From the NCBI GenBank assembly GCA_963787835.1, contig CAWBEI010000004.1:352001-416000 (forward strand): 64,000 nucleotides of DNA, in the 5' to 3' direction. A program made the position numbers and the translations under genes. The DNA comes from Ignavibacteriota bacterium (GTDB lineage Bacteria > Bacteroidota > Ignavibacteria > Palsa-1295). Shown here one piece after another: positions 1 to 64,000 of the stretch. Every line of letters starts with the position of its first letter. Within the stretch, counting starts at the first letter, position 1. Below the pieces are notes generated by a model that ran no database searches, was not told the origin of the DNA, and worked only from the letters and a program-made list of their open reading frames with translations.

Positions 1-177
1 GATGAAGGCGAAGAGACATTCATGCAAAGCAATCCGATGGCATGATCGGCCAAAAGCACAAAATTTGTTAGTCGATTATTTATCTCATTTTTATGCAAAT
101 TTATAAAATCTTCGTCTATTTGTACTACTTCAATCCAAATCTTCAACCATTCTTCACTACATAAGGAGATTCTTTTG

Positions 178-1136
178 ATGAATCGCCTTCATATTCTACT
201 GATCACAATTGGGCTAATTTCACTTTCAACCGCGTCATTACGGGCGCAATCGCGAGAGATCGGCGCGAGAAGTCTGCAACTTGACGATGGGTCCGGCCAC
301 ATCGTGGACATCACGATTCCCGCCATGAACCCCGGTGGCCCATACTCATGGGTCATTCCGATCGACGCTAATGGTAGCTTCAATTATCTCCCGCTTACGG
401 GTGGGGAGATCACCGGCACCGTGGGAATCGGGGTTGCCCAGCAAACGAATTGGGCACTCACCATTACCGAACCGCCGGGTCACGGAGGAGGATCATGGGC
501 AGGCGGCATCGTGATAAACAATACCGATGATGTTGGAGGAAGCTTGCCAATAGTCATGATAACCCGGGCAGCATGACCTGGGGCACCGCGAACGGCAACA
601 CCGAAGGCCGCATGTTACGATTCTTCGACCAAGACCAACTCTTCGATCTCGGAATTACGTCCGCCCACAACTTCTTTCTTGGTAATGGTATTGGTAATGG
701 GATTACTGGGCAGTAGTTGACTGCTACATCAGGAGGCAATATTGGAATCCCGAATGGGGCGCTAACGGTCGCTGGAAACATTTCAACAGGTAGCCATATT
801 ACTACCTCCAGCACGATCGGATCCGTAACACACTCCGGCGCAGTAGCTTCGGCCAGCGCCTCTGGCTCAGATGTGGCAGGGGTGATCATATTCACTACTT
901 CTAACAGTGGAACGGGCTCAGTCACGGTAAACTTCGGGACGTCCTACGGCACGGCTCCTGTCGTAGTGCTCACACCGTCAAACTCCGCGGTGGGAACTTG
1001 GATAGGAAATAACTATTATGGTGCTTCTGATTTTGACTTCTATGTGACCTGCAATGCTGGGAATTTTGTTGTAAATTTTTCCAACAATGGCAATACGATG
1101 ACGAGTGGCACTTTTAATTATATCGTGGTTCATTAA
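178..1136 (+). pseudogene. Secreted tail-fibre-like protein, disrupted by a frameshift (~531-552) and an in-frame TAG (714-716)
   Basis: SD AAGGAG upstream; signal peptide MNRLHILLITIGLISLSTASLRA/Q; YLPLTGGEITG fibre motif. The frame of ORF 717-1136 is open from 531 (...SHDNPGSMTWGTANGNTEGRMLRFFD...GITGQ*LTATSGG). C-terminal VTVNFGTSYGTAPVVVLTP resembles fibre-tip beta domains. Confidence 0.7.
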
Positions 1137-1160
1137 TCCATTAAACATTCGATTTCATGC

Positions 1161-1196
1161 ATGGGCCGGAGAATTTCTCCGGCCCATTTATTTTGT
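1161..1196. terminator. Intrinsic terminator hairpin, copy 1
   Basis: ATGGGCCGGAGAA-T-TTCTCCGGCCCAT followed by TTATTTTG; near-identical to 2876-2905. Confidence 0.8.
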
Positions 1197-1241
1197 AGTC
1201 GTATCCAGATACTCCTGAAGCAAAATCCTTTCGGCTTCTTT
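1188..1241 (-). pseudogene. Remnant of a ruvX/yqgF 3' end (KEAERILLQEYLDTTTK*)
   Basis: Minus-strand translation matches the intact ruvX C-terminus EEAARILLQEYLDTTTM* and is followed by the same hairpin. Confidence 0.85.
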
Positions 1242-1432
1242 GTGTCAAAAAAATAGATTTTGCCTCTTCACATTCTGGTTCCTTTACAAGGCTGGGTGTC
1301 TGACAATTGGAAGTTCGAGTCAAATTGAATTTCTGAGATTATTCTGAGGATTAGAAAATATCCGTATTTTTGTAATGGTAACATATCCATACACTTGGAG
1401 TAGCTTGTTCATATTTTCTTGGAGACCTATAA

Positions 1433-2848
1433 ATGAGGCGTTCTTTAGTCCCTATTATTTTACTTGGTTTAGCTTGCATTTCAACTACATCTTCCTATGC
1501 CCAGCGTGGGGTCGCCGGGAAGACATTCATTCTCGATGATGGCAGTGGTAACACGCTGACGCTCGAATATCTCAATGTACCACCGGTTCTTGGCAATTCC
1601 TTCTACAACTTTTTGCCGGGAGGCGGCGCTCCTACACCAGCAGGCTCGGTGAACGGGCAAACGCTCTGGTGGAATAACACCACGAACTTATGGGTCTCAA
1701 ATAATTTCCTGACCAACACGGGATCAGCGATAGGGATCGGCACGGCTTCACCAATCGGGCTCTTATCCAATACCACTGATAACAACTGGGGTTCCGATGC
1801 CAGAGGGATCAATCCAGCAGCCTTCACATGGGTGACCAATACGGGTGGTCACGGTTACGCAGCAAGCGTTACCAACGAAGGCTCGGGAGCGGGAGGATTC
1901 GATGGTCTCCTTGTGAGGGTATGGGATAATCATGCAGGCACCAACGCGTTGGACGTATCCCAAGGCGCTGTTTCACCCAGCACAACGCCAACATCTCTTT
2001 TAACTGTCTATGGTAACGGCGATGTGAACATCGATCCGACCATTGTCGCAGCAACATCCATCGGCAATAGCACAGCCGCAACCAATGTGAATATTACCAG
2101 CGGGAATAAGTGGAGTATTACGAATGCTGGGGCACTCACGACCACTGGTGCGGCTAATATTGCAACCACAGCCGGTCTTACAAATTATTTTGGGAATGGC
2201 GGGGGCACGACTACAAATAATATTGGGAATAATGGCACTAATGCCACTCAGACAACGAACAATATCGGTGGTACAGGGCCAGGGAGTGCAAACATGGTGA
2301 ATGGCATTGGATTTAACGATGGCTCCGGATCGGTCGTGAACCAGTTCGGAGTCGCCTTCTCCACCGGTTCTATACAGAATCAGATCGGTACAAACCAGGG
2401 CACTGGAACAGTCACTAACTATTGGGGGACCTCTAACCACACTGGCACGATCAACAACAGCTTCGGAACTTCCAGCTCCGGCCCAATTAGTAATACCTTT
2501 GGATCGAGCACCGCTGGGTCGAGCAATACCTATAGTGGCGTTTCATCCTTCACTGGGAATGTGACTACCAATGGGACGCTAAGTGCTGCTGGTGCATTTG
2601 GTTTGCATTTCCGGATAGATAATACAGGAAATACAACGGTGAATGGAATTGCCGGGGATGGATTTCTACAGATTACTGGGGGTGCTACAACGGGGTGGGG
2701 TTTGCCGCCAAGTACTACTCCCGGACAAATTTTTATAGTGAATAATCAAACGGGTTCCACTATTGGAGGTGCGCTTACTATCGCGAACGGTAATAGCGCA
2801 ATGTTCATCTACACTGGTTCTGGTTGGCAGCATATCGTTCTTCAATAA
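1433..2848 (+). CDS. Secreted G/T/N-rich beta-repeat fibre or adhesin-like protein
   Basis: SD GGAG; signal peptide ...SSYA/Q; N-terminal LDDGSG motif shared with the gene at 178; GIGTASP motif; NxxG repeats; C-terminal LP..TPGQIFIVNN...MFIYTGSGW module. Confidence 0.8.
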   Translation: MRRSLVPIILLGLACISTTSSYAQRGVAGKTFILDDGSGNTLTLEYLNVPPVLGNSFYNFLPGGGAPTPAGSVNGQTLWWNNTTNLWVSNNFLTNTGSAIGIGTASPIGLLSNTTDNNWGSDARGINPAAFTWVTNTGGHGYAASVTNEGSGAGGFDGLLVRVWDNHAGTNALDVSQGAVSPSTTPTSLLTVYGNGDVNIDPTIVAATSIGNSTAATNVNITSGNKWSITNAGALTTTGAANIATTAGLTNYFGNGGGTTTNNIGNNGTNATQTTNNIGGTGPGSANMVNGIGFNDGSGSVVNQFGVAFSTGSIQNQIGTNQGTGTVTNYWGTSNHTGTINNSFGTSSSGPISNTFGSSTAGSSNTYSGVSSFTGNVTTNGTLSAAGAFGLHFRIDNTGNTTVNGIAGDGFLQITGGATTGWGLPPSTTPGQIFIVNNQTGSTIGGALTIANGNSAMFIYTGSGWQHIVLQ

Positions 2849-2875
2849 ATTCCTCTTCTCCGTAGATGTTTTTCA

Positions 2876-2905
2876 ATGGGCCGGAAATTTTCTCCGGCCC
2901 ATTTT
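2876..2905. terminator. Terminator hairpin between convergent genes, copy 2
   Basis: ATGGGCCGGA-AATTTTC-TCCGGCCCAT followed by a T run. Confidence 0.8.
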
Positions 2906-3350
2906 ACATTGTTGTTGTATCGAGATACTCCTGCAATAAGATCCTCGCTGCCTCTTCATCGCGGAGGGATTTTTTCTCGCGCTTGTGTTTTGGCAATTCA
3001 CGGGAGCGAATGTTCGTTTCCGCGATGAGTGAAGTGAGGCGTTCGTCGCGGGTTTTGAGCACAACGCCGAGGGGTTCAAGGGATTTTGTGAGCTTATCGC
3101 GAAAGCGCAAAACTTCAGTGGTCATTGCACTTTCTGTATTCGAAAGGGTGCGGGGAATTCCGAGAATTACCAATCGGATATGCTCGGATTTCAAGAGGGT
3201 CAGAATTTCCGCGATCATTTTCGGCCCATTTGCAATCACTCCACGTGAGGTGGCGAGCATTTGCATTTCATCAGAAACTGCGATACCGAGGCGCTTGGTA
3301 CCGTAGTCTATGGCTAGAACGCGGCCGTTATTCTTCAAATCGTTCAACAC
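2904..3350 (-). CDS. ruvX: RuvX/YqgF family nuclease (pre-16S rRNA processing)
   Basis: LAIDYGTKRLGIAVSD, DERLTS, DEEAARILLQEYLD motifs. Confidence 0.95.
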   Translation of the reverse strand: MLNDLKNNGRVLAIDYGTKRLGIAVSDEMQMLATSRGVIANGPKMIAEILTLLKSEHIRLVILGIPRTLSNTESAMTTEVLRFRDKLTKSLEPLGVVLKTRDERLTSLIAETNIRSRELPKHKREKKSLRDEEAARILLQEYLDTTTM

Positions 3351-5706
3351 TGGTTACGCCTCTGACTTTCTTCAACTTTTCCATCAGGCGTGCGAGGTGA
3401 TAGGTGTTCTTAACAAAGACAGTAACCTTCCCATCGAACATGGCATCGCGGGAGTCGATATTTACCGAGCGGATATTGGTGTTGTTATAAGTAGAAATCA
3501 CATGGGTAAGATCGCTAGGCATTCCCGGGCGATCTTCACCAAAGATGCGGATGCCGACAAGGTAGTCAGCGCCTTCGTCCGTGCTGGGCCAGGACACATC
3601 GATAAGACGCTTTTCGGAATCCGCTTGGAGCTTTTGGATATTCTTACAATTGGCTCGATGGATCTTTATGCCCTGACCGATCGTCACCACACCGACAACA
3701 TCGTCACCGGGCACCGGATTGCAGCATTTTGCATAGCTATAAAGGAAGTTATCACGTCGCCCCTGAATAAGGATCCCGGTAGTTGCACGCGAGTCGTCGA
3801 GGTAGGTAACGGGTGTTGCAGTCTCTTGTTCTGCTTCTGCTGAAACGGGAGGGCGGTTGCCGGGGCGCAGCCAGTCTCGCAGGCGTTTAAAATATTCTTC
3901 GATGTCGATGTCGGCTGCGGCAACCGCAGCATAGAACTTCCCGACGGTTCCAAAAGGGGTAGTAGCTGCAAAGCGGATCAGGGTATCTTCATTGACATGA
4001 AGTTTGGCTTTGGTCAGACGCTTCTGCCACATTTCACGACCCTGAGCGACACGCACGCGCTGTTCTTCGTTCAAGAATTTGCGAATGTATTGCCGCGCCT
4101 TATGAGTCGCTACAAATTTTTCCCAATCCGCATTAGGAACTTGATTTTTTGAGGTGATGATCTCAACCTGATCGCCACTGGCCAGCTTTTGGTGGAGCGG
4201 GACGATGCGTCCGTTCACTTTTGCGCCAATGGTACGCAATCCGACTTGAGAATGTATCTCAAAGGCAAAATCAACGGCTGTAGCGCCCTTCGGGAGGATG
4301 CGAAGTTCCCCTTTTGGAGTGAATACGTAGATCTCGTCCTGGTAAAGATTAAGCTTAAAGCTTTCGAGCAGAGCGCTTGGCGCGTCTTCACCATGCTGCT
4401 CAAAGACATCACGCACCCATTTGACCCATTCTTCCAGATCCGGATCTGAGGCGGAAATGTGCTCTTTGTACTTCCAGTGTGCCGCAACGCCTTTTTCTGC
4501 GATCTCGTGCATGGCCCGCGTTCGGATCTGCACTTCGACCATTCGCCCATCCGGACCAATGACCGTGGTGTGCAGGGATTGATAGCCATTCTTTTTCGGT
4601 AGCGAAATATAATTCTTGAACCGTTCGGGAACCGGGGTATAGATCGAAGAGACTAATCCAAAGACTGCAAAGCAATCGTTATCATTGGAAGTATCGAGCA
4701 AGATGCGAACGGCGAACAGATCATAGACCTCGTCCAGCGTTTTCCCGAGCCGCATCATTTTATTATAGATGGAGAAAATGTGCTTGGGCCGGCCGACGAT
4801 CTCAAACTTAAAATGTTGTTCCTTGAGCGCTTCCATAATTGGCTCGATGAACCCTGCGATATACGTCTCGCGCTCGATCCGTTTTTCTGCGAGTGCCCGC
4901 TTGATGTTGGTATATGCTTCGCGATTCAGGACCTTGAAGGCCAGATCCTCCAGTTCCCATTTAACCTTACCGAGGCCAAACCGATTCGCGAATGGCGCGT
5001 AAATGTCCAGCGTCTCCTTTGCCATCCGGAACTGCCGCTCGGGAGGCAAATATTCGATCGTCCGCATATTATGCAGACGGTCCGCGAACTTGACGAGCAT
5101 CACACGTACGTCGCCGACCATGGAAAGCAAAAGCTTGCGGTAACTTTCTGCCTGCGTGATCTCACGAGATTTGAAAATATCCGTGATCTTGGTAGCGCCA
5201 TCGACGATATCGGCTACTTCGCTGCCGAACTCTTCGCGAATTTCGTCGATCTGATAAACGGTATCTTCTACGACATCATGTAGCAGGGCGGCGATCACGG
5301 AAATATCGTCGAGCGGGATTTCCTGCGCGACGATCATCGAGACTTCGAACGGATGAATAAAATAAGGTTCACCGGAAGCGCGCCGGTCATTCTTGTGAGC
5401 TTCATAACATAGCCGGAAGGCACGAATGACAAGTTCTTCGTCCAGGAAGTGAAGATTTTTTCGACAGGCCGCCAGCAGTTCGTTCAGCTTGTCGGCATAG
5501 GCTTCGTCATTCGTTGCGCTGGACCATCGAAGGGCGAGGCGGGCAGAGGAGGTTCGGCTATTGGTATTAGATCTGGGCGTGCGCTTATCGGCCAGGTCAC
5601 TCGCCTGGGAGTGACCATTGGTTCCACCTGAGTCCGTAATGGCCACATTGCCTTCGATCGTTACAGCATTCATCGCATTAATGGCAACGTGAGTTCCACC
5701 CTGCAT
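3328..5706 (-). CDS. rel: Bifunctional (p)ppGpp synthetase/hydrolase (long RSH; start uncertain)
   Basis: RASGEPYFIHP, LLHDVVED (HD), KFADRLHNMRT, GYQSLHT, EVQIRT, TGS (DFAFEIHSQVG), AKCCNPVPGD, ACT domain. Confidence 0.97.
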   Translation of the reverse strand: MQGGTHVAINAMNAVTIEGNVAITDSGGTNGHSQASDLADKRTPRSNTNSRTSSARLALRWSSATNDEAYADKLNELLAACRKNLHFLDEELVIRAFRLCYEAHKNDRRASGEPYFIHPFEVSMIVAQEIPLDDISVIAALLHDVVEDTVYQIDEIREEFGSEVADIVDGATKITDIFKSREITQAESYRKLLLSMVGDVRVMLVKFADRLHNMRTIEYLPPERQFRMAKETLDIYAPFANRFGLGKVKWELEDLAFKVLNREAYTNIKRALAEKRIERETYIAGFIEPIMEALKEQHFKFEIVGRPKHIFSIYNKMMRLGKTLDEVYDLFAVRILLDTSNDNDCFAVFGLVSSIYTPVPERFKNYISLPKKNGYQSLHTTVIGPDGRMVEVQIRTRAMHEIAEKGVAAHWKYKEHISASDPDLEEWVKWVRDVFEQHGEDAPSALLESFKLNLYQDEIYVFTPKGELRILPKGATAVDFAFEIHSQVGLRTIGAKVNGRIVPLHQKLASGDQVEIITSKNQVPNADWEKFVATHKARQYIRKFLNEEQRVRVAQGREMWQKRLTKAKLHVNEDTLIRFAATTPFGTVGKFYAAVAAADIDIEEYFKRLRDWLRPGNRPPVSAEAEQETATPVTYLDDSRATTGILIQGRRDNFLYSYAKCCNPVPGDDVVGVVTIGQGIKIHRANCKNIQKLQADSEKRLIDVSWPSTDEGADYLVGIRIFGEDRPGMPSDLTHVISTYNNTNIRSVNIDSRDAMFDGKVTVFVKNTYHLARLMEKLKKVRGVTSVERFEE

Positions 5707-5760
5707 GGTTTCGCTGGCAAAGAAGTTGGCGAACGGATCCTTTAGAGGAGAACGAGATTA

Positions 5761-7632
5761 TTACTGCCGTTGCACTCCCCACCAGCCATAATAAATAGAA
5801 ATGCCAGCATCTACATTGACTGTTATGATTGGCTGACCCGGTTGAAATACGAAGGTCTTATCCTGCTGCTCACCACCGAACACCCCCGTAGCACCGATCT
5901 GAGCAAACGGTTCAAGGGTATAGCCCTCCCCAAGTTCGAAATCGTGCTTCATGCCGAACAAGAGTTTAAGACCGCTCCTATTCCAGTCCTGTTCGAAAGT
6001 ACTCACATTGGAAGAAGCCTGAGTCGGCGAGAGCATTGTTAGATACTGCTGGCTACTTCGGAAAGCGAGGAATTCATAACCGATTCCTAAATAGAACTTG
6101 ATGGCAGAAGCCGGTCGAGTAATATCATAATGTAGATCGAGTCCAAAAATGCTAGTTCCAAGCGTTTCGCTTTGAAGAAGGTGGGTCGCGCCATTAGGAT
6201 GATATTCTGAAGGATGAGTTGCTGAAGTATCAAATGGCCTGTAGGGATAAGATGGGGGGGTCGGGGGGCCCTGCCCATTGACATAATTAAATACTGAATC
6301 ATTTGGGAAATTATCGCTGATCGTAAAATGTACGAAGGATATTTCCAAATCAAGTCTTCGTGTAAGTTCGGTCGTAAGAGCAATTCCATAAGAAAAAACG
6401 GAAGTAGCCGGAAGTTCAGGAATGCCTAAGTTCGTCTGCATACTTCCTACACCCCCGCTAAAGCCAATTCCAACGGCCCTCCATGGTTCGGGCGTCTCAA
6501 GGAATGCGGCTTGACGGGCTTGATCGGCGATCTGTTGTGCAACCCGAACTGAGTCTTCGCGGACTTGTTCCCTTGCTTTGGCTTGAGCGTCCAATTGTTC
6601 ATTCTGAGCGGACTTGATACTATCCTGACGTCGTTGCTCCGCTTCTTTGGCGAGTTCAGCTTCCTGCTTTATCCGCAATTCCTCTGCCTTACGCCGCTCG
6701 CTGGTAAGAACTGAATCTGGCGGAGCAACTCCGGCTGGCTGTTGAGCAAATGCATTTGTTGCCCCGATGAGCAATCCGAACACACAAATTAATAGAGCAA
6801 GGCTCCGTCGGATCGATCCGGGAGAAATTCGGAATAGAGAGTGTGCATTTGCAAACGTTTGGCTCATTATGATAGAAATATCCTTTTGTTTTAGCTCGGA
6901 GACCTTATGTGCAATGAACGGAAGCATGGCTGGTGAGTTTCGTTTTCCTCGATTTGGAGCAGGTGTCAAATAGGGTGAATCCGTCTCTATAAGAAGCCGA
7001 TCGAGGGGAGTTTCAATTACGACATCCGACAAATTGCTATTCTTAAACGTAATATTACCAGTAAAACTTACATAAAACCCAAGCGAAATGGCTCTATGCA
7101 TCCAGTCCATTCCGGCGGAGAAGCAGTGAAATTGGCCTCTCGGTAACTCTGGCGGAAGTGAAACATAGTGCTCTTCGACGATCCGGAACACATCCTCTTC
7201 TGATTCCCGCGTGTGTATCACAATTGGTTTTTGGAGCTCGATGGCAAGTTCTATCTGCTCAGAGAAGGCTTTCCGTTGAACCTCAGGCGGTGAAAAATCA
7301 TAATGATAATCCAAACCGATTTCCCCGATCGCCACTATTTTAGGCTGGCTCTGAATTTCGGATTGAATACGATCCCTGACTCCTGAATTCCACTCATTCG
7401 CGGAATGCGGGTGGATCCCAAGTGCGCAATAGATATGCTCATGGGTATGAATCAGATTCAGCGTTGGATCAAAACTGACGGAATCAGTGGCTGGGACAAG
7501 AAAATGAGAAACGCCGGCCTGTTCGGACTCTGCAATAACTGCATCACGGTCCGCATCGAATGCACCGTCCTGTAAGTGGCAATGTGCGTCGAACATAGGA
7601 GCCGCATAGAATGTTTTGAGTGGTTCATTCAT
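5761..7632 (-). CDS. tatD: TatD family DNase fused to an internal signal peptide, a coiled coil and a predicted outer-membrane beta-barrel (start 7632 or 7596)
   Basis: DAHCH, GIHPH, AIGEIGLDY, IHTRE, HCFS, ETDSPY; then RRSLALLICVFGLLIGATNAFA/QQ, a Glu/Ala/Gln-rich helix, and amphipathic strands ending NVDAGISIYYGW. Confidence 0.85.
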   Translation of the reverse strand: MNEPLKTFYAAPMFDAHCHLQDGAFDADRDAVIAESEQAGVSHFLVPATDSVSFDPTLNLIHTHEHIYCALGIHPHSANEWNSGVRDRIQSEIQSQPKIVAIGEIGLDYHYDFSPPEVQRKAFSEQIELAIELQKPIVIHTRESEEDVFRIVEEHYVSLPPELPRGQFHCFSAGMDWMHRAISLGFYVSFTGNITFKNSNLSDVVIETPLDRLLIETDSPYLTPAPNRGKRNSPAMLPFIAHKVSELKQKDISIIMSQTFANAHSLFRISPGSIRRSLALLICVFGLLIGATNAFAQQPAGVAPPDSVLTSERRKAEELRIKQEAELAKEAEQRRQDSIKSAQNEQLDAQAKAREQVREDSVRVAQQIADQARQAAFLETPEPWRAVGIGFSGGVGSMQTNLGIPELPATSVFSYGIALTTELTRRLDLEISFVHFTISDNFPNDSVFNYVNGQGPPTPPSYPYRPFDTSATHPSEYHPNGATHLLQSETLGTSIFGLDLHYDITRPASAIKFYLGIGYEFLAFRSSQQYLTMLSPTQASSNVSTFEQDWNRSGLKLLFGMKHDFELGEGYTLEPFAQIGATGVFGGEQQDKTFVFQPGQPIITVNVDAGISIYYGWWGVQRQ

Positions 7633-7772
7633 GGCTGGGATTAACCAGTGTACAGCATCTTTTACTTCCGGAATCTCGCTTTTAATTCCGAAGAAGAAAA
7701 AGAAGACCATCCGCTATTCTTTGTGAAAGCTATCGAGCGAACCATTAGGCGTTCATATTCGTATTATAGGAA

Positions 7773-8609
7773 ATGCCACTTCCAATGAATCCGTCGAGTA
7801 ACGCACCGCGAAGAACGGGGGATGTCGCAGCACGCATCAGTGATCATGCGTTGCGCATGAGCGATCATGCCGTGAGCACCGTTCGTATCATAATTACGGC
7901 AGAGGAGCGTGTGCGGCAACGTATTCGTACTGTGGCCCGTGTGGCGCTGGCAACGATCTTTTTTGGTATCTCCGGCCTCATTTCGTTGGGAGCCAATGTC
8001 ACTACGGCCCTTGCAAAAAAAGTGACCCAAAGCCGAGGAAGCAATTCAGTTACCTCGGGAGTTAAAGGTTCTGTTATACACTCCAATGAAGTGGCATCGA
8101 GCCATTCCTCGAAGCGCCATTATAAGCGTGGGGATAAGCTGGCGGCACGGAAGCCCACTGGCTCGCAGATGCGCGGGGTAGCATCGTGGTATGGGAATGA
8201 GTTTCACAATAGAAAAACTGCCAGCGGTATTCTTTTTGACACCCTCTCTATGATGGCCGCTCACCGGTCCTTGCCATTTGGAACCCTGGTTCGTGTTACG
8301 AATCTTCGGAATCATCGATCGTGCGTGGTCGAAATCACCGACCGAGGTCCATTCTCCCACGGACGAATCATTGATCTTAGCCATGCAGCCGCCGAACAAA
8401 TCGGTATGATGGAGTCTGGAATTGCAAGGGTTCAGCTCGAGGTTGTCGGTCATGCCGCTCCGTTCGGATCTGACGAGCTTGCGTTTGTAATGCATGCACC
8501 TGCGGTCGATAAACTTGCGCCTTCTACCGGGAGTCGCCTGAATGTGATGCAAGCTTATGAAAGCAGCACAAACGATATGATCGTGGACCGAGAACTTAGC
8601 GGGCACTGA
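7773..8609 (+). CDS. rlpA: Septal ring lytic transglycosylase RlpA family protein
   Basis: GVASWYG...KTASG, AAHRSLPFGT, ITDRGPF, IIDLS (DPBB domain); N-terminal membrane or signal segment. Confidence 0.9.
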   Translation: MPLPMNPSSNAPRRTGDVAARISDHALRMSDHAVSTVRIIITAEERVRQRIRTVARVALATIFFGISGLISLGANVTTALAKKVTQSRGSNSVTSGVKGSVIHSNEVASSHSSKRHYKRGDKLAARKPTGSQMRGVASWYGNEFHNRKTASGILFDTLSMMAAHRSLPFGTLVRVTNLRNHRSCVVEITDRGPFSHGRIIDLSHAAAEQIGMMESGIARVQLEVVGHAAPFGSDELAFVMHAPAVDKLAPSTGSRLNVMQAYESSTNDMIVDRELSGH

Positions 8610-8639
8610 TTCCCTATGGAATTTATTGTATAGTGTAGC

Positions 8640-8667
8640 CCTCGCGATCAAGGAGCGAGGGTTTTTC
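8640..8667 (+). terminator. Possible intrinsic terminator after rlpA
   Basis: CCTCGC...GCGAGG hairpin followed by GTTTTT. Confidence 0.45.
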
Positions 8668-8783
8668 GTTTATGAACACCATTTATTTGATCCTGGTGAT
8701 CCTCGGCTTTATCGCATTTGATCGGATCGTCCGGCACAAGCCGTCTGGTGAAGCAAAACGGGGAAATTCTCGGTTCAGAAGGG

Positions 8784-10031
8784 ATGAAGACAATAGCAAA
8801 CAGTCCTGATCTTTTAGGCGTCGAACGCAGAACCAGCCGTTTCGATGGGATAGCGATTGCGGTTGGTAGCATCGCCTTGTTCACGCTTGCATGGACGGTT
8901 CAGTCGATCCTCAATCCATTCGTAGTTGCTTTTCTGCTTTATATTGTTTTGGCATCGTTTAGAGATTATCATGCCGCGCGGAAGATCATGACTGCCGGGT
9001 TTGTGCTTTTTGGTTTTTGGCTATTACTTACGCTCGCAGGAATTCTTGTTCCATTTATTATTGGAGCGGTGCTTGCCTATCTTTTTAATCCGGCCGTGTC
9101 CCAACTTCACGATAATCGTAAGATCAGCCGGATGTGGAGTTCCCTCGTGATCGTCGTTCTCTTTTGTGCGGCATTAGTAGCTGTCGGCTGGATCTTTTTG
9201 CCGAGCCTTGGCACGCAAACGAAGGAGTTTATCGAGCGGCTGACGGCCTTTATTCGGCAAAATGCCAACACGCTTAACGCGCAGCATGTGCGCCAGATAT
9301 TGCTCGGGATGGGATTACCCGAAGGTCTAATCGATCGATTTATTTTGAACCAGGCTGGACCGCAGCTTCGCAACATGGTTGCGGTCGTGCCATCGATCGT
9401 CGTGAATATTATTTCCAGTCTTCCGAAAATTCTCGAGCGAACGCTGAACCTTGTGATCGTGCCCGTCGCTATGTTCTATTTCCTGAAAGACTGGCCCAGC
9501 CTCATGCCCATTGTGAATGAACTTTTTCCATCGAAGAACCCTGCACGCCGAGAGAAGATCGCGAGAGATGTGGATGGAGTGCTCTATGGCTATCTGCGCG
9601 GGCAGGCGACCGTTGCTGTGATCGTCGGCATCTTAGGCGCAACGGCCTATTCGCTTCTTGGAATTCCCTATGCGGGGTTGATCGGGGTGATCCTCGTCTT
9701 CGCGGACTTGGTTCCGATCGTCGGGATGCTGTTCAGCGTTCTTGTTGTCGAGTTAGTGATCTTTCTGACCATGGATTTGAATTTTGCCGTGATCGCAAGC
9801 GGACTTCTGGTGATCGTCGGACTGCATGTTCTTGAAACGTATATTATCGGGCCACGCATCATCGGACAGGGGATAGGGGTTCCGCCATTGCTCATGATCC
9901 TTGCGCTATTGGTCTTCGGTTTTTTCTTTGGTTTTGTTGGGCTGCTTATTGCAGTTCCAGCGACGGGTGTTATTTTGCTTTTTGTCAATGAGTATCGAAG
10001 CACGAACGCAGTGGGGGCGGCGGTGGAATGA
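8784..10031 (+). CDS. AI-2E (PerM) family transporter
   Basis: Multiple TM segments; LAYLFNP, FYFLKD, GYLRGQ, LVPIVG, IGPRIIG, GFVGLLIAVP. Confidence 0.92.
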   Translation: MKTIANSPDLLGVERRTSRFDGIAIAVGSIALFTLAWTVQSILNPFVVAFLLYIVLASFRDYHAARKIMTAGFVLFGFWLLLTLAGILVPFIIGAVLAYLFNPAVSQLHDNRKISRMWSSLVIVVLFCAALVAVGWIFLPSLGTQTKEFIERLTAFIRQNANTLNAQHVRQILLGMGLPEGLIDRFILNQAGPQLRNMVAVVPSIVVNIISSLPKILERTLNLVIVPVAMFYFLKDWPSLMPIVNELFPSKNPARREKIARDVDGVLYGYLRGQATVAVIVGILGATAYSLLGIPYAGLIGVILVFADLVPIVGMLFSVLVVELVIFLTMDLNFAVIASGLLVIVGLHVLETYIIGPRIIGQGIGVPPLLMILALLVFGFFFGFVGLLIAVPATGVILLFVNEYRSTNAVGAAVE

Positions 10032-10708
10032 CAGGGAAACTTTGGATCGTATCCGTTCCCATCGGTAATCCGCTTGACATTACCTTTCGTGCCATTGAGG
10101 AGTTGAAAAACGCGGACACCATTCTTTGCGAAGATCTGAAACCTGCGCGTCGGCTCTTACATGAACTCAAGATCGAGAAACCATTGCTTCCGCTTAATGA
10201 ACATACGGATGTGGAGGCAACATCAGAAGCGCTCACCATTCTTCTTTCCGGAAAAGATCTCGCGCTGATCTCCGATGCGGGCACCCCACTTGTTGCCGAC
10301 CCGGGGCAGAGGCTGGTGCGTTTGGCTATTGAGCAGGGGATTGAGGTTTCACCTGTTCCGGGGGCTTCGAGCGTTCTCGCGGCGTTAGTGGTAAGTGGCT
10401 TTCGATCCGATCATTTTTATTTCGCAGGCATGCTGCCCCGCGAGAAAACCGATCGGAAAAACGCAGCTCGCAAGCTTGCCTCGCGAAACGAAACGATCGT
10501 CATACTGGAAGCTCCATACCGACTCTCGCAGCTATTAGATGATCTTATTAGCGGGTTTGGTAACGACCGCCGAATCTCGGTAGCTATGGATATTTCAATG
10601 CCTAAGGAACGTGTTGCCCGCGGGACGCTCTTAGCAATACGTGATTTGTTTGCAGCGAATCCATTCAAGGGCGAATTTGTCATTGTCATCGAAGGCCGCC
10701 GTTCGTAG
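10028..10708 (+). CDS. rsmI: 16S rRNA C1402 2'-O-methyltransferase
   Basis: PIGNPLDITFRA, CED, LISDAGTPLVADPG, PVPGAS, EAPYRL, KGEFVIVI. Confidence 0.95.
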   Translation: MTGKLWIVSVPIGNPLDITFRAIEELKNADTILCEDLKPARRLLHELKIEKPLLPLNEHTDVEATSEALTILLSGKDLALISDAGTPLVADPGQRLVRLAIEQGIEVSPVPGASSVLAALVVSGFRSDHFYFAGMLPREKTDRKNAARKLASRNETIVILEAPYRLSQLLDDLISGFGNDRRISVAMDISMPKERVARGTLLAIRDLFAANPFKGEFVIVIEGRRS

Positions 10709-10721
10709 GAGCGCAGTTCGC

Positions 10722-13700
10722 GTGGGCGCGCGGGAATTTGTTCCAATCAGACTCCGGGCGCAATTTTATGCGCCGATGTGTGTCGTGCTCTTTTTGCTTT
10801 TAAGCGCCGCGGTTGGTCATACGCAGACTCGCACGCTTTTGGTCACACTTCATTCGATCAACGATTCCGTTGTTGTATTATCCGATAATTTCCCAGATTT
10901 TTCTACACTGCGCATTCAGGTCGATTCTTCATTTTTCTTGATCGATCAGAAGGATGTTACCATCGATACGGCGGGACGAGCGATCGTACTTTCACCAAGC
11001 AGCCGCTCGCTTCTTTTCCCGATGAATTCGGCAGCTGGCGTAAAGCATACTCTTACTCTAACCTACACGGCGCTCCCATTGAACCTGAAGACGAGCTATA
11101 CGAGACATGAACTTGAAACCCCTGCACTGAATGATTCTTTGCGCACTTTGATCGATAGTTCAAAGCAAGGCCTGCGAGAAATTTCCTCAACATCCGCTGA
11201 TACGACTCACGCCGATATTCTCAATAATTTTCAGAAATCTGGCTCCATAAGCCGCGGGTTCCAGGTTGGTTCGAACCGCGATCTGGGATTGACAAGTGGG
11301 TTTAATCTGCAATTTTCTGGAGACGTAGCAAAAGATGTGAACATCACTGGTGCCCTTACCGAAGAGCAAACCCCGATCCAGCCGGAAGGCACAACCCAAA
11401 CGCTGAACGAGATCGACAATATCTTTATCCGCATCAAAGCTGGTCAGCATTTCACGTCCACGCTTGGAGATTTCACGCTGGATCTTAATTCACCTGCGGA
11501 CCCAACGCGATTGGCTTCTCATTCGACGCTCAACGATACTTTAAAGACGCATTCTATCGATAGCAGCCGCTCATCGCAATCACCGACGAATATTATTCCC
11601 ATCATTACAAATGTGCAAGACCAGGCCTTCAATGCATTCAGTCAGAGTACGCTTGATGTGATCTCTCGTAAACTCATCGGTGCGGAGGCAACGGCGCAGT
11701 TCAACGAGGGTTCCGTTACAGTTGCTGGCGGCGCTCCCCGCGGTGAATTTACCACGAACACCATGCAGGGGCAGGAAGCCTATCAAGGGCCTTATACGCT
11801 CGTGGGTAAGAATGGCGAGCCAGCGATCCTCATTGTAGCGGGAACCGAGCATGTCTATGTGGATGGTGTGCTTCAGACTCGCGGCGAGCGAAATGATTAC
11901 ATCATTGATTACGCGCTCGACCAGATCACTTTTCAACCACGCAGGCTCATTACCAGCGATTCAAGAATCGTTATCGATTTCGAATATTCCGATCAGCAAT
12001 ACAATAAGTCTCTTTTTGCTGCGAACATAAAGGGGCAACTTTTGGATGGTGCGCTCAAGATCTCGACAACCTATTTACGCGAGGGAGATAATCAGGATGC
12101 GCCGCTCGATCTTTCGCTTTCCGACAGCGATCAAAATATTCTCGCGAATGCCGGCGCAGACCCATCGAAGGCCACGAAATCTGCGGTGACCTACGCAGGC
12201 GTCGATGCGAACGGGCGTGCGCAGGGAAGTTACTCGGTTGCGGATACCACTATTGCCGGAAAAGCCATTGTGTTTTACCGTTACGCGCCGCTCGATTCTG
12301 TGAATGCCCTCTATAATATTGCGTTCGGATATGCTGGAACCGGGAAGGGCAGTTATGTGCGGCTTGCCATCGGCCAATTTCTATTTGCCGGGCTGGGACT
12401 TGGCGATTACGACACTCTCGCGTTTCTCCCATTGCCAGAATTGCATCAAGTCATGGCGGTGAGCAGCAGCCTGCGCATTACCAATAATTTCGGGCTGACC
12501 GGAGAATACGCTGAAAGTATTCTCGATCCAAACCGCTTCGCAAACATTCCTTCGATCGACGGCAATGCGTATCACTTCGGTGCGTTGTTTGCCGATACGC
12601 TCTCAATATTTGGTTACACGGAGTTCCGGGCAACGGAGCGAAACTTCGGAGCGCAATTTACTCCGATCGACCGCATTCAGGATGCGGAATTCGAACGGCT
12701 ATATGGTAACGATATGCAAACGCCGAACTCCTATGCTTCCACGCTGCCGGTTACAGGGGAATTAAATCGCGAAGCCGATCTTACCATACATCCAGTCCGT
12801 TCCTTTATCCTGGAGGGAGGATTTGGCTCTCTCGAAGAGCCGCAGCTTCAATTTATTTCATCTCGCGTGTTCGGTCATGCCGAACTGCTTGAAGATTCCG
12901 GAATGCTCCCTCATGCTGCTATCACAATCGAACATTTGCCGACGCATGATTCCTCGATCCTGGAGCAAGCCCAGTGGGATCGGCAAATTGGTGAACTATC
13001 GAAATCTATGAAACTGGGAGCCAATGGATTTACGCTTGGTCTTCAATACGCCCATGAGGAAAAACAAGCCACGCCGTTCGATACCGTCGGGCTTGCCGCC
13101 GACTCGATGACGCTGCACAGTTTTGAATATCGATCGATCACTCCCATTGCTTCGCTTCGCCTCGGACCTAAAGTTACCCTTAGCGGTTCCTACGAAGTTC
13201 GTTCCGATGACAGCGCCCGCAGTGGCTTTCTTACCCCCATCAGTGAAGCGCACACGAGCCATATCACCGCAGCGATCTTTGGAATAGGCGGCTTCAGCAC
13301 CAATATCGATCTCACCGTTCGCGATAAACGCTATACCGATTCCACCTCCTACGCGGTGAATGGCGGGAATCAATCGACCCTCCTGCTTCGCTTCGAGCCG
13401 CGCTATACCCTGGCCAATCGGGGAATAAGCGCTGAAGCATTGTATGAGATCTCCAATCAACGGGCGGCGCAGTTGCAGCGCGTGTTCGTGCCGGTGCCGC
13501 AAGGATTGGGAACGTACTATTACGTGGGCGATCTCAATCACGATGGTAAAGCCGATCCGAACGATTTTGCTCCAGCCGTTTATGCGGATCAAGGCGATTA
13601 CGTTCTTATTACTGTTCCCACGACGCAGCTTTTTCCTACGACCGATCTTAAATCCAATTTCAGATTACACATCGACCCGCGGGATCTATTTGGTCTTCAA

Positions 13701-14531
13701 AATCCTTCGAACCTCCTGCAAACGGCGTTAGCGAATATCTCCAGCGAGTCCTACATCAAGATCGAGGAAACAAGCACCGATACCGTACCGAGCGATATTT
13801 ATTTCTTCCGGCTGTCGCATTTTCGCAATGATTCGACTACGATAAACGGCACAATGGAGATCGGGCAGGATTTCAATATCATGGAGAATAATGCCGACGA
13901 GTCCTACCGCTTGCATTATCTGGAACGTGAGTCAGCGGCGCAATATAATACTGGCCTCGAACACTCGTTCCAGGCCGAGCGATCCATTCGCGGAAGGTTT
14001 CGGCCTTCGTTCGAATTTTCGAATGAAACGACCATCACGTCGAGCACCGATCAGTCCGGCGGGGATTCGCTTTCGGTGAATCCACCACATAATACTTCCT
14101 CGCTTGGCATCTCCACGGATTGGAGCTACCATCCCATCGGTTCTAAGTTCGATTTTGGTGCCGTAGCTGCTTTTTCGCGGGCCGTTGAGCATATCTATAA
14201 CCCCGAAGTTACTGGGCTAACAGATGCTTTCACATTTCGGACCAGTTACGCGCTGGAAACTCGAACTCGCATTCGCGCCCAGATCGAACGCGACGAACTT
14301 AACCTTTCTGCACTGCCGAGCGATATTATTTCGCTCCCCTATGCGCTTACGCAGGGAAAAGCCGTTGGAGAAACATGGGTCTGGAGCCTTGCGCTGGATT
14401 ATCAATTTGGAAGCGGCATCGTAGCAACGATCGCCTACGATGGCCGAAACGAATCCAGCGACCTGCTCGGCACCTCCGGCCAGCGAGTGACCATCAATAA
14501 TGCACGGGCGGAGGTACGAGCTAATTTCTGA
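10722..14531 (+). CDS. Large conserved FCB-type outer-membrane beta-barrel protein (start 10722 GTG or 10776)
   Basis: Signal peptide; SGSISRG...PIQPEG.TQ.L and QGPY.L.G...RGE.NDY.IDY motifs reminiscent of SprA/Sov-like N-terminal regions; long beta-strand C-terminal half ending in F (EVRANF). Confidence 0.75.
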   Translation: MGAREFVPIRLRAQFYAPMCVVLFLLLSAAVGHTQTRTLLVTLHSINDSVVVLSDNFPDFSTLRIQVDSSFFLIDQKDVTIDTAGRAIVLSPSSRSLLFPMNSAAGVKHTLTLTYTALPLNLKTSYTRHELETPALNDSLRTLIDSSKQGLREISSTSADTTHADILNNFQKSGSISRGFQVGSNRDLGLTSGFNLQFSGDVAKDVNITGALTEEQTPIQPEGTTQTLNEIDNIFIRIKAGQHFTSTLGDFTLDLNSPADPTRLASHSTLNDTLKTHSIDSSRSSQSPTNIIPIITNVQDQAFNAFSQSTLDVISRKLIGAEATAQFNEGSVTVAGGAPRGEFTTNTMQGQEAYQGPYTLVGKNGEPAILIVAGTEHVYVDGVLQTRGERNDYIIDYALDQITFQPRRLITSDSRIVIDFEYSDQQYNKSLFAANIKGQLLDGALKISTTYLREGDNQDAPLDLSLSDSDQNILANAGADPSKATKSAVTYAGVDANGRAQGSYSVADTTIAGKAIVFYRYAPLDSVNALYNIAFGYAGTGKGSYVRLAIGQFLFAGLGLGDYDTLAFLPLPELHQVMAVSSSLRITNNFGLTGEYAESILDPNRFANIPSIDGNAYHFGALFADTLSIFGYTEFRATERNFGAQFTPIDRIQDAEFERLYGNDMQTPNSYASTLPVTGELNREADLTIHPVRSFILEGGFGSLEEPQLQFISSRVFGHAELLEDSGMLPHAAITIEHLPTHDSSILEQAQWDRQIGELSKSMKLGANGFTLGLQYAHEEKQATPFDTVGLAADSMTLHSFEYRSITPIASLRLGPKVTLSGSYEVRSDDSARSGFLTPISEAHTSHITAAIFGIGGFSTNIDLTVRDKRYTDSTSYAVNGGNQSTLLLRFEPRYTLANRGISAEALYEISNQRAAQLQRVFVPVPQGLGTYYYVGDLNHDGKADPNDFAPAVYADQGDYVLITVPTTQLFPTTDLKSNFRLHIDPRDLFGLQNPSNLLQTALANISSESYIKIEETSTDTVPSDIYFFRLSHFRNDSTTINGTMEIGQDFNIMENNADESYRLHYLERESAAQYNTGLEHSFQAERSIRGRFRPSFEFSNETTITSSTDQSGGDSLSVNPPHNTSSLGISTDWSYHPIGSKFDFGAVAAFSRAVEHIYNPEVTGLTDAFTFRTSYALETRTRIRAQIERDELNLSALPSDIISLPYALTQGKAVGETWVWSLALDYQFGSGIVATIAYDGRNESSDLLGTSGQRVTINNARAEVRANF

Positions 14532-14622
14532 GCGCGTAATTCTGGGTCTCAATTTTTTTGAGTAAAAATGGATGAATCAGTCAATATTGTGTTTGAATCT
14601 ATCTCATGAGAGACATCCTCCT

Positions 14623-14665
14623 AAATCGTCCGCGTAATCCTACCAAATCCGCGTAATCCCGGTTC
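14623..14665. repeat. AATCCGCGTAATCC-type short repeat element
   Basis: TCCGCGTAATCC twice, then CGGTTC; inverted relative at 40938-40973. Confidence 0.55.
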
Positions 14666-14668
14666 AAA

Positions 14669-15673
14669 ATGTCCTTTATCGATCAAGCCCTCATCCGTAT
14701 CGAGGCCGGCAACGGTGGCGACGGCGTCATCTCCTGGCGCCGTGAGAAATATGTTCCCAAAGGCGGACCCGATGGCGGTAACGGCGGCCACGGTGGCGAC
14801 GTCTATTTCGAAGCCGATCCGGAACTTGGTACCCTGCTCGATTTCCGGTATCATCGTATCCATAAAGCCGAAGATGGAGGAAAAGGCGCTGGGAAGCAAT
14901 GTACCGGAAGGAGTGGGGAAGATCTGGTCATCCGTGTGCCGGTGGGGACGATCATTCGTTCCACGATGACCGGCGATACGATGGCCGATCTTACCGAGCG
15001 CTATCAAAAGGTACTGGTTGCTCGCGGCGGAAAGGGTGGTCTTGGTAACTCCGAATTCAAAACCGCTACCAATCAGGCGCCCCGTAAGCAGACGAACGGT
15101 AAGCCCGGCGAAGCCTTCGATCTCGAGCTGGAATTAAAGCTGTTGGCTGACGTTGCCCTGGTCGGGTTCCCGAATGCCGGAAAATCTACGCTTATCTCCC
15201 GTATCTCTGCGGCGCGGCCCAAGATCGCCGATTATCCCTTTACCACGCTGGTTCCCAACTTAGGCATCGTGCAGGCGCCGGAGGAACATCGTTCCTTCGT
15301 GGTGGCGGATATTCCGGGACTCATCGAAGGCGCGAGTGAAGGGAAGGGGCTTGGATTGCAATTCCTGAAACATATCGAGCGCAGTGGGGCGCTGCTTTTT
15401 ATGCTCGATGGAACTTCCGTGGATCCTGACCCTAAAACGGCCTATAAAACATTATTGAGGGAACTAAAACAATTCAATCCGCTGCTGCTCGATAAGCCCC
15501 GCATCATCGCCATCACCAAATCGGATGCACTTAGCCCGGAGGCTATTCTGGCCTATAAAAAGATGACGATCGATAAGCGAAAACCTCTCGTTATCAGCGC
15601 CGTCTCCGGCGATACGATCGACGTCCTCATCCGTTCGCTGTGGGAAGCGATCGGCGAAGCCCGAGCTCGGTGA
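14669..15673 (+). CDS. obgE: GTPase ObgE/CgtA
   Basis: Gly-rich Obg fold (GGPDGGNGGHGG), GFPNAGKST, YPFTT, DIPG, TKSD. Confidence 0.98.
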   Translation: MSFIDQALIRIEAGNGGDGVISWRREKYVPKGGPDGGNGGHGGDVYFEADPELGTLLDFRYHRIHKAEDGGKGAGKQCTGRSGEDLVIRVPVGTIIRSTMTGDTMADLTERYQKVLVARGGKGGLGNSEFKTATNQAPRKQTNGKPGEAFDLELELKLLADVALVGFPNAGKSTLISRISAARPKIADYPFTTLVPNLGIVQAPEEHRSFVVADIPGLIEGASEGKGLGLQFLKHIERSGALLFMLDGTSVDPDPKTAYKTLLRELKQFNPLLLDKPRIIAITKSDALSPEAILAYKKMTIDKRKPLVISAVSGDTIDVLIRSLWEAIGEARAR

Positions 15674-15787
15674 AATTCGAGATATTCGTGTTATGGTTAC
15701 TTTCCCGTCGGTGAAAAAGAGGGGACTGAGGTCCGCTATTTCAACACCATCGAGGAGAGTACAAACATGAACGTCAGTAACGAGGCG

Positions 15788-16110
15788 ATTTCCACAAACA
15801 GTCTTCCTGTGGAAATTTCTGGTCGTCCAAACATAATAATCCCTTGAATGTGGCAAGCTATGCAGGGGTAGAGACTTGAAGGACTGGGGAGTCCTGGCAA
15901 TTTCGCCCGGCAGAACTAAACTAAATGTGGCTAAACTATTGGCTTTGTTAAACTTAGGCTCATCTGGAGGGGCAACCTTCGAATGAACCTGCACAAAGTT
16001 ACGACATTTATCCACAAATTCCAAGAGAATTTAATGAAAAAATAGATGTCTTTTAGAAATAAATGTGAATAACTCACTTATTAACATTTATCTCCACATT
16101 TCCCCACGAG
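15788..16110. promoter_or_regulatory. DnaA-box cluster, candidate oriC
   Basis: TTATCCACA 16008-16016; TGTGAATAA 16064-16072; TGTGGCTAA 15926-15934; ATTTCCACA 15788 and TGTGGAAAT 15808; adjacent AT-rich tract; ~830-bp gap between convergent genes. Confidence 0.55.
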
Positions 16111-16302
16111 CCGTTTTAGTGCCCTTAGAAGACATTAGCACCATTTCATTCCAATAGAAACAGGTGCCCATTAATTTTTTTTTACATATTCATTTAATGA
16201 ACTATTTTTCTATTCCACTCAATAATTCATGAACTCCCCAAACCACCCCCTAAATTGTCAATGAACGCGACACCCATCGTCTTACCTCTTACCAAGGCCC
16301 CT

Positions 16303-16377
16303 CATTCTTAATTATTAATTCTTACTTCTTAATTGATACCCCCCATTCTTAATTATTAATTCTTACTTCTTAATTGA
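16303..16377. repeat. Two copies of a 34-bp AT-rich heptamer-derived unit
   Basis: CATTCTTAATTATTAATTCTTACTTCTTAATTGA at 16303 and 16344; related copy at 35416. Confidence 0.85.
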
Positions 16378-16505
16378 CCCCAGGTGCCCATCAACGCACG
16401 TGCAATATACGAACAGAAATTGCCGTCCCAGGCAATTCCGAAAAATTAGTTATGATTCGAATTCTGTGCGAAACAGGTGCTCAGGGTGAGGCAACACAAC
16501 GGCGG

Positions 16506-16886
16506 TTACTCCGCCGGTACGATATCGCAGGCGAGATACAACCAGCCCTCCTCAGTCTTGACCAGCGTATGAGAGGCTCGAAACGCACCCTCGAATACTT
16601 TCCCGGCAATAACCGCCGTACCGCGAAGTTCCAGGAACACCGCGGTCGCTGTCGGGGCGAGGATTTCCATGGCGAGAATCGTCGGTTCTTCCAGCAGCTC
16701 CCATTTTTTCTTCTGGTTAAAAAGATGATCCAGGTATTCTTCCTTACGGTACACTTTGCCCCACGGTGCCAAAAAAATAAAATGCTTATGGAGTGTCTTT
16801 TCCGTCGCCTCCCGGTCATTCTCGGCTAAGGCACGGTAGTGTTCGGCGATCTGCTCTCGGACCTTGTCCTCATCATTATCCACCAT
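16506..16886 (-). CDS. NTF2-like/DUF4440 family protein
   Basis: 126 aa; L...FIFLAPWG.V..KEEYL...TLVKTEEGW pattern typical of the SnoaL/DUF4440 fold. Confidence 0.7.
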   Translation of the reverse strand: MVDNDEDKVREQIAEHYRALAENDREATEKTLHKHFIFLAPWGKVYRKEEYLDHLFNQKKKWELLEEPTILAMEILAPTATAVFLELRGTAVIAGKVFEGAFRASHTLVKTEEGWLYLACDIVPAE

Positions 16887-17088
16887 TTCAGCCTTCAGAA
16901 AGATATGTTCGAAAAAGTATAAAATTCATTCAACGGACAAAAAATCCTACAACGAAGAAAGATAATGAGGGTTCCTTAACTATTCGCGTGAAAACGGCGT
17001 AGTATTTTCACTACGAAGCCCATTCACACTCATGCTTGGGTTTTGCCTAAATTTGAATTCCTCGATTTAAGCGTTATAGCATTTGTTA

Positions 17089-17460
17089 TTAAGGTGACGG
17101 TGGTGGTAACTGGTTAGAAGAACCAATTTTAGCGGCCATCTCTTGAAGTGCTCCTAAGTTTTCTAACAAGTCTTTGAGACCGCCAGGGCTCTGCATTATA
17201 CCCCGAGTAAGTTCGACCTTCATCTGATCATCGAGGTTAGGCTTCTGAGGATTCGCGATGGCTGTAACTGTATCGAGTAATTTACCTTGTGTTTGAGAAG
17301 CTAACGCTTCAAGCACTTCTGCTTTTATTCGAATTTCTGACAAGAGGTTTGCGGTATCTTTATTATTTTCTCGGCTTCTTTTTTCAGAGAAGGCAGCTTG
17401 TACGATTGCAACAATCGATAGAATTATCGCAACAATACTAAGGGTGTCAGATAGACTCAT
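17089..17460 (-). CDS. Hypothetical protein with N-terminal TM anchor
   Basis: LSIVAIILSIVAIVQA hydrophobic helix followed by helical region; lower GC. Confidence 0.65.
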   Translation of the reverse strand: MSLSDTLSIVAIILSIVAIVQAAFSEKRSRENNKDTANLLSEIRIKAEVLEALASQTQGKLLDTVTAIANPQKPNLDDQMKVELTRGIMQSPGGLKDLLENLGALQEMAAKIGSSNQLPPPSP

Positions 17461-17472
17461 AAATATAGCAGT

Positions 17473-18096
17473 TCATGCCTTTAAATTTGTCCAGAGAATT
17501 GGGTCGCTATCAACGCCCCGTACTTGCGGCGGATAGAATCGCTGGTCGCTGTTGAATTTTTGCTCACGAAGCCAATACGAAGCCTCATATCCAACGCAAT
17601 CCAATTCGTCGAATCGATTTGCAGCCAGTCTGTTTACGTAACTATCATTGTAATCCCCGTTTAGACGCGAATTTAACCCATTCCAGAATCCAGTCCAATA
17701 GTCATGCGCCGGGGAAGGATCTGGATTATAGAGCGGGTATTTGCCGTTTATGATCTCGCTGGTGATCGGCTTGAGTTCAACAAGTTCTGCTTGGTCAAGG
17801 CGATGCCTTGCTATGTTTATTGCAAGCACATAACGTTTACGTTCGCTCACAGTCAATGGTGCCCCAATTCTCTGGATGGTGTCACCAACTGCCAATCGCT
17901 CATCCGTTTCTAAATTTACGACATGAAATATTATTGTGCCGCCATCCGTCCATTGCGATTGCGCTGTTTGAATAGCCGCATCCGCAGTGAGGAAGGAATC
18001 TGCTTTAATTTGGGAGCCGTCTTGCTTCAGTGTGAGAAGCAGAAAGCCACGCCGAGAAGAATCGAAGTTAGTTATCATACCTTCGGAACGCCCCAA
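17473..18096 (-). CDS. Hypothetical protein (start uncertain)
   Basis: 207-aa ORF with protein-like composition, co-directional with neighbours; no motif recognised. Confidence 0.5.
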   Translation of the reverse strand: MGRSEGMITNFDSSRRGFLLLTLKQDGSQIKADSFLTADAAIQTAQSQWTDGGTIIFHVVNLETDERLAVGDTIQRIGAPLTVSERKRYVLAINIARHRLDQAELVELKPITSEIINGKYPLYNPDPSPAHDYWTGFWNGLNSRLNGDYNDSYVNRLAANRFDELDCVGYEASYWLREQKFNSDQRFYPPQVRGVDSDPILWTNLKA

Positions 18097-18146
18097 ATTC
18101 GGGGGGAGTTTCGCATCACAATTCGCGTCTTTTAATTGTAAATGTT

Positions 18147-21100
18147 TTATTTAATCTGATACCAGGTCGTATTCGAACTGTTGTACATTAACATGTAGGA
18201 TTGACCCGCAGTTAGCGTAGTAGTGCTCGTCCCGCCAATAAGGACGAAACTGGTGGCGGTGGACCAGTTTCCTCCGCCAGAGTCGTTGTCGACGAGGATA
18301 ATGATACGTCCGTTGGTGGGGGATGATGGAAATGTCACCGTACTCGCGGAAGTAATGGAGGGAAGGATTATTACATAGTCCGTTGCCGAAACTGTGAAGC
18401 TGGTTGTGACACTGGTGTTGATATTTGCGGCTATACCGCCAACAAGGTTGATGCCGCCCGAGCCACCCTTGATCGTTGTTGTGGCAGCGCCAGACGTTGA
18501 GCCGATCGTAGCAGTTGCGCCTGAGCCTGTTGCAAGCGACACATTTTCCGTTGTTGAAACTGTCGCGCCATCATCGGTGATCGAGGAGCTGCCAATCGAG
18601 CCGCTCGTCCAAATAGGGACCGTGTTGATTGTGCCGGTTGTCCCTGTCATGCCTATTCCGTTGCCTACGAGCACACCTGTCTGCGTTGTTTCAATTGTGA
18701 TTGCTGGATTCGATCCACCGGTACTCGATTGTTGAGCAAACCCATTTCCGGATGCGATTGACACCCCGGTGAGGCTGTTAGTGCTCCAAGAGAGTGTGCC
18801 ACCGCTTGAGGAAAACAGTACTCCTCCAGAGGCACCAGGTCCTGCCGGCGGTAAGGTGTATGTCATAGAAGCAGTTGCGGTGCTCGCCGCCGGGACAATA
18901 GTTGTCGTAAACGCATTTGCGTTATTGGCAAGAATAATGGAGCCCAAGGCGCCACTCGCCGTTCCAAGCGTCAGCGTACCGCCATGCGTAACCGACCAGT
19001 TATTACCAGTAATGTCATTTCCGCTGGATGAGCCATTGATCGTAATTCCGACACTGGGAGTAGTGGGTGTAACAGTGAGCGTGGTAAATGCGCCCGTGTT
19101 CGGGGTTGTGCTTCCAATGGTTCCGGGAGCAGCCCAGGTTCCACCGAGCAACTGGTTCGCATTGATGGCGCCAGAAGTGGCCGTTCCTCCGTTATAGGTG
19201 AGCGAAGCGCCGCTCCTACCACCATCGCGGCAGATGTATTCGTTCCACCAGTTATGGCGCTAAAGGCAGGCGTTGCGCTGGCACCGGTGACCCAGGAAAG
19301 CGTACCCGTCGTGTTAGTTGAAGATAGAATCTGTCCCGCGGTCGGAGCGGTCGCTGGGAGTATGTAGGTCATCGTTGGCGCACTGGATGCAGGTTCGATC
19401 GTTGTAAGATTGGAATTACCCGTGGTCGCAAGTACCAAGGTTCCAAGCTGAGAACTTGTCTTTCCAAGAGTCAGCACACCATTGTGGGAAACGGACCAAT
19501 TCGTCCCAGTTATATCATTCCCAGTAGAGCTTCCTCCTATCGTCAATCCAACGTTGGAGCCAGACGGTGTAGCCGATAACGTAGTAAAAGCGCCCGTGTT
19601 CGGCGTGGTACTTCCAATCGTGCCGGGAGCGGCCCATGTATTGCCCAGCAGTTGCGTAGCATCGATAACGCCAGTACTCGAATACGTGAGCGTAGCGCCG
19701 GAACCCACGGTCATCGTGGCAGAAGTGTTCGTGCCCGTAGCGATAGCGCCAAAGGCGGGCGTTCCAGAGGAGACTGTTGTCCAGGTTGGAAGCGAGGATG
19801 CGCCCTGATAGGTTAGAACCTGACCAACGGTCGCGCCCACGTTTGAAACTTGCTGAATTGGAGCGGTCGTGGTCGTTCCTGCGACGAGTGGTGCATACGC
19901 GGTCAGCGTGCTAACACCCGTGCCGCCTGCCGCTACGTCAATGGGTGTCGTTGGGGTAGCAACATTCAATGCTGCAACGATGTCATTCCCAGCTCCCGCT
20001 GTGGCGGCAATAGTTGGATTCGGGTAGCTGCTGCCCGTAAGATCGCCGCCAGCGCTGCCGGTTGGTGCCGCGCCGGTGATTGCCACACTGCTTGCTGACG
20101 TCAACTGTCCCTCAGCATTCACAGTGAAGGTTCCGACGTGGGTTCCATCGCCATAACTGCCTGCCGATACCCCTGTGTTCTCAATATCCGCACTGACGAT
20201 CTGCCGGAACCCTGGAGCCGCAGGGCCGCCCGTCGGAGGACCTGCAAAAACGCCGTTCGCCGCTTGATTTGCCAGCGACATATTAATGGTGCCGCTTGTG
20301 GTGACCGGACTACCGGTAATCTGAAAAATGCCGGACCCGTCGTTCAGTCCAACGGATGTAACCGTTCCGCCGCTTCCGGTAGCCGTCAGCTTTCCGCTCG
20401 AGAAGCTTAACCCGGAACCCAGCGTGATCTCAGTCGGAGCAGCGGAACTGCCTGTCGGATTCCCGAGCAACAAGTTCGCCCCCTCGCTCTGAATATTCGC
20501 GTACGTTACCGCGCCATTCGTGATCGTCGTTGCGTTCCCCACGGATGTGATTGGGCCGGTTAGGTTTGCGTTCGTCGTAACTGTTGCTGCTGTTCCCGTC
20601 GTGTTCGAGGTGATGGTTGCCGGAAGATCCGTCGCTGCGATCGAGCGGAACGCCGGAGCAGAGCCAGCTCCCGAGTTTGCAAAGAATTGATTCGCAGTGG
20701 CGACCGTCGAGAGCGTAAAGGTGAGCGCCGGGGTGGTCGTCGCCGAAGAGACCGAGGTGGTGAACAGCGGACTCAGGTTCCCACTGGAGAAGGTTGTCAC
20801 CGTACCGCCGGTTCCCGTTGCCACCAGGGTAGTACCACTGAAAGTCAGTCCGGCACCCAGCGTGATCTCGCTCGGTGCCTGGTTCGTTGCTGCCGTCGGA
20901 TTTCCAAGCAATGTGGTGTGCGTCTCGTTCTGGATATTCGCGTATGTGACCGCGCCATTGGTGATGCTTGTTGCATTACCCGATGATGTGATCGGCCCTG
21001 TGAGGTTGGCATTCGTCGTAACCGTGGCCGCATTGCCAGTGATGTTACCGGTGAGCGTACTGCCATCCCACGCCGGGCCTGCTGTTACAGCGTTTGTGCC

Positions 21101-24100
21101 ATTGCCGAGCAGTAGATCGCCACTTGTCAAGCTCGTTGTACCGGTGCCGCCGTTGGCAACTCCGAGGGTTCCCGTCGTTACATGTGCTACACTGACGACC
21201 GTTGGGCCAGGATAGTTACTGCCAAGATCGCCGGTTGCAGAGCCGGTCGGCGGTGCACCCGTTACGCTGAGCGTCGTGCCTGTCACCGTGATACCGCTGC
21301 CAATCGTAAGCTCTTCCGGAGCCGCCGATGAACCACTCGTATTGCCGAGCAGGGTGTTCGTCGTCTCATTCTGAATGCTGCCGTAGTTGATGGTGCCAGC
21401 GGGGTAATCTGCCGAGACCAATGCGCGGAAGCTCGGTGTATTGGCTCCGCCCGAAGTCGGCCCTGCAAAAACCGTATTAGCCGTTTGCGTTGCCAACGTC
21501 ACCGCAAACGTCCCGCTTGAAGTGATCGTAGCCGGACTAACCGAAAGTACGCTGCTGGGAACCGTCATGCCAACGGAGGTTACCGAGCCGCTGTTCGTTG
21601 TGTTGAGCACGGAACCGGTGAAGCTAAGACCTGGGCCCAAGGTGATCTCCCCGGGTGCCGCGGAGCTGCCTGTTGGATTACCGAGCAGGGTGTTCGGACT
21701 TTCGCTCTGGATATTGGAATAAGAAACTGCGCCAGCAGCGATCGAGGTGGCGAACGTACTGGTTCCCGAACCGGTGACGGGACCTGTCAGGGTGATCGTC
21801 TGATCGCCGGTGTTCGTGCCGGAAAGATTGGAACCCGTTACGGTTCCTGAAGCAGCGACCGAAGTCGGCGTGATGTTGCCTAACCCAATAGCGATGGTTC
21901 CGCTTGTCGTGATTGGAACCCCTCCGACCGTGACACCCTGAGAACCCGAAGCATTGACGCTTGTGACCGTCCCAGTTCCGGAAGCAACATCTAACGTAGT
22001 TCCACTAAAGCTCAGCCCGGGGCCAAGCGTGATCTCGTTTGGTGTGGCCGCAGTTCCCGTCGGATTGCCGAGCAGGGAATGAATGCCCTCGTTCTGCATC
22101 TTTGCATACGTAACAGCACCATTCTTAATAGTGGTGGTTACGGTGCCGGATGTGGTGACGTCCCCCGTAAGATCGGTATTGCCGACCGCATTCGTTCCAG
22201 TGAAGGCCGCGAGATGGCCGTTGGTGCCATTCACTGCTGTGTTGACGGCAGTGGTAATATCACTTCGCAGCGCGATGGTTGCTGTTGAAGCGCCCGGGTC
22301 GGGGAGGGTGTAGGCCGTAGCCTGCCCAAGCGATGTTGCCGGCATGATCGTACCTTTGTTATAGGGACTGTTGGCTGCCACTAAGGTAAGGGTATCGAGA
22401 GTTGCGCTGAGATAATAGGGAGTTCCCGGTATAGCGGTAGTTCCAGTAGTAACGCCTGCACGAAGCATGTCGGTTGTGACTATAGAATCGTTCGGCGATC
22501 CCGTTGCAAGCCCAACCCCGGTAGTGATCGTATTGCGCGGTGCCGGCAGCCAAAAGAGGTCTTGGGTACTCCCTGTGATCGATGGGTTGTAGATGAGCAC
22601 TTGACCTCCGCCAGCCTTCGCGCTTTCAAACAACACCATGCGCGCAGCGCCAGGGTTGATGGTCAGTCCGGGAATTCCGATACCAAAGCTTTGGGAGTTG
22701 AAACTGCCGCCCGGCGTAAAAGATACGCTATCGTGTCCCGCATCGCCGGCATAAAGTACAAGGCCGCCTTTCGTCGAGCTGGCACCCGCACTAAGCACGC
22801 CGCCGGTAACATAAAGATTGGAAACCTTATCCAGCTCATTTCCGGCCAGGTTGATATTGCCCGTCATCGTGCCGCCTGCGAGTGGAAGATAGGTTCCACT
22901 AATATCTGGCACGTCCGCCGCAACAAGGGAACGGAATAGAGGAGCCCCGGTCGATCCGTTCGCAGGTGAAGCAAAAACAGTATTGTTAGATGCCGTTGCT
23001 GTACCAGTTCCGCCATTTGCAACGTTGATGACACTTGTACCATCGTTGATGGCTGTTACGATGTCCGTACCTGCTGTGTTCGCGATGGTTGTAGCGCTTT
23101 GCGTTCCGGTCACGTCGCCAGATAATGAACCAGTGAAGTTTGTTGCCGTCGTGGCGGTGGCCGCATTCCCCGAAGTGTTCGAGGTGATAGTGGCCGGAAG
23201 GTCCGTCGCCGCGATCGATCGGAACGCCGGAGCCGAGCCGCTCGTCGTGTTCGCAAAGAACTGATTGGCAGCGGTCACTGTCGAAAGGGTGAAGGAGAGC
23301 GCAGGTGTCGTGGTCGGCGTTGCGACCGAGGTGGTGAACAGCGGACTCAGGTTCCCGCTCGAGAAGGACGTAACAGTTCCGCCGCTTCCGGTAGCCGTCA
23401 GCGTGGTGCCGTTGAAAGCAAGTCCGGAGCCGAGGGTGATCTCGCTCGGTGCGGCTGCTACGCCAGTTGGATTGCCGAGCAGCGTGACCGTGCTTTCCTT
23501 CTGAATATTCCCATACGTCACGGCGTTGGCAGTGATCGAAGTTGCATTGCCCACCGACGTGATCGGGCCGGTGAGGTTGGCATCGGTGGTGACGGTGGCC
23601 GCATTGCCGCTCGTATTGTTCGTGATCGCCCCGGCTGCATCGATGACCGCGGCCGAGATGTTTCCTACCGTTGGGTTCGGATAAGTTCCATTGAGATCAC
23701 CGCCGGCTGTACCGCTGGGAGCCGCTGTGACCGTGATGTTCGACGCGCCTGTGAAGAGGACGCCATTGATGTTTGCGCCCGGCGAGAGCGCGGAAGCCGT
23801 GGCCGCATTCCCCGAAGTGTTCGAGGTGATCGTAGCCGGAAGGTCCGTCGCCACGATCGATCGGAACGCCGGAGCAGAGCCACCCGTGGTGTTCGCAAAG
23901 AACTGATTGGCAGCGGTCACCGTCGAAAGGGTAAAGGAGAGCGCAGGCGTCGTGGTCGGCGTTGCGACCGAGGTGGTGAACAACGGACTCAGGTTTCCGC
24001 TCGAGAAGGACGTTACGGTTCCGCCGCTGCCGGTAGCCGTCAGGGTGTTACCGCTGAAAGCAAGACCGGAGCCCAGCGTGATCTCGCTCGGTGCCGCCGC

Positions 24101-27100
24101 GGTGGAACTCGATGGATTTCCGAGCAATGTGCTCTTTGTCTCATTCTGAATATTTGCATAGGTCACCGCACCGTCGGTGATCGAGGTGGCGTTACCTACC
24201 GACGTGACCGGGCCGGTGAGGTTGGCATCGGTGGTGACGGTGGCCGCATTGCCGCTCGTATTGTTCGTGATCGCACCGGCTGCATCGATGACTGCGGCCG
24301 AGACACTCGCTACGGTTGGGTTCGGATAGGTTCCACTGAGATCGCCACCGGCTGTACCGCTGGGAGCCGCTGTGACCGTGATGTTCGACGCGCCTGTGAA
24401 GAGGACGCCATTGATGTTTGCGCCCGGCGAGAGCGCGGAAGCGGTGGCCGCATTCCCGGAGGTGTTCGAGGTGATGGTGGCCGGAAGGTCCGTCGCCGCG
24501 ATCGATCGGAAGGCCGGAGCAGATCCACCCGTGGTGTTCGCAAAGAACTGATTGGCAGCGGTCACCGTCGAAAGGGTAAAGGAGAGCACAGGCGTCGTGG
24601 TCGGTGTTGCGACCGAGGTGGTGAACAGCGGACTCAGGTTTCCGCTCGAGAAGGACGTTACGGTTCCACCGCTTCCGGTAGCCGTCAGCGTGTTACCGCT
24701 GAAAGCAAGACCGGAGCCCAGCGTGATCTCGCTCGGTGCGGCTGCTACGCCAGTTGGATTGCCGAGCAGCGTGACCGTGCTTTCCTTCTGAATATTCCCA
24801 TACGTCACGGCGCCGGCAGTGATCGAAGTTGCATTGCCCACCGACGTGATCGGGCCGGTGAGGTTGGCATCGGTGGTGACGGTTGCGGCGTTACCCGTCG
24901 TGCTGTTCGACAGCGTGCCGCCATTAGCCGTCAACGCGGCAATAATATCGGCGCCTGCAGCCGACGTGTTCGCGATCGTCGGATTTGGATAGGTTCCATT
25001 GAGATCGCCACCGGCTGTACCGCTGGGAGCCGCTGTGACCGTGATGTTCGACGCGCCTGTGAAGAGGACGCCATTGATGTTTGCGCCCGGCGAGAGCGCG
25101 GAAGCGGTGGCCGCTGTCCCCGAGGTGTTCGAGGTGATCGTGGCCGGAAGGTCCGTCGCCGCGATCGATCGGAAGGCCGGAGCAGATCCACCCGTCGTGT
25201 TCGCAAAGAACTGATTGGCGCTTGCCACGGTCGAAAGCGTGAAGGAGAGTGCGGGGGTCGTGGTAGAAGTGGCTACGGATGTGGTGAACAACGGGCTCAG
25301 GTTCCCGCTCGAGAAGGACGTTACGGTTCCGCCGCTGCCGGTGGCCGTTAGGGTGTTGCCGCTGAAGGCAAGTCCGGAGCCGAGGGTGATCTCGCTCGGT
25401 GCGGCTGCTACGCCAGTTGGATTGCCGAGCAGCGTGACCGTGCTTTCCTTCTGAATATTCCCATACGTCACGGCGTTGGCAGTGATCGAAGTTGCATTGC
25501 CCACCGACGTGATCGGGCCGGTGAGGTTGGCATCGGTGGTCACGGTGGCCGCATTGCCGCTCGTATTGTTCGTGATCGCCCCGGCTGCATCGATGACCGC
25601 GGCCGAGATGTTTCCTACCGTTGGGTTCGGATAAGTTCCATTGAGATCACCGCCGGCTGTACCGCTGGGAGCCGCTGTGACCGTGATGTTCGACGCGCCT
25701 GTGAAGAGGACGCCATTGATGTTTGCGCCAGGAGAGAGCGCGGAAGCCGTGGCCGCATTCCCCGACGTGTTCGAGGTGATGGTGGCCGGAAGGTCTGCCG
25801 CCGCGATCGATCGGAACGCCGGAGCCGAGCCGCTCGTCGTGTTCGCAAAGAACTGATTGGCAGCGGTCACTGTCGAAAGGGTGAAGGAGAGCGCAGGTGT
25901 CGTGGTCGGCGTTGCGACCGAGGTGGTGAACAGCGGACTCAGGTTCCCGCTCGAGAAGGACGTAACAGTTCCGCCGCCGCCGGTAGCCGTCAGCGTGTTG
26001 CCGCTGAAGGCAAGTCCGGAGCCGAGGGTGATCTCGCTTGGTGCGGCAGCTGCGCCAGTTGGATTGCCGAGCAGCGTGACCGTGCTTTCCTTCTGAATAT
26101 TCCCATACGTCACGGCGTTGGCAGTGATCGAAGTTGCATTGCCCACCGACGTGACCGGGCCTGTGAGGTTGGCATCGGTGGTGACGGTTGCGGCGTTACC
26201 GCTCGTATTGTTCGTGATCGCCCCGGCTGCATCGATGACCGCGGCCGAGATGTTTCCTACCGTTGGGTTCGGATAGGTTCCGGTGAGATCGCCACCGGCT
26301 GTACCGCTGGGAGCCGCTGTGACCGTGATGTTCGACGCGCCGGTGAAGAGGACGCCATTGATCTGTGCGCCGGGAGAGAGCGCGGAAGCCGTGGCCGCAT
26401 TCCCCGACGTGTTCGAGGTGATGGTGGCCGGAAGGTCCGTCGCCGCGATCGATCGGAAGGCCGGAGCAGATCCACCCGTGGTGTTCGCAAAGAACTGATT
26501 GGCAGCGGTCACTGTCGAAAGCGTGAAGGAGAGCGCAGGTGTCGTGGTCGGCGTTGCGACCGAGGTGGTGAACAGCGGACTCAGGTTCCCGCTCGAGAAG
26601 GACGTTACGGTTCCGCCGCTTCCGGTGGCTGTAAGCGTGGTGCCGTTGAAAGCAAGTCCGGAGCCGAGGGTGATCTCGCTTGGTGCGGCAGCTGCGCCAG
26701 TTGGATTGCCGAGCAAGGTGCTATGCGTCTCGCTTTGAATGTTCGAATACTGTACCGCGCCGGCAGTGATCGTTGTTGCATTGCCCACCGACGTGATCGG
26801 GCCGGTGAGGTTGGCATCGGTGGTGACGGTTGCGGCGTTACCCGTCGTGCTGTTCGACAGCGTGCCGCCATTAGCCGTCAACGCGGCAATAATATCGGCG
26901 CCTGCAGCCGACGTGTTCGCGATCGTCGGATTTGGATAGGTTCCATTGAGATCGCCACCGGCTGTACCGCTGGGAGCCGCTGTGACCGTGATGTTCGACG
27001 CGCCTGTGAAGAGGACGCCATTGATGTTTGCGCCCGGCGAGAGCGCGGAAGCGGTGGCCGCATTCCCCGAAGTGTTCGAGGTGATAGTGGCCGGAAGGTC

Positions 27101-30100
27101 CGTCGCCGCGATCGATCGGAACGCCGGAGCCGAGCCGCTCGTCGTGTTCGCAAAGAACTGATTGGCAGCGGTCACTGTCGAAAGGGTGAAGGAGAGCGCA
27201 GGTGTCGTGGTCGGCGTTGCGACCGAGGTGGTGAACAGCGGACTCAGGTTCCCGCTCGAGAAGGACGTAACAGTTCCGCCGCTTCCGGTAGCCGTCAGCG
27301 TGGTGCCGCTGAAGGCAAGTCCGGAGCCCAGGGTGATCTCGCTCGGTGCGGCTGCTGCGCCAGTTGGATTGCCGAGCAGCGTGACCGTGCTTTCCTTCTG
27401 AATATTCCCATACGTCACGGCGTTGGCAGTGATCGAAGTTGCATTGCCCACCGACGTGATCGGGCCGGTGAGGTTGGCATCGGTGGTGACGGTGGCTGCG
27501 TTACCCGTCGTGCTGTTCGACAGCGTACCGCCATTGGTCGTGAGGGCTGCAATGATGTTCGCGCCCGCTGCAGATGTGTTCGCGATAGTCGGATTTGGAT
27601 AAGTTCCATTGAGATCGCCACCGGCTGTACCGCTGGGAGCCGCTGTGACCGTGATGTTCGACGCGCCTGTGAAGAGGACGCCATTGATCTGTGCGCCAGG
27701 AGAGAGTGCGGAAGCCGTGGCCGCATTCCCCGTGGTGTTCGAGGTGATAGTGGCCGGAAGGTCCGTCGCCGCGATCGAGCGGAATGCCGGAGCCGAGCCG
27801 CCCGTCGTGTTCGCAAAGAACTGATTGGTGCTTGCCACCGTCGAAAGGGTGAAGGAGAGCGCAGGCGTCGTGGTCGGCGTTGCGACCGAGGTGGTGAACA
27901 ACGGACTCAGGTTCCCGCTCGAGAAGGACGTTACGGTTCCGCCGCTTCCGGTGGCCGTCAGCGTGGTGCCGTTGAAAGCAAGTCCGGAGCCGAGGGTGAT
28001 CTCGCTCGGTGCGGCTGCTACGCCAGTTGGATTGCCGAGCAGCGTGACCGTGCTTTCCTTCTGAATATTCCCATACGTCACGGCGTTGGCAGTGATCGAA
28101 GTTGCATTGCCCACCGACGTGATCGGGCCGGTGAGGTTGGCATCGGTGGTGACGGTGGCCGCATTGCCGCTCGTATTGTTCGTGATCGCCCCGGCTGCAT
28201 CGATGACCGCGGCCGAGATGTTTCCTACCGTTGGGTTCGGATAAGTTCCATTGAGATCACCGCCGGCTGTACCGCTGGGAGCCGCTGTGACCGTGATGTT
28301 CGACGCGCCTGTGAAGAGGACGCCATTGATCTGTGCGCCAGGAGAGAGCGCGGAAGCCGTGGCCGCATTCCCCGACGTGTTCGAGGTGATGGTGGCGGGA
28401 AGGTCCGTCGCCGCGATCGATCGGAAGGCCGGAGCAGATCCACCCGTGGTGTTCGCAAAGAACTGATTGGCGCTTGCCACCGTCGAAAGCGTGAAGGAGA
28501 GCGCGGGCGTCGTGGTCGGCGTTGCGACCGAGGTGGTGAACAGCGGACTCAGGTTCCCGCTCGAGAAGGACGTTACGGTTCCGCCGCTGCCGGTAGCCGT
28601 CAGCGTGGTGCCGTTGAAGGCAAGTCCGGAGCCCAGGGTGATCTCGCTCGGTGCGGCTGCTGCGCCGGAGTTATTACCAAGCAGGGTTGCGTTGGATTCA
28701 TTTTGGATCTTGGCATAGGTTACCGCGCCCGGCGTGATCGTGGTGGCAAAGCTCCCGGTTCCAGAACCGGTGACCGGACCGGTGAGCGTGATCGTCTGAT
28801 CCCCCGTGTTCGTGCCCGAAAGGTTCGAGCCTGTTACGGTGCCCGTGGCTGCGACGGATGTTGGAGTGATCGAGCCTAAACCGATGGCGATCGTCCCGCT
28901 CGTGGTGATCGGAACTCCGCTGACCGTGACGCCCTGGGAACCTGTGGCATTCACACTCGTGACCGTGCCACTGCCGCCGGTAGCCGTCAGCGTGTTGCCG
29001 CTAAAGGCAAGCCCGGAACCCAATGTGATCTCGCTCGGTGCCGCTGCGGTGGAACTCGATGGATTTCCAAGCAACGTGCTCTTCGTTTCATTCTGAATAT
29101 TTGCGTAATTAACCGCGCCATTAGTGATCGAGGTCGCATTCCCCACTGACGTTATCGGACCCGTGAGGTTCGCATCTGTCGTGACCGTTGCCGCATTGCC
29201 CGTCGTATTCTGATTGAGCGTCGGAAAATCGCTGGCGGTTGCAATGCTGAGCGCGCCCGTGCCAGTCGTCGATTTTAAGATACCCGTTCCAAGGGAAGAA
29301 GTCCCAGCGGAATAATCGGTTCCTGCGGTTCCTGCCGAGATCGCGGTTCCATTGCCCTTAAGCATTCCGGTGACGGTCGTCGAAAGGGTGATCGCCGGAG
29401 TGGTCGTCGAATTGGAGACCGTACCCGCTAAGCCATTCGCAGTTGCCACCGAGACGGAGGTTACTGTTCCGGTATTTGTAGCGCTTAGCACAGAGCCGGT
29501 CAGATTCAGCCCCGAGCCGAGCGTGATCTCGCCGGGTGCTGCCGCTGCACCCGAGTTGTTGCCGAGCAGGGTTGCGTTCGATTCGTTCTGGATCTTGGCA
29601 TAGGTCACTGCACCGTTGGTGATCGAGGTCGCATTGCCGGACGAGGTGACCGGACCCGTGAGGTTGGCATCGGTCGTCACTGTTGCCGCATTTCCAGTGA
29701 TGTTGCCTGTCATCGTGCTTGTACCGGAGTTCCATGCTGGGCCGGACGTGACCGGACTCGTGCCATTGCCGACCAAGAGTGAACCACTGGTTAACGTTGT
29801 TGCCCCAGTACCTCCGTTGGCTACGCCGAGCGTACCCGTAGTAACATGAGCAACACTCACGACGGTTGGGTTCGGATAGGTTCCACCCAGATCGCCGCCC
29901 GCTGCACCACCTGGTGTTACACCCGTGATGGTGGTATTGGATGCATTGGTGATCCTGCCTTTAGCATCAACAGTTAACGTTGGAGTGGATGTCGCGCTAC
30001 CATAGTTCCCAGCTGTGACTCCAGAAGTGACGAGCGTAGGGTTAGGGTAGGTACCTGTCAGGTCCCCGCCGGCTGCGCCGGTTGGCTGTGTTCCCGTAGC

Positions 30101-31480
30101 AGCGATAGTGATCGAGCCGGCGGTGTTCGTGATGGATATACCTGTCCCTGGGGTCAGTGTTCCGGGAGTAAGAGTGTTGCCGGTGGAATTACCAATGAGC
30201 AACTGTCCATTCGTATAAGAAGTTTGGCCAGTACCTCCGTGTGCGACAGCAACGGTACCGGTCACATTCGCAGCATCGCCTCCAATGTTCCCGGAAATCT
30301 TGCTACCATTGATGAGCGTGGTTGTTGCATTATTGATTGAATTTGCCAGCGCACTTCCCTGAGCATCGGTGAATGGGAACGATTGTGTTGCAAGCCAGTT
30401 GTTGGCATGGTTGAGATTAAGAGCAGCATTGACATTGCCCGTCGTTGGTGAAATGGAAAGGGTACCATCTGAAGCCACGTTCGTTACGCTGGTGACACCC
30501 TGACCAGGGGCTTGCCATGTGGGGTCGGCGGACGCGCCGTTACTGGTGAGTATATAACCGGCCGTTCCAGGAACGACTGTTGCCAGCGCACTCGTCCCTT
30601 TTCCGATAAGCACGCCGTGATCCGGGATCGATTGGAGTCCCGTACCGCCATTGGAGACGCCAAGTGTTCCACCGAGCGTTAGTGTGCCGCTTGTGGTGAT
30701 CGGCCCACCGCTGACGGTGAGGCCAGTAGTTCCACCGGAGGCGTTGACGCTTGTTACAGCACCGCCTGGAGCGCTGATCGTGATCGCATTGGTTCCAGGA
30801 GTGATCGTGATGCCCTGACCGGCATTGATCTGAAAATTATCGTTTGCGTCAGGCCCGAGATTGTTAATGGTGGAGACTCCCGGGCTGGATAGGAGATTGT
30901 TGGGAATCTTCGATGGAAGAAATGCAGGATCCATCTTAGCCGAGCCGGTATATCCCGAGCCGAGAGGGACCGGAAATAACTCACCTGCGACCGGTGTTGA
31001 CGAAGCGGCAAGCCCATTGACGGTTCCAGCATTGATCGCATACGGCGCAGACCATAATTCTGCGGGTGGAAGCGTAGTCGAGGGTGAACCCGAAACCACT
31101 ACTTGTAAGTAGTACTGCGACGTAAAATTCAAATTAGTCGGGAAGGGGGCGGTCGGGCCACCAATAACCATATTGAAGATCCCCTCTGTTACCACTACAT
31201 TTTGCACCGTCTCGGAATAGATCGGGTTGAGCCCCTGGTCGGTAAGCGTGACCGTGAAATTTAGGATGTTCGTACCCGGAAGCGGCGCACCGTTCTGTTC
31301 TAAGATTCCCTGGTAGGTAAAACCATCGGGAACCTGAGCTTTCACCACGGGGGTACCCCAGAAGAGTGGAAGGATCAGCCCGAGCGCCATCAGGCAACGG
31401 CACACGCTAACGGGAACGCTCACCGCGTGGGAGAATACGAGATGAGAGGCGCTAATGTGCCTCGAGAGTTTATTTGTCAT
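18147..31480 (-). CDS. Giant secreted trimeric fibre or adhesin-like protein (~4,440 aa), with a 1-nt frameshift at ~19216 separating the C-terminal part
   Basis: Signal peptide ...VVKA/Q; N-domain FTYQGIL...SAPYA; V(A/S)xGGTG, AGGDLxGTYPNP, GTVTSV and [11 protein letters not shown] motifs. Adding one base at GTA-GG^AGC-GGC gives [13 protein letters not shown]...[20 protein letters not shown], matching the preceding internal repeat and joining ORF 18147-19151. Confidence 0.85.
23150..28670 (-). repeat. Nine tandem coding repeats of 642-663 bp (last one partial)
   Basis: [20 protein letters not shown] recurs with spacings 642, 663, 663, 642, 642, 663, 645, 642 nt; a further diverged partial copy near 20600-20830. 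Confidence 0.95.
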
Positions 31481-32044
31481 ATTTTTTTATGCAACCGGTT
31501 TATGTTATTTCACACGAAACTTGGATCGTGCATTTGCATGCATCGACGAGACCCTCATCAATCGAGGGGGAGAGCTTTTGCATTCCTAACCAATTTACGA
31601 AAGTGACAGAGCATCACATTGCAGTTCGACGACAATACCGATCCAGAACAGAGGGGAACTCGGGCTCACCCTCATCAAAGACCATTGAGAGCAGGGTCTC
31701 CGAATCGTCCTTCGAATCGCACAGCAATAAAGCCAAGAAATGCAGGATCGCTAAAACCTGCCGGCATTGTGGCGCAAAACCCTCAAGCTCTGCCACATTT
31801 TCTCTAAAAGGATTACTTCTTCACCGCGAACGAGCTATAAATGTTAAAAGTTTCTAACGAATTGGCGAAATAATCCCCTATCCCAGTCTGACCGATTTCT
31901 AGGCCGATTTCAGGTGTTTGATGGCATATAAAACAGGATGAATAAAAGGCACAACGGTTAATTGATAAATTGCACAACAATGGACTTTCGGATGCCCCGT
32001 TCGCTATTGCGGAACCTACTGAATTCAAGCGGCATTTAAGGCTC

Positions 32045-32117
32045 GCTTCCTTAGCTCAGTTGGTAGAGCAACTGACTCTTAATCAGTGGGTCGCCGGTTC
32101 GAGCCCGGCAGGAAGCA
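32045..32117 (+). tRNA. tRNA-Lys (CTT), CCA not encoded
   Basis: Acceptor GCTTCCT/AGGAAGC; D arm GCTCAGTTGGTAGAGC; anticodon arm ACTGA-CTCTTAA-TCAGT; T arm GCCGG-TTCGAGC-CCGGC. Confidence 0.97.
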
Positions 32118-32150
32118 CTTCTTTTCAGGATTGAGAAGCGAGTTGGAGGC

Positions 32151-32627
32151 CTACGCGCATTCCGTGTCAACAGCGATCAGCTTTTCGCAGAGAGATGCGA
32201 GCTGGGACAGTTCGGGCTCCGTTAGATTTGCCATTAAATTATTGTCGAATGCAGTGAGTTTTGGAGAGATCGTATCGAGCGCTTTCAATCCTTTATCGGT
32301 AATGAATGCCCGCACCACGCGGCGATCTTTTGTGGACCGCTCGCGCTTGACGAATCCGAGCTTTTCGAGTGTGTCAATGCGGCGCGTGATGTCCGGCGAC
32401 CGATCAATCATTCTGCACGCGATCTCGCCAGATGGATGCCCCTCTTTGCCGGCTCCGCGCAAAATTCGGAGTATATTGAACTGCTCGCCGGTCAGGTCTG
32501 CTTCGGCGAGTACGCGGTCGATATTCGAGCGCAATTCGCTCGCTGCAGCCATAAGCGCAAGCATAGCCTCCTGTAGAGGGCTTTCGAATTTCGACATTTT
32601 AAGACGTTTTTGTAGGACTTCTCCCAT
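32151..32627 (-). CDS. MarR family transcriptional regulator
   Basis: LTGEQFNILRILRG, PDITRRIDTLEKLGFVKRERSTKDRR...ITDKG. Confidence 0.92.
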   Translation of the reverse strand: MGEVLQKRLKMSKFESPLQEAMLALMAAASELRSNIDRVLAEADLTGEQFNILRILRGAGKEGHPSGEIACRMIDRSPDITRRIDTLEKLGFVKRERSTKDRRVVRAFITDKGLKALDTISPKLTAFDNNLMANLTEPELSQLASLCEKLIAVDTECA

Positions 32628-32758
32628 AAAAAAAGAGAACAATAATATTTAAACAATAATTAATGGTGCCTGAACAGGGATTTGAATAGATCTCATGGAT
32701 TTCGAAGAAGTGTTGAAATTAGTTTGTAATATATACCTCTCATGAATGCATTGATGAT

Positions 32759-32884
32759 GTCATTGCGAGGAGAATCGAACGACCGAAGGGAGTTCGATTC
32801 GACGAAGCAATCTCGGTATCGAAGGCAAGAGATTGCTTCGTCGGAATCACTCCGCTTCGCTGCGTGATTCCTTCTCGCAATGAC
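32759..32884. repeat. GTCATTGCGAG-type palindromic REP/REPIN-like element
   Basis: GTCATTGCGAG...CGACGAAGCAATCTC...GAGATTGCTTCGTCG...CTCGCAATGAC. Confidence 0.9.
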
Positions 32885-32894
32885 GTTGTAGAGA

Positions 32895-34355
32895 TCATGG
32901 TTCAGGCGATTTCCTTGCTCGCTCTCGTTCCGTCAGCGGATTCTCCCTAAGAATATCATCCTTGATCTTCAATAAATATTCTTTTGCGGCGGCGTAGTCG
33001 TTCGGAATGATTCCGTCCAAAATAGCTTCCTCGATCGCGGTTTTGAGGATGCCGACGGTCTTCGATGGCGGAATGCAGCATATTTCCATGATCTCCTCTC
33101 CTCGAACCGGTGATTGAAAGGCGCGCATCTGGTCCTTCGCTTCGACTTCCGCCATCTTTTCCGCGACGATGTCGTAATTGCGCTGATAGCGGTTTGCAAG
33201 CTTTGGATTTTTCGATGTGATGTCGGCTCGGCAGAGTGTAAGCAGATCGTCAATGTCTTCGCCGGCTTCGAATAGAATGCGGCGGACGGCGGAGTCTGTC
33301 ACGCCTTCATCGACAAGTCCCATCGGTCGCATGTGCAGGCGCACCAGCTTAGCAACATACTCGGCAGCATCCATCGGCAGTTTCATACGCCGGAAAATTT
33401 TCTGGACCCAGCGCGCGCCAACGATGTCGTGCCCATAGAACGTCCAGCCGATGCCTTCTCGGAACTCTTTCGTGCGTGGTTTTGCAATGTCATGCAACAG
33501 CGCTGCAAAACGCAGCCAGACGTTATCCGTCATCGCCGCCATGTTATCGACGACTTGCATGGTATGGCGGAATACATCTTTATGTGCATATTCCTGCACG
33601 CCAACCGTGCGCAGTTCCGCGCCGCCCAGTTCATCGACTTCTCGAAAGACAAAGTGCATGAGGCCGGTGTCGCGTAATATATTCAGCCCCACAGATGGTC
33701 GCGGGGATCCCATTATCTTCAGGAACTCATCCGTTATTCGTTCCTGGCTGACGATCGTGATGCGGTCGGCCATGCGTTCCATTGCATCTAATGCGTAGCC
33801 ATCGACGTGGAAATCAAGCTGAGCGGCAAAACGCGCGGCGCGCATCATGCGGAGCGGGTCGTCGGAAAATGTTTGCTCCGGGTCGAGCGGTGTGCGGAGG
33901 AGGTGTTCCTTAAGATCGAGCAGTCCATCAAATCGATCGATAAGATCGCCGAAGCTTGTTTGGTTCAACGAGACAGCAAGAGCGTTTATAGTAAAATCAC
34001 GACGTGCGAGATCGTCTTCCAGTGTGCCTTCTTCTGTGATCGGATTTCGGCTGTTCGAGCGATAGGATTCCTTCCGCGCTCCAACAAATTCAACAGTATG
34101 CTCACCAACTTGAAGCGCTGCAGTCCGGAATTGTTCATAAACTGCAAGCTTCGCTCCATCGAATTCACTTGCAACAAGAGAAGCAAAGCCAACGCCGTCG
34201 CCAATGACCGTGATATCAATATCTTTGCGGATACCACGATTTAGCAATTCATCGCGCACAAATCCGCCGACGACGTACGCATCCATTTTCACTTCATCGG
34301 CAATGGAGCCAATGGCGAAAAGGATGGGGTCGGTGATGGGGAAGCGTTCTGGCAA
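32895..34355 (-). CDS. cca: CCA tRNA nucleotidyltransferase with HD domain
   Basis: VVGGFVRD..L...KDIDI, DLARRDFTINA, DDPLRMMRA.RF, ALLHDIAKP. Confidence 0.92.
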   Translation of the reverse strand: MPERFPITDPILFAIGSIADEVKMDAYVVGGFVRDELLNRGIRKDIDITVIGDGVGFASLVASEFDGAKLAVYEQFRTAALQVGEHTVEFVGARKESYRSNSRNPITEEGTLEDDLARRDFTINALAVSLNQTSFGDLIDRFDGLLDLKEHLLRTPLDPEQTFSDDPLRMMRAARFAAQLDFHVDGYALDAMERMADRITIVSQERITDEFLKIMGSPRPSVGLNILRDTGLMHFVFREVDELGGAELRTVGVQEYAHKDVFRHTMQVVDNMAAMTDNVWLRFAALLHDIAKPRTKEFREGIGWTFYGHDIVGARWVQKIFRRMKLPMDAAEYVAKLVRLHMRPMGLVDEGVTDSAVRRILFEAGEDIDDLLTLCRADITSKNPKLANRYQRNYDIVAEKMAEVEAKDQMRAFQSPVRGEEIMEICCIPPSKTVGILKTAIEEAILDGIIPNDYAAAKEYLLKIKDDILRENPLTERERARKSPEP

Positions 34356-34399
34356 TGAATGAATAGAGATATTTATTAATAATAGAAATCTATGCTTTT

Positions 34400-34477
34400 G
34401 TCATTCCCGCAAACGCGGGAGTTCGGTTCAGACTACAACACCCGAAGGGTCTGGATTCCCGCGTTCGCGGGAATGAC
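34400..34477. repeat. GTCATTCCCGC-type palindromic element
   Basis: GTCATTCCCGCAAACGCGGGA...TCCCGCGTTCGCGGGAATGAC. Confidence 0.88.
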
Positions 34478-34501
34478 AGGGTAATACGACCAATTTCTTC
34501 G

Positions 34502-35179
34502 TTACTCTTCCGTATCCGGTCCTGACTTCTTATTCCAAGTTACGATATAGCCATCGTTGCGGATGAGCGTGTGCATGGTTTCGAGTTCCTGGATCTTTGG
34601 GAGCAACTGCGCGAGGAATTTGTGGAGCATTTCTAATCGCTCGTTCTCACTGGTGATACTGAGCAGCGCCTGACGCTGCGGAGCTTCCAACCCGGATTTT
34701 TGTGCGATCTTGAAGGATGGGAACCTATCCTCCGCATTCCACAGCTTTTCATCGAGCGGATCGATCACGCCTTTGTAGGCGATCTCTGCAAGTTCATTAA
34801 AAAGATGGATGGTTTTGCCGGCCAGCTCCATATCGCGTTCTTCGGGTTCATCATCCAACCAGCGGACGGTTGCGAAGGAAATTTCGCCTGGACCATTCTG
34901 CTCGAATTCGAGCACTTCGTACCGGCTTTCGCCTTCGGTCACAATATCGATCTCGCCATCGGGATGGCGTTCGATCACTTCGACCACGCGTGCCGAGCAA
35001 CCTACAGCATGAAGCCTATCACCTTCGACATAATTAATACCGAACGATGATTTATCCTCTATTGCTTCGTTAATAAGCTTTTTGTAGCGATCTTCGAAAA
35101 TATGCAGGGGAATACGGCTCTCAGGAAAGAGCACGACCCCAAGTGGAAAGACGGGAATACGAGTGCGTGTGTGTGTCAC
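34502..35179 (-). CDS. Stand-alone LON peptidase substrate-binding domain protein
   Basis: IPVFPLGVVLFP...PLHIFEDRYKKL, HAVGC, DGEIDI; no ATPase or protease domain. Confidence 0.88.
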   Translation of the reverse strand: MTHTRTRIPVFPLGVVLFPESRIPLHIFEDRYKKLINEAIEDKSSFGINYVEGDRLHAVGCSARVVEVIERHPDGEIDIVTEGESRYEVLEFEQNGPGEISFATVRWLDDEPEERDMELAGKTIHLFNELAEIAYKGVIDPLDEKLWNAEDRFPSFKIAQKSGLEAPQRQALLSITSENERLEMLHKFLAQLLPKIQELETMHTLIRNDGYIVTWNKKSGPDTEE

Positions 35180-35198
35180 CTTACAAAACTACGAAAAC

Positions 35199-35402
35199 TT
35201 ATCGGACATCCTGCCAAAGTTCATACCAGGCCATTTGGATCGCTTCAAGCTTTTGCTCGTTCGAAGTATGAATGTCATCTTCGAATTCAGGAAGTTCACT
35301 GATCCAATTACGCAGATCGGTAAAACGAACGGTCAGAGGATCCACGCCCGGATGCGCTTCCATCAAAGTCTCCGCAATATCTTCTCGGTCAGACCAGGTC
35401 AT
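35199..35402 (-). CDS. iscX: Fe-S assembly protein IscX
   Basis: W.D..DIA..L...HP..DP..VRFTDL..W...L..F.DD....E..LEAIQ.AW. Confidence 0.95.
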   Translation of the reverse strand: MTWSDREDIAETLMEAHPGVDPLTVRFTDLRNWISELPEFEDDIHTSNEQKLEAIQMAWYELWQDVR

Positions 35403-35415
35403 AATAGCGTCCCCA

Positions 35416-35449
35416 CATTCTTAATTATTAATTCTCAATTTTTAATTGA
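35416..35449. repeat. AT-rich heptamer-derived element
   Basis: CATTCTTAATTATTAATTCTCAATTTTTAATTGA, related to the 16303 and 16344 copies. Confidence 0.7.
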
Positions 35450-35785
35450 TTAATGTGCGCCTTCGTGAAATAACTTTGCGATCGCAGGATTAAGCTGTGG
35501 GATCTCGACGATATAATCCGCATCATCCTGGATCTTGCACTGGCAGCCGAGCCGTGAATCCAGCGCAAGGCCTTCGGCCTCATCCAACTGATCGGCCTCG
35601 TCATCTTCCATTTCCGGAAGGAGATCCATGCCTTGCTTTACCTTCACATGGCATGTAGAACACGCGCACACGCCGCCGCAGTTGTGCTGCAGATCGATGT
35701 GATGCGCGAGCGCAACGTCTAAGAAGCTCTCACCGATGAGAGCTTCGCACGTGACGTTCATGGGAAGGAAAGTTACTCTGGGCAA
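35450..35785 (-). CDS. fdx: ISC-type [2Fe-2S] ferredoxin
   Basis: HNCGGVCACSTCHV...SRLGCQ. Confidence 0.95.
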   Translation of the reverse strand: MPRVTFLPMNVTCEALIGESFLDVALAHHIDLQHNCGGVCACSTCHVKVKQGMDLLPEMEDDEADQLDEAEGLALDSRLGCQCKIQDDADYIVEIPQLNPAIAKLFHEGAH

Positions 35786-35787
35786 TT

Positions 35788-35879
35788 ATGAAGTATGAAG
35801 TATGAAGTATGAACAAGGAATGATGATCGGGTGATTGGTAGTATCTCCTTCATCATTCCTCATTCATAATTCATCATTG
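35788..35879. repeat. Short heptamer tandem repeats (TATGAAG) and TCAT-rich repeats
   Basis: TATGAAG x3 plus TATGAAC; TTCATCATTCCTCATTCATAATTCATCATT. Confidence 0.7.
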
Positions 35880-35880
35880 C

Positions 35881-36513
35881 CTATCGGGCAATATAGTTCA
35901 AAAAACGTTCGTTGATGCGGCCCCAGTGCAGGCCATTGATAAAGTTATCGATGTATGCTGCGCGCTTTGGGCCATCCTTATGATAGTATGCGTGTTCGAA
36001 CACGTCGCATGCCACGAGGGGGATCGCTCCCCAGACCGCGCCATAATGATGCTCATCGACAAGCACATTTTTTAGCTGACCGGAGCCAAGTGTGTCGAAT
36101 ACGAGCAATCCCCATCCGGAAAGTTTTGCTGCAAGCGAGGTTGCTTTGAAATCGGTTTTCCATTCTTCGAACGAGCCGAAATCCTGAGCGATCTGCTCGT
36201 GAATTTCGACTGCGGATGCTGGTTCGCCATCGCCGCCGAGACACTCCCAATAGACATCGTGAAGAATCGTGCCGGAATGATTCCACGTCCAGCGGCGCTT
36301 GAGTTCTCCGAATGCGGAGTAATTGCCGTTCGCTTTTGAGGCATCGGCATCGACGAGCGATTTCTCGATCTCGTTCAGTTTATCGACATAGCCTTTGTGG
36401 TGCGTATTGTAATGCCAATCGGATGTTTCGGCGTCCATTACTTTTGCAAGAATGGTTTTCGCGTCTTCGTCCGAATAGGGGCGCTTCTTCAGTGAGAATT
36501 CAGTTGCTTTCAT
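35881..36513 (-). CDS. Divergent Fe/Mn superoxide dismutase family protein
   Basis: WHYNTHHKGYV, LHDVYW, SGWG.L, DVFEHAYY (canonical DVWEHAYY); four metal ligands present. Confidence 0.88.
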   Translation of the reverse strand: MKATEFSLKKRPYSDEDAKTILAKVMDAETSDWHYNTHHKGYVDKLNEIEKSLVDADASKANGNYSAFGELKRRWTWNHSGTILHDVYWECLGGDGEPASAVEIHEQIAQDFGSFEEWKTDFKATSLAAKLSGWGLLVFDTLGSGQLKNVLVDEHHYGAVWGAIPLVACDVFEHAYYHKDGPKRAAYIDNFINGLHWGRINERFLNYIAR

Positions 36514-36534
36514 GTGTGTAAACAAATAAATGGT

Positions 36535-36603
36535 GTAGCCGTGACCTTTAGGTCACGGTGTAGTAATTACGCTTTGCGACCGTGACCTAAAGGTCACGGC
36601 TAC
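36535..36603. repeat. GTAG-tagged REP doublet (REPIN)
   Basis: GTAGCCGTGACCTTTAGGTCACGG...CCGTGACCTAAAGGTCACGGCTAC. Confidence 0.9.
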
Positions 36604-36609
36604 AAAAAT

Positions 36610-38505
36610 TCATACTTGTTCGACTGTCTTTCCTTCGAGCGCTTCGGCGAGGCTTGCATTCATGATCTCATGTGCGAGCGGCTCGGTTGCGCGTTCGAGT
36701 AGTTCTTGTTGCTTTAGGATGTTCGATGCATCGTCGCTCGCGGCAGCGCGGCGCAGTGCGTAGAGTGCGTCGATGACATCGCCGACGTTGATCGTTTTAA
36801 GCTTTGCTTGCGAAATTGCAAGCTGACCGCGCCGAAGTTGCCCAAGAACTTTTTCCGTAGCAGCGAGGATGCGCTGTGCTTCTGTTTTTGCTTCGGCCAA
36901 ACGGCGTGCGGCAATATCGGCGGGAGCGTGCTCCACAGCATCCCGCAGCATTTGTGTGATCTCTTCTTCCGATAATCCATAGGAAGGTTTGACCTCCACT
37001 TGCTGCTCGGTTCCGGTGTGTGCCTCCCGAGCATGAACCTGCAAAATTCCATCGGCATCGATGAGAAATGATACATCCACTTTTGCCGCGCCAGCAGGAA
37101 GTGGGGGAATGCCCTTTAGCGTGAACGATGCGAGATGACGATTGTCCTTCACGAAATCCCGCTCGCCCTGAAATACATTGATTTCCACACCCGTCTGATT
37201 ATCGACGAACGTGGTGTAGGTTTCGGTAACTTTTGTCGGAATGGTCGAATTTCTGGGAATGATCGTGCTCATCATTCCGCCCATCGTTTCAATGCCGAGC
37301 GAGAGGGGAGTGACATCGAGGAGCAGGATATTTTTTGTCACACCAGCGAGAATATCTGCTTGTATGGCTGCGCCAAGTGCGACCGTTTCATCGGGATTTA
37401 ATTCATCATGCGGCTTGCGTTTGAAAATATCTTTGACAAGGGCTTTTACCATCGGCATGCGCGTTGCGCCGCCGACGAGCACCACTTCATCGATATCACC
37501 AACATCGAGCTTTGCATCGGTGAGCGCATCTTCGCATGGTTTGCGGGTGCGCTCGATGATGCTTTTTGCGACGCGCTCGAATTCCGGCAGCGTAAGGTTC
37601 CGCTTGTAACTGATGCCGGATTCCGGCAATTCAATTTCTACCATTACGTGCGATCTTGTAGAAAGGTCAACTTTTGCTCGCTCTGCAATTTGGCGAATCT
37701 TTTGCAGTTGCTCCGGAGTCGGCACGAAGGAGGGTGTCATGTGCTGGATCTGAGAGATGAACAGTTCCATAAGCCGGCGGTCAATGTCGTCGCCGCCCAA
37801 ATACGTATCGCCGTTCGTTGAAAGCACTTCGAAGATGCCGTTCTTGATCTTCAGAATGGAAATATCGAAGGTTCCACCACCAAGGTCATAAACGGCGACT
37901 GTTCCTTCTTTCGTCTTGTCAAGTCCGTATGCAAGCGCGGCAGCCGTTGGCTCGCTGATGATGCGAAGCACATCGAGCCCTGCGAGGCGTCCGGCATCCT
38001 TTGTGGCATGGCGCTGTGCATCGTTAAAATACGCAGGAACCGTGATCACGGCACGTGTTACCGGCTCATCGAAAAATACTTCTGCGCGCCGCTTCAACTC
38101 GATAAGCACATAGCTGGAAAGCTCGATAGGAGTATAAACCTGCTTGCCGATCTGAATGCGTACGAGACCTTCATCGGCAGGAACGAGCCGGTATCCCAAC
38201 ATGGCGGATTCTTTCCTGACATCCTGATAGGATTTTCCCATCAGCCGCTTAACGGAATACACCGTATGCTGTGCATCCTGCATAGAACGCTCGCGCGCTT
38301 TCTGGCCGATGGCAACGACATCTCCATGGTCGTTCAGTGTAACGACCGATGGAACCAGTTTACCATCGGTTCCCTCGATTATTTTCGCCACACCATGATC
38401 GACGTACGCCACGAGCGAGTTTGTGGTACCGAGATCGATCCCGATCACGCGGCCTTCGGTGGCGTGGCCATTACTTTGTCCCGGCAATGTGATATTAAGC
38501 GGCAT
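36610..38505 (-). CDS. hscA: Fe-S chaperone HscA (Hsp70 family)
   Basis: [43 protein letters not shown]; lies in ISC operon. Confidence 0.92.
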
Positions 38506-38528
38506 TAAATAGGCAAATTTTGGGGCTT

Positions 38529-38657
38529 GTCATTGCGAGGAGAATCCTGCGACCAACGGGAGCAGGATTCGACGAAGCAATCTCTTGCAGTAACAGACGA
38601 GATTGCTTCGTCGAGAACGAAACGGCAATCGCCGTTTCGTTCTCTCCTCGCAATGAC
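38529..38657. repeat. GTCATTGCGAG-type palindromic element
   Basis: Same arms as the 32759 element. Confidence 0.9.
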
Positions 38658-38679
38658 GTGATACGGAATAGAGTTCATA

Positions 38680-39261
38680 TTAATAAAGCTCCGGGAATAA
38701 GCGTCGTTCGGCGCACTCGATGGCAATGTGGATGATCTTGATGTGCAATTCCTGAATCCGGTCGCTGGTGTCACCGGGAACGATGATTGGAATGTCGCAC
38801 AGCGATTTAATTCCACCCCCGCCTTTGCCAAGCAACCCGACGACTTTCATTCCTTTTCGCTTTGCTGCTTCCGCAGCTAAGATCAAATTTTTACTATTTC
38901 CAGAAGTGGTGATTGCAATGAACACATCTCCCGGCGCACCGAAGGCATCGACCATCCGCTCGAATACATGCTCGAAACCGTAGTCATTTGAAGTGCAAGT
39001 GATATGCGACGAATCTGAGAACGCCAGTGCAGGCATCGGCTTGCGGTCCTTGCGATAGCGGCCCGTCCACTCTTCAGCAAAGTGCATGGCGTCGCAGTGG
39101 CTTCCACCATTACCGGCGGAATACACTTTATGTCCGCTTTCGAACGTGCTAATTAAAAGTTCACTAAAATCTTGGATGCCGCGTAAGGTCGCTTCATTCG
39201 ATATGAGTTCATCGATCGCGTTGCGCGCGGTGGAAAAGAAAGAGAGGATTTCTTCGTGCAT
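38680..39261 (-). CDS. gmhA: D-sedoheptulose-7-phosphate isomerase
   Basis: GNGGSHCDAMHFAEE, SNDYGF, TSGNS.N, DRIQELH. Confidence 0.93.
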   Translation of the reverse strand: MHEEILSFFSTARNAIDELISNEATLRGIQDFSELLISTFESGHKVYSAGNGGSHCDAMHFAEEWTGRYRKDRKPMPALAFSDSSHITCTSNDYGFEHVFERMVDAFGAPGDVFIAITTSGNSKNLILAAEAAKRKGMKVVGLLGKGGGGIKSLCDIPIIVPGDTSDRIQELHIKIIHIAIECAERRLFPELY

Positions 39262-39824
39262 TATTTAACGATAAGAGACCGGTCAAAGGAAGCGAGAATA
39301 TCGGGAAGCATGGCCGTCACTGCTTTTCGGTATTCGGGTTGGTAGCGAAGGCTGATCTCATACACACCATTGCTCGTCAGAATACCCCTTGCATACCAGA
39401 ATATTTTTTGTTCCTTACCATTTTGATCGAAACTATCGTCGTCAAAAGTTCTGGAGGAAACGTCATAGAACGTATTCGTTATTCGTTTCGACTCGATCCT
39501 GGTATCCTCCTGGTGTTTGAGATCGTTCACGAGCACGGTATATCGTTTGTGCAGGACGTCGGAGCTACCGACGCCCACGCGTGATACAAACAGTAGAATG
39601 CCAATTGTGTGAGTATCCGCAGGTTGATATTGGACCGTTGCCGAATTTGGCATGGTTCCCATCGTAAAAAAATCAGGTAGCGAGATACTGAATCCCATCG
39701 GATTCGAGTACGAGCGCCATGTGCGCTGGGCAGAGTTCACTAATTCGTCAGGGCCTTGTGCGTATCCGGTTGTTGACAAAAGGATTATTGCCGCGCATGA
39801 AAGTGCCAAATACCTGAACTTCAT
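39261..39824 (-). CDS. Secreted hypothetical protein (possibly PsbP-like)
   Basis: Signal peptide MKFRYLALSCAAIILLSTTGYA/Q; WRSYSN..GFSISLP...ILASF pattern. Confidence 0.65.
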   Translation of the reverse strand: MKFRYLALSCAAIILLSTTGYAQGPDELVNSAQRTWRSYSNPMGFSISLPDFFTMGTMPNSATVQYQPADTHTIGILLFVSRVGVGSSDVLHKRYTVLVNDLKHQEDTRIESKRITNTFYDVSSRTFDDDSFDQNGKEQKIFWYARGILTSNGVYEISLRYQPEYRKAVTAMLPDILASFDRSLIVK

Positions 39825-39825
39825 G

Positions 39826-40422
39826 TTAATGTTGAATAAACGCTGGTTTGCCTTGCCGTGCGGCACTCACAGAAATGCGGAGGGTTTCGAGATAGGCGCG
39901 TTCGCTCATGAGTTGTGCGATGCGCCCAAGTTCCTCCTGCTCTTCTTTGGAAAGCTCGCCGGACTCGTTCGGATGCATACGGGAGTCCCATTTTCGCGCA
40001 ATGCGCTCGCGTTCTTCATCGATGGCTTCGCGTTGGCCTTCTAATTCTTCGACGATGGCATATAGCTCACGCATCACCTTCTCTTTATCGCGTTGGCTGG
40101 TTGCCATTTCAAGATCGGCGATCTTTTCCTGCGCTTCCATCACGGTCACCAGCAGGCCGGGCGGAACGCTTTTTTGATCGGAGATCGGGAAGCCATAGAG
40201 TTCCACTACGTGCTTGGCACGAGGGATGGGTTCCCGCAGCGTGCGGTAAGCGGCATTGATGTCACTGGATTCCGCAAGCGCGCGATCGCGGCGTACTTCT
40301 TCGGCCGTCACATGCCGATCCGGATGGGACTGCAATTGCAGTTCGTGAAAGCGCTTTTCGAGCGCCTCACGGTTCACCGCAAACGTGCGATCGATTCCGA
40401 ATCGACAAAAGTGGTCGGTCAT
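39826..40422 (-). CDS. hscB: Fe-S co-chaperone HscB
   Basis: J domain with HPD, SSDINAAYRTLR.P..RA. Confidence 0.92.
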   Translation of the reverse strand: MTDHFCRFGIDRTFAVNREALEKRFHELQLQSHPDRHVTAEEVRRDRALAESSDINAAYRTLREPIPRAKHVVELYGFPISDQKSVPPGLLVTVMEAQEKIADLEMATSQRDKEKVMRELYAIVEELEGQREAIDEERERIARKWDSRMHPNESGELSKEEQEELGRIAQLMSERAYLETLRISVSAARQGKPAFIQH

Positions 40423-40424
40423 GG

Positions 40425-40499
40425 GTAGCCGTAACCTTTAGGTTACGGTGTGAATGTGTGAAAGACGCTCCGCGACCGTGACTTAAAAGTCACGGCTAC
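40425..40499. repeat. GTAG-tagged REP doublet (REPIN)
   Basis: GTAGCCGTAACCTTTAGGTTACGG...CCGTGACTTAAAAGTCACGGCTAC. Confidence 0.88.
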
Positions 40500-40520
40500 A
40501 AGGTTACGTCGCGATACTCC

Positions 40521-40919
40521 TTACGCTGTAAACGAACTTCCGCAGCCGCAGGTCTTGGTGGCGTTCGGGTTGTTGAACACGAAGCCGCGTCCGTTGAGGC
40601 CATCGGTGAAATCGAGCTCGGTTCCCGAAAGATAGAACAGCGATTTGGTATCGACGAACATGCGGATTCCATCCTTGATAAGGATTTTATCGTTCTCGCG
40701 CTGTTCGGCGTCGAAGCCAAGCGAATAGGATAACCCGGAGCATCCGCCGCCCTTCACGCCAACGCGCAGGCCATAGGTCTCTGGGATCTTATTTGCTTCC
40801 ATGATCTTTCGTACCTCGCTTACGGCCTTATCGGTGAGCGAGATCTCGTTATCGAGATCGGTGAACGCTTGTTCGACGGTCGTTTCCTCTAACGAGGGCA
40901 TTTCCATTACTTCTGTCAT
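40521..40919 (-). CDS. iscA: A-type Fe-S carrier IscA/HesB
   Basis: GVKGGGCSG.SY, FNNPNA..TCGCGSSF. Confidence 0.95.
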   Translation of the reverse strand: MTEVMEMPSLEETTVEQAFTDLDNEISLTDKAVSEVRKIMEANKIPETYGLRVGVKGGGCSGLSYSLGFDAEQRENDKILIKDGIRMFVDTKSLFYLSGTELDFTDGLNGRGFVFNNPNATKTCGCGSSFTA

Positions 40920-41046
40920 AGTTGTATTCTAAAAAAGAACCTGGATTACGCGGATTGGATGGATGTGCAGGATAGGTCCTGCTTATTCCACATTTGCTAT
41001 AATCTTAGTTCCGTTGTGTATTAAATGAGTTAAAAAATTTATTGAT

Positions 41047-41162
41047 GTCATTGCGAGGAGATTAAAGCGACCGGAGGGAGCTTTAATCGACGAAGCAATC
41101 TCTGGCTGTTAATTGCCACGCTGAGATTGCTTCGTCGTCCCTCCGGGACTCCTCGCAATGAC
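41047..41162. repeat. GTCATTGCGAG-type palindromic element
   Basis: GTCATTGCGAGGAG...CTCCTCGCAATGAC. Confidence 0.9.
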
Positions 41163-41170
41163 GTGTGAAA

Positions 41171-41581
41171 TCAAGCAGCAGCTAATTCAAGTTCTGCCGC
41201 CGCACGTTTCTTTTTAAAATCTTCGATGGCGGCTTTGATCGCGTCCTCGGCTAATACCGAGCAGTGGATCTTCACCGGCGGCAGATTGAGTTCCTGCACG
41301 ATCGTGGTGTTCTTGATCGCGTAGGCTTCATCCACCGTTTTGCCTTTGATCATTTCGGTTGCGAACGAGCTCGATGCGATCGCGCTGCCGCAGCCGAAGG
41401 TTTTGAACTTTGCATCTTCGATCACGCCCGTTTCCGGATTGATTTTCAGTTGCAGGCGCATGACGTCGCCGCATTCCGGCGCGCCGACAAGGCCGGTGCC
41501 CACGTTTACGTCCTTCGCGTCCAGCGTGCCAACGTTGCGCGGGTGCTGATAATGCTCGATTACTTTGTCTGAGTATGCCAT
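41171..41581 (-). CDS. iscU: Fe-S scaffold IscU
   Basis: GAPECGD, FGCGSAIAS, LPPVKIHCS. Confidence 0.98.
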   Translation of the reverse strand: MAYSDKVIEHYQHPRNVGTLDAKDVNVGTGLVGAPECGDVMRLQLKINPETGVIEDAKFKTFGCGSAIASSSFATEMIKGKTVDEAYAIKNTTIVQELNLPPVKIHCSVLAEDAIKAAIEDFKKKRAAAELELAAA

Positions 41582-41599
41582 AATGTTGTCCTTAATAAC

Positions 41600-41742
41600 G
41601 TCATTGCGAGGAGCATGATTCGACCGGAGGGAGAATTATGCGACGAAGCAATCTCATGCAGTTACCCTCACGGTTGAACGATCGAGATTGCTTCGTCGAG
41701 AATGAATCGGCTATCGCCGACTCATTCTCTCCTCGCAATGAC
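41600..41742. repeat. GTCATTGCGAG-type palindromic element
   Basis: Same arms as the other copies. Confidence 0.9.
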
Positions 41743-41755
41743 GGTTCAAAAATTT

Positions 41756-42352
41756 TCAATTCTTTTTCATCCACGGTGGCGGAGCGATCTTTGGTTTTTC
41801 GCTCGCGGCCTCCGTTGGTTTTTCTTCAGTTGACTTCTGCGGATTGCGAACCTGATACTCTCGCTCGTGCGGAAGGAACGGCCTGCCATCCAAATGTCCC
41901 GGCTCCGCATTTTTCGGCGGAGCGATCGGGAGTGCAAAATTTGCAATGCGCGATTCTTCTCGCTTTACCTCTTCGGTTTTTGGTGCTGGCGGTGCTTCTG
42001 CTACGATCGGTTCGACCGCTTCACCCGGAAGCGGTGTACCGTTTAGGGTAAGCATCGCGTACGTGCCATCTTTCGGTGTCATCCAGGCTGGGCCTTCGAG
42101 GCGATAGGCTTGGTTGTTCACCTCGCGCAAAACGCCTTGCTGAGTATAAAGTTGTACGATCTCTTTGGCCATTCGTTCCGCTTCGGGAAGCGAGACCTGC
42201 TCGTGCTCGACCGATTCGAAATAATCATGCACCGCATGTTGAATGTCCCGAAAAAACAAATTTGACTTATGAAATACCGGCTTCCGAGTCTGCCGCATAA
42301 AGCCAAGCAGCACCTCGGGGTTACCGAAATATTTTTCAATATTCACCTTCAT
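41756..42352 (-). CDS. Hypothetical protein in the ISC operon (globular N-terminus, Pro/Glu-rich tail)
   Basis: Host-like GC; ATGA overlap with upstream gene; PVFHKSNLFFRDIQ segment. Confidence 0.75.
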   Translation of the reverse strand: MKVNIEKYFGNPEVLLGFMRQTRKPVFHKSNLFFRDIQHAVHDYFESVEHEQVSLPEAERMAKEIVQLYTQQGVLREVNNQAYRLEGPAWMTPKDGTYAMLTLNGTPLPGEAVEPIVAEAPPAPKTEEVKREESRIANFALPIAPPKNAEPGHLDGRPFLPHEREYQVRNPQKSTEEKPTEAASEKPKIAPPPWMKKN

Positions 42353-42810
42353 TCTGCAGTTTCTAATCTATTTTGATGCGTCTTGCGAAAATTTAGCCAA
42401 ATTTGCCAGACTACCAAACCGGCTCCAAGTATGATGTAAAAAATTGAAAAGTCCATAATGTCCTTAACGCCCTTATTAATATGATTAATATGCCTACTAG
42501 GATAAGTCGCGGTTTCAACTAAAATCCAGCCCCAGAATAAAAAATAAAATATCGTCTGAGCGATAGCAGTCTGTCGTTGCTGATTTTTACCCGTCAGCTT
42601 TAAGTACGTCTTAAAGAGACTAAGAAAAATTAAAAAGCATACCAAAAAACCAAAGAATAATAATAAAATGAAAATTAAATCGTTAAGCATCAAGCGGAGA
42701 TCAGCGTTCCCATTACGGATGGCGCTAAAAATACAAACGAGAATACAAAAAAACGAAGGTGTTCCTCGAGGATATTTTTTTGTAATATCTTTTATATTTT
42801 CATACTTCAT
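42349..42810 (-). CDS. Low-GC membrane protein (~4 TM)
   Basis: SD AGGGGG; hydrophobic helices; markedly AT-rich versus flanks. Confidence 0.7.
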   Translation of the reverse strand: MKYENIKDITKKYPRGTPSFFCILVCIFSAIRNGNADLRLMLNDLIFILLLFFGFLVCFLIFLSLFKTYLKLTGKNQQRQTAIAQTIFYFLFWGWILVETATYPSRHINHINKGVKDIMDFSIFYIILGAGLVVWQIWLNFRKTHQNRLETAE

Positions 42811-42818
42811 AATTCCCC

Positions 42819-44051
42819 CTAATGTGCGGCCCATTCGATCTTCGTTAGATCGATGCCAGCTTTTGCCATTTCATACAGCGGCGACATCTCGCGCAGGTGC
42901 TTCACTGCTTCGACGACGTTCGCAACAGTGTAATCGCATTCTTCCTGCGTATTGAACCGCCCGATGCCGAAACGGATGGATGTATGCGCCAAGTCCTCGC
43001 CAACGCCGAGGGCCTTCAGCACATAGCTTGGCTCCAAGCTGGCCGACGTACACGCCGAGCCGCTGGAAACCGCAATATCTTTGATTCCCATCATCAGCGC
43101 CTCGCCTTCGACGAAGGCAAAGCTGACGTTGAGATTGCCCGGGAGGCGCCATTCGGGTTTATCGAGCGGATCGGGGCCGTTGATATAAATTTCATCAAGC
43201 TCGGCCTGGAAATCCATCCACATTTTGTCGCGAATGGATTGAATGCGTTTGGTATCGCTTTGCATGTCCTCGATGCAAAGTTCCAGCGCCTTGCCAAGTC
43301 CGACGATGCCGGGCACGTTCAGCGTACCGGAGCGCATACCGCGCTCGTGGCCGCCGCCATCCATTTGGGATGCAAGCTTCACACGCGGTGATTTCTTGCG
43401 CACGTAGAGCGCGCCCACGCCTTTCGGTCCATAAATTTTATGTCCGGAAATTGATGCCAGATCGACGTTCATCTTCTGCACATCGAAGGGAATCTTTCCA
43501 ATGGATTGCGTGGAATCCGTATGGAAGATCACGCCCTTTTCGTGGCACAGCTTGCCGATGGATTCCAGATCCTGAATGACGCCGATCTCGTTATTGGCGT
43601 GCATGATGGTGACAAGCACCGTCTTATCCGTGATCGCATCGCGCAGCATATCGAGATCGACAAAGCCTTCTTTCGTGACCTGCATATAGGTGACGCGGGA
43701 ACCGCGGCGTTCGAGCGCTTTGCAGGTGTCGAGCACGGCTTTGTGCTCGGTCGTCAGCGTGATAATGTGATCGCCTTTGGAGGCATACATCTCGGCGATG
43801 CCTTTGATGGCGAGATTATCGGACTCCGTAGCGCCGCTCGTGAAAACGATCTCTTTCGGATCGGCGCCAATGGAGCGCGCGATGGTTTCGCGCGCCCAGT
43901 CAACGGCTTCCTCGGCTTTCCAGCCGAAGGAATGATTCCTGCTTGCCGCATTACCGAAATATTCGATAAAATACGGCTTCATCGCCTCGAAAACCCGTTC
44001 GTCCATTTGGGTCGTGGCGTTGTTGTCTAAATAAATTGGCAGTTTAACCAT
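42819..44051 (-). CDS. iscS: Cysteine desulfurase IscS
   Basis: [43 protein letters not shown]; start at MVKLPIY. Confidence 0.98.
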
Positions 44052-44078
44052 GTTCAAATTTCTAAGATCTTTTTCCAT

Positions 44079-44224
44079 GTCATCCTGAGCGGAGTTCTTC
44101 CGACCGGAGGGAGGAAGAACGGAGTCGAAGGATCTCATGCAGTTTGGCTCACAGGTGAATGACCGGAGATCCTTCGACTTCGCAAGACTCCGCTGTCGCT
44201 GCGTCTTGCTTCGCTCAGGATGAC
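44079..44224. repeat. GTCATCCTGAGC-type palindromic element
   Basis: GTCATCCTGAGCG...GTCGAAGGATCTC...GAGATCCTTCGAC...CGCTCAGGATGAC. Confidence 0.88.
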
Positions 44225-44249
44225 ATGTAATAATTCCATTTTTATGCTT

Positions 44250-44642
44250 CTATAATAATTGCGCTATTGTAACCGAATTCAAAACTTGCTCGACTTGCTC
44301 TTGCAGTTTGTGCATCGGGCCTTTGATGGTGCATACGGCTTCGCGCGCGCAGGTTTCTCCGCTGGATGTACACTCAGTGATCGAATTATCTTCTTCAAGC
44401 GCATCGATCACACGCGAAACCGAGATCTGTTGCGGAGCAAGCATCAGCGTGTAGCCGCCTCGAACTCCTTGCTGCGATAGGATCATGCCGTCGCGCTTCA
44501 AATCCTGCATGATCTTGGCTACAAGGTCGTAGGAAATGTTATTCTCATCCGCGATCTCGCGCGCAGTGAGAACATTGCCACTTCGCGCAAGCTGTTGCAG
44601 CGCGATGAGACCGTATTCCACCCGTTTTGAGAGCCGTAGCAT
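44250..44642 (-). CDS. iscR: Rrf2 family regulator, IscR-like
   Basis: LSKRVEYGL, S.QG.RGGY.L, three Cys (ECTSSGETCAREAVC); first gene of the ISC operon. Confidence 0.85.
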   Translation of the reverse strand: MLRLSKRVEYGLIALQQLARSGNVLTAREIADENNISYDLVAKIMQDLKRDGMILSQQGVRGGYTLMLAPQQISVSRVIDALEEDNSITECTSSGETCAREAVCTIKGPMHKLQEQVEQVLNSVTIAQLL

Positions 44643-44662
44643 TTCCGGAGGTTAGAAACGCT

Positions 44663-44687
44663 ATACAGGACTAAAAAAGTCCGACAT
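44663..44687. promoter_or_regulatory. Putative IscR type-1-like operator
   Basis: ATACAGGACT-AAAAA-AGTCCGACAT: GACT-N5-AGTC dyad 20 bp upstream of the iscR start. Confidence 0.7.
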
Positions 44688-44722
44688 TCCACGAAAAGTT
44701 ATTCATCAAATGGATGTGTGTT

Positions 44723-45310
44723 TTACTGAGTGCTTTGCGATTCTATCTTATGAACCTTCTTTTCAAGAAAGTGCGGCAGGCCATCTGGATAAAAGGCATA
44801 TTGGTTTAGATAATTATAATCCGTGTCCGTGGGGTGGGCAAGGACTATATCGTCATCGGCGAGCCTTCCACCTAAGAAATAACCCAATCCCGCTCCGATC
44901 GCAAGTCCGGCGCCAAAGCCGATGACGAATCTGGAGCGTTCCTGATTGGGCGATGCAGAATCGAGCGCACCCGAAAGGAAAATGCCACCGATCGCGCCGA
45001 CAAGTCCGCCAAGCACGGCTCCCCCGCGGTCGTATTTGTCGCCGATAATTGTAATGGTGTCAACCAGGCTATAATCGATAAGCGTGAACGAGGCATCTTC
45101 AAATGGCCGGTTGGGATCGTTGAGGACAATAAAATCGGTATCTAAGGCAATTAGTCCTCCGGCAGTATGCGTGCCATCTGTCAACGCAACATCCAGCGAT
45201 GTCATTTTGACAGGCGCAGGACCGCATGATGGCAGCAAAAGAAGAAAAAGCGACAGTAGGGCAACCGACCTATGTTTTCGGAAAATATTTTGGACCCTTA
45301 ACGACATCAT
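44723..45310 (-). CDS. Lipoprotein with glycine-zipper motif
   Basis: Lipobox LLLPS/C; GGAVLGGLVGAIGG...GFGAGLAIGAGLG. Confidence 0.7.
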   Translation of the reverse strand: MMSLRVQNIFRKHRSVALLSLFLLLLPSCGPAPVKMTSLDVALTDGTHTAGGLIALDTDFIVLNDPNRPFEDASFTLIDYSLVDTITIIGDKYDRGGAVLGGLVGAIGGIFLSGALDSASPNQERSRFVIGFGAGLAIGAGLGYFLGGRLADDDIVLAHPTDTDYNYLNQYAFYPDGLPHFLEKKVHKIESQSTQ

Positions 45311-45497
45311 ACTATATAGAATGGGTTTTTGAACATTAGCGAGTGGGGAATCGCTTCTCATTCCGGTTGTTACACTTTGAGCACTCGGAGCGTAAGAAAT
45401 ATTGGTACGTTTATTGAAAGGTAATTAGGAAATTGGCAATTCGCTCACGTTTCGCGGAATTCATTTGCCACTGAGCGGTATTTGATAGATAAGTATC

Positions 45498-46133
45498 ATG
45501 GATAGAGTTCAGGTAGAAATTTTAGGTATCTCCGCAAACCCCTCAACAAGTGGGGCCTACGCGCTTATTCTCCGCGAAACTGGAGGGCTTCGCCGCATTC
45601 CTATTATCATCGGCGGATTCGAGGCCCAGGCTATTGCTTTGGAAATGGAGGGCATCAAGCCGCCGCGCCCGCTTACACACGATCTGGTAAAGACGCTCGT
45701 CGAAAATTTAGGCGGGAGGATCACCGAAGTATCCATTCACGAATTGCGGGACGGTACCTTCTTCGCCAGTCTTAAACTTTCCGACGATCAGGAGATCGAT
45801 GCGCGGCCCAGCGATGCAATCGCACTGGCGATCCGTTTCGGTGTGCCGATCTGGGTTGCCGAATCGGTGATGACCGAGGCGGGATTCATGCCAGAAGAAG
45901 GCGAGGATGATGCGGAAGAAGGGGACGAAGAGGATGAAAGCGAACTCAGCCTCGCGGAACGGCTCGCCGGAAAATCCGAAGAAAAAGCTCCCAAGAAATC
46001 GGCAAAGGCGCTGACGCCGCTGGACCAGCTCAACCAGCAGCTTTCCGAAGCCATCAAGAAAGAAGAGTACGAACGCGCCGCAAAGTTGCGGGATGATATT
46101 CGCAAGCTTGAATTGGAGATGGTGAAGAAATAA
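45498..46133 (+). CDS. Bifunctional nuclease (DUF151/BFN) with C-terminal UVR domain
   Basis: IPIIIG.FEAQAIA, RPLTHDL, IDARPSDAIALA, AIKKEEYERAAKLRD. Confidence 0.93.
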   Translation: MDRVQVEILGISANPSTSGAYALILRETGGLRRIPIIIGGFEAQAIALEMEGIKPPRPLTHDLVKTLVENLGGRITEVSIHELRDGTFFASLKLSDDQEIDARPSDAIALAIRFGVPIWVAESVMTEAGFMPEEGEDDAEEGDEEDESELSLAERLAGKSEEKAPKKSAKALTPLDQLNQQLSEAIKKEEYERAAKLRDDIRKLELEMVKK

Positions 46134-46136
46134 ATT

Positions 46137-46691
46137 ATGCTGCTAACTGAAACACGAACAGCAACGGTCGAGGATTACGAGCGTCTCCCCGAAGGCGCGC
46201 CGTATCAACTTATCGGGGGAGAACTTATTATGAGTCCCAGTCCCAATCTCTTTCATCAGGATATTCTTTCTACGTTGGTTAGAACACTCGGAGTATTCAT
46301 CCGGGAGCGCGGACTTGGTAAACTAATCGTTTCGCCGATGGATCTTCGACTTGGAGACCATGATGTCTATCAGCCCGATCTCTCGTTTGTGAGAAAGGAG
46401 AATGTTCCGCTGCTCGACAAACATGCGCGGCTCACGGTGATACCCGATCTTGTTATCGAGATTCTTTCGCCATCGACAGCTTACTACGATTTTACCCGGA
46501 AGAAGACGATGTATTGCGAAGCAGGCATTCAGGAATACTGGATCGTCGATCCGGAAGACGAAACCATCGAGATCATGGTGAAGGATGGCCCCTTCTATCG
46601 CACCGAAGCGTTGCTTCGCAAACCCGCGCTTCTTGAATCGGCGTTGTTCCCCGGTTTCAGTGTGAAGCTGGAAGAAATCTTTGCGTTTTAA
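46137..46691 (+). CDS. Uma2 family endonuclease
   Basis: QLIGGEL.MSPSP...HQ, QPDL, PDLVIEILSPST, GIQEYWIVDP. Confidence 0.93.
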   Translation: MLLTETRTATVEDYERLPEGAPYQLIGGELIMSPSPNLFHQDILSTLVRTLGVFIRERGLGKLIVSPMDLRLGDHDVYQPDLSFVRKENVPLLDKHARLTVIPDLVIEILSPSTAYYDFTRKKTMYCEAGIQEYWIVDPEDETIEIMVKDGPFYRTEALLRKPALLESALFPGFSVKLEEIFAF

Positions 46692-46847
46692 GGCGATCTC
46701 CGGGATCAACGGAAAAATTGTTCGGCGGTAACTAACTTCCTCATGTGGGGTTCGGGAGCAAGATAGGTCACAAATTTATCCCCATCCGAACCTGTTACCT
46801 TTTATCCCGTTGCCGGTCTTTCTAAAAAGAGAATTCTTCTTTACAGA

Positions 46848-48191
46848 GTGTCGAATACAAAGCATGTGATCCTTGGCGCAGGGCTCGCCGGTCTGAGCGC
46901 CGCGTATCATCTCGCCGAACCCTTCGTCCTGTTCGAAGCGGAGCCGGAGGTAGGAGGCGTTGCGAGATCTTCCCATATAGGCGGATTCACATTCGATCAT
47001 GCGATTCACGTCCTTTATACAAAGGATGTGTATGCCTCGCAACTTATTCGTTCACTCTTAGGTGATAATTTCCGGGCATTGCAGCGTAGTGCATGGATCT
47101 ACTCGAGCGGGACGATCACGCCGTACCCGTATCAGACGAATCTGTTCGGCCTGCCTGCGTCCGTTATTTTTGAAAATCTCATGGGATTGTTCGAAGCTCG
47201 CATGGCTCCGGCTGGGCTCGTGAAAAATTTCGAGGAATGGATCTGTTCAACGTTCGGCAAGGGCTTTGCAGAGCAATTCATGCTGCCGTTCAATCGTAAA
47301 CTGTGGGCTGCCGATCTCCAAAAAATGGGATTTCAATGGATCGCCGACCGCGTGCCGCAACCCGATTTTGCGCAAATTCTTGCCGGGGCGCTTGCTTTGG
47401 GAACCGACCATTTTGGACCCAACGCAACCTTTTGGTATCCGCGCACCGGTGGCATTACCGCACTGGCTTCGAGCTTTCAAAATTTTATTCCACCCGTTCG
47501 AACCAATGCCCGCGCAATCCGCATCGATAGCAAGAGCCGCTTCATCTATTTCGAGCATGGCAATAGGTGCCATTACAGCAATCTCATCAGCACTATTCCG
47601 CTTCCAAGGTTAGTTCATATTATAGATGACGTTCCGGATCGCATTCGCGAGCTTGCCGTATCGCTTCGGGCGAACAGAGTGATAACAGTGAATATTGGGA
47701 TTGATCGAAGCGAAATTTCGGACAAGCATTGGATCTATTTCCCGGATGCCGATCTGGAATTCCATCGCATCAGTTTTCCGATGAATTTCTCGAACGATCT
47801 TGTTCCAGAAGGTACCAGTTCCATCATGGTAGAGATCTCCGAATCGGATATGAGACCGATCGAACGAAAGGGGCTGATCGCCCGAACCATTCATCAGCTT
47901 CGACACATCGGAGTGCTTCGCGAAGACGATCGCATTCTTTGCTCCGGCATCACGGAAATAGATCCTGCATACGTGATCTACGGTCTCGATCACGATGAAG
48001 TGCTAAACGAAATTCAGCACTATTTAAGGGAACGCGGGATCTTTTCATGCGGGAGGTTCGGGGCATGGCGTTATTTGAATATGGATCATGCTATCCTTAG
48101 TGGGAAAGAGGCTGCAGAATGGGCCATGGCTCGCGGTGAAACAACTGACGTTCGATTCTCCGAGCTATCATTAAAGGAGACTACCGAATAA
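46848..48191 (+). CDS. FAD-dependent oxidoreductase (UDP-galactopyranose mutase-like)
   Basis: ILGAGLAGLSAA, GGVARS, F.YP..GG, GRFGAWRYLNMDHA. Confidence 0.8.
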   Translation: MSNTKHVILGAGLAGLSAAYHLAEPFVLFEAEPEVGGVARSSHIGGFTFDHAIHVLYTKDVYASQLIRSLLGDNFRALQRSAWIYSSGTITPYPYQTNLFGLPASVIFENLMGLFEARMAPAGLVKNFEEWICSTFGKGFAEQFMLPFNRKLWAADLQKMGFQWIADRVPQPDFAQILAGALALGTDHFGPNATFWYPRTGGITALASSFQNFIPPVRTNARAIRIDSKSRFIYFEHGNRCHYSNLISTIPLPRLVHIIDDVPDRIRELAVSLRANRVITVNIGIDRSEISDKHWIYFPDADLEFHRISFPMNFSNDLVPEGTSSIMVEISESDMRPIERKGLIARTIHQLRHIGVLREDDRILCSGITEIDPAYVIYGLDHDEVLNEIQHYLRERGIFSCGRFGAWRYLNMDHAILSGKEAAEWAMARGETTDVRFSELSLKETTE

Positions 48192-48203
48192 ATAGATAAA
48201 CGT

Positions 48204-48821
48204 ATGTTCCGATTTTATCATACACACGGGAAACGCCTGCTCGATGTTGCGATCGCGGGACTATGCATTCTTATATTATCTCCTCTATTCATCCTGACCG
48301 CTATCGCGGTCGCGCTTACGAGCCGAGGATCGATTATCTTAGTGCAGCGGCGAGTCGGGTTGGATGGGAAGTTGTTCGGTATGCTAAAATTCCGAACGAT
48401 GCATGTGCTTGCATCGCAGCACGTCATTGCGGAGCGCGCGAGCGACCTTGCATCACAAGGAATTCTTCTAAAAGTGGAGCACGATCCGCGTGTCACGCCG
48501 GTGGGAAGGATCATTCGCCGTTTTTCGCTGGATGAACTACCACAATTGTTCAATGTGCTGATGGGGGATATGAGTTTGGTTGGGCCGAGGCCGCTCTTGC
48601 CGTTCATGGTCCAGCCATATCCGGCACAGAATGCAGAACGTGCCAAGGTCCGGCCTGGGCTCACGGGGCTCTGGCAGATCAGCGCCCGCGGTCAAAGCAG
48701 TTCCCTTCTGCAAATGATCGACTATGATCTTAGATACTCGGCAAATGTATCCCTTACTAACGATCTGAGGATCATACTTTCGACGCTCCCCGTTGTGCTG
48801 CGAGGTGTGGGGGTGAAATGA
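48204..48821 (+). CDS. Polyprenyl-phosphate sugar phosphotransferase (bacterial sugar transferase)
   Basis: KRLLDV, KFRTM, DPRVT, SLDELPQL.NVL.GDMSLVGPRP, PGLTGLWQ. Confidence 0.93.
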   Translation: MFRFYHTHGKRLLDVAIAGLCILILSPLFILTAIAVALTSRGSIILVQRRVGLDGKLFGMLKFRTMHVLASQHVIAERASDLASQGILLKVEHDPRVTPVGRIIRRFSLDELPQLFNVLMGDMSLVGPRPLLPFMVQPYPAQNAERAKVRPGLTGLWQISARGQSSSLLQMIDYDLRYSANVSLTNDLRIILSTLPVVLRGVGVK

Positions 48822-48883
48822 CGATGCTTCGCAACCGAATCGCCGCGAACGAAAAGTAACGCAAATCGTTTCGTGTGAGCACT

Positions 48884-49834
48884 ATGAGATCAGCCCAAGT
48901 CTTATTGCTTGTTGTCATCCTTTTTGGATTCTCTTCTACGCTGTGCGCCCAAACCGTTTTTTCGGATAGCGGGTACTCGACGGTCACTATTTCCACGCAT
49001 CCCGATACCACCGCGACCGATAGTTCCGCAATCGATAGCGCCACGCCCAGAACCCCCATCATCGATCAGATCATAAAGTCGCTTTCCTACCATGTGGAGG
49101 AGTTCGGCGCGAACTGGATGGACACCGTCCTTCTTATCACTGAAACCAGTACCCAGCATAGCCAATCGAATCTGGAGGGCGAGGATGGAGCGATCGAGCT
49201 GACGGGAAGAATATTACAACAAGGGAATTTTGGTGACCCGGTGTGGAAGCTGGCGCTTCATTCCAATTTCATCGAGTATGGCATTGATTATTTTAGTGCT
49301 ACGGATTACGGTTGCTGCGGTGCCGAAAATGTGAAACGGATCTACCGGTACTCCGATGGAGCATTGCTGCTGACGCTGACCTCCGATGTTGGTGAAGTCT
49401 CGATACCGAACTCGCAAACGCATCGGTATGTGGGTTATTGGGATCTGACCAACACAGAGGAAGAAAGCGATCTAAAAGATTCCTCGATCATTGGGATATT
49501 GACGCTGGTCGATCCGGAGAACCTGAACCAGCAGCGCATGACCGTGAAATTCAGCGACCCCAAGTCTGCCGAGGAGTTCGGGGTCAACCCGTTCGATACG
49601 CTCTCGTTCGGAACGTTTACCGCGAAGGATAGCCAGAATTACAACGGAGGAAGAACGTTCGATCTCTGGTCGGCGGATGGGAACCGCGACCCCGATGCCT
49701 ACTCGAATTTCTCCATCAAGCTAACCTACGAACTGCCCGATGATGGATTCACCACGGTAGAAGTTCCGGTCAGGAACGGCAAGCTTGACATCTCCGGTCT
49801 GCGATCGAAATGGTTCACATTCGAGTTACGGTGA
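48884..49834 (+). CDS. Secreted hypothetical protein
   Basis: Signal peptide ...STLCA/Q; DYGCCGAEN segment. Confidence 0.7.
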   Translation: MRSAQVLLLVVILFGFSSTLCAQTVFSDSGYSTVTISTHPDTTATDSSAIDSATPRTPIIDQIIKSLSYHVEEFGANWMDTVLLITETSTQHSQSNLEGEDGAIELTGRILQQGNFGDPVWKLALHSNFIEYGIDYFSATDYGCCGAENVKRIYRYSDGALLLTLTSDVGEVSIPNSQTHRYVGYWDLTNTEEESDLKDSSIIGILTLVDPENLNQQRMTVKFSDPKSAEEFGVNPFDTLSFGTFTAKDSQNYNGGRTFDLWSADGNRDPDAYSNFSIKLTYELPDDGFTTVEVPVRNGKLDISGLRSKWFTFELR

Positions 49835-49847
49835 ATCCAACCCAAGC

Positions 49848-49906
49848 GTGTGCGTGGAAGCGCTGCTTCCACGAGCCATTCCGGGAAGCAGCGCTTCCCG
49901 GCCCAC
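49848..49906. repeat. Inverted pair of short palindromes (REP-like)
   Basis: CGTGGAAGCGCTGCTTCCACG and CCGGGAAGCAGCGCTTCCCGG. Confidence 0.7.
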
Positions 49907-49921
49907 AGTCTGTAATATAAC

Positions 49922-50140
49922 ATGAGCAGAGCATTTGTTAAAGAATCCGATGGAGAGTGGCTGGGGGATGTTGCTCCGGAGATCCCCGCGCTGGAACGGT
50001 TCCTGACACACGAGAGCGGCGAGCGAGTTTTTCTCCTACGCACAACGCAGGATACTAAGACCCTGCGCCCGATACACGAAATGAGCAACGGCAATTCCTA
50101 CGCGCTCGATGGCGATGCGCGGTGGATGAGCGTGGAGTGA
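49922..50140 (+). CDS. Small hypothetical protein (MSRAFVKE N-terminus)
   Basis: 72 aa; N-terminus resembles some GreA/GreB-like factors but the Gre domains are absent. Confidence 0.7.
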   Translation: MSRAFVKESDGEWLGDVAPEIPALERFLTHESGERVFLLRTTQDTKTLRPIHEMSNGNSYALDGDARWMSVE

Positions 50141-50195
50141 GGAGCAATCCCCGCCGACTGTCGAACGTTCTGCGGCATGTGCTGTTAGCAATTGT

Positions 50196-50453
50196 ATGGA
50201 CGATCCACGAATTGTTGAACTACTGACCGAAATGCTTCAAGAGCAGAAGGGGATGCGCCAGGAGCTTGGGCAAATACACGAAGAGCAGAGGCGGACGAAT
50301 GAGCGCCTCGAACGGCTCGAAAAACAGCAACAAAGGACTAACCTGAAATTGCGGGAGCTTACGCTTTCCAACCAGAAGATTGTGGATGAACTCCGAACCG
50401 TCGTGCAATACGGGGAACGGATTGTGCGCCTTGAAGCGGCTGTGTTTCACTAA
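50196..50453 (+). CDS. Small coiled-coil hypothetical protein
   Basis: Heptad pattern ...TNERLERLEKQQQRTNLKLREL...RIVRLE. Confidence 0.7.
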   Translation: MDDPRIVELLTEMLQEQKGMRQELGQIHEEQRRTNERLERLEKQQQRTNLKLRELTLSNQKIVDELRTVVQYGERIVRLEAAVFH

Positions 50454-50474
50454 GAGGTTGTGCATGGCCAACCA

Positions 50475-50548
50475 CCCGATACACGAAATGCGCAACGGCA
50501 ATTCCTATGCGCTTGGGTGGTGATGGGCGATGGAAGAGCGTGGGGTAG
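50475..50548 (+). pseudogene. Diverged duplicate of the 3' end of gene 49922-50140
   Basis: PIHEMRNGNSYAL(G+1 nt)GDGRWKSVG* versus PIHEMSNGNSYALDGDARWMSVE*. Confidence 0.8.
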
Positions 50549-50558
50549 GCGGAGCAGC

Positions 50559-52970
50559 TTAATTATAATGGCGATGAGCAGATACAACGGCTTGTGCAAC
50601 CTGACGCAAAACTCGTTCAGAGATAAGTGGGATGCTAGCCAAGTAATCTTCCTGTAAACTCACCAAAGCCTCAATTTCGAGAGAATTTAAGTATCCAAGG
50701 AAAGAAACCATTCGCTCTTCTCGCAGAATCATTCTATTGGATATATTATTTTCGTTTTCAATTGCTGCTGTTAAATCTGCTAATTCTTGCCATTTTTCTT
50801 CATCCTCAATTGCTGTATCAATCATACATGCTTCGACATAAGGAAAAGAGGCGCTTAAAAATTTAGAATAATAGCCACCATTTCTCGTTAGAAATATTGT
50901 AGAATCAGATGTTATTTGATCCGCAGTAGAATTTCTCACGAGGCCGTTGCTCATTAGTGTGTTCAACACTGATAAAATTTTAGATTCGGAAGCACCCAGG
51001 CGGGAGAAGATTGCAATGCAATCTTCTGCAGTGACTTCCAAACTTCTTGCCTCGCGAGCATTCTCGTGTAAATATCTAATTAAGTGTAGCCTGAGAAGCC
51101 TTAGTTTTCTACTACCAGCCCTTGAATCAAATACATTGATGCATTCAGCTCTCCTCTCCTTATAATGCATCCACTGCCCTAACATTGTTCCCTTGAAAAT
51201 TTCCTGGAATGGAAACCGGTATGTAGCCTGACCATCAATACCAACCTTAATAGCTTTATCGGCATGAATATGGCCCGAAGTTAGAAAATTTCCCATAAGC
51301 GTTAAACCCTTGCGGATATTGATGTCGGCCATAGCTTCGATAAACTCACCGGCGGGTCCTTCGAGTGTACTTCGCTGGACAATCTCAAAAAAATCCCCAA
51401 GATTGGGTATGTGAAGAACTGCGCCATGTTCTAAAGGGATCTTGACTGATTTCTCATTTAGCAGGATTTTTGCAAGCGAAAGACGTTTTGCCAACACGGC
51501 TCTCAGTGGTGGTGGGTCAAGCCAAAGCTTCCTGAACTCGTATGCGTCGAACACAGAGTCATTCTAATGTCTAACAAATGTTCGTTCCCTAATTGAGACT
51601 ATTACATTTGCATGTACCCTTTTTGACAAAGCCAAACCCTCTGCGAAGACGGTAGTTTCAAGCTGCTCCGATTCATAAAGGTCAACATTGTCGAGGACGA
51701 TAACACATAGATTGTGAGCGCATAAGTATTTCAAAAGCCTATCGACATATGGTTCAATCTCCTCATATTCCGAACGAATGAATTCTGTTACGTATCTATT
51801 GAATTGTTCTTTGTCGTTGTAGATACCCGCATAAGGACCTCTCGCGAGCGACTTTATTTCTTCTTCATATGCTGGCTCGATAAGGTTCCTATAGTCAGTT
51901 GGCGTTTCAGGATGCTCACGCTGCAAGTAGTCTAGCAATGCTCTATATATGAATTTTCTCGGTTCTCCCTCACTTCCCATTTGCTCAAAATCAATATATA
52001 TCCAATGAGTCTCCTGTTCGCTAAGCAGTTCCCGTCCCGCAACCAACTCGAAATGCTTAAGATAAGTGGACTTTCCTGCGCCTACTGGACCTATTATTAG
52101 TGTCAAGGGCGGTGCATATGATGTCGAGGAAGAGCTCACGATTTTCTCTAGCTCATCTGGATGCTGTCCAGTTTTTAATCGACGTGCCGGTGTGATATTG
52201 ATAGGTTTAACATCTGCTAAATGCATTCCTAAAATGTTGTCGAACTTTTGTCGTGCCTCGGTTGGCACGAAACAATACTTTAATGTATCTGCATCACTCA
52301 GCACTGCTCCTGAGTATAATGCACCAGAAAGAGCAGGGGAAATGTGGTCGGCAAGATTGTTCCTATCAATACGCGCATCACTATCCCTAACCTCATCCAC
52401 TAACCTATTCTCTGGAGATTGGGGTGGCTCATTTGTTATCTTTTCAATCGATGCAGATTCCACCGCCTCTTGCCCGATTAAATTGTAAAGCTCTTCAGCA
52501 TCGCGGCTATTTGAAAAGGGAAAAAGAAGAATTGCATAGCTATCTTTATTCTTATCTCTAAGGTTATAAAGGCACCAACATACGCCGTTGGTAACTACTA
52601 CGAATTGAGCTTTTTTCGAAATTGCATATCCTTCGGCTTGCCCTATTGCTTCGCCAATTGCGCCATCGCGGAGCAGCGAGCCCGATAACTTAAGCTTCCT
52701 GCGTGTTGTAGGTGTCGGGAATGATGCACCTATTCTCTTTGCTTCGACGATTAGTGTGTAATCGCCAGATCGGAGGCAGTAATCAATGCGACCACTCTCA
52801 GTTTCCACTTCTATCTCTATTTGGCCATGCTGCCATCCAAGAACGTCCCGAATAAAGCGATCTATAACATCAAATCTAGTTTGAGCTTCGTTAATCGTAG
52901 TTAAATCGCGTGAGCCGATAAAAATAGCTATCTCGTCGTAAAGAATAGAAGTGTTACCCCAGTCACCCAT
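50559..52970 (-). pseudogene. HsdR-N-like PD-(D/E)xK nuclease plus P-loop ATPase (~803 codons) split by one in-frame TAG; putative defence gene
   Basis: NEAQTR...IDR....LGW, GRIDY, IVEAKR, QAEGYA, VTNG; Walker A GPVGAGKST; Walker B VIVLDNVD; reads ...RERTFVRH*NDSVFDAY in one frame; low GC. Confidence 0.8.
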
Positions 52971-53169
52971 TTTAGTATCGGAATAATTTATCCAAGCAAA
53001 GAATCCAAACTCGCTAACGAAAATGAAACCATGAGAATTTCAATAAACCAATCGCAAACCTAAGTGAAAGGTTTATGCGAAATTCACATCTATTTATTTA
53101 TTGCCTAAAGCTCGGAAATTGTTTACGAATTTGAGATCATCAGAAATCTGGAATTAGCGCTCCGGGAAC

Positions 53170-53222
53170 ACGGACGTGCGCAGCGGAGCCTGCCCTGAGC
53201 TTGTCGAAGGGTCCCTACGGTT
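53170..53222 (+). repeat. 53-bp direct repeat, left of TA module
   Basis: ACGGACGTGCGCAGCGGAGCCTGCCCTGAGCTTGTCGAAGGGTCCCTACGGTT, identical to 53796-53848. Confidence 0.95.
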
Positions 53223-53347
53223 ATTGAAACTGCAGCCGATGGTATATGTGCTGGGATGTCGGGCAGGAAGCACGGACCCCCAGTCAAGCTGAGGGCGGGC
53301 ACTACGCGGTGCTAAACGATTTCTACACATACGGCTGTTACACTAAC

Positions 53348-53542
53348 ATGACAGGAATTCAATATGTAACGGACGAGACCGGAGTTCCGACCGCCGTTCT
53401 GCTCGATCTTAAAGAGTGGGGCGAACTGTGGGAGGATTTCTATGATGGTATCATCGCCGAGCAGCGTAAGCATGAGCCGCTCATTCCCTGGGAGGAAGTG
53501 AAAAAGCAGCTCGCTGAGCGGCAGCATGAACTATCAGATTAA
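53348..53542 (+). CDS. Putative antitoxin
   Basis: IQYVTDE.G.PTAVLLD...W....ED...IPWEEVK; acidic; overlaps the toxin start. Confidence 0.8.
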   Translation: MTGIQYVTDETGVPTAVLLDLKEWGELWEDFYDGIIAEQRKHEPLIPWEEVKKQLAERQHELSD

Positions 53543-53789
53543 ATTCCGCTCGTCGGCATTAAAGGAAATACTCTCACTTCCAGAAAAGATGTCGAGCCGG
53601 GGTCAGTCCGCCATCGAAGGACTTTCGGAAAATCCCCGGCCATTCGGTTATACAAAGCTCCACGGCTTTGCAAATTCATTCCGGATTCGAGTTGGTGATA
53701 TTCGTGTGATCTACGCGATCGAAGAGGAGATCAAGATCGTTGAAATTCGATCGATCGGGAATCGCAGAGAAATCTATCGCAAACGGTGA
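53526..53789 (+). CDS. RelE/ParE family toxin
   Basis: YQIKF..SA.KE...L, LSENPRP.G..KL.G, RIRVGD.RVIY, IGNRREIYR. Confidence 0.92.
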   Translation: MNYQIKFRSSALKEILSLPEKMSSRGQSAIEGLSENPRPFGYTKLHGFANSFRIRVGDIRVIYAIEEEIKIVEIRSIGNRREIYRKR

Positions 53790-53795
53790 GGGAAA

Positions 53796-53848
53796 ACGGA
53801 CGTGCGCAGCGGAGCCTGCCCTGAGCTTGTCGAAGGGTCCCTACGGTT
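53796..53848 (+). repeat. 53-bp direct repeat, right of TA module
   Basis: Identical to 53170-53222. Confidence 0.95.
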
Positions 53849-53880
53849 GCCGGATTTTCAAAAAATAATTTTGGATTTCC

Positions 53881-53909
53881 TTGCATTTGGGTTTTGGGTG
53901 TTGTATATT
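53881..53909 (+). promoter_or_regulatory. Sigma70-like promoter, possibly for the rRNA gene
   Basis: TTGCAT-N17-TATATT with an AT-rich UP-like tract upstream. Confidence 0.55.
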
Positions 53910-54042
53910 AGGAAGTGATTTTAAGAGCACCAATTTCATCGAGAAACAAAAATGCATAAATTCATGAATAGTTGAGATGAGTTCATTAAATGACAATTCA
54001 ATTGCGTTTAATGGGCACCTGTTTCTGGGGGAAAGGAATTAG

Positions 54043-54161
54043 GTAAGAAGTAAGAGGTAAGAAGTAAGAGGTAAGAAGTAAGAGGTAAGAAGTAAGAGGT
54101 AAGAAGTAAGAAGTAAGAGGTAAGAAGTAAGAGGTAAGAAGTAAGAGGTAAGAAGTAAGAA
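54043..54161 (+). repeat. 17 tandem GTAAGA(A/G) heptamers
   Basis: Counted directly; mostly alternating GTAAGAA and GTAAGAG. Confidence 0.95.
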
Positions 54162-54875
54162 ATGAGGTAGAAGGAAATTTAAGAATAATTTGGTATTATG
54201 GAACGGGCGGGGGAGGGTAATGGTTAGAGGCGTCCCAACAATAGGGAAGGCTCGTAAAACTCTCGTAGAGCCGCCGGTTAGAAGGTGCAAAATCGTCCAC
54301 GATCAGCAAACCACCCACCGGAACAAGAAAAATCTTAAAAATCTCTTAATATAGCACGGAAGCGAGAACTTCCGATGCGAGAAGCGGGTTATACCCGCCC
54401 CTCGCAAAGAGGGATTTTGTCTGCTGTTTGAAAAAGCTCGTGGCTAATTCAATACGATCAGCAAAAACAAGTGTTCATTGAAATAGAAGGGCTACCCACA
54501 ATTTGGTGGGTAGCAAAAGTCAGCATGATGAGCCCGCGCAGTGATGCGTGGGGGTTACTTGCGGATGGGAAGACATTCCCATCCCTGTAGCGGCCAGGTC
54601 GCAAACTAAAGTTTGCGCTACATGGTCTCATCAGCAGCAAGCAACCGTGAATTTAGACCCTCACCCAACCTCTCCCGCTTGCGGGCGATGAGCAGTGATG
54701 AAGGGTCGTGAGGTTCACACACTTGCAATCTGGAACAACAAGCGTTTATTTATAGACGCCACGTTGTTCTGAGATTTCAGTATCAAACCTGAAATAGTAC
54801 AGCGCAGATCGAAATCGGACGCACGTTCGGGATCGAGAAGCACCATTTTTTATAAATGGTAAAGTGAAAATATGT

Positions 54876-56374
<1,499 letters not shown>

Positions 56375-56623
56375 TGCTATGGATCCGCAGAGGATCCACG
56401 ACCCGGTCTTACGATCGGTCGAATGTTTGGATAACGTCAAGGTTCTTCACGGGCCTGTTATCTAAATGCACAAACAATGGGCTATTATATAGTCCGGAAC
56501 AGGCATCAGCAATGATGTTTAGTTCGAAGGTGAATCTCACTAACCGAATCGAATACGCTACGCGTATCGACATCATGTTGACCCTTCTGTTTTGATGGCG
56601 TTTTAAGACGAGTAATCGTCGGG

Positions 56624-56660
56624 AACCCTCATCGCTCTGCGATGAGGGTTTTTTTATTTT
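56624..56660 (+). terminator. Intrinsic terminator ending the 16S transcript
   Basis: AACCCTCATCGC-TCT-GCGATGAGGGTT followed by a T run. Confidence 0.9.
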
Positions 56661-56708
56661 GATTTTAATTCGATAATTTCAGTTCTTCGTCCTAACTTCA
56701 ATACAGAG

Positions 56709-57089
56709 ATGACATCTACAAAAACCTACTTTCTCGCAATGGCTGCGTTTTGGTTCATTTTCGGGCTTATCACAACGTTCTTTCCGCCGCTGATGAATAT
56801 GTTCCAATCTGAAGCGGGTATCAATGCGGTGACCGTGTATTCGAATCATGTCTGGCGGCACGATGGTTTCGATATTATTTCCATTAGCGTTTTGTTTTTT
56901 GCGCTTTCTCGTGAAACGGTTACCCGTAATATGCTGCGTGCATCGGCAATAGTTGCATTGCTTGTAACAGTTGCCATTATTTCGTCACTCTTTACGACCA
57001 ATTACTGGAGCCCCTTGTTCATAGTGCCGGGTATAAGCTGTTTTGCATTTTCTGTTTGGGGCTTTATGCTTGCCGCTAAGACGAGGTAA
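56709..57089 (+). CDS. Small 4-TM membrane protein
   Basis: Four hydrophobic segments in 126 aa. Confidence 0.75.
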   Translation: MTSTKTYFLAMAAFWFIFGLITTFFPPLMNMFQSEAGINAVTVYSNHVWRHDGFDIISISVLFFALSRETVTRNMLRASAIVALLVTVAIISSLFTTNYWSPLFIVPGISCFAFSVWGFMLAAKTR

Positions 57090-57288
57090 GGCATACTTTT
57101 TTCAATGCGGTTTTGGGGATTGTTAAGCCAGAAAGCTGCCTTTTCAACCATTTCCTTTTTCACGAAAGTGTAACTGTTGGTATTTGGAAAGCGATGTAGG
57201 CGAAAATTTAGGGCAAAATTTATGCCCTGAAATTCATGCAACCAATTGTCGGTTTCCTGGTTTGATTGTCATTCATAATCATTTTAGA

Positions 57289-58637
57289 ATGGAACTTATG
57301 AAAAACCGTCATCGTGCTCTTCAGATTTTTTTGATATTAAGCTTTTTTTTGATTGCAGGTAATGCTGCCGCGCAATCGATATCCATAGGTTCCATCAATG
57401 GATCGCAGTTTTGTGCGGGCGACACGATCTCCGTTTCTTTTACTGCAACGGGTTCTTGGGGTCAAGGTAATGCTTTTATTTTACAGTTATCCAATCCCTC
57501 GGGAAGCTTTTCAAACGGCTTCCAGAATATCGGCTCCCTTGTCGATACGTTGCCAGGCACATTTACGATCAATATTTCAACCGTGGGCGTCGACTTATCC
57601 ACGCATTACCGCTTCAGGATTCTCGCTGCAAATCCACCTATGACCAGTACCGATAATGGCAGTGATATCACAATTGAGACCGGGCCGACTGTTTTTTTTA
57701 GATCCCCATTGCCGGCCGATTCTACAGGAACGCTGATAACATTTCCCGCATCCCTCGGTGATTGGCCAGCTGTCTCTGATTTGAACGATACTGCTTTCTG
57801 GGATTTTGGATCGGGAGCAACCCCTGCAAAAGCTATCACAACGTGTATCATCAGCGTAGATACTCAAGTCGATCTTAATCACAATGGCAGCTTTTTTGAC
57901 TATTATGATACCACTTTAAGTTATTCACAGGCTGTCAAGTATTCGACTCCAGGCAAAAGACGGTAACGCTCACTGTTGTCAATTCTTGAGGATGTTCCAC
58001 CACGGTAAAGTCCCAACTCCAAATTTATGACTGTAGCATTCCGTCTATTCCTCATGATGCAATAGTTGTCACTTCGGATACGACAGTTTCTGCACAACCT
58101 TCAAAGCCCTATTGGGTCAACCCTGGGGGCACATTGAATTTTGGTGGTGGGGATACTATTTTTGCCGAACCTGGCTCAACGATTTCCGGACATCCCGAGG
58201 GTGATGTATTATATATGAAGCAAGGCTCTGCTTTGACTTCAAGTTCTGGAAGTAATATTGTGATCTTTAGTGACGGCGCAAGCATTAATAATCTCGCATC
58301 CAGTGATTTTACTCTAAATTGCCCGACACTCGATTTCGATTATTCCAATGCTCCACCGAATCCTGCACATCCCACGTCAGGAGTTAAGAATGATCTGACC
58401 GAAGTTCCCATTACGGTTTCACCAAATCCTACAAACGGAATGCTCTCGGTTCAGGGATTGCCTTTAGATAATATCACGGTCTCCGTCTTTAACACACTCG
58501 GCGAAACGGTGATGGAGCAAAAGAATCCGCCCGTTCCCGATTTCACTATCGACCTCTCCAAGCTTGATCCTGGCGCGTATTATATCAGGTTCTCTTCAGC
58601 GAATTCGGTGGTGACGAAGAAGGTGGTGCGGGAATAA
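57289..58637 (+). pseudogene. T9SS-type secreted PKD-domain protein, with a frameshift (~57955) and in-frame TGA (57987-57989)
   Basis: Signal peptide NAAA/Q; WDFG; YSTPG then shifted KTVTLTVVNS*GCS; continues in frame into ORF 58134; CTD VSPNPT...IDLSKL.PG.YYI...KKVV. Confidence 0.8.
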
Positions 58638-58901
58638 TGGGCTGTTCGCTGTGAACTCAGCATCGTGGTAACTGAGCACGATTTTGTTTGGGAAGTAGCG
58701 GCGAGGTTGAAAAGATCGAGGGAATAACTGAATCTCGGATATTGTTCCACTTTTCGCTTAGTTCACAATGATCCATTCGATGTTTTTCTTTATGCAACTG
58801 AGTATAAATTGAGTAGTAAAAATTGCAACTTACGAACATCGAATATGTTCCGAAATTGGCATTCTACTTCTTCTTGTAATGAGTATAACTTCAAATCGAT
58901 C

Positions 58902-61523
58902 ATGAAACGCTTCAACATCTCGTCAATTTCTTTTGTACTTCTTTTCCTTTCTGCAAACCTCGCCATTGCGCAGCCAACCATTTTAACGCGTATCCTCGCC
59001 CCCGCGAGGAATTATGAGGTCGCGTTAGGCGATACGGTTACTCCGATCGCGAGAGTTATAAACAACGGCCCGGTTCCCATCAACGAACTAACGATCTATT
59101 ATCGCATTCAGAATCCGGTATCGGGAATAAGCCCATACTTCGATTCGATCATTCTGCCAAGCATTCCGCCTGGAGATACTATCGACGAAGCGTTCGCTGC
59201 GTACGTCACAAGCCCCGATAGCATTCGTCAGCTTGGAATGTTCAATGGGACTCTTATCGCGCAGACTGATACCGTTTCTTCCCTGTTGTTCGGCTTACGC
59301 CGAGCCTCAGCCCCATTTTTCGATCCATCTGACAATTATGGGAAGACCAAGCCACATGAGCTAACTTCCTCTTCCATTGACGTTCCCGACCAAACACTTT
59401 GGGAATCAGTTGGCGCTACGGTGGTCGATGGTGAGAGTTCGACATGGGACCCGCCACCCCCGCGTTATCCAGGTCGCGGAGTTGGCTCGGATGGCATGAT
59501 CTCGCCGGTTCTGCGCCTCGACCGATCGGATTACAATGGAAATTTCTACGCTGGAACCGGCGTAGGGGATACGCTTACAAGTTTTCCGATAAATTTGGCT
59601 GGCGCCCCATCGGTTTACTTCTACTTCGATTATATGCGGGCAGGACGACAACAATATCCTCTCGGTTGGGATGATAGTTCGATGTTCGGGCCAGAGAACA
59701 CCATCCTAAATGTAAATACAGGTCAGGTCGTAAGAGCAGGGGATTCTCTCCTGCTCGAATTCAGAGATCCATCCCAGTCACCCCTGAATGTTTCTCCGAA
59801 CGGTTGGAATGAAATTGCCGCCTTTGACGGTGGCCACGATTTTGAATTCAAGCGTTTTTCTGCACGAGGCGATTCAACCTCATGGCAGATCACCATGAAC
59901 GGAGTTACCAAAACGCTGATGAATACTCCAAATTATTTGGATGCAAATTTCCGTTTTCGCTTCCGTCTCAAGGCAAACAACGACGCTCCGAAAACCCCGA
60001 TTCCTGTTGACGATGCCGACCAATGGTACATCGACAATCCTCTCCTTGGGCTTCCTTTCGTTCCTGAGCATGAGCTGAGATGGGTTCGCGTCGTAAATCC
60101 TTATACGAAGGTGCCAGTGACACAGGCTGTGTTTCCGATATTCGTATCTCTGGGATCGATCGATTATCCGTGGGCAACGGGCGTGCCACTTCTCGCCGAT
60201 ATTATTGATCCCAAAGGCGATACGGTGTATTCGCAGACACTGAATATTTCATCGCAGAATCTGATTGATACCGTTATCCAATTTCCAAATTGGGATGCAA
60301 CCGGTGAACGGGGCAGCGATACGGGGGCCTATACCATCATAGCTCAAATAGCTATTCCGAATTTCCAAAACTTCAACACCACCCAGACTTACACGAAATT
60401 CTATCTTCACACCGAAACCAATCCTCAAGGTACGCAAGAATTCGCATTGGACGATGCCGGAATTGAGCCCGCGATCGGTGCTGGGAATGACATGCCAAAA
60501 CTCACCGGTATTCGTGGCACAGGGATTGGTTTTCAGAATACCAGTGGAAGTTTTGCTATGAAGTTCCAATTAGTGCGGCCTGATACCTTCTATGGGGTGC
60601 GAGCGTATTTCGGCAGCGCGAATGCAGCGCCGGACTATATCCGCATTTCGCTGCTTCAGGGCGAACCCGGTTCGAATACGCCCGGCGATACGATCGAACA
60701 ACCGGGATTTGCGAGTACGATGCTTGCTCAACGTGGGCCTCTTTTCGATCAATTCAATTCCTATTATTACCCGAGGCCGATCCCTCTTAAGGCGGGAATG
60801 TATTGGGTATCGGTGAGCCAGCTCAGTGTGATCAGCATGGAACTTGGTGGGTGTATTGCTCGCGGAGGTGGAGAAGTTGTAGAGACGGATCCTTTTCTTA
60901 TTTCTCCTGATATAAATGTGATGTATGGCCAATCGGCACCGGGTTTGCCAAGTTATGGCACCCAATGGGGGGGCAGCCCCGATAATAACAACGGAGACGA
61001 AAGCGGTTCCTTCGCCGTTGAAGCCACGGCCGGAAGCGGCGGGTGGGCGCAACTTATGCCGGGCCAGGGTTGGTGGCCAACGATGACCGATGTCGGATTA
61101 CCTTGGTCAGAAATTTTGCAGTTTCAACTCAATTTGCCAAATTCTTTCACTGGTGCAGGCACGTATGTACCGATGATTCGCCCTATCATCGATCCGCTTT
61201 CGCCGACGAGTTCTGTCAATGCAACCCAGGTACCACAATCCCTCACGCTTGAACCAAATTACCCGAACCCTTTTACACCATCGGCCACTTCTACGACGAT
61301 CAATTTTACGCTTGTTGTGGAAAGCCAAACATTAATAACGATTAGCAATGTTTTGGGAAAAGTAGTAAAGACTCTGGTGAACGCGAATCTACAAGCTGGA
61401 ACCTATCCTATTACATGGGATGGCAGGGATAAAAATGGTTCGATTGTTCCTGCCGGGATCTATCTGGTTTCCCTAACATCTGGTGGGCAGCATGCAACGG
61501 AGAAGGTGATCGCGACGGAATGA
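58902..61523 (+). CDS. Large secreted protein with C-terminal FlgD-Ig/T9SS-type sorting domain
   Basis: Signal peptide LAIA/Q; C-terminus NYPNPF...GKVVKTL...WDGRDKNG..VPAGIY. Confidence 0.85.
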   Translation: MKRFNISSISFVLLFLSANLAIAQPTILTRILAPARNYEVALGDTVTPIARVINNGPVPINELTIYYRIQNPVSGISPYFDSIILPSIPPGDTIDEAFAAYVTSPDSIRQLGMFNGTLIAQTDTVSSLLFGLRRASAPFFDPSDNYGKTKPHELTSSSIDVPDQTLWESVGATVVDGESSTWDPPPPRYPGRGVGSDGMISPVLRLDRSDYNGNFYAGTGVGDTLTSFPINLAGAPSVYFYFDYMRAGRQQYPLGWDDSSMFGPENTILNVNTGQVVRAGDSLLLEFRDPSQSPLNVSPNGWNEIAAFDGGHDFEFKRFSARGDSTSWQITMNGVTKTLMNTPNYLDANFRFRFRLKANNDAPKTPIPVDDADQWYIDNPLLGLPFVPEHELRWVRVVNPYTKVPVTQAVFPIFVSLGSIDYPWATGVPLLADIIDPKGDTVYSQTLNISSQNLIDTVIQFPNWDATGERGSDTGAYTIIAQIAIPNFQNFNTTQTYTKFYLHTETNPQGTQEFALDDAGIEPAIGAGNDMPKLTGIRGTGIGFQNTSGSFAMKFQLVRPDTFYGVRAYFGSANAAPDYIRISLLQGEPGSNTPGDTIEQPGFASTMLAQRGPLFDQFNSYYYPRPIPLKAGMYWVSVSQLSVISMELGGCIARGGGEVVETDPFLISPDINVMYGQSAPGLPSYGTQWGGSPDNNNGDESGSFAVEATAGSGGWAQLMPGQGWWPTMTDVGLPWSEILQFQLNLPNSFTGAGTYVPMIRPIIDPLSPTSSVNATQVPQSLTLEPNYPNPFTPSATSTTINFTLVVESQTLITISNVLGKVVKTLVNANLQAGTYPITWDGRDKNGSIVPAGIYLVSLTSGGQHATEKVIATE

Positions 61524-62299
61524 CAGCGACACTCACCCTCGCCCCCATCGGCTATATCTCCACGCCATTCAAAAGCAAAGCAGAGGCGCCGCATCAGCCG
61601 GAGGGGGGAGTAGAGGGAACCATTACGCTGCTCGAAGGCCAGAATTTCGAGCAGGCGCTGGAAGATCTTGCCGGAATGGAGAAGATCTGGCTGCTTTACT
61701 GGTTCGACCGGAACCCAAATTGGAAACCGAAAGTGTTGGTGCCGCGCGGCCCACGGCAAAAGCGGGGAGTATTTGCAACGCGCTCACCCTATAGGCCGAA
61801 TCCGATCGGGCTTTCGCTGGTCGATCTCATCAAAGTGCGTGGACTTACGCTTCGAGTTCGCAATGTCGATCTGCTCGATGGGACTCCGATCTTCGATATT
61901 AAGCCCTATCTGCCTCAAGTTGAAACACATCCCGATGCGTATTCCGGTTGGATCGAAGAAGTAACAACGCACGGTGAATATGTCGTAAACCATTCACCGC
62001 TTGCAACCTCGCAGCTCGAATTTTTGAAGCAGTTTAGTGTCGATCTAACGGATCGTATCGAACGGGTTCTTTCTCGTGACCCGACCCCTCATCCCTATAA
62101 GCGTATCGAGCGCAATGGAGATCACTACATTCAGGCAATCCGTGGATGGAGAGTTGTTTTTCGAGTTGTGGATACCACGGTGACTGTTGAAGAAATTAGA
62201 AGTGGTTATCCGAAAGATACACTATTAGAACACGCGGATATTTTCGATATGGAAGCGCAAGCCGCCTTTCGGTTAGAGTTTAAGGAAGATCGGGAATGA
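61520..62299 (+). CDS. trmO: tRNA t6A37 N6-methyltransferase TrmO (TsaA)
   Basis: PIGYI.TPF, GVFATRSP.RPNPIGLS, DLLDGTPIFDIKPY, LSRDP. Confidence 0.92.
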   Translation: MTATLTLAPIGYISTPFKSKAEAPHQPEGGVEGTITLLEGQNFEQALEDLAGMEKIWLLYWFDRNPNWKPKVLVPRGPRQKRGVFATRSPYRPNPIGLSLVDLIKVRGLTLRVRNVDLLDGTPIFDIKPYLPQVETHPDAYSGWIEEVTTHGEYVVNHSPLATSQLEFLKQFSVDLTDRIERVLSRDPTPHPYKRIERNGDHYIQAIRGWRVVFRVVDTTVTVEEIRSGYPKDTLLEHADIFDMEAQAAFRLEFKEDRE

Positions 62300-62308
62300 T
62301 AAAATACA

Positions 62309-63973
62309 TCAATAGCCCACGACTTTCCTGATAGATTTCCTCATGCAATACCAGAGAAATTGGAAAAATTCTTCTTTGCGATTTCGGGTATAACTGGTGG
62401 TTGCAGCGTACGCTTTTTTGTTTTTATCATCGACATTATTTGTTCGAATCACAAACGCATTTGCGATGACCGATTTAATGCCTTCGATAAGGCCACCTTT
62501 TTGTTTGGCATCGTCGGGTAAGATGTTAATGTGAAGATTGGAATAATGCGGGTCAACCGTGGTAACGCCTGTCCCAGATTTTACATGCACACGTAACTCG
62601 CCTGTGAGAAACTTCCCGTTTTGGACTTCTTTTCGTTCGTTGGTAATGAGATAAGAATTCAATGCTGAAAGATCGAACGGCCCCGCCGTCGCCTCGATCT
62701 GAAGATCGAGCTTTTTATGATGGATCGGGTAGATCATGGTGGCCATGACTTTGGATTGCCCCATAAAGTATCCACTGGTGTTAATTTGCACCGGCTGATT
62801 AAAGAGGGAACTCGTTGTATCGGTGCAAAACGGACGCGCAACAGCGTGAACGTCCGTCAGTGTGATCAGGCTTGCTTTCATGCTTCCGGAATCACGCTCC
62901 GAATGTTTGATGAACCCCTTATTGAGTATGATCGAATCCACCGTGACCGGAAGCGTGATCGAACGGATGAGATCGTTTGGCATGATTGCATCCGGCGGGT
63001 GAGGATCGGGCGGTTTACGGCGGTCGGCGTAATAATAGACGTACCAGGATGCCGCTTCGCACGATCGGATATCGAGCACGCCTTCCCGCATGAACTTCAC
63101 GAAATTAATTCCTTCCACACGCACACCGCTGCATCGAAGTTCCAATCTGCCACGAAGATATTTATTCTTGTCGGCGAACACTTGTTCGCTATAATTTGGA
63201 AGGTACGCAACGGTATCGATCGTTATCATGGAGTCCGCGAGACTGCCTCTGATACCACGAACTTCGATGGAGTACATGCTATCGTCAACCGGGTACTTGA
63301 TAGCGGGAAGTTCGAAATCAATGTGTTGTGAAAACAACGGTAGCTGCGGCAGCGAGCGCTTTAAGTCCAGCGAGAAATTAGTTAATTTAACGGAAATATT
63401 TCGATACGACGGCTTGATCGCTTTTTCAGGCAGCTTGCGAAGGAATAAGTTAATATCCCTTAACACAATACTATCGAATGAAATGACGGGAAGAATTAAA
63501 CCCTCTGTAAGGTTCGTCTTCGAAGTATCAAAGTTAACGTGATGGGGCAGTGCCGTGTCGGAGTCAATATCGATCACATATAGCTTTGGCTCGTTCAATT
63601 CCAGGCTTGCTAATTTTAAATCGTTGCCAGTCACGACATCCCACCATTGGATCCCATTAAATCGAGCGCTATCGATCACTAATCGTTCCAGCCCCATGCC
63701 ATGTTCGCTGCTGTCGTAAGCCACGCGCGTAAGGATAAATTTATCACAGACGAGTGTGCCGTGTGCATAGGAGATCTTTCCGAGCGCAAGCGTAAACCTG
63801 CCATGTGTTGCCTGAAAAGCCGCTTGTTGGATTTTCGGGATCACGACTGAATTGAGGGTGCCTTCGAAATAATACGAAAGAAACACCCAGATCGCTATGG
63901 CCAAGAGCACCGCTACTGTGCCCAGTGTAAAGACGATTAGTTTTAGGATCGATCGTTTTTTCATCACAAGCAT
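62309..63973 (-). CDS. AsmA-like/DUF748-type membrane-anchored periplasmic protein
   Basis: N-terminal TM; repeated beta-rich segments; IANAFVI..NN...RN.KEEFF.F.W C-terminus. Confidence 0.65.
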   Translation of the reverse strand: MLVMKKRSILKLIVFTLGTVAVLLAIAIWVFLSYYFEGTLNSVVIPKIQQAAFQATHGRFTLALGKISYAHGTLVCDKFILTRVAYDSSEHGMGLERLVIDSARFNGIQWWDVVTGNDLKLASLELNEPKLYVIDIDSDTALPHHVNFDTSKTNLTEGLILPVISFDSIVLRDINLFLRKLPEKAIKPSYRNISVKLTNFSLDLKRSLPQLPLFSQHIDFELPAIKYPVDDSMYSIEVRGIRGSLADSMITIDTVAYLPNYSEQVFADKNKYLRGRLELRCSGVRVEGINFVKFMREGVLDIRSCEAASWYVYYYADRRKPPDPHPPDAIMPNDLIRSITLPVTVDSIILNKGFIKHSERDSGSMKASLITLTDVHAVARPFCTDTTSSLFNQPVQINTSGYFMGQSKVMATMIYPIHHKKLDLQIEATAGPFDLSALNSYLITNERKEVQNGKFLTGELRVHVKSGTGVTTVDPHYSNLHINILPDDAKQKGGLIEGIKSVIANAFVIRTNNVDDKNKKAYAATTSYTRNRKEEFFQFLWYCMRKSIRKVVGY

Positions 63974-64000
63974 CTCTTACAACAAGGTTAGTATGGGGTG

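Follow-up and report, generated by a model that had tools for sequence, protein, structure and literature searches.

Stranded gene ends are a real feature of this Ignavibacteriota genome (G000), more general than the ruvX gene and the adhesin cargo to which an earlier note had tied them, and the evidence for the order in which cassettes were gained and for their movement between species is unusually direct. In the window (the whole stretch of 64,000 nucleotides that was analysed), positions 1161-1241 are likely such a stranded end of ruvX, and the intervening fibre gene is likely a cassette that entered by host recombination anchored in ruvX. The features concerned are the following.

1..45, plus strand: 3' end of a conserved TIGR00730/LOG-type gene (open reading frame -941..45), the left border of the variable interval
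178..1136, plus strand: older fibre-family gene, broken (signal peptide and LDD motif), recognized by N-terminal identity to the fibres of relatives
1161..1187, no strand: terminator-like hairpin of the stranded ruvX end (12-pair stem with a T run; 27/29 the same as 2876-2904)
1188..1241, minus strand: stranded ruvX tail, KEAERILLQEYLDTTTK-stop, non-coding (TGA just upstream, start codon absent)
1242..1432, plus strand: AT-rich spacer at the tail/cassette junction (GC 0.37-0.40)
1433..2848, plus strand: secreted fibre-like protein of 471 aa, between the two ruvX ends
2876..2902, no strand: hairpin 3' of intact ruvX, common to the converging fibre gene
2904..3350, minus strand: intact ruvX/yqgF, the anchor gene, ending in ...EEAARILLQEYLDTTTM-stop (PF03652, E 9.5e-30; TIGR00250)
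3328..5706, minus strand: relA/spoT, upstream neighbour of ruvX, given for context (PF04607, PF13328)

The left-hand gene starts 941 nt before the window, and its 88%-identical orthologue in a relative (G009) hits TIGR00730 above the cut-off; LOG is the label we take to apply to genes of this type. The hairpin at 2876..2902 was identified directly as a palindrome and is absent from the terminator-scan list.

Positions 1161-1241 match 2876-2956 at 65 of 81 nt (80%; E 1.4e-13 in a whole-genome search) and hold a terminator-like hairpin, the ruvX stop codon and the last 17 ruvX codons, as the earlier note had described. No third copy of this repeat occurs in the 3.57-Mb genome; with two copies in all, the further ruvX tails that the note suggested looking for upstream of the window are not there. 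Among the 17 sense codons (1191-1241), 6 are identical to intact ruvX, 8 differ synonymously and 3 non-synonymously (E>K, A>E and the last M>K), so that the claim of purely synonymous change holds for the 12-codon stretch RILLQEYLDTTT, where 6/12 codons are changed and every change is synonymous, but not for all 17. A pN/pS of 0.08 (16 aligned codons), together with the pooled value of about 0.2 given below, supports the view that the copy descends from a once-working, diverged allele. The stop directly upstream and the lack of a start codon exclude a small open reading frame. An assembly artefact is excluded by short-read contigs from runs X1 and X4 (1161-1311 and 1111-1261), which carry the tail letter for letter; runs X1, X3 and X4 come from a single study, yield shallow contigs and possibly derive from the source sample. 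The contigs were checked because several genes upstream of the window are likewise split.

The arrangement of the cargo is as first described, with one fibre gene (1433..2848) between the two ruvX ends and a related, broken one (178..1136) beyond the stranded end. A frameshift (between 528 and 576) and an in-frame TAG (714-716) disrupt the older gene, whose first 52-72 aa are 58-61% identical to fibres of G002, G014 and G009. A contig of run X3 spans 354-591 without a gap, crossing most of the frameshift interval and stopping short of the TAG, so the frameshift is probably real. The intact 471-aa protein comprises a signal peptide, a conserved LDD N-terminal domain, a G/T/N-rich stalk and a C-terminal domain (389-471). 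It has no match in Pfam, PHROG or NCBIfam, has 67 relatives among 50%-identity representatives, and scores 0.91 in the Atlas to the PF26696 PTL_trimer cluster. A structure model built from a 21-sequence alignment is confident only over residues 391-470 (pLDDT 82-91); the single-sequence fold was unusable (pLDDT 38.5). Residues ~391-470 resemble phage tailspike and baseplate domains with Z scores of 6.6-9.5, which the tool flags as only moderately above background; the top three are 9.5, 8.8 and 8.1, and two of these three chains are titled phage tailspikes. The only PDB match of the fibre-family profile is the MAT (mosaic adhesive trimer) fibre Bd2133 (E 0.008; profile 95-392, outside the N-terminal domain). 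The C-terminal domain is accordingly predicted to have a phage tailspike-type fold, and the protein is likely a secreted, phage-fibre-like adhesin, with adhesion as its predicted role. About seven further family members are found elsewhere in the genome, and identity between the two flanking fibres and their nearest own-genome paralogue is only 35% over ~100 aa. The spacer at 1242..1432 is likely the fibre-gene promoter region; it has weak similarity to the leader of a 574-aa fibre gene of G014 and contains no sigma-70 consensus on the plus strand.

A census of the ends of 2747 mechanically called open reading frames (≥120 aa, paralogue arrays removed) identified 18 genes in the genome whose last 37-167 nt are repeated 0.45-4.3 kb downstream as a non-coding copy. 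Copies lying in paralogous reading frames, the paralogue array at C4:301-304 kb, C2:330021 (where homology continues beyond the stop) and the weak C3:152308 were dropped before this count; four loci flagged as chance reading-frame overlap or 'mid' (s, t, g and the epimerase gene) were kept after inspection. The anchors are conserved housekeeping gene ends (ruvX, purB, prs, holA, msrB, dnaK, der and ribBA), with double stacks at der/engA and ribBA, and the tail copies are 77-100% identical to the gene ends, with a synonymous bias; the dnaK tail is identical at 45/45. Toxin-antitoxin (TA) genes are the cargo at 11 of the loci (PemK, HigB, ParE twice, HicA/HicB twice, PIN, DUF433/DUF5615, DUF2283, RelE/HTH and TIGR02683), LDD fibres at 3 and other genes at 4; besides TA pairs and unnamed fibres, the cargo families include a TPR/LuxR protein and DUF2158, and restriction nucleases are absent. 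Measured from the final stop codon of the cargo, the tail begins at -4 to +12 nt in 9 co-oriented TA cassettes, and in 3 non-TA cassettes the gap from cargo stop to tail is 23-103 nt.

Tails are associated with TA loci across the genus: 12/112 such loci are tailed, compared with 2/194 control windows (Fisher p 1.7e-4; 8 of 120 loci were left out as too short), and this figure is a floor because stacks with an anchor outside the 3-kb locus were scored otherwise. A spanning repeat is absent in 77/112 TA loci. Outside the genus, a clear 3' tail was found at 1/22 DUF2283 loci (in G091), 7 of 29 having been too short to include. Comparison of gene ends with tails gave a pN/pS of 0.205 for 34 pairs from 9 genus genomes, 0.207 for 27 independent anchors (one pair each) and 0.194 for the 18 loci of G000, values that are biased low because only alignable tails get found and detection therefore favours the well preserved. 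A dead duplicate beside a conserved gene would be expected to give about 0.5, and each of the three values departs from this expectation at p<1e-7.

The DNA 3' of ruvX was read in 13 of the 14 other genus genomes (all but G013). In 6/13, ruvX lies opposite the TIGR00730-type gene seen in G000, and in 7/13 it has other neighbours; the interval holds 1 to 7 cargo genes, mostly of the single family with signal peptide and LDD motif, and the set varies between genomes, so that no one fixed arrangement is shared. On three short metagenome contigs, three further gene ends converge on ruvX. Within the interval, G000, G009 and G014 have ruvX tails; G006 has one in decayed form, whose score against the G009 tail was reached in 0/1000 shuffles. 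The opposite flanking gene (TIGR00730/LOG-type) leaves tails too, one in G006 and two in G002, and in G009 a PIN-toxin pair, with no fibre, separates ruvX from its tail. The variable interval behind ruvX thus stands as the earlier note had it, but a model of adhesin cassettes specific to the ruvX end is too narrow for a genome-wide feature whose cargo is mostly TA pairs.

Over 39 core bases, the G000 ruvX tail differs from the G009 tail at 5 and from two metagenomic intact ends at 6 but from its own gene at 10, and it lies farther from its own gene than from the gene ends or tails of six other genomes; the two ends in G000 are therefore not each other's closest relatives, as an ancient tandem duplication would have it. 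The K and E changes are common to the tails of G000 (fibre cargo) and G009 (PIN pair) and occur in 0/20 intact ruvX ends. The G000 tail also appears mosaic, its 5' part siding 9:1 with the G009 tail and its 3' part 7:3 with its own gene (permutation p 0.011, with only 20 informative sites). The G014 tail is closest to its own gene (4/39 differences). An intact KEAER-type ruvX pattern had 1 match in genome_contigs (L061, an Ignavibacteriae MAG counted as non-independent) in a weak test with one exact-codon pattern.

Several candidate signs of transfer in this interval were set aside. A foreign origin of the LOG tail in G006 (first scored as 89% versus 77%) was withdrawn, the tail matching G009 at 96/109 and its own gene at 94/111; the 717/405-aa fibres common to G006 and G014 were rejected as transfer evidence because the two genomes are sisters by rpoB (89-90%); and the tree for a foreign origin of the G014 ruvX lacks resolution. 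In G014 the more decayed tail, judged by eye, is nearer ruvX, an apparent contradiction of newest-next-to-ruvX that was dropped, since an old tail can arrive within a block of several genes.

The purB locus provides direct evidence for both the order and the sharing of gains. In G000, purB (ending in RVGLV-stop) is followed by a ParE pair and a tail ending in RVGL-stop; in G002, purB (ending in RVGL-stop) is followed by a DUF2283 cassette, a tail ending in RVGLV-stop, a ParE pair and a second tail. The RVGLV tail of G002 carries the spacer of G000 and precedes the same ParE pair, so the working purB end of G000 is the stranded end of G002. The newest cassette here adjoins the gene and the older end has been pushed outward, an order that the earlier note had proposed for ruvX, where the same geometry suggests it. 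The module of gene end, ParE pair and tail is identical at 557/590 positions (94%) between G000 and G002, against 85.6% for the rpoB region; identity halts at the stop of the tail, and the DNA beyond does not align. Similarly, the DUF2283 gene and tail of G002 and G009 are identical at 241/262, diverging from the stop codon onward (rpoB ~81-82%), and the DNA after the tail in G009 is the sequence found 3' of intact purB in G002. Related DUF2283 genes (85-88%) are also located at ribBA and one other site, which indicates that cargo switches anchor and that new tails are made. Other-species relatives have one copy of the gene end and different downstream genes.

Tail boundaries recur at individual anchors. 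Across all anchors, 24/34 tails start between -53 and -80; those of purB start at -60 to -71 under different cargo, those of ruvX at -53 to -66, those of ribBA at -108/-110 and those of der/engA at -58 and -60 to -65, with prs tails having unlike starts (-60 versus -77). No junction motif is shared across 27 anchors: the best 4-mer, CGAC, was seen 9 times against 3.6 expected (p 0.004 in 136 tests), and neither TCGA nor any other 4-mer is significant as a junction signal after 136 tests. Third-position identity climbs toward the 3' end at purB and holA, with no such rise at prs; the predicted surplus of non-synonymous decay in the 5' tail halves does not reach significance (p 0.14). Matches to tyrosine recombinases number 3 in the genome, beside one split resolvase locus. 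Of the tyrosine and serine recombinase matches, the one closest to ruvX lies 323 kb away, in agreement with the earlier note that no integrase is nearby, and none comes closer than 23 kb to a tailed locus of G000. No cognate integrase-bearing element was found in G000, and no integrase was seen among the reading frames after ruvX, purB, prs and holA in relatives. ComEC and DprA are present, but do not demonstrate competence, since they also occur in 10-11 of 14 control genomes. The shallow same-species contigs contain no joint, circle or empty site.

We observe directly the repeat, 17 further loci, allele-like divergence, stacking at purB and the sharing of cassette plus tail across species. 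The account we favour, and regard as reasonably probable, is that stranded gene ends result from homology-driven addition of cassettes anchored in a host gene, with reuse of the tail. At ruvX, an incoming cassette would have brought a replacement 3' end and shoved the old end, its terminator and the older fibre gene outward. A tailed cassette would first arise by a rare event with one illegitimate end, either homology-facilitated illegitimate recombination or insertion with long duplication. Thereafter the unit of gene end, cargo and ~60-bp tail would require only homology, with a crossover in the gene and a second within the tail, paired with the gene end of the recipient; alternatively, a circle excised between gene end and tail could enter by a single crossover. 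Candidate routes for the incoming DNA are transformation and transduction. The cassette would thus be added without common downstream synteny, resident cassettes would be retained, and the tail would become a hybrid, its 5' side from the donor and its 3' side from the recipient's former working end. Use of the tail as a second homology arm appears to be the simplest account of the recurring boundaries, the cargo-linked and hybrid tails and the recipient-specific downstream DNA. An arm of ~60 bp at 80-95% identity is short for RecA. It is also conceivable, and we suggest it tentatively, that tailed cassettes are an enzyme-free, self-propagating class of mobile element, with the replacement gene end and the ~60-bp tail as its two arms. 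In that case TA and fibre genes would install themselves after a conserved gene in any related species, irrespective of the downstream DNA; selection for cargo spread would hold the tail to the minimum length that still works; and the entry of TA islets without mobile genes into chromosomes would be explained.

Three other origins were weighed against homologous addition with tail reuse. It is unlikely that the anchors are attB sites of a phage or ICE integrase acting in trans, with cassettes that are decayed or non-autonomous elements supplying a 3' end of their own to restore the gene, and tails that are displaced host ends. Stacking with the newest element next to the gene and near-fixed tail starts do match tandem ICE/IME/CIME islands, as far as these are described in PMC7563491, and a site-specific recombinase predicts recurring starts at each anchor equally well, though prs differs. 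However, 18 different anchors in one genome face a single resolvase locus and 3 tyrosine recombinase matches, all at least 23 kb away; no core motif is common to the anchors; the tail travels between species together with its cargo; and a degenerate ruvX-end pattern had 0 matches in viral contigs, a weak test with one pattern. The tandems of S. salivarius, by contrast, occupy few targets and, in Table 2 of PMC7563491, never lack an ICE, IME or other element with an integrase.

The suggestion of a fresh illegitimate join at every gain, in which the tail is the recipient's old end and its 5' boundary is newly made each time by homology-facilitated illegitimate recombination, appears less probable still, since the tails of one anchor start alike and move with their cargo between species. 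Independent joins of this kind, put forward for T6SS arrays in PMC5361080, would fit the allele-like tails and their polarity, the varied lengths across anchors (-37 to -167), the unlike prs boundaries and the fresh 45/45 tail of dnaK; but boundaries repeat at one anchor, even the atypical -108/-110 of ribBA, private changes are common to the tails of two species, and the same source cites such events as orders of magnitude rarer than homologous recombination. Least probable is that each tail began as an exact copy that later decayed or was refreshed by recombination with empty-site strains. Near-identical target repeats of 44-47 bp do flank restriction-modification (RM) inserts without mobile genes, in the examples given in PMC2853133, the 100% tail of dnaK fits, and refreshing could also yield synonymous-rich, mosaic tails. 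Pure decay nevertheless predicts a pN/pS near 0.5 where 0.2 is seen; the ruvX tail is closer to the gene ends or tails of six other genomes than to its own gene; the low identity of the two flanking fibres to their nearest own-genome paralogue is likewise unfavourable; and the working end of one species as a tail in another, at purB, is left unexplained. Duplication and decay may be the origin of a first tail, and is disfavoured as sole cause.

Tailed cassettes likely mark an integrase-free route by which TA and surface-fibre genes stack and move between species. The available part of a 2026 study (PMC13617665) calls the chromosomal integration of TA systems unclear and attributes lone islets to erosion together with recombination at the core genes on either side. 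What the tails suggest is a route that needs one conserved gene end, adds rather than replaces, and operates across species of unlike gene order. Each stranded tail is moreover a countable scar that dates and orders gains. No literature description of stranded gene ends for TA or fibre cassettes at housekeeping genes was found in a search with most subscription papers outside its reach.

To our knowledge the host has no predatory lifestyle, unlike Bdellovibrio. The MAT fibres of Bdellovibrio, as far as they are presented by Caulton et al. (2024; PMC10769870), resemble the LDD fibres in having a signal peptide, a conserved N-terminal domain and variable phage-like C-terminal tips and in forming a multi-gene family. 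The LDD fibres are shorter (200-950 aa), and the likeness is one of architecture plus the weak Bd2133 profile match, outside the LDD domain.

Displacement at icd by e14 is a further case beside the accretion of CIMEs. CIMEs and microCIMEs accrete in tandem at the 3' ends of rpmG, rpsI and fda and, on the evidence excerpted from PMC7563491, resemble tailed loci in carrying integrase-less cargo at gene 3' ends with the most decayed element farthest out. They rely on att sites and the cognate integrase of an ICE or IME, at only a small number of targets; G000 and the reading frames read in relatives after ruvX, purB, prs and holA yielded no such integrase.

RM inserts with long target duplication (Furuta et al. 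2010, PMC2853133, where Nobusato et al. 2000 is cited) are, in the passages of that report drawn on here, small selfish gene pairs without mobile genes, flanked by repeats >30 bp in which a start or stop codon is often included, as in tailed cassettes; their hosts are mostly naturally competent, the repeats are tied to double-strand breaks made by RM enzymes, and a repeat-driven life cycle is hypothesized. A direct repeat >30 bp around an insert <20 kb without mobile genes is also what was found at the tailed loci (37-167 nt; 0.45-4.3 kb). As described there, RM repeats are nearly identical (43-47 of 46-47 bp); tailed copies range from 77 to 100% with a synonymous bias, their cargo lacks a restriction nuclease, and both stacking and transfer between species can be seen.

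The rhs and T6SS loci are closest in logic. For rhs, Jackson et al. (2009; PMC2935791) proposed that tips excise and re-insert by homologous recombination between core fragments, which, as outlined there, is the logic of the second-arm model; for T6SS, Kirchberger et al. (2017; PMC5361080) proposed homology-facilitated sequential displacement of effector-immunity modules. In both accounts, to the extent consulted, the incoming module adjoins a conserved anchor and the incumbent end is shunted downstream with no integrase, as at tailed loci; such a displaced incumbent end, with the newest module next to the anchor, is seen at purB and suggested at ruvX. The anchors in those systems are polymorphic toxin cores whose tip diversity is functional, whereas here they are housekeeping gene ends, the replacement end is almost wholly synonymous, with unrelated cargo behind it at 18 loci per genome. 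The general logic has already been published for rhs and RM loci; the additions here are the use of housekeeping anchors, the genome-wide frequency, and the working end of one species found as the stranded tail of another.

The variable interval between ruvX and the TIGR00730/LOG-type gene holds seven fibre-family genes in the genus relative G002 (stretch L032, G002:C4:441000-459000). Near-identical junctions, consisting of a terminator, a long decayed tail of the LOG-type gene and the same leader peptide, precede two of the seven, and several of the genes have in common a C-terminal domain that follows a variable acidic or hydrophobic segment. The gene directly upstream of ruvX (L032, L037 and L041) is one that we take to be HIT-like in G002, G014, G011, G007, G004 and G003, and relA in G000 (the genome under study), G009, G010 and G008; in G014, ruvX is more divergent than rpoB suggests. 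A palindromic REP-like element lies 3′ of intact purB in G002 and 3′ of the purB tail in G009 (L115 and L251).

Further LDD-family fibre genes, encoding up to 2117 aa, were found in G000; behind two of them lies a stranded copy of the end of the upstream gene:

G000:C1:10003-32730
G000:C2:274742
G000:C2:1025993
G000:C2:1596591
G000:C4:4240

Upstream of the window (-12200 to -1100, G000:C4), frameshifts appear to divide several core genes (presumably nadA, a Ppx-like gene and a kinase-like gene), which suggests indel errors in the G000 assembly; "broken" genes should be read as such with caution.

A mirror arrangement was also observed, with the 5′ start of a gene copied upstream and a small cassette (PIN, DUF2283) between; judged by eye, such copies are less numerous than 3′ tails:

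G000:C2:1765031
G000:C3:172423
G000:C6:36648
G000:C3:154329
L289
L286

An array of secreted-protein paralogues in L315 (G003:C12:160000-170000) is interrupted by toxin-antitoxin cassettes whose anchor is the end of the C-terminal domain common to the paralogues; the tails begin -54/-55 and -63 to -69 nt from the stop. A non-ORF repeat of 85-95 nt, present four times, separates toxin-antitoxin modules adjoining an apparent rRNA operon (L188/L307, G002:C4:119667-122837), and the anchor here may be the end of a non-coding RNA; similar non-ORF repeats occur in L198, L218 and L263/L255.

Follow-up and report, generated by a model that had tools for sequence, protein, structure and literature searches.

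The window, by which we mean the whole stretch of 64,000 nucleotides that was analysed, carries on its minus strand a single open frame in which a TatD-type domain runs into an internal signal peptide and a predicted outer-membrane protein. The features of this locus are the following:

5761..7632, minus strand: single open frame of 623 aa, identified by its stop-free translation; the long form (TatD, signal peptide and outer-membrane protein)
6829..7596, minus strand: TatD/YcfH-type metal-dependent nuclease domain, residues 13-268 (PF01026, TIGR00010)
6865..6891, minus strand: predicted internal in-frame start, the ATG of M256 (6867-6865); the region before it is A/T-rich and holds no convincing Shine-Dalgarno (SD) sequence
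6745..6867, minus strand: signal peptide of the short form, M256-A296, 41 aa, with the h-region at 278-289 and the cleavage site A294-x-A296/Q297
6499..6702, minus strand: long charged helix, residues 311-378, predicted to be periplasmic (AlphaFold2), with the D337 and D360 motifs inside
5788..6474, minus strand: predicted 8-stranded outer-membrane beta-barrel, residues 387-615, of the OmpA/OmpW/NspA fold (AlphaFold2, fold searches)
3328..5706, minus strand: relA/spoT homolog, 54 bases past the stop of the fusion; a neighbour in the window protein's own family (f1) only
7773..8609, plus strand: divergent gene with a DPBB_1 domain (Pfam, PF03330), presumably RlpA-like

Some other frames were noticed on the way. 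Three Gly/Thr/Asn-rich frames lie at 175-2848 of the window (plus strand); two have signal-peptide-like N-termini ending in A/Q, and a 471-aa frame among the three has no Pfam match. The frame at 10641-14531 (plus strand, 1,296 aa) matches neither Pfam nor NCBIfam, but by eye it shows a signal-peptide-like stretch, many strand-like segments and a C-terminal Phe, and it may encode a large outer-membrane protein. At about 1,864,000-1,914,000 of G000:C2, near the contig end, there are two Ala/Arg-rich frames whose composition seems to set them apart from the genome as a whole; they may be foreign or mis-binned.

The frame starts at M1 (7632), with M13 (7596) as an alternative, and its N-terminal part is a member of the PF01026/TIGR00010 family (PF01026: E-value 1.4e-76, 257.7 bits, cut-off 27; TIGR00010: 248.5 bits, cut-off 206). 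Its best relative of solved structure is PDB entry 2gzx (E-value 5.7e-50), and a nuclease role is predicted for it. Among 40 fused homologs, H19, E104, H140, H169, E216 and D218 are conserved without exception and H17 in at least 90%; we take these to be the metal-binding and catalytic residues of TatD (HxH, E, H, H, ETD). The preliminary description, which was made from the letters of this DNA alone, was therefore right in recognizing a complete TatD domain with its metal-binding motifs. The domain stays below the equivalog cut-offs of E. coli TatD, YcfH, YjjV and QatD, the score for the anti-phage TatD QatD (NF041926) being 91.3 bits with a cut-off of 230. It is the only TatD copy in the whole genome (3.57 Mb, 98% complete). 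In the AlphaFold2 model of the full-length protein, the last TatD helix comprises residues 252-266 and contains M256, with a pLDDT of 96-97.

The segment that follows comprises R275-R276, the strongly hydrophobic h-region (best 11-residue hydropathy 3.19; best 19-residue hydropathy 2.24, median of the homologs 1.93) and A294-F295-A296/Q297. Judged from pattern and conservation, it corresponds to the Q-rule pattern of signal peptidase I and looks cleavable. In 99 of the 105 fused homologs a Gln follows a small residue 10-42 residues past TatD, and the residue at -1 is Ala in 89 and Ser in 10 of these; five of the remaining six have a comparable signal in which +1 is not Gln. The basic n-region, hydrophobic core, AxA site and Gln at +1 that had been read from this one sequence are thus found again in the relatives. 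In Bacteroidetes, substrates of signal peptidase I typically carry Gln at +1, with a share of 77% reached in Ignavibacterium album (PMC5837995). LepB, RseP and Ffh are all encoded in the genome, and the glutaminyl cyclase profile PF05096 has no match in it, a profile that also misses the Bacteroides control. The full-length model shows the h-region as a separate helix and the cleavage region as exposed and of low confidence. The preliminary description had also stressed that no Met directly precedes the h-region. This is correct, but M256, 41 codons ahead of the cleavage site, acts like a conserved internal start, and the n-region of the resulting signal peptide overlaps the last TatD helix. 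A crude scan for internal-signal patterns among 3,053 ORFs of this genome gave nine matches, and the others appeared by eye to be mis-chosen upstream starts or plain membrane anchors.

For the mature C-terminal part, an AlphaFold2 model was built with 43 homologs (mean pLDDT 83). It consists of a 68-residue helix (residues 15-82 of the mature chain) and eight subsequent strands, so that the long charged helix and the barrel-like strands that had been suspected behind the signal both reappear in the model. Foldseek matches the barrel to OmpA (E-value 1.2e-7), and VIA yields Z-scores of 16-19 and rmsd values of 2.1-3.9 with OmpA, OmpW, NspA and OprF. PF13505 matches 11 of the 43 barrel homologs (E-values up to 0.05, best 4.9e-7) but not the window protein itself, and the barrel profile has no sequence match in the PDB. 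The C-terminal half is therefore predicted to be an 8-stranded barrel of the OmpA/OmpW type, and from this fold together with the signal peptide we infer its location in the outer membrane.

The long helix is confined to the window protein's family f1; it is absent from the five other families aligned, in which only about 20-45 residues lie between signal and barrel. All four D-S/T-hydrophobic sequons listed in the preliminary description were found, at D306 (just before the helix), D337, D360 and D445, and a fifth one lies at D50 inside TatD. We presume that these motifs are O-glycosylation sites. In 27 f1 members 114 of them were observed where 23.2 were expected, and the enrichment in the C-terminal halves is 2.8-fold overall and 4.9-fold in f1, as compared to 0.6-fold in the TatD part; there is no enrichment in the families f7 and f17.

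The profile of the barrel half matches 118 of 401 genomes of the class, 115 of them strongly and three with weak generic barrels only. The strong matches are essentially single-copy and belong to ten families, in which they cover 115 of 119 genomes; the four genomes without a match are 67-70% complete. Relatives of this group are labelled Candidatus Kapabacteria at NCBI. No match was detected outside the ten families in a phylum sample of 301 genomes, and the search for a stand-alone ancestor of the barrel yielded just the weak generic barrels, in three genomes of the families f5 and f16 (E-value about 1e-6).

We compared the junction in 109 loci from 108 genomes of the ten families. TatD and signal share one frame in 105 of them; three of the other four end at a contig edge and the fourth (G006) has two frameshifts at homopolymer runs. 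The stop-free passage from TatD into the signal, which had been noticed in the single 623-aa frame, is therefore present in nearly all of the relatives' loci as well. An assembly error or a lost stop in the source genome is ruled out by these loci and by a contig of run X1 (162 bases, 6750-6911) that spans the TatD/signal junction with 0 differences, although this contig does not count as independent support since run X1 may be the source sample. One of the 105 fused genes (G021; L017, about 2257-2259, minus strand) has a TAG in its long helix, past the cleavage site, and is either a pseudogene or affected by an assembly error.

The other families sampled possess TatD alone (31 loci) or TatD with a radical SAM domain (32 loci). 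In a FastTree tree of 168 TatD cores, from which the last helix was excluded, the 105 fused sequences form one branch (SH-like support 92), and the TatD-barrel fusion traces to a single origin on this TatD tree. A weakly placed sister lineage, consisting of the families f6, f18 and f23 (L083-L086, L093, L094, L105, L106), has an unfused tatD with the gene for an ABC ATPase close behind it, which looks to us like LptB.

For the comparison of the internal starts, M256 was set as position 0 and a stretch of nine codons (-6 to +2) was picked on the first sample. An ATG is present in this stretch in 45 of 48 fused genes of the first sample and in 54 of 57 fused genes fetched later, and the latter are a fair test, since the stretch had been chosen before on the former. 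Overall, 99 of 105 fused genes have the ATG, in comparison to four of 63 unfused TatDs (all four at -6) and to a background of 14% of all nine-codon stretches in the TatD core. Between -5 and +8, Met is absent from all 63 unfused TatDs. The ATG is found at 0 in f1 (25 of 27 genes), mostly at +2 in f4, f7, f17, f22 and f33, and at -6 or -4 in f19 and f29; altogether, the Met occupies at least six positions of the helix. Reading the tree by eye, the internal ATG has shifted about 15 times, and it was replaced by another ATG in about 13 cases, by GTG or TTG in two and by nothing in one. Two of the six fused genes without an ATG between -6 and +2 have one at +8, three have GTG or TTG only, and one (G359) has none of the three codons there. 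Among 67 proteins examined from a 50%-identity library (the 65 best-ranked new ones and two earlier ones, of 93 matches), 35 are full fusions with a Met at -6 to +8 in 31 of the 34 that could be anchored, and most of the others resemble fragments or calls made at the internal start.

Matches to the anti-SD sequence were defined with the 16S 3' end of the source genome and a threshold of -4 kcal or better. This 3' end lies in the window itself (about 56,330-56,375, plus strand), where the anti-SD is intact despite the SD-poor starts of the genome: AGGAG precedes only 2.8% of 250 starts. An SD match before the internal ATG is common in f19 (17/17), f7 (17/21), f17 (6/8) and f22 (5/8) and rare in f1 (6/25) and f4 (4/17), and the latter two families have no SD excess at this site (f1: observed -2.4, expected -2.6 kcal; f4: -2.2 and -3.4 kcal). 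Where such a site exists, it moves with the ATG. The 27 genes with an ATG only at +2 have an SD before +2 in 22 cases and before -6 in none, and all 19 genes with an ATG at -6 have an SD before -6, nine of them with an additional SD-like match before +2. Moreover, the Glu codon that forms the SD is GAG in 16 of 16 f7 genes, while GAG and GAA occur in a ratio of 86:309 in the TatD cores of this family. In 101 genes, synonymous positions near the ATG fall below expectation in GC (mean difference -0.025), and structure there is weaker than expected (+1.0 kcal), unlike at control positions; the p-values overstate the effect because the genomes are related.

Since the SD signal is absent in f1, the case for M256 is made by conservation and by its A/T-rich context. 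On a start profile of its own genome, trained on 250 starts near an upstream stop (a choice that favours A/T), M256 stands at the 98.9th percentile when compared with 13,872 internal ATGs and at the 44th when compared with the 250 true starts; M236 also scores fairly high (96th percentile). A scan for promoters and terminators gave no signal, with four promoter-like sites where 2.9 were expected and one terminator-like site where 2.2 were expected. In view of the comparative evidence, we consider it very likely that the conserved in-frame ATG in or near the last TatD helix serves as an internal initiation site in the clade. The preliminary description had assumed a single translation product with TatD and barrel in a fixed 1:1 ratio and had itself given an independent start at the last-helix Met as a finding that would refute it. 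Such initiation now has strong comparative support, and the assumption of a fixed ratio from a single product is not supported. Besides, in all 17 f7 genes compared the internal SD is stronger than the one before tatD itself, and in all 16 f4 genes it is the weaker of the two; this reversed order suggests that the ratio of TatD to barrel probably varies.

Taken together, we consider it rather likely that two overlapping genes share one frame here, namely tatD and a barrel gene with its own start, and that the products of both starts are cut at the A/Q site. Ribosomes starting at M256 would produce an outer-membrane protein precursor with a 41-residue signal, which would pass through Sec, be cut by signal peptidase I and reach the outer membrane. 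Most of the barrel probably arises by this route, so that the ratio to TatD need not be 1:1. Ribosomes starting at M1 or M13 would produce the entire TatD-signal-barrel protein, whose TatD part would fold in the cytoplasm. Its internal signal would then insert N-in, as a signal anchor does. The cut by signal peptidase I would release a second copy of the barrel and leave TatD attached to a stub in the membrane, about 28 residues long, that RseP may trim later. A long form has to be made, as TatD lacks both another copy and a conserved exit and M256 lies inside its confidently folded last helix. A cut by signal peptidase followed by a site-2 protease has been described for RsiP (PMC8844934).

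The overlap itself may keep the two genes together. As the barrel start lies upstream of the TatD end in the same frame, a simple stop past TatD would end the translation of the barrel, too, and since it would likely silence the barrel in this way, the fusion may be locked in. An escape would first need a new start and a new n-region further downstream. The downstream neighbours vary among the families (relA/spoT, upp, a Prc protease) while the junction stays constant. This does not require nuclease and barrel to be functionally linked, and a neutral lock and selection for a tethered TatD fit the data equally. The lock may be escapable. In L187 (490-560; the contig behind P0003), which comes from a close relative, a TAA stands two codons past the internal Met, and further downstream there is another ATG that has a basic n-region of its own. 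This may be an escape from the overlap, but a newly arisen allele or a single-base error is just as probable, since the stop cuts the last TatD helix and the residues behind it are still conserved. P0030/P0101 (two sources), a barrel homolog of 251 aa, has a signal at its N-terminus but no remnant of the TatD helix, and may represent a separated barrel gene.

The strongest competitor of the two-gene reading, though a rather unlikely one, also accepts all the evidence for the internal start (ATG conservation and SD sites), but has this start produce the entire barrel: the long form would stay unexported, its tail would be trimmed or degraded in the cytoplasm to yield a soluble TatD, and the overlap would merely be tolerated without any polyprotein. 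A signal 260 residues away from the N-terminus might indeed be poorly recognized. On the other hand, the h-region is strongly hydrophobic, as given above, and Ffh is encoded; the sole TatD of the cell would be at risk of aggregating if its barrel tail were not exported; and membrane-anchored anti-sigma factors are cut internally by signal peptidases, as described for RsiP (PMC8844934). The opposite view, a pure polyprotein with one start, one precursor and a signal peptidase cut that gives TatD and barrel 1:1, appears improbable to us. It could draw on the universal in-frame junction, the conserved A/Q site, the missing SD excess in f1 and f4 and the lack of ATG, GTG and TTG between -6 and +2 in G359. 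However, a Met of purely structural importance would hardly shift among at least six helix positions and be missing between -5 and +8 in all 63 unfused TatDs, nor would the SD site be expected to move with it and to favour a rare synonymous codon.

Two further explanations have little to recommend them. If the translation of TatD stopped near residue 268 by programmed frameshifting or other recoding, no long form would accumulate and the tolerated absence of a stop would be accounted for, but the +1 and -1 frames of 21 loci meet their first stop anywhere between 0 and 175 codons past the Met, and no conserved slippery run was seen by eye in the junction codons of these loci; we regard this as very improbable. 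Slightly less credible still is the other possibility raised in the preliminary description, an uncleaved trans-envelope protein that would couple the nuclease in the cytoplasm to a channel in the outer membrane, for the uptake or surveillance of DNA. The 68-residue helix between signal and barrel in f1 would suit such a protein. Since this helix is specific to f1, a general envelope-spanning design is argued against, and the gap of about 20-45 residues in the other families aligned leaves no counterpart of it. In addition, the cleavage site is conserved, and 8-stranded barrels of the OmpA/OmpW class are too narrow to let DNA pass.

If the two-gene reading is true, two unrelated bacterial genes have shared part of one frame for as long as a large clade has existed, and the last helix of a cytoplasmic enzyme is at the same time the start and n-region of the export signal of another protein. 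Such an arrangement would also provide a natural case for testing if Sec and signal peptidase I can process a signal behind a folded 260-residue domain, and it offers a neutral ratchet toward permanent gene fusion. In a wider form, the proposal says that the clade makes its sole TatD as a signal-peptidase-processed polyprotein with a barrel tail, next to the barrel's own start, that TatD is thereafter tethered to the membrane or released by RseP in a controlled manner, and that in-frame gene locks are perhaps a wider class; here we see the chances for and against as about even. There is also an annotation blind spot, as databases call these frames only "TatD family hydrolase", which hides a predicted outer-membrane protein that is single-copy and present across the clade. 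The TatD-barrel fusion is at the same time a clean marker for this clade.

Our targeted search of mainly openly accessible literature found no published description of the TatD-barrel fusion. Its parts do have relatives. The TatD part is similar to TatD/YcfH/YabD (PF01026, TIGR00010; PDB 2gzx, 6l25, 1yix) in its full length, its metal ligands and its occurrence as a single housekeeping copy, but differs from them in lacking a stop and in a last helix that doubles as the n-region of a signal peptide. The barrel shares its predicted fold with the OmpA transmembrane domain, OmpW, NspA and OprF, although its identity to the OmpA, OmpW, NspA and OprF chains is at most 15% and its family was found only in the Kapabacteria-type clade. 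A C-terminal partner of TatD is also present in the TatD-radical SAM fusion (TIGR04038; 32 sampled loci of the same class), but this partner is cytoplasmic, has no signal peptide and shows the internal ATG in none of the 32 loci.

With regard to the mechanism, the FbcH precursor of cytochrome b-c1 in Bradyrhizobium is a polyprotein that is cut at an internal signal site. It joins two subunits of one complex, whereas the TatD-barrel fusion has unrelated partners, which the periplasm would separate from each other once both are in place. In-frame internal starts are described for ArcB-C and SpeA of E. coli (10.1101/520783) and for CheA, CcmM and SpaO (PMC13515050). In these cases a second start in the same frame yields a separate C-terminal protein that is sometimes relocated, but the short forms in these examples belong to the same functional protein and often lose a signal. 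The short form of the TatD-barrel fusion would be an unrelated protein that gains an N-terminal signal, with its start inside the fold of the upstream enzyme. RsiP and RsiV resemble the proposed long form in being membrane-anchored proteins that are cut by signal peptidase and then by a site-2 protease (PMC8844934 for RsiP); the cleavage of RsiP is a regulated destruction, unlike the processing proposed here. The fusion is thus real and clade-wide, and judging from the sequences compared it seems to combine two known kinds of arrangement, the in-frame internal start and the internal cleavage by signal peptidase.
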